Assembly: GCF_000011805.1 (NCBI RefSeq)
Contig: NC_006841.2
From: Aliivibrio fischeri ES114
GTDB lineage: Bacteria > Pseudomonadota > Gammaproteobacteria > Enterobacterales > Vibrionaceae
Reading direction: 5' to 3' (one strand)
DNA length: 32,000 nt
In this document: positions 1-32,000 of the stretch, one piece after another
How positions within the stretch are numbered: position 1 is the first letter of the stretch
How the letters are laid out: each line of letters opens with the position of its first letter
The notes under the pieces: model-generated
The model's database searches: none
What the model was told of the DNA's origin: nothing
The model's input: the letters and a program-made list of their open reading frames with translations, nothing else
Position numbers and translations under genes: made by a program

Positions 1-212
1 CTAACGCCATCGGGGCTTATGCGAGTGTATATGCCTTAACTAATGGTAACTACAACGTAATTACTGTACGTATCGCTAGCCTTGTTTCTGGTGATTTATT
101 CCTAGAACCAAATTTAGCGGCCGCTATCTCCGTTATATTAATGGCCATTCTGGCTTTTATTACCACAGTTAATCAGTGGCTTATAGCTAGGAGTTATCAT
201 GCAAAACGCTAA
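1..212 (+). CDS. ABC transporter permease, C-terminal fragment (5' end lies outside the window)
   Basis: Frame 3 is open from the window edge to TAA at 210-212. The translation (...NAIGAYASVYALTNGNYNVITVRIASLVSGDLFLEPNLAAAISVILMAILAFITTVNQWLIARSYHAKR) is a hydrophobic permease-like tail. It overlaps the next permease start (199) by 14 nt, as in paired permease genes. It is absent from the ORF track because it has no start in the window. Confidence 0.65.
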   Translation, partial: NAIGAYASVYALTNGNYNVITVRIASLVSGDLFLEPNLAAAISVILMAILAFITTVNQWLIARSYHAKR

Positions 213-984
213 TACCGCATTTCATAAATTGGTGGTTTACTCTATTGTCGGATTAATGATGATCCCCATCATCGCTACTTTTATTTATTCGATTTCATCT
301 CGTTGGGGAGCCACCATTTTACCCGATGGATTTTCTCTACAATGGTATGGTCAACTCTTAACCGATGAGCGATTTTTAGCCGCTTTTGGACGCTCATTAT
401 TTATTGGTATTTCTGCATTAACGCTGAGTGTTGTCTTAATTATCCCAGCTATTTTTGTTGTGTTTTATTACTTTCCAAAACTCGACAAAGTAATGAATAT
501 TCTGATCTTATTGCCTTTTGCAGTACCACCAGTGGTCTCCTCTGTTGGGTTATTGCAAATCTATGCAGATAGCAGTATTCCTTTGGTTGGGACTCCTTGG
601 ATATTAATTGGAACCTACTTTACCATTGCACTTCCATTTATGTACCGCGCTATCGCAAATAGCTTTGAATCCATTAATTTACAAGATCTTATGGATGCTG
701 CTCATTTATTAGGGGCCAGTACAACAAGAGCATTTCTCTTGATCATTCTTCCGAATTTACGTAAAGGTTTAATGGCCTCACTTTTTCTCTCTTTCTCTTT
801 TTTACTAGGTGAATTTGTCTTCGCTAATATCTTGGTTGGCACACGCTATGAAACCTTACAAATCTATCTCTACAATATGCGTCAAACCAGCGGACACTTC
901 ACGTCTGCATTAGTGATGACCTACTTCTTGTTTATCTTTTTACTGACTTGGTTAGCAAGTCGCTTTAACCGAGGTATTAAATAA
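199..984 (+). CDS. ABC transporter permease subunit (binding-protein-dependent, PotC/CysW-like)
   Basis: 261 aa with about 6 hydrophobic TM segments. An EAA-loop-like segment (DLMDAAHLLGASTTRAFLLIILPNLRKG) is typical of MetI-type importer permeases. Its stop overlaps the ATPase start (TAATG at 982-986). Confidence 0.85.
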   Translation: MQNANTAFHKLVVYSIVGLMMIPIIATFIYSISSRWGATILPDGFSLQWYGQLLTDERFLAAFGRSLFIGISALTLSVVLIIPAIFVVFYYFPKLDKVMNILILLPFAVPPVVSSVGLLQIYADSSIPLVGTPWILIGTYFTIALPFMYRAIANSFESINLQDLMDAAHLLGASTTRAFLLIILPNLRKGLMASLFLSFSFLLGEFVFANILVGTRYETLQIYLYNMRQTSGHFTSALVMTYFLFIFLLTWLASRFNRGIK

Positions 985-2003
985 TGAGCTATGTAAACGT
1001 AAACCAATTAACAAAACGTTTTGGTGACAATACGGTTTTTGAAAACGTAAATTTTAATATAGAAAAAGGCGAGTTTATTACTTTGCTAGGTCCAAGCGGA
1101 TGCGGTAAATCAACCCTACTTCGTAGCTTAACAGGGTTAGATCCTATCAATAATGGGGAAATTTGGGTTAATGGCGAAAACATAACAGAACAAACACCAC
1201 AGCAACGTGGTATTGGCATGGTATTTCAATCTTATGCGCTTTTTCCAAATATGACCGTGAAAGAAAACATCGCTTTTGGTTTAAAAATGAAAAAGATAGA
1301 CGTAAATACGATTGAAAAAGAAGTCTGTAAAGTTATTGAATTAGTTGATTTAAACGGTAAAGAAGATCGCTACCCTCATCAACTTTCAGGTGGGCAACGT
1401 CAACGAGTAGCACTCGCTAGGGCTCTGGTTGTAAAACCGAGGATCTTATTACTTGATGAGCCTTTATCTGCACTTGATGCCAAAATAAGAAAGCGTCTCC
1501 GTCAACAAATCCGCGATATTCAAAAAGAACTAAACTTAACAACGATCTTTGTTACTCATGATCAAGAAGAAGCCATGATCATGTCAGATCGCATCTTCTT
1601 AATGAATCAAGGTGAAATTGTTCAGCAAGGATCACCCGAAGAGATCTATACTCAACCTGCAAACGAATTTGTGGCAAGCTTCATGGGACATTACAATTTG
1701 GTTGATGCTCCAAAAGCCAAACAGTTATTTGATATTGAAACCGAGTGGAAAGTCGCTATACGCCCTGAATCGATTTATGTAAAAGAAGAAGGCAGGCACT
1801 ATGCTAAACATATTTCTCTACCAAAACAAGGGATTATCAAAAATCATCAACTGCTTGGTAATGTCATTCGCTACCAAGTAGATGTTAATGACTGCGACTT
1901 AACCGTTGATTTACTCAATCGTTCGTCAGAAAGATTATTAGCAGCGGGAAGCAAACTAGAGTTACTTTTTAATCTTAACGAAATTCAGCCAGTGAGAGCC
2001 TAA
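984..2003 (+). CDS. ABC transporter ATP-binding protein (PotA/FbpC/MalK-like importer ATPase)
   Basis: Walker A GPSGCGKST, ABC signature LSGGQRQRVALARAL, Walker B LLLDEPLSALD, H-loop FVTHDQ. A C-terminal regulatory/TOBE-like extension is present. Substrate cannot be assigned from sequence. Confidence 0.92.
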   Translation: MSYVNVNQLTKRFGDNTVFENVNFNIEKGEFITLLGPSGCGKSTLLRSLTGLDPINNGEIWVNGENITEQTPQQRGIGMVFQSYALFPNMTVKENIAFGLKMKKIDVNTIEKEVCKVIELVDLNGKEDRYPHQLSGGQRQRVALARALVVKPRILLLDEPLSALDAKIRKRLRQQIRDIQKELNLTTIFVTHDQEEAMIMSDRIFLMNQGEIVQQGSPEEIYTQPANEFVASFMGHYNLVDAPKAKQLFDIETEWKVAIRPESIYVKEEGRHYAKHISLPKQGIIKNHQLLGNVIRYQVDVNDCDLTVDLLNRSSERLLAAGSKLELLFNLNEIQPVRA

Positions 2004-2005
2004 AC

Positions 2006-2671
2006 ATGACACACCCACTTTATATATTTGATCTTGATGAGACCTTGATTAATGGTGATTGTGCCATGATTTGGAATGAGTTTTTAGTTGATAAAGGCAT
2101 CGTCACAACACCTGATTTTTTAGAAGAAGACAAGCGCTTAATGACGCTGTATTCACGAGGCTTAATGGACATGGAAGATTATCTTATCTTTGCTATGTCC
2201 CCACTAAAAAATATACCAACAGATCAAGTAGAAATACTCATAGAAGAGTGTGTTAATGAGCGCATACTTCCTCTGTTATTCCCAGAAGCAAAAATACTCA
2301 TTCACCAACTAAAAGCCGATAATGTAGATATGATTGTTATTTCAGCTTCTGTTAGTTTTCTAGTAAAAATCGTAGCCAAGAACATAGGTATAAAACATGC
2401 AATTGGAATTGATTTAAAAGAAAAAAATGGCTGTTATACAAGGCACATACTTGGTGTTCCAAGTTACAGAGAAGGCAAAGTATCTCGACTAACAGAATGG
2501 TTAAATGGAGGAGATAAAACCTATTCTGCTCTTCATTTTTATACTGATTCAATCAACGATTTACCATTATGCTTGTACGCGGATCATACGTACTTGGTAA
2601 ATCCTTGTGAACAATTAGCGGTATATTCAAAAAAGAAAAATTGGCCGATACTTGCTTGGGGAAGCCAATAA
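2006..2671 (+). CDS. HAD-IB family hydrolase (SerB-like phosphatase)
   Basis: N-terminal DxDxT motif (IFDLDETLING), a later ISAS motif, and a C-terminal YTDSINDLP (acidic motif IV). It starts 3 nt after the ATPase stop, so it is probably co-transcribed. Confidence 0.8.
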   Translation: MTHPLYIFDLDETLINGDCAMIWNEFLVDKGIVTTPDFLEEDKRLMTLYSRGLMDMEDYLIFAMSPLKNIPTDQVEILIEECVNERILPLLFPEAKILIHQLKADNVDMIVISASVSFLVKIVAKNIGIKHAIGIDLKEKNGCYTRHILGVPSYREGKVSRLTEWLNGGDKTYSALHFYTDSINDLPLCLYADHTYLVNPCEQLAVYSKKKNWPILAWGSQ

Positions 2672-2705
2672 ATCAGAAATTACCCTTAAATTTCGTGATA
2701 ACTAA

Positions 2706-2915
2706 TTAAAACGAAACAATAAAATTACCAATAGTTTGATTGTGACTATTGGTAATACTGCCTTCACCCGTCTCTTCACAGTATGAGAAATCGACATCAA
2801 GTGAATCAAGTTGTCCTTTCATTAAAAGATTACGCAATAATACATCGCTGTTTAGTTGATGAATTAACGCATCCCATGACATATTGTTTTTAAAAATTGT
2901 GAAATTTACTTTCAT
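2706..2915 (-). CDS. hypothetical small protein (69 aa if started at the SD-preceded ATG 2915; the ORF track extends to 2960)
   Basis: The internal ATG at 2915 is preceded by caAAGGtatttaATG, a good SD and spacing. The sequence has no motif I recognise. Its 3' end is encoded by a 12-bp hairpin (2724-2756), so it could also be non-coding. Confidence 0.35.
   Translation of the reverse strand: MKVNFTIFKNNMSWDALIHQLNSDVLLRNLLMKGQLDSLDVDFSYCEETGEGSITNSHNQTIGNFIVSF
2711..2756 (-). terminator. putative intrinsic terminator (12-bp perfect stem plus T-rich tail on the minus strand)
   Basis: ATTACCAATAGT (2724-2735) and ACTATTGGTAAT (2745-2756) flank a 9-nt loop. On the minus strand the stem is followed by TTTTATTGTTTCG. 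Confidence 0.4.
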
Positions 2916-3191
2916 TAAATACCTTTGTTTTTTGATAGTTACTTTAAATTTATTTATCAATTAGTTAGCTAAATAAAATTCAATTAAAATAGTGTAATTT
3001 TAGTATGTTACAGAATAATGATGGATTAAAACTAATGAAGTAGATGTTACTGAGAGATTTATGGCAAGTACGAAACAGGAGCAGATGTTTGAAATGTTGC
3101 AATCTTACAAGTAGAGCTAATTTAATTATTAATAATGCATTGTTAAAGTAGCGTAAATGATGCAAGCACCACTCACGCAACTTATTTGAAA

Positions 3192-3401
3192 TTAAAGCGC
3201 TACAACGTTAGCAGCTTGAGGGCCTTTTTGGCCTTGCTCAACTTCAAAAGAAACTTTTTGGCCTTCAGCAAGAGTTTTGAAACCTTCTGAAGCGATAGCA
3301 CGGAAATGTACGAATACGTCAGCGCCGCCGTTATCTTGAGTGATGAAACCAAAACCTTTTTCTTCGTTAAACCATTTAACGATACCAGTTGTTTTAGACA
3401 T
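3192..3401 (-). CDS. cspA: cold-shock protein, CspA family (single CSD)
   Basis: 69 aa, [36 protein letters not shown]..., with RNP1 (KGFGFI) and RNP2 (VFVHF) motifs. The SD is aaGAAGGGacataatATG. The cspA symbol denotes the family only; the exact paralog is not determinable. Confidence 0.95.
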
Positions 3402-3583
3402 ATTATGTCCCTTCTTAGTAAGAATTCATAAAAATCGCATTATGCGATGTGCTTGAGCTTGAATTATTAAATGTGGCGATAAAGCTAAGGGAGACACTGA
3501 GGATAACAACACTTACGAAGAAATTCTGAGGGCTTACTTTTACTTGATGTTCACTAACAACTCTGAGCAACAGAGCGAGAACA

Positions 3584-3611
3584 ATAGTACTCGATTACTG
3601 ATCGTTGTAAA
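3584..3611 (-). promoter_or_regulatory. putative sigma70 promoter of the csp gene (-35 TTTACA, 16-nt spacer, -10 TACTAT) with an upstream A/T-rich UP-like tract
   Basis: Read on the minus strand: TTTACA (3611-3606) and TACTAT (3589-3584). It is preceded by ttttttaaaataaattaaaaaag. It implies a leader of about 175 nt, as in cspA-type genes. Confidence 0.35.
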
Positions 3612-3687
3612 GACTTTTTTAATTTATTTTAAAAAACTGTAAAAATGTTCTGTTATATAAACATCCATATTTCGTTCACATACAAAC

Positions 3688-3720
3688 ACAAAAAAACCGC
3701 CATAACAATGACGGTTTTAT
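3688..3720 (-). terminator. rho-independent terminator ending the 13-kb minus-strand cluster
   Basis: Minus strand reads AAAACCGUCAU-UGUU-AUGGCGGUUUUUUUG. The stem is about 9-11 bp with one mismatch, followed by a 7-U run. It lies 31 nt downstream of the stop at 3751. Confidence 0.75.
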
Positions 3721-3750
3721 CTTTATAATCAATAACTTTAAAGTGAAATA

Positions 3751-4653
3751 TTAAATTGCTTGTTCATTCATATTAAATGTAAATTGTACATCTTGGTTTG
3801 AATATTCAGGTAGCGACATTTTAATTACCGGAATAGCAATACCTGTCGTATTGTAGAAATCTTTCTGATAACTTTGAGCTTCACCTAACCCAGAGCCATA
3901 TACATAGAAGAATGCTTGAATAGGTAAAACATTACCAATATTTTGATCCCAAAGGCCAAGTCTTAACTCATTTTGAGTACCAAACGATTCACTAGAAATC
4001 TTAGCCATTGATTTGATACCTTCAGCAAAATTTTTCGTTGTATCAGACGAAGCTCCTTCTCTTAGATTAAATGAACATTGGTGATGGTGGTTAGCATTAC
4101 CTTGATAATAATGATTGCTCCAAGCACCTGCTGTATAAATATTTTGAGCATCACAAGACTGACTTCCAGAATATCCTGGTGTTTTTCCACAACCATTACT
4201 ATCACGTTCATTTGTCGCTGCATCAATAGGGAAGAAACATAAATAATCTAAGTCAATTTTTCCAGGAGCAAAATCGCCTCTAAAAATTTGATAAATGATA
4301 TATCCACTCTTATAACCATAAGCTAATTTCGAATATTTAGAATCTTTACGAAGGTAAGAGAAGGAAACTCCACCACTTTTTATGGCATTTGGACTTGGAT
4401 TCCAAACGTGGTAATTACCCGGCTTATTACCTCGAAAGGTTATTCCTGAACACAAAAACGCAGGAGAACCATGACAATCTTGCGAAGTATCATTGTAATC
4501 ACTTCTTAAGGCCTGCACCAATGAATCACCTTGTTGTTGTGTAATAATGCTATTACTACGACTTACTGCAGCATCATCATTTGCCAACACAGACAAGCTA
4601 AGGGGTAGAACAAACCAACTGATCAATTTTATAAATTTCATAATATATTCCAT
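3751..4653 (-). CDS. secreted ~300-aa protein, paralog of 17564-18442; tentatively halovibrin-like (HvnA/HvnB-type secreted NAD+ glycohydrolase/ADP-ribosyltransferase). The family call is unverified.
   Basis: Signal peptide MKFIKLISWFVLPLSLSVLA (the likelier start is ATG 4641, preceded by GGA). It aligns end to end with the 292-aa protein at 17564. Shared blocks are SP(A/S)FLC(S/T)GI, HVWNP, (V/I)SFSYLR.DSKYS.LAY, SGYI.YQIF, HQCSF, LPIQAFFY, TTGIAIPVIK and a C-terminal EQAI. The halovibrin idea rests on size, secretion, paralog number and my recollection of Vibrio fischeri hvn genes, not on a sequence comparison. Confidence 0.85.
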   Translation of the reverse strand: MEYIMKFIKLISWFVLPLSLSVLANDDAAVSRSNSIITQQQGDSLVQALRSDYNDTSQDCHGSPAFLCSGITFRGNKPGNYHVWNPSPNAIKSGGVSFSYLRKDSKYSKLAYGYKSGYIIYQIFRGDFAPGKIDLDYLCFFPIDAATNERDSNGCGKTPGYSGSQSCDAQNIYTAGAWSNHYYQGNANHHHQCSFNLREGASSDTTKNFAEGIKSMAKISSESFGTQNELRLGLWDQNIGNVLPIQAFFYVYGSGLGEAQSYQKDFYNTTGIAIPVIKMSLPEYSNQDVQFTFNMNEQAI

Positions 4654-4668
4654 ATATTTAAGTTTTAA

Positions 4669-6858
4669 TTAATACACATCACTGCGATCAATACACGTTA
4701 CGTAATCGGTGTACGTGTCATAACCGTCATCGCTATTACCATTACTCAAATCAAGCCAGAAATGAGCATCGGGATCAGAACCTGATCCTGATACGGTAGA
4801 CGACCAGTAATATGTATTGGTTGGCCATTGATATTTCCCCATATCACCATATTCATTCTGCAATGTTTTTAAGTCCCATATCGTTGGTAACGTCCATGAC
4901 GAGCTGCCACCAATACGTAAACCTTCACAAAATTGCTTTGCTGTGTCTGGATGATATTTAGGATATTTATAGCCGTTTTCATTGTTGTACCCATCATAAT
5001 TATGATAAGAACCAACCTGATCTAATTGCTCAACATTGACTGGGCAAGAAACTTTAGCGCCGCTTGATAACGTCACCATTCCACCATCGTTTGAGCAAGT
5101 AGGTGTATATTTATCATCATCTTCAGTGATAGCTAATGACGTTATACAACTTTGATTTCCTTCAATTTGCCCTGTACTTTTAGGAACAACACAGAACTCA
5201 ATGTGCTGGCCAACAAGAGAGGCATCATTTTTTAAATTGAAAGTAGAAGAGAAATGCTCTGTTCCTTTGTCTCGATATAATTCTTCGTGAGTTTCCACCA
5301 CAGTCCACGTGCGCAAACTGTTTTTTTCTTCTGCACCAGAATCAGCAGCAACATAAAGATAATCACCTTTTAATTTCTCGCCTATAACTGGAACATCAGG
5401 AGTTATTCGTAACGATGACACCGAAGGTAAACTCTCTTCCCCTGTCTTCCATGTCGTTATTTCATCACCACAACTAGGGTGATATGCAAGAAAATAAGAT
5501 ACGCTGTTATCAGGAGCTTGCGTGGAGTACAAATCAATAGGTATGCCATCGCAAGTCAACGTAATATCATCAACATTAGCTCCATTAGCCCAACTGTTTA
5601 AAATATTACTTCCTGCCCCCAAGCCTTGGTGGTTTACAGCAGCAAATGCATTACCACTAGCAATGGTTTCACTAGCAGGAGCAACAAATGCATTTAAAGC
5701 ATCAGGTGACAGTTCTGCACTTTGTAACGCATCAATATAATTCCCGTCACTATCAAGAACCAAAGCACCTTCATTAGATGTTCTCGTCACTAAACGGGTA
5801 TTTTCTCCATACGTTTTTTTAGTATGTAAATTGCCCCATTGCGCCAGTTTTCCGGTTGATACATCCGTAGCAATAAAGCTGCATCGAGTCGCACTTAACT
5901 GAGGACTTTTCATATTTGATAAGAAATCAGAAGTTGATGAATTTATCTTTCCTCCACAAGCATCATCCCCCCACGCATAAATAGTTGAATTAGAGATAAC
6001 CGCAAAGGCTTTTTCTGTTGCTTGTATGCTCGAACTTCCAGAACTATTTAAAATCGAGGAAATATCACTAGGAATAGTGCCCGACTCTGAATTATCTCCC
6101 CCCCATGCAACGTATTTATTACTCTGTGTTTTAACTAGAAACGCATCTTTCGTAGCATAAATAGACTGTACAACTTCATTTTTTAAAGCCTTTTTAGCCT
6201 CTTTAGATATGGTTCCCCCAGCGGCACCATCACCCCACGCTTTAATCTTTCCTGATTCTAAAAGCGCAACCCAAGCGATAGACTCTCCAATAGTACCTCC
6301 AGAGTGATAAATTGAGCGTATAATGTCGGAAGAAGTAATTGCATCAATAGAGCTCTCAGTTCCTGTCGACGGAGTATATTCAATAAGTGAACCATCGGTT
6401 TTCACTATCATGAATGATTCTGTTCCTGGGTAAACTGACTGGATATTTTCAATCGATTTTTCTTCACCGCGAGTAACACCATTTCCCCAAGCGACCCCAT
6501 TTTTGGAGGTTGGGTTTACAGCGAGAAAGGCACTACCAGATGCATACATTTGGCTAGGTTTAATAAACGTTAATAATTCATCTAATGTACTTCCTGCTTC
6601 TATTTCCCCCCCAAACTGCGGATTACCAAATGCCATCACATTTTGATATTCACCCTTATCTTGTATGATAAAAGCACCTGCAGCGAGATTAATCCCAGCA
6701 GTACCTGGTAATGGTTCACTATTATTAAAGCGATAATTATTTGTTTGATTAAACCAACTGTTATTCGCTTCGCTTTGAGGGATTAACATTGGTTGTGCAG
6801 CCATCACTACTGGACTTAATACATTAGCCAATAGAAGTGCGATAATAGACTTTTTCAT
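4669..6858 (-). CDS. secreted multidomain protein: RCC1-like beta-propeller repeats, an Ig-like module and a C-terminal DUF1566/Lcl-C-like (C-type-lectin-fold) domain
   Basis: The likely start is ATG 6858 (caAAGGAataATG, signal peptide MKKSIIALLLANVLSPVVMA). The ORF-track start at 6903 would overlap the upstream gene. There are about 8-9 repeats of AF[LA]V...G.[VI].AWG....GG.I. A module follows with W..V...G..I.FCVVPKS.TG..G...C. The C-terminus reads FCEGL..GG.SSWTLPTIWDLKTL...YQWPTNTYYWSST...HFWLDLSNG...YVTCI, which matches my memory of the DUF1566 consensus (W.LP...EL..L...YWSS...aw.v....G...yv.Cv). Confidence 0.85.
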   Translation of the reverse strand: MKKSIIALLLANVLSPVVMAAQPMLIPQSEANNSWFNQTNNYRFNNSEPLPGTAGINLAAGAFIIQDKGEYQNVMAFGNPQFGGEIEAGSTLDELLTFIKPSQMYASGSAFLAVNPTSKNGVAWGNGVTRGEEKSIENIQSVYPGTESFMIVKTDGSLIEYTPSTGTESSIDAITSSDIIRSIYHSGGTIGESIAWVALLESGKIKAWGDGAAGGTISKEAKKALKNEVVQSIYATKDAFLVKTQSNKYVAWGGDNSESGTIPSDISSILNSSGSSSIQATEKAFAVISNSTIYAWGDDACGGKINSSTSDFLSNMKSPQLSATRCSFIATDVSTGKLAQWGNLHTKKTYGENTRLVTRTSNEGALVLDSDGNYIDALQSAELSPDALNAFVAPASETIASGNAFAAVNHQGLGAGSNILNSWANGANVDDITLTCDGIPIDLYSTQAPDNSVSYFLAYHPSCGDEITTWKTGEESLPSVSSLRITPDVPVIGEKLKGDYLYVAADSGAEEKNSLRTWTVVETHEELYRDKGTEHFSSTFNLKNDASLVGQHIEFCVVPKSTGQIEGNQSCITSLAITEDDDKYTPTCSNDGGMVTLSSGAKVSCPVNVEQLDQVGSYHNYDGYNNENGYKYPKYHPDTAKQFCEGLRIGGSSSWTLPTIWDLKTLQNEYGDMGKYQWPTNTYYWSSTVSGSGSDPDAHFWLDLSNGNSDDGYDTYTDYVTCIDRSDVY

Positions 6859-6883
6859 TATTATTCCTTTGTTATTATTTTTA

Positions 6884-8725
6884 TTACTCATTGAACACAC
6901 CATCAGGAACAGAATTGCCCCACATCACGACAGCATTGCCCCCCCTAACATAAAACCCCCCTGCAGTTTCCTCCTCGAACTCAGAAAACGTATTAAAACT
7001 ACCAATTTGAGAAATATCAGAAAGATCATTAATAGCGCTACGTAAATTCAAACTAGAATCATCAGAAGAAAGACACTGATGCCCATCAGGAATACAACCT
7101 CCTTGGTTTAGCCCTCCCCACGCATAAACATCATCCATCGCCTTCATCAAAAAAGCGTGATTGTTGCCAATGACATTAGCTATTGAGAAAGTAGGTATGT
7201 TGCTAGGTAAGGTTCCGCCATATTTCTTATCTCCCCACACAAAAAGATGTGAGCTGTCGTATAAAGCAATGGCTTTTTCTGTTGATGCACAATGAAAATC
7301 ATCGGTAATCGTTGTTGCATCTAACTCTGTTTGAATATTTGATGGGATATAACCAGCACCGTAATCATTTCCCCATGCAGCAACCCCTTTATTGCCATCA
7401 GAAATAGCAACAAACGATGCATCAGAAGCACATAAACGGGTAATAGGGTTTGTATTAGTAAAGTCCGTAGCCGCAGAACTTAGTAACCCACCATAATATG
7501 AATCACCCCATGCTTTTACCTTCCCTGATGTGGTGATCCCAGCAAAGGCATAACGAGTCGCGTACACCGTTTGGATATTTTGGTGCTGCTCAAATGGACT
7601 ATGTCCCCATGAATAAGCATTTCCATCATTATCGAGTACAGTAAAACTGTCTTGAGACGTGACAATATCTTTAATTGATAAAGCGGATTTCATTTCATCA
7701 GGTAATGTGCCGCCATATATGGACTGCCCCCATGCAACAAGCTTTTGTTTACCACTTGGCATATCAAACACAGCTAAAAATGCTTGAGCGGTATGATAAA
7801 TTGCCTTTGGTAAACCATCTTTGCTTAACAACTTATCAATACGTTTTTGTGCTTCACTTGATATTGCTCCACCACGAACCATATCCCCAGCCGTATTTAT
7901 TCCACCATCTTTTAAAATGGCAGCCATAGCATAAGGCGCTGGAAAAATTTCTTCGACTTGATTTATATAAGATGGCGTCGTATCAAACTGCCCCCAAATA
8001 ATGGCATCATCTGACTCACTTTTAATCGCAAAGCCATCAAGCATAGAATACACTTCTTTCGCTTTAGGTAAGTTAGGGGCATTAGTCACTTCAGAGCCAT
8101 AACCAATTAATGAAGCATCGCCCTCAGAGCTAAGAGATAACGCCGCAGAATTACTTGTTACAAAGGAAACATCATCTTTTGCATCCGTGATTGGTGCATT
8201 GTATAAACTGAAGTTTTTAGTTTGATTTAAATAACTGAATAACGCATTTTTATTATCAATATCTCCATTAGTAATTAATTCACTTCTGCATTCATTTTCT
8301 GATGGAGCATAACTTCCAGGCAGATAAGTTACTTTAATACAGTAGCGTAAATATTTATTATTTGTATCTTTTGGTACATTAATTGGAATTTCAGGAAACC
8401 CATCACCAGATATATTCCCGCAAGTTAATAATCCATCTAATTCACATTCCTCCTTATTATTATTGATAATACTTTTTAACGTATCGTCCGTTATTTCACA
8501 CTCAGATGAATCATCATTTAAAATACAAGCACTGTATAATACCTTTATATCTGAGTCTGGTGTGGTTTTATAATTTATATTTGTTATTTCATTTTCTTTT
8601 GGTGGTGAAGATAAATGAAGCTGATCAATAGAAACCCTTGGTAGCTTTGGAACAATAGCATTAGCCATATTCCAGCTACTGGATAGAATGGTAATAGTCA
8701 TCCCTACCCAATATTTATATTTCAT
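6884..8725 (-). CDS. secreted protein: N-terminal Cys-rich module plus RCC1-like beta-propeller repeats (paralog of the 4669-6858 propeller)
   Basis: Signal peptide MKYKYWVGMTITILSSSWNMANA. About 8-9 repeats, e.g. AFLAVFD..GKQKLVAWGQSIYGGTLP, AFAGITTSGKVKAWGDSYYGGLL, SFVAISDGNKGVAAWGNDYGAGYIP, AIALYDSSHLFVWGDKKYGGTLP, AFLMKAMDDVYAWGGLNQGGCIP. Confidence 0.85.
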   Translation of the reverse strand: MKYKYWVGMTITILSSSWNMANAIVPKLPRVSIDQLHLSSPPKENEITNINYKTTPDSDIKVLYSACILNDDSSECEITDDTLKSIINNNKEECELDGLLTCGNISGDGFPEIPINVPKDTNNKYLRYCIKVTYLPGSYAPSENECRSELITNGDIDNKNALFSYLNQTKNFSLYNAPITDAKDDVSFVTSNSAALSLSSEGDASLIGYGSEVTNAPNLPKAKEVYSMLDGFAIKSESDDAIIWGQFDTTPSYINQVEEIFPAPYAMAAILKDGGINTAGDMVRGGAISSEAQKRIDKLLSKDGLPKAIYHTAQAFLAVFDMPSGKQKLVAWGQSIYGGTLPDEMKSALSIKDIVTSQDSFTVLDNDGNAYSWGHSPFEQHQNIQTVYATRYAFAGITTSGKVKAWGDSYYGGLLSSAATDFTNTNPITRLCASDASFVAISDGNKGVAAWGNDYGAGYIPSNIQTELDATTITDDFHCASTEKAIALYDSSHLFVWGDKKYGGTLPSNIPTFSIANVIGNNHAFLMKAMDDVYAWGGLNQGGCIPDGHQCLSSDDSSLNLRSAINDLSDISQIGSFNTFSEFEEETAGGFYVRGGNAVVMWGNSVPDGVFNE

Positions 8726-8746
8726 TATATTTATTCCGAACAGATA

Positions 8747-8770
8747 AAAGCCTCTAATAAAAGAGGCTTT
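8747..8770 (-). terminator. intra-cluster hairpin (9-bp perfect stem, 6-nt loop); weak terminator/attenuator or mRNA-processing/stability element
   Basis: AAAGCCTCT (8747-8755) pairs with AGAGGCTTT (8762-8770). On the minus strand it is followed by UAUCUGUUCGG, which is only modestly U-rich. It lies in the 66-nt gap between the 400-aa and 613-aa genes. Confidence 0.4.
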
Positions 8771-8791
8771 ATTATTATTTTATATTGTTAT

Positions 8792-9994
8792 TTATTTAGG
8801 GATATCTTCACACACTACTAATGCTAATGAAGCAGGATCTTGTCCAACAACTTTAAATTCGCCGCCACCAGTACTATCACTTGGCGTGTTGTAGATATAA
8901 CCTACTGCATTATAGTAATTAAAGTAACTACCCGGTTCTGTTGCATCTTTTTCTGAACTCCACAACATACGAACATCGTATGGCCAGTGTTCAGTTTTAC
9001 CTCCTGCTGTTTCAACCGTTAAGTAACTAGAAAATGCAGTTGGATTTGATACTAATCTTAAACCACGGTTAGTACACTCTTGTGCAGCAATATCTTGAGG
9101 TAATGCAGCAAAGCCATATACATCATCGCCTGTCATTTCATCTGTTGCTACACCGTTTCCATCAGTACGAACAATAAATTCTGATTCTGTAGCTTCATCA
9201 CCTTCATCATAATCGGTTTCAATTGACAACATTGGACGATAATAGTTATCAGCAACATTACCACCAGGGAAGTTTTCTTGTATTGTGAAGTTATCACCAC
9301 CAATACCAGAACCACCGCCTGCTTCAGAAGATAAGGTAACAGAGATCGATACCGTAAGTGGCATTCCTGCTTCTACTGGAACTTCAGCTGTATCTGGATC
9401 TTCATCGTTATCAAAAGTTTCAGGCACTAAAAATTGTTTATTTGATGGGCTAGTTACTGTTTTTACTAACGCCCCATCAATTCGCCATTGATAAGTGGCA
9501 GCAGTAATTTCACTTTCATCAATCGGAGTTGTTTCCCCCTTATTATAAACACTATAAGAAAGATTCACGACTTCTGTTGCTGCAATGAATTTTCCAACCA
9601 ATACGTCAGAAACTTCTTTTTCATTGATACGTGGTGCAAAGGCATCCAATGTTTGAACGCTGTTTAATGACATTTCATTAGAACATTGAATAGAAGATGT
9701 AAGATCGTCTTGATTAATATATGAAATACATGCTGTTAGATTTTGGCTATTACCTAAAATATCAGGAGTAACAATCAATTTCTTACCAAGACCAACAATT
9801 GTGCCTTTTTCATCCTTCCATACAAATTTTGGATTTTTAATCTCATCTTTATTTAGATCAGATTTAACAACCAAAATACTATTTTCACGTATACCTTCAT
9901 CGTTATGATCAATATATACATTTGCAGATGCTGTACCAACAACACCAACAGTTAATAAAGATACCATTGCCAACTGGTTTAATTTAAAATACAT
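8792..9994 (-). CDS. secreted protein with Ig-like repeat modules and a C-terminal DUF1566-like/lectin-like domain
   Basis: Signal peptide MYFKLNQLAMVSLLTVGVVGTASA; SD tggttGGAGtataaatATG. Ig-like motif: ATYQWRIDGALV. A YYRP motif is followed by ...AAQECTNRGLRLVS...RMLWSSEKD...VVCED, which resembles the C-terminal lectin-like domain of the 4669 gene. Confidence 0.8.
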   Translation of the reverse strand: MYFKLNQLAMVSLLTVGVVGTASANVYIDHNDEGIRENSILVVKSDLNKDEIKNPKFVWKDEKGTIVGLGKKLIVTPDILGNSQNLTACISYINQDDLTSSIQCSNEMSLNSVQTLDAFAPRINEKEVSDVLVGKFIAATEVVNLSYSVYNKGETTPIDESEITAATYQWRIDGALVKTVTSPSNKQFLVPETFDNDEDPDTAEVPVEAGMPLTVSISVTLSSEAGGGSGIGGDNFTIQENFPGGNVADNYYRPMLSIETDYDEGDEATESEFIVRTDGNGVATDEMTGDDVYGFAALPQDIAAQECTNRGLRLVSNPTAFSSYLTVETAGGKTEHWPYDVRMLWSSEKDATEPGSYFNYYNAVGYIYNTPSDSTGGGEFKVVGQDPASLALVVCEDIPK

Positions 9995-10133
9995 ATTTAT
10001 ACTCCAACCACTATACGTGGCTATTATTTATAATTTAGATAAAGTTATTTAATCCTTATCTATTTAAAGTACTGCGTTCAATAATTTAAACACAGTGTTA
10101 TATAATCAAATGAAAACTCATTTAATTATAAAA

Positions 10134-12011
10134 TCATTGCCCGACACATAATGGATTAATAAATTCACTATATGGGTAAAAAAATGAAACTTCTCTTTCT
10201 TCTTCAAAAATGACGTCCGAAAGAACAAAACTAAAATCACCTATATAAGAAGAGGTAAAACTCGCATTAGACGCATGGTGATTATTAACAGCCGTTATCC
10301 AACCTGTTGTAAATGAGTAATACGGAACAATATCAGGGTCTTTATACGTTCCAGATTCAGCTCTCTTCATACCTAAAACTGAACGATTCAATGCAGCAAG
10401 ACTATATTTAGATGACGCTAGCTCTAACATTCCTTCTTGATCTAAAGAATCAACTTCAGAACCTTCACTTAAAACATCGAGTCCTGGAACGGCCAAATAC
10501 CAATGTTTAGTATCACTATTAAGCAAGTTACATGATTGAGCTTCTGTACTGTGCTCATACACTGACCATTTATAACCAAACACGGCTAAAGGATTATCAT
10601 TCGAAGGAGCAGGAAACTCACCTTCACTAAATTTCAGTTTTTGCGCATTTTTTGCTTCTGTTATTGTTAATGGCCTATGGTAATAAGAGTCATCTCTTGT
10701 ACCACCCAAAGAATCTAAATAACGTCCTTCTGCCGACCCAGGGATCAAGATTTCACGTATCGGCTCTATACCTCGAGAGTAAAATAATGGTTTATCTGGT
10801 GTTTCGGGATAATATGCACCACCTGTGACGCACTCAGTATCATCTGTACATATCTCAGCGTCCCCTTTTGCCGAAAGAGGTGTCGCTTCTGAAGCATTAA
10901 CACAATATTCATACCCGAGTTCAGTACTATCAATACAAAAACTGATGTCTTTACCAATAAAATACGTAGCATCTTTAGGTAGAGGATCTCCATTTGCTTC
11001 AGCAACAAGCCAATCCCAATCATCAAGTTGCTTATCAAGACTCACTTGTTGATCTCTACTGCTCCCCATATCCATTAAGCCCGGAACTAATTCCACAGCT
11101 TTATCTCGAGTACCTATGGTGTAAGATAAGTTAGTACCTACACCACCTTCTCCTTCAGTAATCTCAACTCTGTCTTCTGCTTTATCGTTTGTCCAACCAT
11201 CTTGTGCGCTTAAATTGGCTTTCCATTTTGTATCACCAGTTAGTCCATATATTTTCGCGGTTAACGTGGCACCATATTCCAATGAGCCAGTAATTTTAGT
11301 GCCAATTCCTTTTGTTGAATCGCAGTTAAGTGGACCAACTTGAGTACCCTCCCCAATTGGGAGAACACAAGCTCGAATGGTTTTATCAATATAACGGCGG
11401 TTAATATCATACATACAATCCTTACCAGCACCGGATTCACATTGAGTAAACTCTGGCATATGATCATCGCCCAAAGTATGAGTAACAAAACCAAATATAC
11501 TTTTACCTTCGGGGATACCTGCACCATTATCATCATAGGTATAAGAAGCACTTATGGTATTTCCAGGTAGAGGAAAAACTGACGAATCTATCGTAACTTC
11601 AGCTGAAATATCTGATGAAAGCCCAATACTTAAATCTGTACAATATTCGTCACCAACTAATTCACCTGTTTTTGCTGATGGAGTAACACATCCAGATACC
11701 GTTACACCTAACAACGCACTTGCATCCGAAACAGGCAAGATATAATCATCAGCATCAGGAATCTCGACACCATCTTTTAACCAACGAAAAGTAAACTGTT
11801 CAACATCAGGCTCGTCTCCTTCTTCATCGTAATACGTTCCAGTCAGCTCCAACTGTTTATCTGCAATATTACCAATAATCTGTTCATCAAGAACTTGAGG
11901 GGCATGGTTTGATGTCGGATCCGTAGGCCGACTAGGCATAAGATCCGTATCCCCATTCTTACAACTAACTAAAGAGACCAAAGTAGTTAATACAATAATA
12001 GATTTATTCAT
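10134..12011 (-). CDS. lipoprotein with tandem Ig-like repeat modules and a YYHRP-containing C-terminal domain
   Basis: The best start is ATG 12011: MNKSIIVLTTLVSLVS|C with lipobox LVSC. It lies 1 nt after the TAA of the upstream OmpA-like gene (translational coupling). The ORF-track start at 12047 lies inside that gene. Modules include FTFRWLKDGVEIP...GVTVSGCVTPSAKTGELVGDEYC. Confidence 0.85.
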   Translation of the reverse strand: MNKSIIVLTTLVSLVSCKNGDTDLMPSRPTDPTSNHAPQVLDEQIIGNIADKQLELTGTYYDEEGDEPDVEQFTFRWLKDGVEIPDADDYILPVSDASALLGVTVSGCVTPSAKTGELVGDEYCTDLSIGLSSDISAEVTIDSSVFPLPGNTISASYTYDDNGAGIPEGKSIFGFVTHTLGDDHMPEFTQCESGAGKDCMYDINRRYIDKTIRACVLPIGEGTQVGPLNCDSTKGIGTKITGSLEYGATLTAKIYGLTGDTKWKANLSAQDGWTNDKAEDRVEITEGEGGVGTNLSYTIGTRDKAVELVPGLMDMGSSRDQQVSLDKQLDDWDWLVAEANGDPLPKDATYFIGKDISFCIDSTELGYEYCVNASEATPLSAKGDAEICTDDTECVTGGAYYPETPDKPLFYSRGIEPIREILIPGSAEGRYLDSLGGTRDDSYYHRPLTITEAKNAQKLKFSEGEFPAPSNDNPLAVFGYKWSVYEHSTEAQSCNLLNSDTKHWYLAVPGLDVLSEGSEVDSLDQEGMLELASSKYSLAALNRSVLGMKRAESGTYKDPDIVPYYSFTTGWITAVNNHHASNASFTSSYIGDFSFVLSDVIFEEEREVSFFYPYSEFINPLCVGQ

Positions 12012-12012
12012 A

Positions 12013-13053
12013 TTAAGACCCAACCCTACGATTAAACTGAATAACAACTCGACGATTCAGAGCCGATTCATTTCGCATAAGGTCTTCATTTACAAGCGGG
12101 TCTGCTGAGCCTTTAGAGTTAATGAGAATTCTTTCTTCATCCACACCAGCTTTAATCAGCATATCTGCAGCGTAAGTTGCTCTTCGTAAAGATTCGATAT
12201 CATTTGCTGAATCCGTTCCTTTTGCGTCGGTGTAACCTGTGATGCTTACTTTCCCTTGTCCCTGCTTAACGCTTAACGCCAGTTCATTCCATGAGTGCCA
12301 TTGCTTACTTTCAACAACAAAACGGCTTTCCCCAAATTCAAAATGAAGCGTAACTTGCTCTGGATAATAGGTTGCTTCAGGGACCAGCTTTACAATCGTT
12401 TCAGGCTTAAGTTCTGGCTCTGGTTTTGCTTTAAATTTATAAGTCAAACCAAGAGAGGTGAAGTAGAGGTCACTTTTACCAGTTTTAGCATTACCTATAC
12501 CGTCAATAATTGAGGTTCCAAATCGCAAGCTCCAATTTGGAGCAAGCGCATATTCAGCACCAATTTCCCAAATATCGTCTATGCTAGAATCGGATTCAAA
12601 CATGCCAAGATGCACATTATCGTTGCCCGAAACAGATAAATAGTTATAAGCGGCACCACCTTTCGCATACAAATCAAGATTATCGGTAACCGGTAGTGAT
12701 AACTTCACAGATAAGTCAACACCCGTAGCATTTGAATAATAACCATCACCAACCCCATAAAAAGTCTTAGGGCTTCCGTAATCATGCCAGCTACCTTCTA
12801 AGGCAAACCAAGAATTAAACTGATAACCACCATAAAGACCACCACCAGTGACATAATTTTTACACTCGATTGCATTTGATGAGCACGCACCTAAAAAGTG
12901 ACTAACGCCAACCTGCCCACCTAAATACACATGAGATTGTTCTTCTTTTGATTCAGAAGCTATAGTTCCATTAGAGATAATTAACATTATTGCCAATAGT
13001 AAGGCTTTTATTTTTATTATGTAATTATCGTTATAAATTTTATGTTTTATCAC
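12013..13053 (-). CDS. OmpA-family outer-membrane protein (N-terminal beta-barrel plus C-terminal OmpA/peptidoglycan-binding domain)
   Basis: GTG start at 13053 with an upstream AAAGG. Signal peptide ...IKIKALLLAIMLIISNGTIA. Alternating aromatic/Gly barrel strands (YLGGQVGVSHF, GLYGGYQFNSWFALEGSW, LGLTYKF). The C-terminus ITGYTDAKGTDSANDIESLRRATYAADMLIKAGV...NRRVVIQF is the OmpA_C-like motif. Confidence 0.88.
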   Translation of the reverse strand: MIKHKIYNDNYIIKIKALLLAIMLIISNGTIASESKEEQSHVYLGGQVGVSHFLGACSSNAIECKNYVTGGGLYGGYQFNSWFALEGSWHDYGSPKTFYGVGDGYYSNATGVDLSVKLSLPVTDNLDLYAKGGAAYNYLSVSGNDNVHLGMFESDSSIDDIWEIGAEYALAPNWSLRFGTSIIDGIGNAKTGKSDLYFTSLGLTYKFKAKPEPELKPETIVKLVPEATYYPEQVTLHFEFGESRFVVESKQWHSWNELALSVKQGQGKVSITGYTDAKGTDSANDIESLRRATYAADMLIKAGVDEERILINSKGSADPLVNEDLMRNESALNRRVVIQFNRRVGS

Positions 13054-13120
13054 TTTACTTTACCTTTATAACTAGCCAAATTTAAAACAAAGACAAGCTT
13101 CATTTTAATTTACATTCTAT

Positions 13121-13408
13121 TTATGTATTTATATAAGACTCAGATTGAGCAGATGATTGAAATCGACACTTATTTGCCATCTCTAATGATTTCAATATAC
13201 TCTTCATTCTTTCTTCACTTATTGATGATTTTTTTTCTTTAGGCTCTTTAATATCAAAGCTCTTCTTACTTACGAATTTATCGTCACTGTTTTTTATACG
13301 ATATTCAAAATAACTGGATAATATTAAGTCTAAAGAAATACTTTCATATCTCTCATAACAACGCTCTAAGCGTTTAATTGTTCTTCTCTCTACAGGATTC
13401 ATTTTCAT
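13121..13408 (-). CDS. hypothetical small charged protein (95 aa); possibly the first gene or regulator of the surface-protein cluster, or non-coding
   Basis: Open frame only. The SD is weak, the composition is K/E/S-rich and helical, and no motif is recognised. Confidence 0.3.
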   Translation of the reverse strand: MKMNPVERRTIKRLERCYERYESISLDLILSSYFEYRIKNSDDKFVSKKSFDIKEPKEKKSSISEERMKSILKSLEMANKCRFQSSAQSESYINT

Positions 13409-13663
13409 CAGCCACGGGTTACCTAGTCAACATTTTTAATATTAATATTTTTTATATATAAGAGATTTCATTTTTATTTATATGAATATCTCCCCTCCAA
13501 AAAAAGATATTTCTTTTTAGAGTTTCTTCTTATTTAAATTAATATTTAATTCTATTTTACAAAGTAGGTAGAATGTAAGTTAAATAATAAGACTTGTTTT
13601 AGTAACGATGTTTGAAGGTGATATGAAAATGGATTAAAATGAACACATGTTGTAACAAAACGT

Positions 13664-13683
13664 AAATTGATATTTATAAGCTA
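13664..13683 (+). repeat. left copy of a ~20-bp direct repeat flanking the recombinase gene
   Basis: aaTtgata--tttataagcta (13665-13683) versus aaCtgataATtttataagcta (14693-14713): 18 of 19 aligned bases identical plus a 2-nt indel. A second shared 11-mer, aataacaataa, occurs at 13777-13787 and 14730-14740 in the same order. Confidence 0.35.
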
Positions 13684-13848
13684 TTGATTTTAAAGTGGGT
13701 TCGACACTAGTTTACCGTCTACCTATTTGGTTAAATAGATGAAAAAATACACCATTTACAACAAACAACACCAATCAATAACAATAAATACATTTACCAA
13801 CCCAATAAAAAGCGCCATTATTTTGGCATTGAGTCACAGAAATAAAAC

Positions 13849-14652
13849 TTAGCTCGATAAATAGGTAATAAGTGTCTTTTGAGCCAATTTAATATCATCG
13901 TCTGATACACCTATATACCTTAAGCTGACACTTTCTGATTTATGCCCTATGGTGGTCATGACAAGACTAATGTCCTTACCTGTTGCGAAATATAAATGCC
14001 TCGCAAAACTCTTCCTTAATGTATGACACCCTACTTTAGCTGTACTCCCTATTTTCTCTAACACCTGAGTAAGCTTAGAAAACACAGTCCAGCAAGCCTG
14101 ACGAGTTAATAAACCATCCACCCCTTTAGCTCTATTACTCAGTAATGTTTTACGACTAAAAACAGAATCGCTGTTAATGTGTCTAAACTTCTCCTTTCTT
14201 TGCTTAAGCATAAAAACCATTTTTTTACTGAATAAGAAGGAGCGAGTTACGGGTGGTGTCGCTTTTTTAGCTGCAGAAACCCTTTCATTCACCATTAATA
14301 TCCACTCTTTAGGAAGCAGTTTTTCAATTTGATAAAATGGGGTTATGTACGTTGCCGTCAATTTTTTAACGTTATGTTGGTAATGAAGAATAAGTTCCTC
14401 TTTAACTTGTTTAAGTACCCGATGTTTGGCTCTTGCTTTACGTGCTAATGTACCTTTACTTTCAATAACTTCACAATGACCGCTTCTAAAATCAATATCA
14501 GAATATTTTAATCTTAATATATCGCTGATCCGTAATCCTGTCTCAAGTCCAATATTCCAAATTAATGAAAATGCAGGATCATGATTCTTCTGTAAATATT
14601 TTGCCGCATACTTTAAATGCTCTTTGTTTTTTATTGGTTCTACATAAGCCAT
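13849..14652 (-). CDS. tyrosine site-specific recombinase/integrase (catalytic domain only, with an internal insertion)
   Basis: Catalytic residues read in order: R41 (ETGLRISD), K (ESKG), HxxR (CHTLRKSFARH), H (IGHKS), Y (LRYIG). The first Arg is only about 40 aa from the N-terminus, so there is no SAM-like core-binding domain. An extra stretch of about 50-60 aa lies between the beta-hairpin Lys and the HxxR box. Confidence 0.88.
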   Translation of the reverse strand: MAYVEPIKNKEHLKYAAKYLQKNHDPAFSLIWNIGLETGLRISDILRLKYSDIDFRSGHCEVIESKGTLARKARAKHRVLKQVKEELILHYQHNVKKLTATYITPFYQIEKLLPKEWILMVNERVSAAKKATPPVTRSFLFSKKMVFMLKQRKEKFRHINSDSVFSRKTLLSNRAKGVDGLLTRQACWTVFSKLTQVLEKIGSTAKVGCHTLRKSFARHLYFATGKDISLVMTTIGHKSESVSLRYIGVSDDDIKLAQKTLITYLSS

Positions 14653-14692
14653 TACTTTGCTCCTCTATTTATGGCTGTAAGTTGGTTATATT

Positions 14693-14713
14693 AACTGATA
14701 ATTTTATAAGCTA
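14693..14713 (+). repeat. right copy of the direct repeat flanking the recombinase gene
   Basis: See the left copy (13664-13683). Confidence 0.35.
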
Positions 14714-14917
14714 ACATACCCAAGAAGTTAATAACAATAATATCAGTATAGTTCTATATCATTGAGTAATCTTAAAAAGATTAACTATAATTTTCGATAT
14801 CAACTTAGGTTAAATTAAGGTTTTGCCTGAAATAAAGCAGTTTTAAATTTCGCTACATTGTCATTCAAAAAGCACTAGGTAGTATTGTTTATATTCTATA
14901 GCGTCTTATAAAAACTC

Positions 14918-15928
14918 ATGAAAAAAAGCAGACATTTCAGTATTACCTTCACCTTATTTTTTATCTCAAGTTTAATTGGATATTTGATCTACTTTGCCTG
15001 GCAATATTCTAATAATCACCCGAGTACCGAGAATGCTTACGTCCGCGCCAAAATAGTTTCCATTGCGCCTCAAATAAAAGGACGAATTATCTCAGTTGAG
15101 GTGAATGACTACCAAAAGGTGAATAAAGGCGATCTGCTACTTAAGATAGATCCTCAACCGTATCTGCTAGCAGTAAAAAGAGCAGAGTCAGCATATCAAC
15201 TCGCAGTGCAACAACATCAAGTCGCAGACAGCAAAGTTACACAAGCTATTGCCAACTTAAATGGTGTGACTTCTAACCTTAAAGAAACACAAATTGAATT
15301 CAAAAGAACTCAAGCCTTAGTTAGTCGCAAATTAAGCTCACAACAAGAGCTAGACATAATCAAAAACAAATTAGCCATTGCACAGGCAAAACTAGAGGAA
15401 GCAAGAGCCAACGTAGAAGCCGCAATAGCAAACAGAGGGGACGATAATGGCGTTGATGCCGCCATAGTACAACAAGCATCTGCAGAGCTTGCTCAAGCTG
15501 AACTAGACCTAAGTTACACCGATATCACAGCTCCAACCGACGGTTTACTTGGAGAAATAAATGTTTTTGTTGGTTCTGTTGTTAAAAACAGTCAAATGCT
15601 GTTTCCTTTAGTGGTTAAAAACACTTACTGGGTTAGAGCTAACTTTAAAGAAACCTCATTAACCAACATTAGAATGGGGCAAACAGCAGAAGTCGTTATC
15701 GATATGTACCCAGATATCACCTGGCAAGCCAAAGTAAGCGAACTTTCTCCCGCCAGTGGTACTTCGTTTTCTCTCATGCCACCAGAAAACGCAACTGGAA
15801 ACTGGGTAAAAATCAAACAACGATACCCTGTGAAGCTAATCTTAGATATTCCAAAAGATTCTCCTCAACTTCGCATTGGTGCAAGTGCAGAGGTCACAAT
15901 CAATTTGTCAGATGATTCAAGAACATGA
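14918..15928 (+). CDS. emrA: HlyD-family membrane fusion protein of an EmrAB-type efflux pump
   Basis: One N-terminal TM, a lipoyl-like motif (VRAKIVSIAPQIKGRIISVEVNDYQKVNKGDLLLKIDPQPY), a long coiled coil, and YTDITAPTDG. It overlaps the downstream MFS gene by 4 nt (ATGA). Confidence 0.85.
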   Translation: MKKSRHFSITFTLFFISSLIGYLIYFAWQYSNNHPSTENAYVRAKIVSIAPQIKGRIISVEVNDYQKVNKGDLLLKIDPQPYLLAVKRAESAYQLAVQQHQVADSKVTQAIANLNGVTSNLKETQIEFKRTQALVSRKLSSQQELDIIKNKLAIAQAKLEEARANVEAAIANRGDDNGVDAAIVQQASAELAQAELDLSYTDITAPTDGLLGEINVFVGSVVKNSQMLFPLVVKNTYWVRANFKETSLTNIRMGQTAEVVIDMYPDITWQAKVSELSPASGTSFSLMPPENATGNWVKIKQRYPVKLILDIPKDSPQLRIGASAEVTINLSDDSRT

Positions 15929-17394
15929 GCAAAAATGGTGCAACGATCGCCGTCATGCTTGCTGTCTTGATGGTACAAATTGACATCACAGTTGCAAATG
16001 TTTCCTTACCTCACATCATGGGTTCTCTTGGTACAACCGTTGACAAGATCCCTTGGATATTAACCAGCTATAGCATGGCCGAAGCCATCTTTATCCCAAT
16101 AACAAGCTTTTGGGTCGCTCGGTTTGGTGAACGAAAAGTAATGTTAGTTGCTATCATAGGTTTTACTATCGCAAGTATGCTTTGTGGTACCGCACAAACC
16201 TTAGCCGAGCTAGTTATTTACCGAATTTTTCAAGGAATGTTTGGGGCTTCAATGTTGCCTTTAGCCCAATCGACCATTGCTCAACTTTATCCAGCTGGAC
16301 AAAGAGGACGTGGGATGGCCATTTTTTCTATTGGTATTCTTCTTGGCCCAATATTCGGACCTATTATCGGAGGGATTATTACTGATAACATCAACTGGCG
16401 ATGGATTTTTTACATCAACCTTCCTGTTGGCTTAATTAGTATTTACCTTATTTATAAACACATTCACCTTAACAATCGCTCTAAATCCAAGTTTGATTGG
16501 TGGCTTGTTAGCTATATGGCAATATTCATCAGCTCATTGCAATTTATTCTTGATAGAGGCAATGAGAAAGATTGGCTCGATTCAAGATTAATTCAAATTT
16601 TACTCGCCTTTACTATTATTGGCGGAATAATGTGGATATACAGAAGTTTAAAAACCAAAGGTTCTATTGCTCCACTATGGGTTTTAAAAGATAGGAATTT
16701 ATTAGCCTCATCTATTATCGGAGGATTAATATCAATGTGCACCTCAGGGCTAGGTGTTCAATTATCTATTTTATTAGAAGAAGTTCTTAATTATCCAGTA
16801 TTAGATACAGGGCTACTTATGACACCAAGAGGACTTGTTTCAGCATTCGTACTTGTTTTAGTCATTAAATTTAATCCGCAGTTCGATCCTCGTTTGAAAA
16901 TACTTTTTGGTTTACTGTGCCTTGGACTTGGAAATTACTTAATGACTAAGTACTCACTCAATATAGATACGTTTTGGATCGTATTTCCTGGCATGATACA
17001 AGGATTAGGGCTTGGGTTAGCCTTTTCCACATTATCCGTTGTTGCCTATTTGACCTTACCTACACAGCATTCCATTGCAGGTGCTAGTATTTATAACCTT
17101 TTCAGGATCTTAGGTAGTGCCTCAGGTATCTCAATAGTCACTACGCTGCAATATCGAGATTCACAGCAGCAATGGCACGGATTAACGGAAGGTTTTTCTC
17201 CTTATAATCCTGATTTGCAAAAGTGGCTACAATTAAACGATTTGTCGATTACTGATCCAGAGTCAATTCTACGCTATGAAAATATGATTTATGAACAAAG
17301 TCAGATCGTCGTATTTACGCATATGTACCAATGGATCGGTATGAGTGTCATTTTCCTTATTCCATTACTCTTATTAATCAAAGTAAAAAAATAA
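15925..17394 (+). CDS. emrB: DHA2-family (EmrB/QacA, 14-TMS) MFS multidrug efflux permease
   Basis: 489 aa with about 14 hydrophobic segments. MFS motif A-like GERKVMLVAIIGF, motif C-like GPIFGPIIGG, and NWRWIFYINLPVG, which is typical of DHA2. Confidence 0.85.
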   Translation: MSKNGATIAVMLAVLMVQIDITVANVSLPHIMGSLGTTVDKIPWILTSYSMAEAIFIPITSFWVARFGERKVMLVAIIGFTIASMLCGTAQTLAELVIYRIFQGMFGASMLPLAQSTIAQLYPAGQRGRGMAIFSIGILLGPIFGPIIGGIITDNINWRWIFYINLPVGLISIYLIYKHIHLNNRSKSKFDWWLVSYMAIFISSLQFILDRGNEKDWLDSRLIQILLAFTIIGGIMWIYRSLKTKGSIAPLWVLKDRNLLASSIIGGLISMCTSGLGVQLSILLEEVLNYPVLDTGLLMTPRGLVSAFVLVLVIKFNPQFDPRLKILFGLLCLGLGNYLMTKYSLNIDTFWIVFPGMIQGLGLGLAFSTLSVVAYLTLPTQHSIAGASIYNLFRILGSASGISIVTTLQYRDSQQQWHGLTEGFSPYNPDLQKWLQLNDLSITDPESILRYENMIYEQSQIVVFTHMYQWIGMSVIFLIPLLLLIKVKK

Positions 17395-17563
17395 GGCTTT
17401 GCTTAATTTAATAATAAATAAAAATCAATCTTTAATTTTCTTAAAAAATATAAAATGCGCATGTGAATGACAATCCAATAATAAATTAGTTGTTAGTATC
17501 TTCTCCGTTGATTGGCTAGAAACATCAACATGAAATTAACTAATTAAAATAAGGAAACATGTT

Positions 17564-26902: not shown

Positions 26903-27877
26903 TTAACGATTTAAACGTTGATCAATCTCTACTGCCAGTGCTACTGATGCTCCAACCATTGGGTTATTCCCCATTCCAATAAAACCCATCATCGCAACAT
27001 GTGCAGGTACAGATGAACTTCCAGCAAATTGTGCATCTGCATGCATTCTTCCCATGGTATCTGTCATACCGTAAGATGCAGGACCAGCTGCTACATTATC
27101 AGGGTGTAAAGTTCGTCCTGTACCACCACCAGAGGCCACAGAGAAGTACGGTTTTCCTTGAGATAAACGTTCTTGTTTATAAATGCCAGCAACAGGGTGC
27201 TGAAAACGTGTAGGGTTCGTTGAATTCCCCGTAATGCTCACATCCACATTTGCAGCATGCATAATAGCGGTGCCTTCACGAACATCATCCGCACCATAAC
27301 ATAAAATATCCCCACGCTCTGTTTGCGAAAAACGCTTTCTACTTACTTCAACCAATTCACCGGTTTGATAATTAAATTCTGTTCTTACATAAGTAAAACC
27401 ATTAATACGCGAGATAAGATAAGCGGCATCTTTACCTAAACCATTTAATACCACTCTTAATGGTGTTTGACGTGATTTATTTGCATTTAATGCAATTTTA
27501 ATCGCCCCTTCAGCAGCAGCAAAAGACTCATGACCAGCTAAAAATGCAAAGCACTGAGTTTCTTCCGATAATAAACGAGCTGCTAATGCACCATGACCAA
27601 GTCCAACTTGACGCTGCTCAGCAACACTCCCTTTTTTACAAAATGCTTGTAGCCCTTCACCAATCATAGTTGCAGCGGTTACCGCACTGTTTGCTTTTCG
27701 AAATAGTGCTAAAGCAGAGCCTAAAGTATAAGCATCACACGCATTATCAAAAGCAATCGGCTGAGTATCTAATACCAATTTCTTAGGATCGATCCCAGCT
27801 TCAAGGCAATAATCATATGCTTGCTCAAGTGTTGAGAAGTTCATTTCTTCAAGTAATGTTTGGATATTTGTATTCAT
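26903..27877 (-). CDS. GGGtGRT-family protein (uncharacterised)
   Basis: 324 aa containing the eponymous motif SVASGGGTGRTLHPDN. It starts 14 nt after the upstream NifU-like gene stop, which is the same gene pairing I recall for this family. Confidence 0.85.
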   Translation of the reverse strand: MNTNIQTLLEEMNFSTLEQAYDYCLEAGIDPKKLVLDTQPIAFDNACDAYTLGSALALFRKANSAVTAATMIGEGLQAFCKKGSVAEQRQVGLGHGALAARLLSEETQCFAFLAGHESFAAAEGAIKIALNANKSRQTPLRVVLNGLGKDAAYLISRINGFTYVRTEFNYQTGELVEVSRKRFSQTERGDILCYGADDVREGTAIMHAANVDVSITGNSTNPTRFQHPVAGIYKQERLSQGKPYFSVASGGGTGRTLHPDNVAAGPASYGMTDTMGRMHADAQFAGSSSVPAHVAMMGFIGMGNNPMVGASVALAVEIDQRLNR

Positions 27878-27891
27878 AATGATGGCCTCAA

Positions 27892-28584
27892 TTATTCTTG
27901 ACGTGGATCGACAGTTTTTACTGCTTCAGAAAAGCGTCCATAAGTACCCTTAGCACCTTTTAACGCTTCGTCAGCAGAAATACCTTTTCCAATATCAGCC
28001 ATCATTTTGCCAAGATTCAAATACTCATAACCAATCACTTCACTGTCTTCATCAAGACCTAAGCGAGTTACGTATCCTTCGGCTAATTCCATATAACGCA
28101 CACCTTTTGCATTAGTTGAATAACTCGTACCAACTTGGCTTCGTTTGGTTTTACCTAAATCTTCTAATGCAGCTCCAACCTCTAAACCACCTTCAGAGAA
28201 AGCAGATTGAGTTCGACCATAAGCAAATTGAAGGAATATTTCACGCATCGCAACATTGATTGCATCGCATACCAAATCCGTATTCATTGCTTCTAAAATG
28301 GTTTTTCCTGTCAGGATCTCAGCAGCCATTGCTGCAGAATGTGTCATGCCAGAACAGCCAATCGTTTCGATCAGTGCTTCTTCAATAATGCCTTCTTTCA
28401 CATTTAAAGTTAATTTGGCAGCCCCTTGCTGAGGAGCACAAGCACCTACGCCATGACTTAATCCAGAAATCGCTATTACTTCTTTTGGATTAATCATTCT
28501 TCCTTCAACAGGAATTGGTGCTGATGGGTGAAGATCGCCTCTTTGAATAGGGCACATGGTTTGAATTTCAGATGCGTATTGCAT
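27892..28584 (-). CDS. NifU/IscU-N-terminal-like Fe-S scaffold-like protein (long form, 230 aa)
   Basis: An IscU-like core with three spaced Cys (GVGACAPQ..., ETIGCSGMTHSAAMAAEILTGKTILEA, DLVCDAI) plus a C-terminal extension of about 100 aa. Confidence 0.75.
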   Translation of the reverse strand: MQYASEIQTMCPIQRGDLHPSAPIPVEGRMINPKEVIAISGLSHGVGACAPQQGAAKLTLNVKEGIIEEALIETIGCSGMTHSAAMAAEILTGKTILEAMNTDLVCDAINVAMREIFLQFAYGRTQSAFSEGGLEVGAALEDLGKTKRSQVGTSYSTNAKGVRYMELAEGYVTRLGLDEDSEVIGYEYLNLGKMMADIGKGISADEALKGAKGTYGRFSEAVKTVDPRQE

Positions 28585-28738
28585 AATGTTTTCCCATTGG
28601 TAAGGAAAACAGGTGTAGGAGGGTATATGACCTACAGACCAAGAGCGAACAGCAATCTCAATCTAGATAAGTAACTATATAGATACTTATTTGGATTGAC
28701 ATACAACGTCCATTCAACAGATACACCTGTTCTCTATT
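28585..28738 (-). promoter_or_regulatory. riboswitch expression platform: long-range anti-aptamer helix, anti-sequestor helix and SD-sequestering hairpin
   Basis: Minus-strand RNA, plus-strand coordinates. A is AUGACUCCUACAGA (28751-28738) and A' is UCUGUAGGUCAU (28638-28627); they form 12 bp with a 2-nt bulge. B is GAGAACAGGUGUA (28734-28722) and B' is UACACCUGUUUUC (28617-28605); they form 13 bp with one G-U. C is GUUUUCC (28610-28604) and C' is GGAAAAC (28594-28588); they form 7 bp, covering the GGGAA SD 7 nt before AUG 28584. B' and C share GUUUUC. A overlaps the aptamer pseudoknot strand. Confidence 0.6.
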
Positions 28739-28793
28739 CTGTAGGAGTCATCAGCCAACATTGGCGGTTAAGTAGGTGGAACCCCATCACCTT
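28739..28793 (-). promoter_or_regulatory. fluoride riboswitch aptamer (crcB RNA motif)
   Basis: Minus strand: AAGGUGAUGGGGUUCCACCUACUUAACCGCCAAUGUUGGCUGAUGACUCCUACAG. From memory, B. cereus crcB is GGCGAUGGAGUUCGCCAUAAACGCUGCUUAGCUAAUGACUCCUAC and the T. petrophila crystal construct is GGGCGAUGAGGCCCGCCCAAACUGCCCUGAAAAGGGCUGAUGGCCUCUACUG. Shared elements are P1 (AGGUG/CACCU), GAUGG.GUUC, AAC-CGCC, a small P3 (GCCA-AUGU-UGGC), CUGAUGACUCCUAC, and the pseudoknot between loop GGGGU and ACUCC (one G-U). Confidence 0.8.
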
Positions 28794-28803
28794 TACGTAT
28801 TCA

Positions 28804-28833
28804 ATATTAGCTCCAAAGAACACGCAGTCGCAA
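28804..28833 (-). promoter_or_regulatory. putative sigma70 promoter of the riboswitch-controlled operon (-35 TTGCGA, 18-nt spacer, -10 TAATAT)
   Basis: Minus strand: TTGCGA (28833-28828) and TAATAT (28809-28804). The predicted TSS is a few nt upstream of the aptamer P1 (28792). Confidence 0.4.
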
Positions 28834-28954
28834 CAGGGTTATTAGACTTATTTTATATATTAAAGCCAACTTTTATATTAGATAAACCATAAAGATTGAG
28901 TATTTATCACTAGTTAAGGTAAGTAATACAACGTAATGTAATATTACTTAAAAC

Positions 28955-29386
28955 TTAAAATCGTGAGCGATAACTACGATGGCATCCATTACAGGTATCC
29001 TGTGCCAGCTCTAAACCAGCTTCTGCCGCCTCTTTATCTTGTTGTTGGCTTGCTTGATATAGCAAAGCAAAACCACTATCCATCTCTTTCATCAGTTGAT
29101 TAAACTTTTCCGGTTTATCCCACACCGCTTTTTTTGCTTTACTGCCTTCTTGGCTCCCTTCAGTAAAAGCCGTATTTAATAATTGACTATGTTGAACCAA
29201 TTGCTGACTGATCGATTCAATTTCGCTCCAATTTAGTACATTTTCATCCATCATCTCTTCTACTTGCTCTGATTGATTTTCAATATGTACAAAAGCCTGT
29301 TGTCTCGCGTTAATTAGGTCAACACTCGCTTGAGCAAATGCAATATTTGGTAATAAAACACATAAACTAATTACTAATTTTTTCAT
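28955..29386 (-). CDS. cytochrome c' (class II c-type cytochrome)
   Basis: Signal peptide MKKLVISLCVLLPNIAFA, a four-helix-bundle-like sequence, and a single C-terminal haem site CNGCHRSYR, as in the cytochrome c'/c-556 family. Confidence 0.82.
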   Translation of the reverse strand: MKKLVISLCVLLPNIAFAQASVDLINARQQAFVHIENQSEQVEEMMDENVLNWSEIESISQQLVQHSQLLNTAFTEGSQEGSKAKKAVWDKPEKFNQLMKEMDSGFALLYQASQQQDKEAAEAGLELAQDTCNGCHRSYRSRF

Positions 29387-29430
29387 TACGTTCTCTCTTA
29401 ATAGATGTCTGTCTCGCTTCGAGTTGCATT

Positions 29431-29478
29431 TAATTTACATCACAACAGTTGCGCATGCAACTGTTGTGATGTAAATTA
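29431..29478. promoter_or_regulatory. perfect 22-bp inverted repeat (48 bp including a 4-nt centre) in the divergent cyt c' / cyt b561-marR promoter region; putative operator
   Basis: TAATTTACATCACAACAGTTGC-gcat-GCAACTGTTGTGATGTAAATTA, with no mismatch. It lies 45 nt from the cyt c' ATG and 43 nt from the cyt b561 ATG. Confidence 0.6.
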
Positions 29479-29520
29479 TCTCTCAGTTAGTTAAAACATC
29501 CATTAATTAGGAACAAGAAA

Positions 29521-30159
29521 ATGAAGATTTGGGATTTACCAACACGCATATATCATTGGCTTCAAGCACTGCTTTTTATCGGATTAGCCGCAAGTGGTTT
29601 TAATGGTGAAGGACCACATATCTATTTAGGTTTGGCTCTTTTTACTCTTATTTTATGGCGTATTGTGTGGGGCTTTATCGGAAGTGACACGAGCCGTTTT
29701 AAACAATTTATTTCTTCTCCAAAACGTACAATTTCTTATTTATTAGGAAAAGAACCATCAAAAGCAGGTCATAATCCAGCGGGATCTTGGATGGTTATTG
29801 GGTTGATTTCCACCTTATTCATTCAATGCATTACTGGAATTGCATTAGCAGGATTATTCGATCACATCCCTTATGCCGATATTGTATTAAATGACAATGT
29901 CTTTGATGTTTTTGTTACTCTACATGGAGTATGTGCACGCTTATTACCTGTATTAGTCGTATTGCATTTAGTCGCCATTCTCTTTTATAAATTACGCTCA
30001 AAGCCGCTTGTTTGGGCAATGATCACTGGCGTACAAAAGAAACTTACAGAACATCAAATGTCATCAAATCTAGTGTTTGTATCAAATAAGCGTGCATTAT
30101 TAGTGCTAATTGCAACAGGATTAGTTACCATTGCAATAGTTGTAAGCGCAGGAGTTTGA
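29521..30159 (+). CDS. cytochrome b561-family / Ni-Fe-hydrogenase-type b cytochrome membrane protein
   Basis: MKIWDLPTRIYHWLQALLFIGLAASGF (His-containing TM1), WRIVWGF, a further His in TM HLVAILFYK, and four TM helices. Confidence 0.8.
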   Translation: MKIWDLPTRIYHWLQALLFIGLAASGFNGEGPHIYLGLALFTLILWRIVWGFIGSDTSRFKQFISSPKRTISYLLGKEPSKAGHNPAGSWMVIGLISTLFIQCITGIALAGLFDHIPYADIVLNDNVFDVFVTLHGVCARLLPVLVVLHLVAILFYKLRSKPLVWAMITGVQKKLTEHQMSSNLVFVSNKRALLVLIATGLVTIAIVVSAGV

Positions 30160-30590
30160 ACACAATGGAAGAATTTGATCGTCAAAGTAGCTTTGGTTGG
30201 ATGATAAATGTCATTGCTAATCAAGCATCAAAACGTTTCGAAACAGAATTAAAACAGCACGGCTTAACTGTTGCGCTGTGGCCAACCATGATGTGCCTAT
30301 GGGAAGAGGAAGGAGTAACTCAACGTGATATTGCTGAAAAGTCAAAAGTGGAAAACTCCACAACCACTCGAACATTAGATAAGTTAGAAAAACTTGGTCT
30401 TGTTGAACGACAAGCAGATCCCAATAGTCGTCGTTCCTTTCGAATTTACTTAACTGATGAAGGTCGAGCATTAAAAGAAACCCTTTTGCCAATCCCTATT
30501 AAAGTAAATAAAGAAATACTTAGCTCTCTTGATCTAAATGAGCAAAAAGAGATGATTCGACTACTGCAAAAAATGGTCGCAGCTGTATAA
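30156..30590 (+). CDS. MarR-family transcriptional regulator (possible EctR/CosR-like regulator; unverified)
   Basis: wHTH: GVTQRDIAEKSKVENSTTTRTLDKLEKLGLVERQADPNSRRSFRIYLTDEG. The ORF-track start is TTG 30156, overlapping the cyt b561 TGA. The first ATG is at 30165. It lies 263 nt upstream of ectA. Confidence 0.85.
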   Translation: MNTMEEFDRQSSFGWMINVIANQASKRFETELKQHGLTVALWPTMMCLWEEEGVTQRDIAEKSKVENSTTTRTLDKLEKLGLVERQADPNSRRSFRIYLTDEGRALKETLLPIPIKVNKEILSSLDLNEQKEMIRLLQKMVAAV

Positions 30591-30611
30591 ATATTACTCT
30601 TTTAAACTAAT

Positions 30612-30642
30612 AAATAGCCCAAATCATCATGGGCTATTTTTG
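30612..30642 (+). terminator. rho-independent terminator after the MarR gene
   Basis: AAATAGCCCA-(loop)-TGGGCTATTT, a stem of about 10 bp running into TTTTTG. Confidence 0.6.
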
Positions 30643-30853
30643 TATCTACGCCACCTTCATATCCAAATCAAAGCCCTCACAGATACTAAGAGAACTAATC
30701 TATTTTTCTCTATTTATTATTTTAGCAATCGAAGCTAAACGTGATTTAGATCGCATTTAATTAGGCCTAATCGTCTTTTTTGCGCCATTAATTTGCTTTT
30801 CAACTGCTAAAAATGCCCATAATAAAAAGGAATTTAATTAGAGTACAAAGGAT

Positions 30854-31411
30854 ATGTATTTACATATGGCTATCGCAGCGCCCAGAATCTTGTGTCCAGA
30901 TATGGATTCTGACACAACAAAAAAATGGATTTTTCGAGAACCTTCGAGGACAGACGGTGACGATGTTTACGCATTGATCACCGAGTGTCCTCCTCTTGAT
31001 ATAAACTCTTCATACTGCAACTTTCTTCAAGCTACTCATTTCAGTAAAACCTGCGTTTTGGCAGAGAAAGATGGCGATCTCGCTGGCTTTATCTCTGGGT
31101 ATCAAGAACCTGATGAACCGAATACGCTGTTCATATGGCAAGTCGCCGTCTCCCCACGTTACCGAGGTAAAGGTTTAGCGTTTTCTATGCTAACCACGCT
31201 TTTAGAGCGAAAAAACCTTCTGCATATCGAATTTATAGAAACCACAATAACCAAAGCAAATAACGCCTCTTGGTCACTATTTAAAAAAATTGATGCCCAA
31301 TATGGAAATCAAGGGCAAGTCACTACGTTTCTAGATAAAGAATCACACTTTAAAGGCAAGCACGATACAGAGTATTTGTATCGTATCCCTCTAAAATCTT
31401 CACAAAAATAG
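30854..31411 (+). CDS. ectA: L-2,4-diaminobutyrate acetyltransferase (ectoine biosynthesis)
   Basis: GNAT fold with the EctA-typical N-terminus [35 protein letters not shown] and Q/RxxGxG-type CoA loop [10 protein letters not shown]. It is followed directly by ectB. The true start may be ATG 30902 (MDSDTTKKW...). Confidence 0.88.
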
Positions 31412-31431
31412 GAATCATAAACGGACTCATC

Positions 31432-32000
31432 ATGAATATTTTCAAGAAGCAAGAATCACAAGTGCGCTCATACTCAAACAATTTCCCAGTTGTTTTTCAA
31501 AAAGCAAAAGGCAGCTGGCTAGAAACTGAAAATGGAGAGCGTTACCTAGACTTCCTTGCCGGAGCCGGATCACTTAACTACGGTCACAACAACCCAGTCT
31601 TAAAGCAAGCTTTACTTGAATACATCGAAAACGACGGTATCACTCATGGCTTAGACATGCACTCTAGTGCAAAAGCCACATTTTTAAATGCCCTGAGCCG
31701 TTATATTCTCGAACCAAGAAACCTAGAATACAAGGTACAGTTCACGGGACCTACAGGTACCAATGCTGTTGAGGCCGCTTTAAAACTGGCACGAAAAGTC
31801 ACTAACCGAACCAATATTGTCGCGTTCACTAATGGCTTTCATGGTTGTACAGCCGGAGCACTGGCGGCAACGGGGAATCAACACCATCGCCAAGGTGCCG
31901 GTGTTAGCTTAAGCAATATTACACGCATTCCTTTTGAAGGTTATGCTGATATCGATGGACTTAACCTGTTTGAGACCATGCTATCTGACAATTCAAGCGG
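31432..32000 (+). CDS. ectB: diaminobutyrate--2-oxoglutarate transaminase, 5' fragment (3' end outside the window)
   Basis: The open frame from ATG 31432 to the window edge gives [59 protein letters not shown]...[19 protein letters not shown]. This is a class-III aminotransferase with an EctB-typical N-terminus. It is not in the ORF track because it has no stop. Confidence 0.88.

Follow-up and report, generated by a model that had tools for sequence, protein, structure and literature searches.

Gene content and layout of the hvnA locus

The window analyzed here, a 32,000-nt stretch of the genome of the squid symbiont Aliivibrio fischeri ES114, carries six minus-strand genes between positions 3751 and 13053, with a small open reading frame, orf95, extending the cluster to position 13408 (Table 1). 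Both the open reading frames and the spacing given in the original prediction were reproduced exactly, with recomputed intergenic gaps of 67, 1, 139, 66, 25, and 15 nt from orf95 to hvnA. The genes correspond to locus tags VF_A1095 to VF_A1101 on chromosome II, most of which were inferred from accession order, and hvnA is flanked by cspG (VF_A1094), whose cspA-type leader (3149-3579) lies past the strong terminator that had been predicted to close the cluster and that is indeed present. The locus VF_A1095 to VF_A1100 is a composite in which a conserved envelope module is followed by hvnA as the last cistron.

Table 1. Features of the hvnA locus, with positions counted from the first nucleotide of the window.
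Feature	Position	Strand	Basis
Intrinsic terminator closing the cluster	3693..3718	-	11-bp stem, 4-nt loop, T run
hvnA (VF_A1095), secreted halovibrin NAD+ glycohydrolase	3751..4653	-	exact match to AAW88165.1/Q5DYI1
729-aa secreted RCC1-like propeller with Ig-like domain and InvE_AD/Lcl_C tip (VF_A1096, tag inferred)	4669..6858	-	Pfam
613-aa secreted RCC1-like propeller with N-terminal Cys-rich Ig-like region (VF_A1097, tag inferred)	6884..8725	-	Pfam RCC1_2
Intercistronic stem-loop (putative attenuator or mRNA-stabilizing hairpin)	8747..8770	-	9-bp stem, -12.7 kcal/mol, z = -2.6
p400 (VF_A1098), secreted, two Ig-like domains and C-terminal tip domain, hypervariable	8792..9994	-	AF2 model
Hypervariable cassette (C-terminal part of lipoprotein, intergenic region, nearly all of p400)	8857..10455		blastn break
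625-aa OM lipoprotein (VF_A1099) with tether, FN3/Ig rod, and InvE_AD-like tip	10134..12011	-	lipobox LVSC
OmpA-family protein (VF_A1100, tag inferred), 8-strand barrel and peptidoglycan-binding domain	12013..13053	-	Pfam
orf95 (VF_A1101), small charged cytoplasmic protein	13121..13408	-	no signal peptide, no family matches
Tyrosine recombinase (VF_A1102), neighbor outside the module	13849..14652	-	Phage_integrase 1.5e-16 (Pfam)

The six products carry the predicted signal peptide or lipobox, and the five upstream of hvnA are envelope or secreted proteins of the predicted kinds, namely an outer membrane (OM) anchor, an Ig-repeat lipoprotein, an Ig-plus-tip protein, and two RCC1-like propellers. 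The claim that every product is exported conflicts, however, with counting orf95 as a seventh gene, because its product lacks a signal peptide; orf95 is 100% conserved between strains, and its membership in the module is doubtful. None of the publications we searched deals with or names the five genes upstream of hvnA, in line with the prediction that they belong to no named system, and the VF_A tags of the locus were absent from the light-organ exudate proteome supplements and the flagellar-regulon supplements.

That the cluster forms a single operon, as predicted, is plausible given its one strand, short gaps, and single terminator, although an internal stem-loop overlooked in the original prediction divides it into two sets of three genes. 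This hairpin lies between p400 and the 613-aa propeller gene and is invariant in 6 strains even though it adjoins the hypervariable p400 gene; the equivalent junction in L012, a plasmid-like Vibrio contig that carries a related module, has a GC hairpin that lacks a U tract. In A. fischeri, the terminator-like character of the hairpin, together with the 139-nt gap before p400, allows for separate transcription units. However, too little space for a promoter exists between the hairpin and the following ATG, and the 15-27 nt gap preceding hvnA contains no terminator.

The terminal gene is hvnA

The 300-aa terminal product had been described as possibly halovibrin-like, within a cluster said to contain no enzymes. 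The first suggestion was right, since the product is identical to the database entry "halovibrin HvnA [A. fischeri ES114]" (AAW88165.1); the second was wrong for the same reason, because HvnA is a known secreted NAD+ glycohydrolase. The protein carries a signal peptide and shares 47% identity with HvnB and 53% with HvnC. Squid colonization is reportedly normal in hvnA and hvnB mutants. The enzyme was characterized by Stabb et al. (2001), as summarized in PMC3510237, which cites Reich & Schoolnik 1996 and Stabb, Reich & Ruby 2001 for HvnA and HvnB of Vibrio fischeri. In the literature that we searched, hvnA is handled as a single gene, and we found no discussion of it as the final gene in a run of six encoding envelope proteins, of its allelic diversity, or of its nearby paralog hvnC.

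A second ATG in hvnA, at position 4641, had gone unremarked; GGA precedes it 8 nt upstream, and it is probably the true start codon. The distance from the 729-aa gene to hvnA is accordingly 15 nt (first ATG) or 27 nt (ATG 4641). Between strains, hvnA identity ranges from 77 to 96%, with dS up to 1.0.

An OmpA-type barrel and a lipoprotein form the core pair

The predicted OmpA-like barrel with a peptidoglycan-binding domain was recovered in VF_A1100 by Pfam matches above cut-off to OmpA_membrane (PF01389, 6.4e-23, 81.9 bits) and OmpA (PF00691, 2.8e-11, 44.1 bits). Read directly, its junction with VF_A1099 is TAA-t-ATG at 12015-12009, so that the OmpA-type and lipoprotein genes are, judging from this spacing and as originally proposed, translationally coupled.

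VF_A1099 has the lipobox L-V-S-C at residues 14-17, with Lys at +2, and the lipobox Cys is invariant in its four closest relatives. In the AF2 model (pLDDT 72, pTM 0.73) residues 1-34 are disordered, and Foldseek matches of this model are tandem FN3/Ig proteins. AF2 confidence is low at the tip of VF_A1099 itself, but relatives of the protein bear IG_AIR9 and InvE_AD domains, the latter found below cut-off in three of five lipoprotein-family C-termini; the tip is called InvE_AD-like here via these relatives. A lipobox was found by pattern in 33 of the 75 lipoprotein-family matches, many of the others being fragments or repeat-only matches, and many of the closest relatives combine the lipobox with the tether motif C-N-N-G-D-x-G-L-L-G, a pattern that 11 of these 33 matches fit.

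At every locus examined, a barrel or porin gene lies directly upstream of the lipoprotein relative (OmpA-type in seven, OprD-type in one). The OmpA-type gene is 0-18 nt upstream in L013, L015, L018, and L020, while in L016 and L017 it is likewise upstream, with a fragmented junction. A C-x6-C motif after strand 1 of the partner barrels is invariant in 7 aligned sequences.

p400 and two RCC1-like propellers

The predicted 400-aa Ig plus lectin-like protein corresponds to p400, whose AF2 model (pLDDT 70.5) contains two Ig-like domains and a tip domain; AF2 models show Ig/FN3 rods. The C-terminus of p400 shares 34% identity (E 4e-25) with the tip of a V. parahaemolyticus plasmid lipoprotein that has an OmpA partner, and that of its L012 orthologue matches InvE_AD weakly (E 0.007), while comparing profiles of the C-termini of p400 and the lipoprotein gave no significant match.

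Both predicted propellers were identified by Pfam as RCC1_2/WD40_RLD proteins. RCC1 repeats were found in the 613-aa protein (RCC1_2, 35.6 bits vs. a cut-off of 22), which is 32% identical over its full length to a 584-aa protein of L012. The 729-aa protein, whose gene is preceded by an AAGGA Shine-Dalgarno sequence, matches WD40_RLD, with RCC1 sub-threshold; homology links it to the 613-aa protein (E 2e-20), its residues 2-493 share 35% identity with a 637-aa protein of L012, and it is 95-99% conserved between strains. Its C-terminus matches InvE_AD above cut-off (34.9 bits vs. 32, 2.4e-8) and Lcl_C (PF07603) below it (29.5 bits vs. 34.9, 9.8e-7), and NCBI names it "DUF1566 domain-containing". 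Three products end in invasin/Lcl-type tip domains or relatives thereof, with the InvE_AD-type domain above cut-off in the 729-aa protein only and assigned via relatives in the lipoprotein and p400.

The lipoprotein tip and p400 form a hypervariable cassette

Between-strain blastn alignments break across the region listed in Table 1. Residues 1-450 of the lipoprotein are at least 95% identical between strains, with bins at 94-100%, whereas identity begins to drop at residue ~450 (about window position 10660) and bins past 450 show 30-70%. From residue 450 to the end, the lipoprotein falls into at least 4 types with a minimum identity of 48%; p400 has at least 6 allele types that are 50-58% identical to one another, and the lipoprotein-tip types co-vary with the p400 types. 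Over the cassette as a whole there are at least 4-6 allele types, with identity down to 48-53%. Its dS is 1.0-1.3, vs. 0.03-0.23 for the flanking genes, and its dN/dS is 0.25-0.34, vs. 0.05-0.12. Taken together, comparison of the strains indicates that the lipoprotein tip (residues ~450-625) and p400 are one hypervariable cassette of several ancient alleles, a new finding. The hvnA alleles of A. fischeri strains assort independently of this cassette. Inverted repeats of the kind expected for a Fim-type invertible switch occurred only at chance level, and 6 assemblies agreed in orientation.

A variable C-terminus followed by a co-varying gene is also the typical layout of CDI/Rhs-type systems, in which case the lipoprotein C-terminus would be a polymorphic toxin and p400 its immunity protein. 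We regard this as very improbable: a family search of the variable C-terminus found no toxin domain, this C-terminus aligns with the InvE_AD-type adhesion domains of relatives, and p400, a secreted Ig protein of 400 aa, itself ends in a lipoprotein-type tip.

The lipoprotein, we infer from its adhesion-type tip and its polymorphism, is exposed on the cell surface. However, 8-strand OmpA barrels are not known to export lipoproteins, so the lipoprotein could instead face the periplasm as part of a peptidoglycan-associated scaffold with the OmpA-type protein; the Lys at +2 predicts ordinary Lol sorting to the OM inner leaflet, and the OmpA_C domain binds peptidoglycan. Against such an inward-facing structure, which we consider improbable, invasin-type tips and deep allelic polymorphism typify exposed proteins, and rod lengths vary widely among the lipoprotein relatives (575-1026 aa).

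The module recurs in a distant Vibrio contig

In L012, genes for the barrel, the lipoprotein, p380, RCC1_584, and RCC1_637 keep the A. fischeri order, with 24-35% identity, gaps of 0-41 nt, and a strong terminator after them, but hvnA is absent. Because the same five genes recur in the same order at this distance, their clustering is not due to chance, and by this comparison the five genes upstream of hvnA are a real conserved module. An hvnA homologue is solitary in Vibrio sp. NTOU-M3, which, with the L012 module lacking hvnA, means that the coupling of hvnA to the adhesin genes may be merely local. In Pseudescherichia, by comparison, a gene for a halovibrin protein with invasin-type Ig domains immediately follows that of an RCC1-like protein sharing these domains, and this pair adjoins an inverse autotransporter.

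These comparisons bear on whether hvnA is independent and the envelope cluster consists of two or three transcription units without joint function. The internal hairpin, the 139-nt gap, the solitary hvnA homologues, and the independent assortment of hvnA alleles would all fit such unrelated neighbors. However, we consider this quite unlikely in view of the five-gene collinearity with L012, the coupling of barrel and lipoprotein genes in most examined loci, the lack of room for a promoter after the hairpin, and the recurrence of an RCC1-like gene beside a halovibrin gene in Pseudescherichia.

The adjacent recombinase had been taken to suggest horizontally acquired DNA. Recent acquisition was not borne out: all the A. 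fischeri strains that we examined have the recombinase, orf95, and the cluster in synteny, the recombinase does not differ among them (100% identity), and the GC content of the region is not deviant. Neither the recombinase nor orf95 was found beside the module at other loci, and the region adjoining the recombinase was not inverted in 6 assemblies. Separately, modules related to this one are found on Vibrio plasmids.

On a V. diabolicus plasmid, the lipoprotein relative follows the OprD-type porin gene inside a chondroitinase, sulfatase, and GalNAc-PTS locus. This setting, along with an architecture of lipid anchor, Ig-like domains, and lectin-like tips, would suit surface glycan capture, with the lipoprotein and its secreted partners acting like SusE/F-type proteins that hold polysaccharide at the OM for uptake rather than attachment. 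Yet neither the A. fischeri nor the L012 cluster contains a glycoside hydrolase, lyase, or transporter, and nutrient-binding proteins seldom have ancient multi-allelic tips; we judge glycan capture to be unlikely, with some small chance of being correct.

Relation to known systems

The locus shares its parts with the inverse autotransporters intimin and invasin, which likewise combine a peptidoglycan-binding domain, an OM beta-barrel, an Ig-like rod, and a C-terminal InvE_AD-type domain, and in Pseudescherichia invasin Big_1/D3 domains occur on the RCC1-like and halovibrin proteins encoded next to a true inverse autotransporter. In inverse autotransporters, however, the IAT_beta barrel is fused to the passenger, whereas here a distinct 8-strand OmpA-type protein supplies the barrel (Pfam found no IAT_beta match, PF11924, in the locus products) and the rod belongs to a lipoprotein whose anchor is the lipid at its N-terminus. 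In addition, the Ig domains here are A9/FN3-like rather than Big_1, and the locus encodes three further secreted subunits.

Myxococcus TraA/TraB, an outer-membrane-exchange adhesin (PMC6372800), similarly pairs a lipid-anchored surface receptor bearing a polymorphic lectin-like domain, a position at the surface that we infer for VF_A1099, with a partner combining an OmpA domain with an OM barrel; the genes of the pair are overlapping or coupled, and many allele types exist within the species. Here, in contrast, the gene order is reversed, the anchor is N-terminal, and the variable domain is C-terminal. Pfam found none of the TraA/TraB features PA14, Cys-rich repeat, MYXO-CTERM, and TSP-3 in the locus products, and the NF033763 TraB profile matches the OmpA domain only (27.8 bits vs. 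a cut-off of 700).

VpadF of Vibrio parahaemolyticus, which binds fibronectin and fibrinogen and mediates attachment (PMC4585867), is by description also anchored at its N-terminus and composed of bacterial Ig-like repeats in tandem, but no OmpA partner or polymorphic tip has been described for it. The C-terminal domain of the 729-aa protein resembles, below cut-off as given above, that of Legionella Lcl and other DUF1566/Lcl_C proteins; unlike Lcl, the 729-aa protein lacks a collagen-like repeat region and carries the domain on an RCC1-like propeller.

The V. cholerae Bap1/RbmC architecture is a propeller plus a lectin. With lectin-type C-termini on secreted propeller proteins, tandem Ig/FN3 folds, and RbmA among the weak Foldseek matches (ranks 48-49), p400 and the propeller-lectins could form a biofilm-matrix scaffold like V. 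cholerae RbmA, a tandem FN3 protein, and Bap1/RbmC, with the OmpA-lipoprotein pair as docking site. The RbmA match is weak, however (E about 5e-3, TM 0.15), the proteins are not related to Bap1/RbmC in sequence, and no polysaccharide locus adjoins the cluster; a matrix scaffold is about as unlikely as glycan capture.

A candidate peptidoglycan-anchored adhesin complex

The reading we prefer, and to which we give roughly an even chance, is that the locus encodes a peptidoglycan-anchored surface adhesin or recognition complex, comparable to a split intimin/invasin or to Myxococcus TraAB, with an NADase co-expressed. The core of the module is the OmpA-family barrel with its peptidoglycan-binding domain, coupled to an OM lipoprotein in which a flexible tether leads into an FN3/Ig-like rod with an invasin-type tip at the C-terminus. 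A. fischeri adds to this core the secreted p400, consisting of two Ig domains and a tip, and further two secreted RCC1-like propellers, one with an InvE_AD/Lcl_C tip. The lipoprotein stalk would be held by the barrel, while its tip, p400, and the propeller-lectins may touch an external ligand, whether host glycans or mucus, other cells, or phage. Specificity would be set by lipoprotein residues ~450-625 and p400, which we propose as the reason for the several ancient tip alleles. Finally, hvnA would be read through from the adhesin transcript, by which, we propose, NADase release would be tied to adhesin expression.

Gene map and boundaries of the cluster

The ORF list of the window reproduced the predicted minus-strand gene map exactly, with seven ORFs separated by the expected gaps of 67, 1, 139, 66, 25 and 15 nt. 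Direct reading of the sequence confirmed TAA-t-ATG where the OmpA-like gene meets the lipoprotein gene, and the terminator downstream of hvnA is real (Table). Directly past this terminator, a match to the Rfam cspA thermoregulator (116 bits) spans both the leader and the coding sequence of the cold-shock gene cspG, and this cspA-type leader fixes the 3' boundary of the cluster.

The original prediction had every product exported; six of them carry a type I signal peptide or lipobox, but the 95-aa product (orf95) does not. Pfam bore out the OmpA-like barrel with a peptidoglycan-binding domain (OmpA_membrane plus OmpA) and found RCC1-type repeats in both large proteins, although the DUF1566/Lcl-C-like end expected for one propeller, the 729-aa protein, fell below the gathering score for Lcl_C. 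InvE_AD at the same end scored above its gathering score. For the OmpA-like gene, the start codon is uncertain: GTG at 13053 gives 346 aa, while the annotation in several strains, at 322-325 aa, would cut into the signal peptide.

The nine window proteins that we checked were all identical to A. fischeri sequences, several of them under ES114 accessions. The 300-aa product, tentatively called halovibrin-like, is indeed HvnA. HvnA and HvnB were at first thought to be ADP-ribosyltransferases but are actually secreted NAD+ glycohydrolases (Stabb et al. 2001, as cited in PMC3510237), so the claim that the cluster holds no enzymes was wrong. Overall, the observation was confirmed and its interpretation was right in part. 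VF_A1095 to VF_A1100 were not mentioned in the main text of the searchable literature, nor in the supplements of the ES114 omics papers that we searched. hvnA itself has been described before; the module upstream of it and the polymorphism of that module seem not to have been.

Table. Features of the cluster and of related loci. Positions are in the window unless another sequence is named; locus tags marked (o) were assigned by accession order.
Feature	Position	Strand	Locus tag	Remarks
cspG leader and coding region	3149-3579	-	VF_A1094	
Terminator	3693-3718			
hvnA, 300 aa	3751-4653	-	VF_A1095 (o)	
RCC1-like, 729 aa	4669-6858	-	VF_A1096 (o)	from ATG with AAGGA Shine-Dalgarno
RCC1-like, 613 aa	6884-8725	-	VF_A1097 (o)	
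Hairpin	8747-8770			
p400, 400 aa	8792-9994	-	VF_A1098	so named in database record
Lipoprotein, 625 aa	10134-12011	-	VF_A1099 (o)	"lipoprotein, putative"; from ATG; lipobox L-V-S-C, Lys at +2
Lipoprotein tether motif	11961-11927	-		
OmpA-like, 346 aa	12013-13053	-	VF_A1100 (o)	
C-x6-C of barrel	~12880-12905	-		
orf95, 95 aa	13121-13408	-	VF_A1101 (o)	
Tyrosine recombinase			VF_A1102 (o)	
16-nt inverted repeat	13073-13088 and 14840-14855			
hvnC, 292 aa	17564-18442	+		
Regulatory genes ahead of module	L012 3099-7466			plasmid-like Vibrio contig
Lipoprotein relative	L019 6610-10620			V. diabolicus plasmid
gspS-beta	L020 408-785			V. parahaemolyticus FORC_022 plasmid
hvnB and gbpA	L021 8001-10533			A. 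fischeri
RCC1-like + Big_1 + Invasin_D3, 790 aa; 59 nt on, halovibrin + Big_1 + Invasin_D3, 494 aa	L022 5569-9485			Pseudescherichia
Halovibrin-like ORF	NZ_CP068626.1 56984-57688			V. parahaemolyticus plasmid

Conservation of the module outside A. fischeri

A full HMMER scan of 1.84 billion representative sequences returned only 76 relatives of the lipoprotein. The best of these (P0260; 35-37% identity by BLASTP and HMMER) is encoded on a distant, plasmid-like Vibrio contig (L012; 34 kb, GC 36.6%) whose first 1.9 kb match a Vibrio lentus plasmid. There, a 186-aa barrel is followed by a 651-aa lipoprotein, a 380-aa protein and RCC1-like proteins of 584 and 637 aa, with gaps of 0, 22, 41 and 14 nt and then a strong terminator; each of the five proteins is the best match of its window counterpart (24-35% identity). 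Ahead of this module lie genes for a response regulator, a hybrid histidine kinase and a second OmpR-type regulator, whose stop codon overlaps the start of the barrel gene.

An OmpA-type barrel gene followed by the lipoprotein gene was also present at relatives' loci L013 (GC 43%) and L015 (GC 53%), on plasmids of Vibrio sp. ED002 and V. parahaemolyticus, and, with a fragmented junction, at L016 and L017. Intact junctions have gaps of 0-18 nt, and one more of them reads TAA-g-ATG. Neither orf95 nor the recombinase was found at the module's other loci. A scan of genome contigs returned solely the A. fischeri species representative, and two metagenome scans found nothing.

When we aligned seven lipoprotein-partner OmpA-type barrels (window, L012, L013, L015, L017, L018 and L020), a C-x6-C just past the first barrel strand was invariant, and the partner barrels form a subfamily of their own. 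Many of the closest lipoproteins (P0262-P0292) share a lipobox and, straight after the lipidated Cys, a tether motif (C-N-N-G-D-x-G-L-L-G; C-K-N-G-D-T-D-L in A. fischeri) that may be a sorting or partner-binding signal. The relative on the V. diabolicus plasmid instead comes after an OprD-type porin, and a chondroitinase, sulfatase and GalNAc-PTS locus surrounds both. The V. parahaemolyticus FORC_022 plasmid has a gene for a type II secretion pilotin, gspS-beta, at a distance of 4 kb from its OmpA/Ig-lipoprotein gene pair.

Protein architecture

The AF2 model of the lipoprotein (15-sequence alignment; pLDDT 72, pTM 0.73) predicts a disordered tether to residue 34, a beta-sandwich rod and then a less confident C-terminal domain, and its Foldseek matches are tandem FN3/Ig proteins. 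IG_AIR9 repeats occur in relatives of the lipoprotein, and of five C-termini from the family, three match InvE_AD; the A. fischeri C-terminus keeps the R-P, W, Cys and terminal Cys positions that are invariant in the family alignment. For p400, the model (pLDDT 70.5) predicts a pair of Ig-like sandwiches and, at the C-terminus, an alpha/beta domain. The latter shares 34% identity (E 4e-25) with the C-terminal tip of the OmpA-partnered lipoprotein from a V. parahaemolyticus plasmid, and the tip of the L012 p400 orthologue matches InvE_AD weakly, over almost the whole profile. Since direct comparison of the p400 and lipoprotein tips by hhalign profiles was not significant, the assignment of p400 to the same class of tip runs only through these bridges. 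Taken together, the lipoprotein, p400 and the 729-aa propeller probably each end in an invasin/Lcl-type or related tip.

When the lipoprotein, p400 and the N-terminal part of the 613-aa protein were scanned by sub-domain, Pfam yielded no significant match, and PDB sequence searches returned no relatives of the tips, the 729-aa protein or HvnA. Foldseek searches of PDB and BFVD gave generic tandem Ig/FN3 matches only, with no specific phage relation. A jacalin-like C-terminus guessed for the L012 637-aa protein was dropped, as Pfam gave no support.

We consider it an even call that the products form a surface adhesion or recognition complex whose specificity is set by the tip. The rival readings are glycan capture, a matrix scaffold, a periplasmic scaffold, a toxin-immunity pair, or genes that are simply unrelated neighbours.

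A polymorphic cassette

We compared the alleles of the window with those of four other strains. The flanking genes and most cluster genes encode proteins that are 95-100% identical between strains, while p400 is only 50-58% identical and the identity of the lipoprotein past residue 450 falls from 94-100% to 30-70%. Across the retrieved sequences, identity over lipoprotein residues 1-450 is 95% or more, while the rest of the lipoprotein falls into at least four types (minimum identity 48%), p400 into at least six (53%) and HvnA into at least four (77%). The lipoprotein-tip and p400 types co-vary, and we refer to them as the cassette. The hvnA types are independent of it: A. fischeri strains L007 and L011 share an identical p400, but their HvnA proteins are only 76% identical.

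Synonymous divergence (dS) is 1.0-1.3 in the cassette compared to 0.03-0.23 in neighbouring genes, ~5- to 30-fold that of flanking genes with a sharp recombination boundary, and dN/dS is 0.25-0.34 compared to 0.05-0.12. For hvnA, dS reaches 0.8-1.0 with a dN/dS of 0.15. The distal part of the module is among the most polymorphic stretches in this analysis. The alleles are old, with sharp boundaries of recombination, and not a product of recent decay.

Relation of hvnA to the module

Two observations favour a link. hvnA begins 15-27 nt past the preceding gene, with no terminator between them. In Pseudescherichia (L022), a halovibrin protein with Big_1 and Invasin_D3 comes directly after an RCC1-like protein with the same Ig domains, next to an inverse autotransporter. 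Against a link, the L012 module lacks hvnA, a Vibrio homologue of HvnA (55% identical) is encoded by a solitary gene, and hvnB has gbpA as its neighbour. The best reading of hvnA is that of a cargo gene which the module gained in A. fischeri.

The Pseudescherichia gene pair has a hairpin between its members and adjoins a gene for a 1166-aa inverse autotransporter. The window has a third halovibrin paralog, hvnC, whose product shares 53% identity with HvnA; the recombinase and an MFP/MFS efflux pair lie in the 13 kb that separate it from hvnA. A. fischeri hvnB is convergent to gbpA (LPMO_10, GbpA_2 and GbpA_D3), whose product is a colonisation factor that binds chitin and mucin. NCBI records label halovibrin homologues of Yersinia, Serratia, Burkholderia and Photorhabdus "N-acyl homoserine lactonase", and other homologues are fused to DUF2599, as in the PA1914 type of P. 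aeruginosa. On 71.7-kb plasmids, V. parahaemolyticus from farmed shrimp carries an ORF that resembles halovibrin (28% identity).

Transcription and switching

The hairpin between the p400 and 613-aa genes is a 9-bp stem-loop (-12.7 kcal/mol, z = -2.6) located 21 nt before the ATG of the latter, and it is invariant in six strains despite abutting the hypervariable gene. A GC-rich hairpin lacking a U tract occupies the same junction in L012. In the window, no promoter space is left downstream of the hairpin. We therefore favour, by inference, a single transcript on which attenuation or differential stability would keep the propellers and HvnA at lower levels than the barrel, lipoprotein and p400.

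A sigma-54 promoter, considered since flrA affects halovibrin A, had no intergenic match. Phase variation through the adjacent tyrosine recombinase was rejected because inverted repeats were at chance level, there were no repeats or silent cassettes, the orientation was the same in six assemblies, and other loci lack orf95 and the recombinase. A 16-nt inverted repeat (15/16 matched) encloses orf95 and the recombinase, which is also chance level for AT-rich DNA.

Comparison with known systems and implications

By analogy, the cluster would work most like an intimin/invasin adhesin divided into separate polypeptides, in that it has a peptidoglycan binder, a barrel, an Ig rod and an invasin-type tip, plus extra lectin-like subunits. 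However, it does not belong to that family, since it lacks an IAT_beta barrel, is lipid-anchored and uses another Ig type. In its logic, the cluster seems closest to Myxococcus TraA/TraB, a cell-cell adhesin with a polymorphic, lipid-anchored, lectin-like receptor, a barrel/OmpA partner and overlapping genes (PMC6372800), although none of the TraAB-defining domains is present. We regard it as unlikely that the OmpA-lipoprotein pair and p400 form a TraAB-like polymorphic adhesin for kin or strain self-recognition, with either the contacted partner or host tissue as the target of the co-expressed NADase. Under such self-recognition, the cassette type would decide whether cells stick or sort, for example in the aggregates that precede light-organ entry. 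If this were true, the OmpA barrel and C-N-N-G-D lipoprotein would represent an undescribed class of two-partner adhesin in marine gammaproteobacteria.

The divergence pattern of the cassette is typical for molecules that face a partner able to discriminate, for example a host receptor, an immune cell, a phage or another strain. The barrel-plus-lipoprotein design is recurrent on chromosomes and plasmids of Vibrio, and hvnA, long known but puzzling in function, now takes its place as the last gene behind a conserved envelope module. V. fischeri ES114 is a model of beneficial animal-bacterium symbiosis in which strain-level differences in colonisation are actively studied, and VF_A1098, the tip of VF_A1099, and VF_A1100 are concrete candidates for strain specificity.

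What the first reader, a model, noticed from the sequence alone, without database searches (positions are those of the whole stretch)
26903..28833. Fluoride (crcB-motif) riboswitch controlling a NifU-like / GGGtGRT operon instead of a fluoride exporter
The 370-nt leader on the minus strand contains a 52-55-nt segment (28793-28739). By eye it has every conserved element of the fluoride aptamer: GAUGG.GUUC, AAC-CGCC, a small P3, CUGAUGACUCCUAC, and a loop-tail pseudoknot. A plausible promoter lies just upstream.

The genes it precedes are not crcB or eriC-F. They are a long NifU/IscU-like protein and a GGGtGRT-family protein, a conserved pair with no assigned function. No fluoride channel gene is present in the window.

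If the aptamer is real, this gives a concrete physiological handle, induction by fluoride, for two uncharacterised families. It would suggest a metal- or Fe-S-centred branch of the fluoride stress response. I cannot tell from memory whether this association has been catalogued.
Basis: partly seen in the sequence, partly recalled or inferred. Interest (0 to 1): 0.8.

Follow-up and report, generated by a model that had tools for sequence, protein, structure and literature searches.

The report
Fluoride riboswitch controlling NifU-like/GGGtGRT operon
A genuine fluoride-sensing RNA switch in Aliivibrio fischeri turns on a two-gene operon, not a fluoride pump, encoding a very highly conserved protein pair of unknown function, which gives that pair its first clear physiological context: fluoride stress.

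Summary
Rfam's fluoride riboswitch model (RF01734) matches window 28800-28735 (minus strand) at 61.2 bits, against a gathering score of 34. The match lies in the leader of a bicistronic operon: a 230-aa IscU/NifU-like protein (28584-27892) and a 324-aa GGGtGRT protein (27877-26903). A strong terminator follows the operon. The window holds no crcB or CLC gene.

The association is conserved. The same aptamer precedes the same gene pair in 34 further loci. These cover Vibrionaceae, Shewanella, Moritella, Motilimonas, Dongshaea, the fusobacterium Psychrilyobacter and one metagenome contig. P1, P3 and the pseudoknot all show compensatory changes.

Gammaproteobacterial leaders share a relay of anti-aptamer, anti-anti-SD and SD hairpin, which predicts translational activation by fluoride. 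Psychrilyobacter uses a terminator instead.

Elsewhere the pair sits beside classic fluoride genes: usp-crcB-ppaC in Dongshaea, crcB-crcB in Psychrilyobacter, ppaC in Photobacterium, and a riboswitch-controlled CLC in Persicobacter. About 130 gut and rumen homologues lack the switch.

The biochemical function stays unknown. GGGtGRT has no solved fold relative, and the NifU-like protein keeps only one of the three IscU cysteines that aligned. I found no paper describing this association, but Baker et al. 2012 was not readable.

Verdict: a new regulon member of a known riboswitch class, and a useful functional lead.

The parts
28804..28833 (-). Promoter-like site: TTGCGA (28833-28828), 18-nt spacer, TAATAT (28809-28804). 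It would place the transcription start a few nt before the aptamer.
   Evidence: Read from the sequence. It matches 8 of 12 consensus positions and was not called by the scan. The same TTGCnn-N17/18-TAnnnT arrangement sits just upstream of the aptamer in related Vibrionaceae leaders. Stronger matches occur in Dongshaea (TTGACA-18-CACAAT) and Psychrilyobacter (TTGACA-17-TATGGT).
28735..28800 (-). Fluoride riboswitch aptamer (crcB motif, RF01734): P1 28791-28788/28778-28775, pseudoknot 28785-28780/28749-28744, P3 28765-28762/28757-28754.
   Evidence: Rfam cmscan 61.2 bits against a gathering score of 34, E 7.6e-15. My own covariance model gives 77.7 bits. Covariation across 24 orthologous aptamers: 94.8% of cells paired, and 7 of 14 pairs have changes on both sides.
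28585..28734 (-). Expression platform with four elements. (b) GAGAACAGGUGUA 28734-28722. (c) Anti-aptamer GCUCUU..CUGUAGG 28646-28631, complementary to the aptamer 3' tail CCUACAG and to GAGA. (d) UACACCUGUUUUCC 28617-28604, complementary both to (b) and to (e). (e) GGGAAAAC 28595-28588, the presumed ribosome-binding region 3 nt before the AUG.
   Evidence: Sequence complementarity read. In the unconstrained MFE the tail pairs with (c), and (d) pairs with (e). The same architecture, with different sequences, occurs in the Photobacterium-type leaders. The tail is paired downstream in 28 of 29 leaders. RBS accessibility rises when the aptamer is sequestered: mean +0.16 against 0.00 for shuffled platforms, p 1.5e-5. 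For the window's own leader the rise is only +0.01.
27892..28584 (-). Gene 1: a 230-aa IscU/NifU-like protein. The N-terminal ~75 residues resemble the IscU fold, and the C-terminal ~120 residues have no family match. C11, C77, C106 and H19 are invariant; C49 and H44 are at least 90% conserved.
   Evidence: Pfam NifU_N 25.3 bits (cut-off 22), residues 31-101. NCBIfam IscU/NifU/SufU equivalogs fall far below their cut-offs. Best PDB match is IscU 4eb5 at E 1.3e-5 with a profile. Conservation. The protein is 100% identical to Aliivibrio fischeri proteins.
26903..27877 (-). Gene 2: a 324-aa GGGtGRT-family protein (motif SGGGTGRT at residues 249-256). It starts 14 nt after gene 1, with its own GAGG ribosome-binding site.
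   Evidence: PF14057 at 558.3 bits. 98% identical to A. fischeri GGGtGRT protein. The AF2 model has pLDDT 80 and pTM 0.80, with no significant PDB fold match. No PDB sequence match even with a profile.
26823..26864 (-). Intrinsic terminator closing the two-gene operon: GGGCUGAAGAUA...UAUCUUCAGCCC followed by UUUUUU.
   Evidence: RNA fold of 26905-26815: -28.1 kcal/mol, z -5.5 against shuffles, a perfect hairpin followed by a U-run. The consensus scan did not call it.

Best explanation
This is a bona fide fluoride riboswitch of the known crcB-motif class. It acts as an ON switch for a two-gene operon (NifU-like plus GGGtGRT) in Aliivibrio fischeri.

Shown: the aptamer, its conservation and covariation, the operon structure, and the linkage of the pair to fluoride-resistance genes in other lineages.

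Inferred mechanism without fluoride: the aptamer's 3' tail (CCUACAG) pairs with a downstream anti-aptamer (CUGUAGG plus flanking CUCUU). This keeps the segment GAGAACAGG inside that helix. The anti-SD segment CCUGUUUUCC is then free to form a hairpin with GGGAAAAC just before the AUG, so translation initiation is blocked.

Inferred mechanism with fluoride: the Mg2+-fluoride-bound aptamer holds the tail in its pseudoknot and the anti-aptamer helix is lost. GAGAACAGGUGUA can pair with UACACCUGUUUUC (13 bp), the ribosome-binding region opens, and both genes are made. Secondary Rho-dependent polarity is possible.

Inferred function: the two proteins work together as a cysteine-ligated metal or Fe-S protein pair. 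That pair belongs to the fluoride-stress response of marine facultative anaerobes, probably as an enzyme that maintains a metabolic step poisoned by fluoride. In gut anaerobes the same pair is expressed without fluoride control.
For: Aptamer:
- RF01734 at 61.2 bits against 34.
- Orthologous leaders carry RF01734 hits in 32 further loci at Rfam's own threshold, plus two by my own models. That is every gammaproteobacterial locus with upstream sequence.
- Covariation: 94.8% of cells paired against 38-62% when partners are slid. 7 of 14 pairs have compensatory changes, including pseudoknot pairs G-C to A-U and G-U to U-G.

Direction of the switch:
- The aptamer tail is paired with a downstream segment in 28 of 29 unconstrained MFEs.
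- Sequestering the aptamer raises RBS accessibility by +0.16 on average against 0.00 for shuffled platforms (Wilcoxon p 1.5e-5).
- The Photobacterium-type leaders rebuild the same relay from different sequences.
- Psychrilyobacter instead has a tail-overlapping hairpin followed by U8, the classic antitermination ON design.
- Reviews describe this class as upregulating downstream genes.

Operon: 14-nt gap between the genes and a terminator after gene 2.

Link to fluoride biology:
- Dongshaea: riboswitch, NifU-like, GGGtGRT, Usp, CrcB, family-II PPase.
- Psychrilyobacter: riboswitch, pair, Usp-like ORF, CrcB, CrcB, with no terminator-like site between them.
- Photobacterium and Parasalinivibrio: ppaC next to the pair.
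- Persicobacter: an aptamer-led CLC gene immediately upstream of the pair.
- ppaC, usp and crcB are the components of the experimentally validated E. cloacae FRM fluoride operon.

Protein pair:
- Invariably adjacent, 138 of 138 loci.
- Four conserved Cys in the NifU-like protein.
- Homologues are repressed 11- to 13-fold by iron limitation in B. thetaiotaomicron.
Against: - There are no experimental data for this RNA or these proteins.
- For the window's own leader the equilibrium folding model predicts almost no opening of the RBS (+0.01). That leader carries a roughly 50-nt insertion and a second CCUCCUACA copy absent from its closest relatives. The translational mechanism is therefore transferred from relatives such as A. 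sifiae (+0.23).
- The proposed RBS (GGGAAAAC) is a weak Shine-Dalgarno match.
- The promoter is only an 8 of 12 consensus match.
- The pair's main role cannot be fluoride-specific. About 130 homologous loci from Firmicutes, Chloroflexi, Actinobacteria and Bacteroidales lack the riboswitch.
- In Photobacterium a strong terminator separates the pair from ppaC. In Dongshaea a terminator-like site follows usp. Part of the linkage is therefore adjacency rather than co-transcription.
- The Dongshaea GGGtGRT gene is called in two pieces.
- The NifU-like structure model is poor (pLDDT 58), and no cofactor has been shown.
Confidence: 0.8

Rival explanations
1. The aptamer is real and fluoride-responsive, but the main output is transcriptional. 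Fluoride would prevent premature Rho-dependent termination in the long leader, and SD sequestration would be secondary or absent.
For: The leader is long: 150 nt between aptamer and AUG here, and 100-260 nt in relatives. The window's own equilibrium fold shows no RBS opening. Untranslated leaders in Gammaproteobacteria are typical Rho substrates (general knowledge).
Against: No intrinsic terminator exists in gammaproteobacterial leaders; the longest U-run is 5 or fewer. The hairpin of d with e, placed 3-4 nt from the AUG, is conserved, and its competitor b is rebuilt with different sequences in Photobacterium-type leaders. That pattern is hard to explain without translational control. The two mechanisms are not mutually exclusive.
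Confidence: 0.25
2. The operon encodes what the annotation says: an Fe-S cluster assembly scaffold plus an accessory protein. Fluoride would induce it to rebuild Fe-S clusters or metal centres damaged or stripped by fluoride.
For: NifU_N match and IscU as best PDB relatives. Conserved cysteines. Iron-responsive expression of homologues.
Against: The protein scores 24-30 bits against IscU/NifU equivalog models whose cut-offs are 188-273 bits. In the IscU alignments that were obtained, which end before the third ligand cysteine, only one IscU ligand cysteine aligns with a cysteine (C77). No cysteine desulfurase or other ISC/SUF/NIF gene is a conserved neighbour; the only conserved partner is GGGtGRT. 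The family-wide conservation (at least 45% identity, 66-70% between phyla) and the high abundance reported in gut and rumen metaproteome papers (titles) look more like a metabolic enzyme than a scaffold.
Confidence: 0.15
3. The aptamer-like sequence is a non-functional relic, or it has drifted to another ligand.
For: The downstream genes are atypical for the class. The Photobacterium-type variants score lower (35-49 bits) and have a G-A closing pair in P3.
Against: The score is 27 bits above threshold, with all consensus core nucleotides present. The element is conserved across at least five gammaproteobacterial families and a second phylum, with compensatory changes. Two different ON-type expression platforms exist for the same operon. 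The pair is co-located with crcB, CLC and ppaC.
Confidence: 0.03

Closest known systems
Fluoride riboswitch (crcB RNA motif, Rfam RF01734; Weinberg 2010, Baker 2012)
   Same: Full-length match to the aptamer model, with P1, P3 and a covarying pseudoknot. It lies in a 5' leader, and its predicted ON logic runs through competition for the aptamer's 3' tail.
   Different: The downstream genes are neither crcB nor CLC-F, nor any gene class listed in the review I could read: exporters, Na+/H+ antiporters, PPase, HAD, enolase, formate hydrogen lyase, chorismate mutase. The platform is a long three-helix translational relay (100-260 nt), not the terminator overlapping the aptamer described for many members.
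Enterobacter cloacae FRM fluoride-resistance operon (riboswitch-ppaC-uspA-eno-gpmA-crcB-orf5249; PMC5533749)
   Same: A fluoride riboswitch drives non-exporter proteins along with, or instead of, the channel. The Dongshaea marina cluster (pair-usp-crcB-ppaC) shares three of its components.
   Different: The A. fischeri operon has only the NifU-like/GGGtGRT pair. In the Dongshaea cluster the pair is present while eno and gpmA, which complete the FRM operon, are absent. That is a parallel in composition only, not evidence of equivalent function.
IscU/NifU Fe-S cluster scaffold (PF01592, TIGR01999)
   Same: Residues ~30-110 align with the IscU fold, including the central GC motif (C77).
   Different: The protein is 230 aa rather than ~130. 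It falls far below the equivalog cut-offs. The first IscU ligand cysteine is not matched, and the alignments end before the third. It has a different set of conserved residues (C11, C77, C106 and H19 invariant; C49 and H44 at least 90% conserved). It has no desulfurase partner, and its obligate partner is GGGtGRT.
BT0173-BT0174 of Bacteroides thetaiotaomicron (GGGtGRT protein + NifU homolog)
   Same: The same two-gene unit. It is the only member of the family with any phenotype or expression data that I found: 11- to 13-fold down under iron limitation, and transposon insertions recovered in the same glucose-sensing screen as pfkA, with a 2-fold effect.
   Different: No fluoride riboswitch was found in the Bacteroidales locus examined (L166). 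A small extra ORF lies between the two genes. The unit is not linked to fluoride in those papers.

Membership tests
Fluoride riboswitch (RF01734) | Covariance-model score at or above Rfam's gathering threshold over the full model | tested here: met
   61.2 bits against 34, model positions 1-64 of 64, E 7.6e-15.
Fluoride riboswitch (RF01734) | P1 and P3 helices plus a loop-to-3'-tail pseudoknot, supported by covariation | tested here: met
   24 orthologous aptamers: 94.8% of cells paired, 7 of 14 pairs with changes on both sides (1 in P1, 3 in the pseudoknot, 3 in P3). Slid controls give 38-62% paired.
Fluoride riboswitch (RF01734) | Conserved core nucleotides (GAUGG..GUU, AACCGCC, CUGAUGACUCCUAC) | tested here: met
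   The residue-by-residue alignment to the Rfam consensus shows all of them, with posterior probabilities at maximum.
Fluoride riboswitch (RF01734) | Located in the 5' leader of, and on the same strand as, the regulated gene, with an expression platform that competes for the aptamer's 3' part | tested here: met
   The aptamer ends 150 nt before the AUG on the same strand. The tail pairs with a downstream anti-aptamer in 28 of 29 leaders. The relay to the RBS is supported statistically across relatives, but not for the window's own sequence.
Fluoride riboswitch (RF01734) | Selective binding of fluoride (with Mg2+) and fluoride-dependent gene activation | not testable with these tools
   Needs in-line probing or ITC and reporter assays.
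Fluoride riboswitch (RF01734) | Association with genes that mitigate fluoride toxicity | tested here: inconclusive
   This operon contains no known fluoride gene. In other lineages the same pair is clustered with crcB, usp, ppaC or a CLC. That argues the pair itself belongs to the response, but its activity is unknown.
IscU/NifU Fe-S scaffold (PF01592 / TIGR01999 / TIGR03419) | Family-model score above the curated cut-off | tested here: inconclusive
   Pfam NifU_N 25.3 bits against a cut-off of 22, covering only profile positions 11-85 of 127. NCBIfam equivalogs: 29.6 against 187.9, 24.3 against 192.4, 18.6 against 92.5, 15.3 against 273.3, all far below.
IscU/NifU Fe-S scaffold (PF01592 / TIGR01999 / TIGR03419) | Three conserved cluster-ligand cysteines in the canonical positions | tested here: inconclusive
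   In the alignments to IscU structure 4eb5, only the central GC cysteine (C77) matches a cysteine. The first ligand (PVCGD) aligns to QQGA. The alignments end near query residue 112, before the third ligand, so that position was not compared. Other cysteines (C11, C49, C106) are conserved at other positions.
IscU/NifU Fe-S scaffold (PF01592 / TIGR01999 / TIGR03419) | Genomic partnership with a cysteine desulfurase or ISC/NIF/SUF genes | tested here: not met
   Clustering of all ORFs from 80 loci found no conserved neighbour other than GGGtGRT. There is none in the window.
GGGtGRT protein family (PF14057) | Full-length match to the family model and presence of the GGGtGRT motif | tested here: met
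   558.3 bits, profile positions 10-326 of 327. SGGGTGRT at residues 249-256 is invariant in the alignment.

The most novel reading that the evidence does not exclude
The NifU-like/GGGtGRT pair is a previously unrecognised iron- or Fe-S-dependent enzyme of central carbon or phosphoryl metabolism. It would carry out, by a fluoride-insensitive mechanism, a step that fluoride blocks in the Mg2+-dependent housekeeping enzyme; the enolase/phosphoglycerate segment and pyrophosphate handling are the obvious candidates. Marine Gammaproteobacteria would keep it as a fluoride-induced backup, while gut anaerobes would use it constitutively.

Four observations are compatible with this:
- its clustering with usp-crcB-ppaC, in a cluster that lacks the eno and gpmA found in the E. 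cloacae FRM operon;
- its iron-dependent expression;
- its recovery in the same glucose-sensing screen as pfkA;
- its very high conservation.

Nothing here tests the idea.
Probability: 0.2. Interest if true: 0.85.

Novelty: new member of a known kind. Interest (0 to 1): 0.6.

Why it matters
GGGtGRT and its NifU-like partner form one of the most conserved protein pairs without a function. The two are 66-70% identical between Vibrio and Clostridia, and the whole GGGtGRT family is at least 45% identical. GGGtGRT also turns up in gut and rumen metaproteome papers.

A ligand-specific riboswitch is among the strongest computational clues to function. It says the cell wants these proteins specifically when cytoplasmic fluoride rises. 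The pair's clustering with crcB, CLC, usp and ppaC in four separate lineages says the same.

This turns 'unknown function' into concrete experiments in a genetically tractable organism, A. fischeri:
- NaF induction of the operon;
- NaF tolerance of a deletion mutant, with and without crcB;
- metal content of the co-purified pair;
- metabolite profiles around enolase and pyrophosphatase.

It also adds a member to the fluoride regulon that the reviews I could read do not list. Finally, it documents a long translational relay platform for this riboswitch class.

Tried and rejected
- NifU-like structure. The model is too poor to use (pLDDT 58).
- Domain fusions as functional hints. The exhaustive family search listed longer proteins. 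These are chimeric metagenome assemblies joining truncated GGGtGRT to gyrA, guaA, IMPDH, Tex, SusD or ABC fragments, or internal duplications. They were rejected.
- Conserved neighbours across 80 genome loci. There are none beyond the pair itself; the rest are clade-specific: LysR, YebG, SLAC1, PTAC, BacA.
- Literature. No held paper combines 'fluoride riboswitch' with GGGtGRT, NifU or iron-sulfur cluster. One search was wasted on loose terms. Baker et al. 2012 and Breaker 2012 are not held. The first 200 supplementary files of Weinberg 2010 do not mention NifU or V. fischeri. I therefore cannot exclude that the association appears in a supplementary gene table.
- A simple regex for the aptamer missed two thirds of the true hits and was abandoned in favour of covariance models.
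- The plasmid database hits are second chromosomes or assembly fragments, not evidence of mobility.
Full report
**The observation**

A scan of the whole window against Rfam 15 returns two matches above threshold. One is a cspA thermoregulator, far from the finding. The other is the fluoride riboswitch RF01734 at 28800-28735 on the minus strand: 61.2 bits against a gathering score of 34, E 7.6e-15, covering the whole model with no irregular pairs.

The ORFs behind the aptamer are a 230-aa protein (28584-27892) and a 324-aa protein (27877-26903).
- The first has a marginal, partial NifU_N match: 25.3 bits, cut-off 22.
- The second is a full-length GGGtGRT family member: PF14057, 558 bits.
- They are 14 nt apart.
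- A perfect hairpin with a U-run follows them (-28.1 kcal/mol, z -5.5), so this is a self-contained bicistronic operon.

Pfam scans of all other sizeable ORFs in the window found no CrcB or CLC protein. Protein identities of 98-100% place the window in Aliivibrio fischeri.

**Is the association more than a one-off?**

I fetched 80 genome loci encoding GGGtGRT relatives and scanned all of them with Rfam at gathering thresholds.

A fluoride riboswitch lies upstream of the NifU-like gene in every gammaproteobacterial locus that has upstream sequence. These are Aliivibrio, about 15 Vibrio species, Photobacterium, Parasalinivibrio and four Shewanella. It also occurs in the fusobacterium Psychrilyobacter. 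Scores run from 35 to 62 bits.

Further look-ups added:
- Moritella, Motilimonas and Dongshaea;
- one unidentified metagenome contig, L088 (48.8 bits);
- one more Vibrio, found with a covariance model I built from the hits.

None of 51 loci from Clostridia, Bacilli, Chloroflexi or Collinsella has the riboswitch. Of 80 gut and rumen metagenome loci, 79 lack it, and so does a Parabacteroides locus. The association is therefore near-universal in marine Gammaproteobacteria and rare elsewhere.

The two genes themselves are inseparable. A NifU-like gene sits directly upstream of GGGtGRT, on the same strand, in 138 of 138 loci with at least 800 nt of upstream sequence.

**Covariation**

I aligned 24 of these aptamers and counted pairs for P1, P3 and the pseudoknot.
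- 94.8% of cells form standard pairs, against 38-62% when the 3' partners are slid by 1-3 columns.
- 7 of 14 pairs show changes on both sides.
- The covariation score is 0.316, against 0.108 in column shuffles (0 of 500 reach it).
- The pseudoknot is especially informative. GGGG/CUCC in the Vibrio type becomes GAUG/CGUC in the Photobacterium type and GAAGCU/AGCUUC in Psychrilyobacter.

**Expression platform**

The leaders were laid out side by side. In the window, the aptamer's 3' tail CCUACAG is complementary to CUGUAGG at 28637-28631. The segment just after the aptamer, GAGAACAGGUGUA (28734-28722), is complementary over 13 bp to UACACCUGUUUUC (28617-28605). That stretch in turn pairs with GGGAAAAC (28595-28588), which lies three nucleotides before the AUG.

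The order of these four elements makes tail-with-anti-aptamer and b-with-d mutually exclusive. This gives a relay:
- Without ligand, the tail helix forms, d pairs with the ribosome-binding region, and the switch is OFF.
- With ligand, the tail is held in the pseudoknot, b captures d, the ribosome-binding region is freed, and the switch is ON.

The Photobacterium-type leaders rebuild the same relay from unrelated sequences: tail CUAACAACA with UGUUGUUAG, GGCAAUGAAUGG with CCAUUCUUUGC, and UUUGCUCA with UGAGCAAA.

Folding supports the relay.
- In 28 of 29 leaders the unconstrained MFE pairs the tail with a downstream segment.
- Making the aptamer unavailable raises the unpaired probability of positions -14 to +3 in 26 of 29.
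- In 18 non-redundant leaders the mean rise is +0.16, against 0.00 when the platform between aptamer and RBS is dinucleotide-shuffled (Wilcoxon p 1.5e-5).

No gammaproteobacterial leader has a U-run longer than 5, so intrinsic termination is unlikely there. Psychrilyobacter has instead a hairpin that overlaps the tail and is followed by eight U's, the classic antitermination design. Two different platforms that both predict activation by fluoride, in front of the same operon, are strong evidence for function.

There is one honest caveat. The window's own leader shows essentially no computed opening (+0.01). It carries an insertion of about 50 nt and a second CCUCCUACA copy that its closest relatives lack. 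The mechanism here is therefore inferred by homology, and it may depend on co-transcriptional folding.

**Link to fluoride biology**

The pair lies next to recognised fluoride genes in four independent lineages.
- In Dongshaea marina the row is riboswitch, NifU-like, GGGtGRT (called in two fragments), Usp, CrcB, family-II pyrophosphatase. A terminator-like site follows usp.
- In Psychrilyobacter the row is riboswitch, NifU-like, GGGtGRT, a 258-aa ORF with a sub-threshold Usp match (21 bits), then CrcB and CrcB. No terminator-like site was found between them.
- In four Photobacterium species and Parasalinivibrio, a family-II pyrophosphatase follows the pair. In P. damselae a strong terminator intervenes.
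- In the marine Bacteroidota species Persicobacter psychrovividus, an aptamer-like element (26 bits with my model; Rfam searches were exhausted by then) precedes a CLC gene. A terminator comes next, and then the pair.

Pyrophosphatase, Usp and CrcB are components of the experimentally characterised E. cloacae FRM fluoride operon. The 2024 review lists exporters, Na+/H+ antiporters, pyrophosphatase, HAD, enolase, formate hydrogen lyase and chorismate mutase as riboswitch-associated. It does not mention NifU-like or GGGtGRT proteins.

**What the proteins are**

GGGtGRT has no sequence relative in the PDB, even with a profile. A good AF2 model (pLDDT 80, pTM 0.80) has no significant structural match either: best Foldseek E 0.02, TM below 0.3. 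The motif loop, residues 251-278, is the one low-confidence region.

An exhaustive search of 1.8 billion cluster representatives shows a monolithic family. Full-length members are all at least 45% identical to the query. Apparent fusions are assembly chimeras.

The NifU-like protein aligns with IscU over residues ~30-110, but it fails several defining features of a scaffold.
- It scores far below the equivalog cut-offs.
- Only the central cysteine matches an IscU ligand in the alignments obtained, and these stop before the third ligand.
- No desulfurase is a conserved neighbour.

It does have conserved cysteines and histidines of its own: C11, C77, C106 and H19 are invariant, and C49 and H44 are at least 90% conserved.

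Published hints concern homologues only.
- B. thetaiotaomicron BT0173-74 falls 11- to 13-fold under iron limitation.
- The C. pasteurianum protein responds to iron.
- Transposon insertions in BT0173-4 came out of the same glucose-sensing screen as pfkA, with a 2-fold effect and no growth defect.

**Interpretation**

The regulatory part is secure: this is a standard fluoride riboswitch that most likely switches translation of the operon on.

The functional part is inference. The two proteins probably act together as a cysteine-ligated metal or Fe-S protein that marine facultative anaerobes deploy under fluoride stress and gut anaerobes express constitutively. The most interesting reading is a fluoride-insensitive enzyme that backs up a poisoned step in lower glycolysis or pyrophosphate metabolism. 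It is compatible with the gene clusters and the Bacteroides data but is untested; I give it about 0.2.

**Novelty**

The riboswitch class is known, and automated annotation would find this instance. I found no paper that describes the NifU-like/GGGtGRT association. However, Baker et al. 2012 and its supplement could not be read.

I rate the finding as a new regulon member of a known kind. Interest is moderate to high, because it gives a concrete, testable handle on a very conserved and abundant pair of unknown function.

Noticed in passing
window 3149-3579 (-): Full-length match to the cspA thermoregulator (RF01766, 116.3 bits against 78), i.e. a cold-shock protein gene with its structured 5' UTR.
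   Followed up: no
window 28650-28715 (-), compared with L001 and L004: The A. fischeri leader carries an insertion of about 50 nt that forms its own hairpin. It also has a second copy of the aptamer-tail sequence, CCUCCUACA at 28623-28614, which is also present in Aliivibrio sp. L004 and degenerate in A. sifiae L001. This may explain why equilibrium folding of this leader alone does not show RBS opening.
   Followed up: partly
window 28834-28850 (-); upstream 60 nt of L001, L003, L004, L006, L008-L018: A conserved TCTAAnAA box lies about 5 nt upstream of the -35-like TTGCnn. In many Vibrio leaders a TGTGA-N6-TCTAn element, resembling a CRP half-site, sits in the promoter spacer. This could be a protein-level control layered on the riboswitch.
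   Followed up: no
L083 4704-5700 (Dongshaea marina): The GGGtGRT gene is called as two fragments (80 and 118 aa) with an antisense ORF between them. This is either a frameshifted pseudogene or an assembly error, in the one genome where the pair sits in a usp-crcB-ppaC cluster.
   Followed up: no
P0249, P0270, P0285, P0289, P0295, P0304, P0306 (metagenome proteins): Truncated GGGtGRT C-terminal halves are joined to fragments of unrelated housekeeping genes (ABC ATPase, Tex, SusD, IMPDH, GyrA, GGDEF, GuaA). Other proteins (P0002, P0091, P0103, P0104) carry internal duplications. These look like chimeric assemblies, promoted by the very high conservation of this gene.
   Followed up: yes
L053 5980-6046 (+): A Gut-1 RNA match (RF01706, 51.5 bits against 50) lies immediately downstream of the GGGtGRT gene in a Clostridia MAG. 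It might be a 3' element of this operon in gut bacteria.
   Followed up: no
L166 3079-5921 (Parabacteroides distasonis): In Bacteroidales a 63-aa ORF sits between the NifU and GGGtGRT genes. The neighbours are TlpA, OsmC and a nitroreductase, which is a redox-stress context. No fluoride aptamer is present.
   Followed up: no
L165 1178-1239 (Persicobacter psychrovividus): An aptamer variant upstream of a CLC gene has AAAUGCU where the consensus has AACCGCC. It scores only 26 bits with my model. It is either a divergent Bacteroidota form of the fluoride aptamer or a weak match, and it was not checked against Rfam.
   Followed up: partly
window 4669-8725 (-), 13849-14652 (-), 30854-31411 (+): Two large RCC1-repeat proteins, one with an Lcl/InvE-type adhesion C-terminus; a phage-type integrase; and an ectoine-pathway acetyltransferase (EctA, 200 bits). 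This is accessory-genome-like content around the operon.
   Followed up: no
GGGtGRT residues 249-260 (window 27131-27096, -): By eye, the invariant SGGGTGRTLHPD resembles the GG(R/M)TSH phosphohistidine motif of PEP-utilising enzymes. Pfam did not detect that domain. This is a resemblance recalled from memory, not tested, and may be chance.
   Followed up: no
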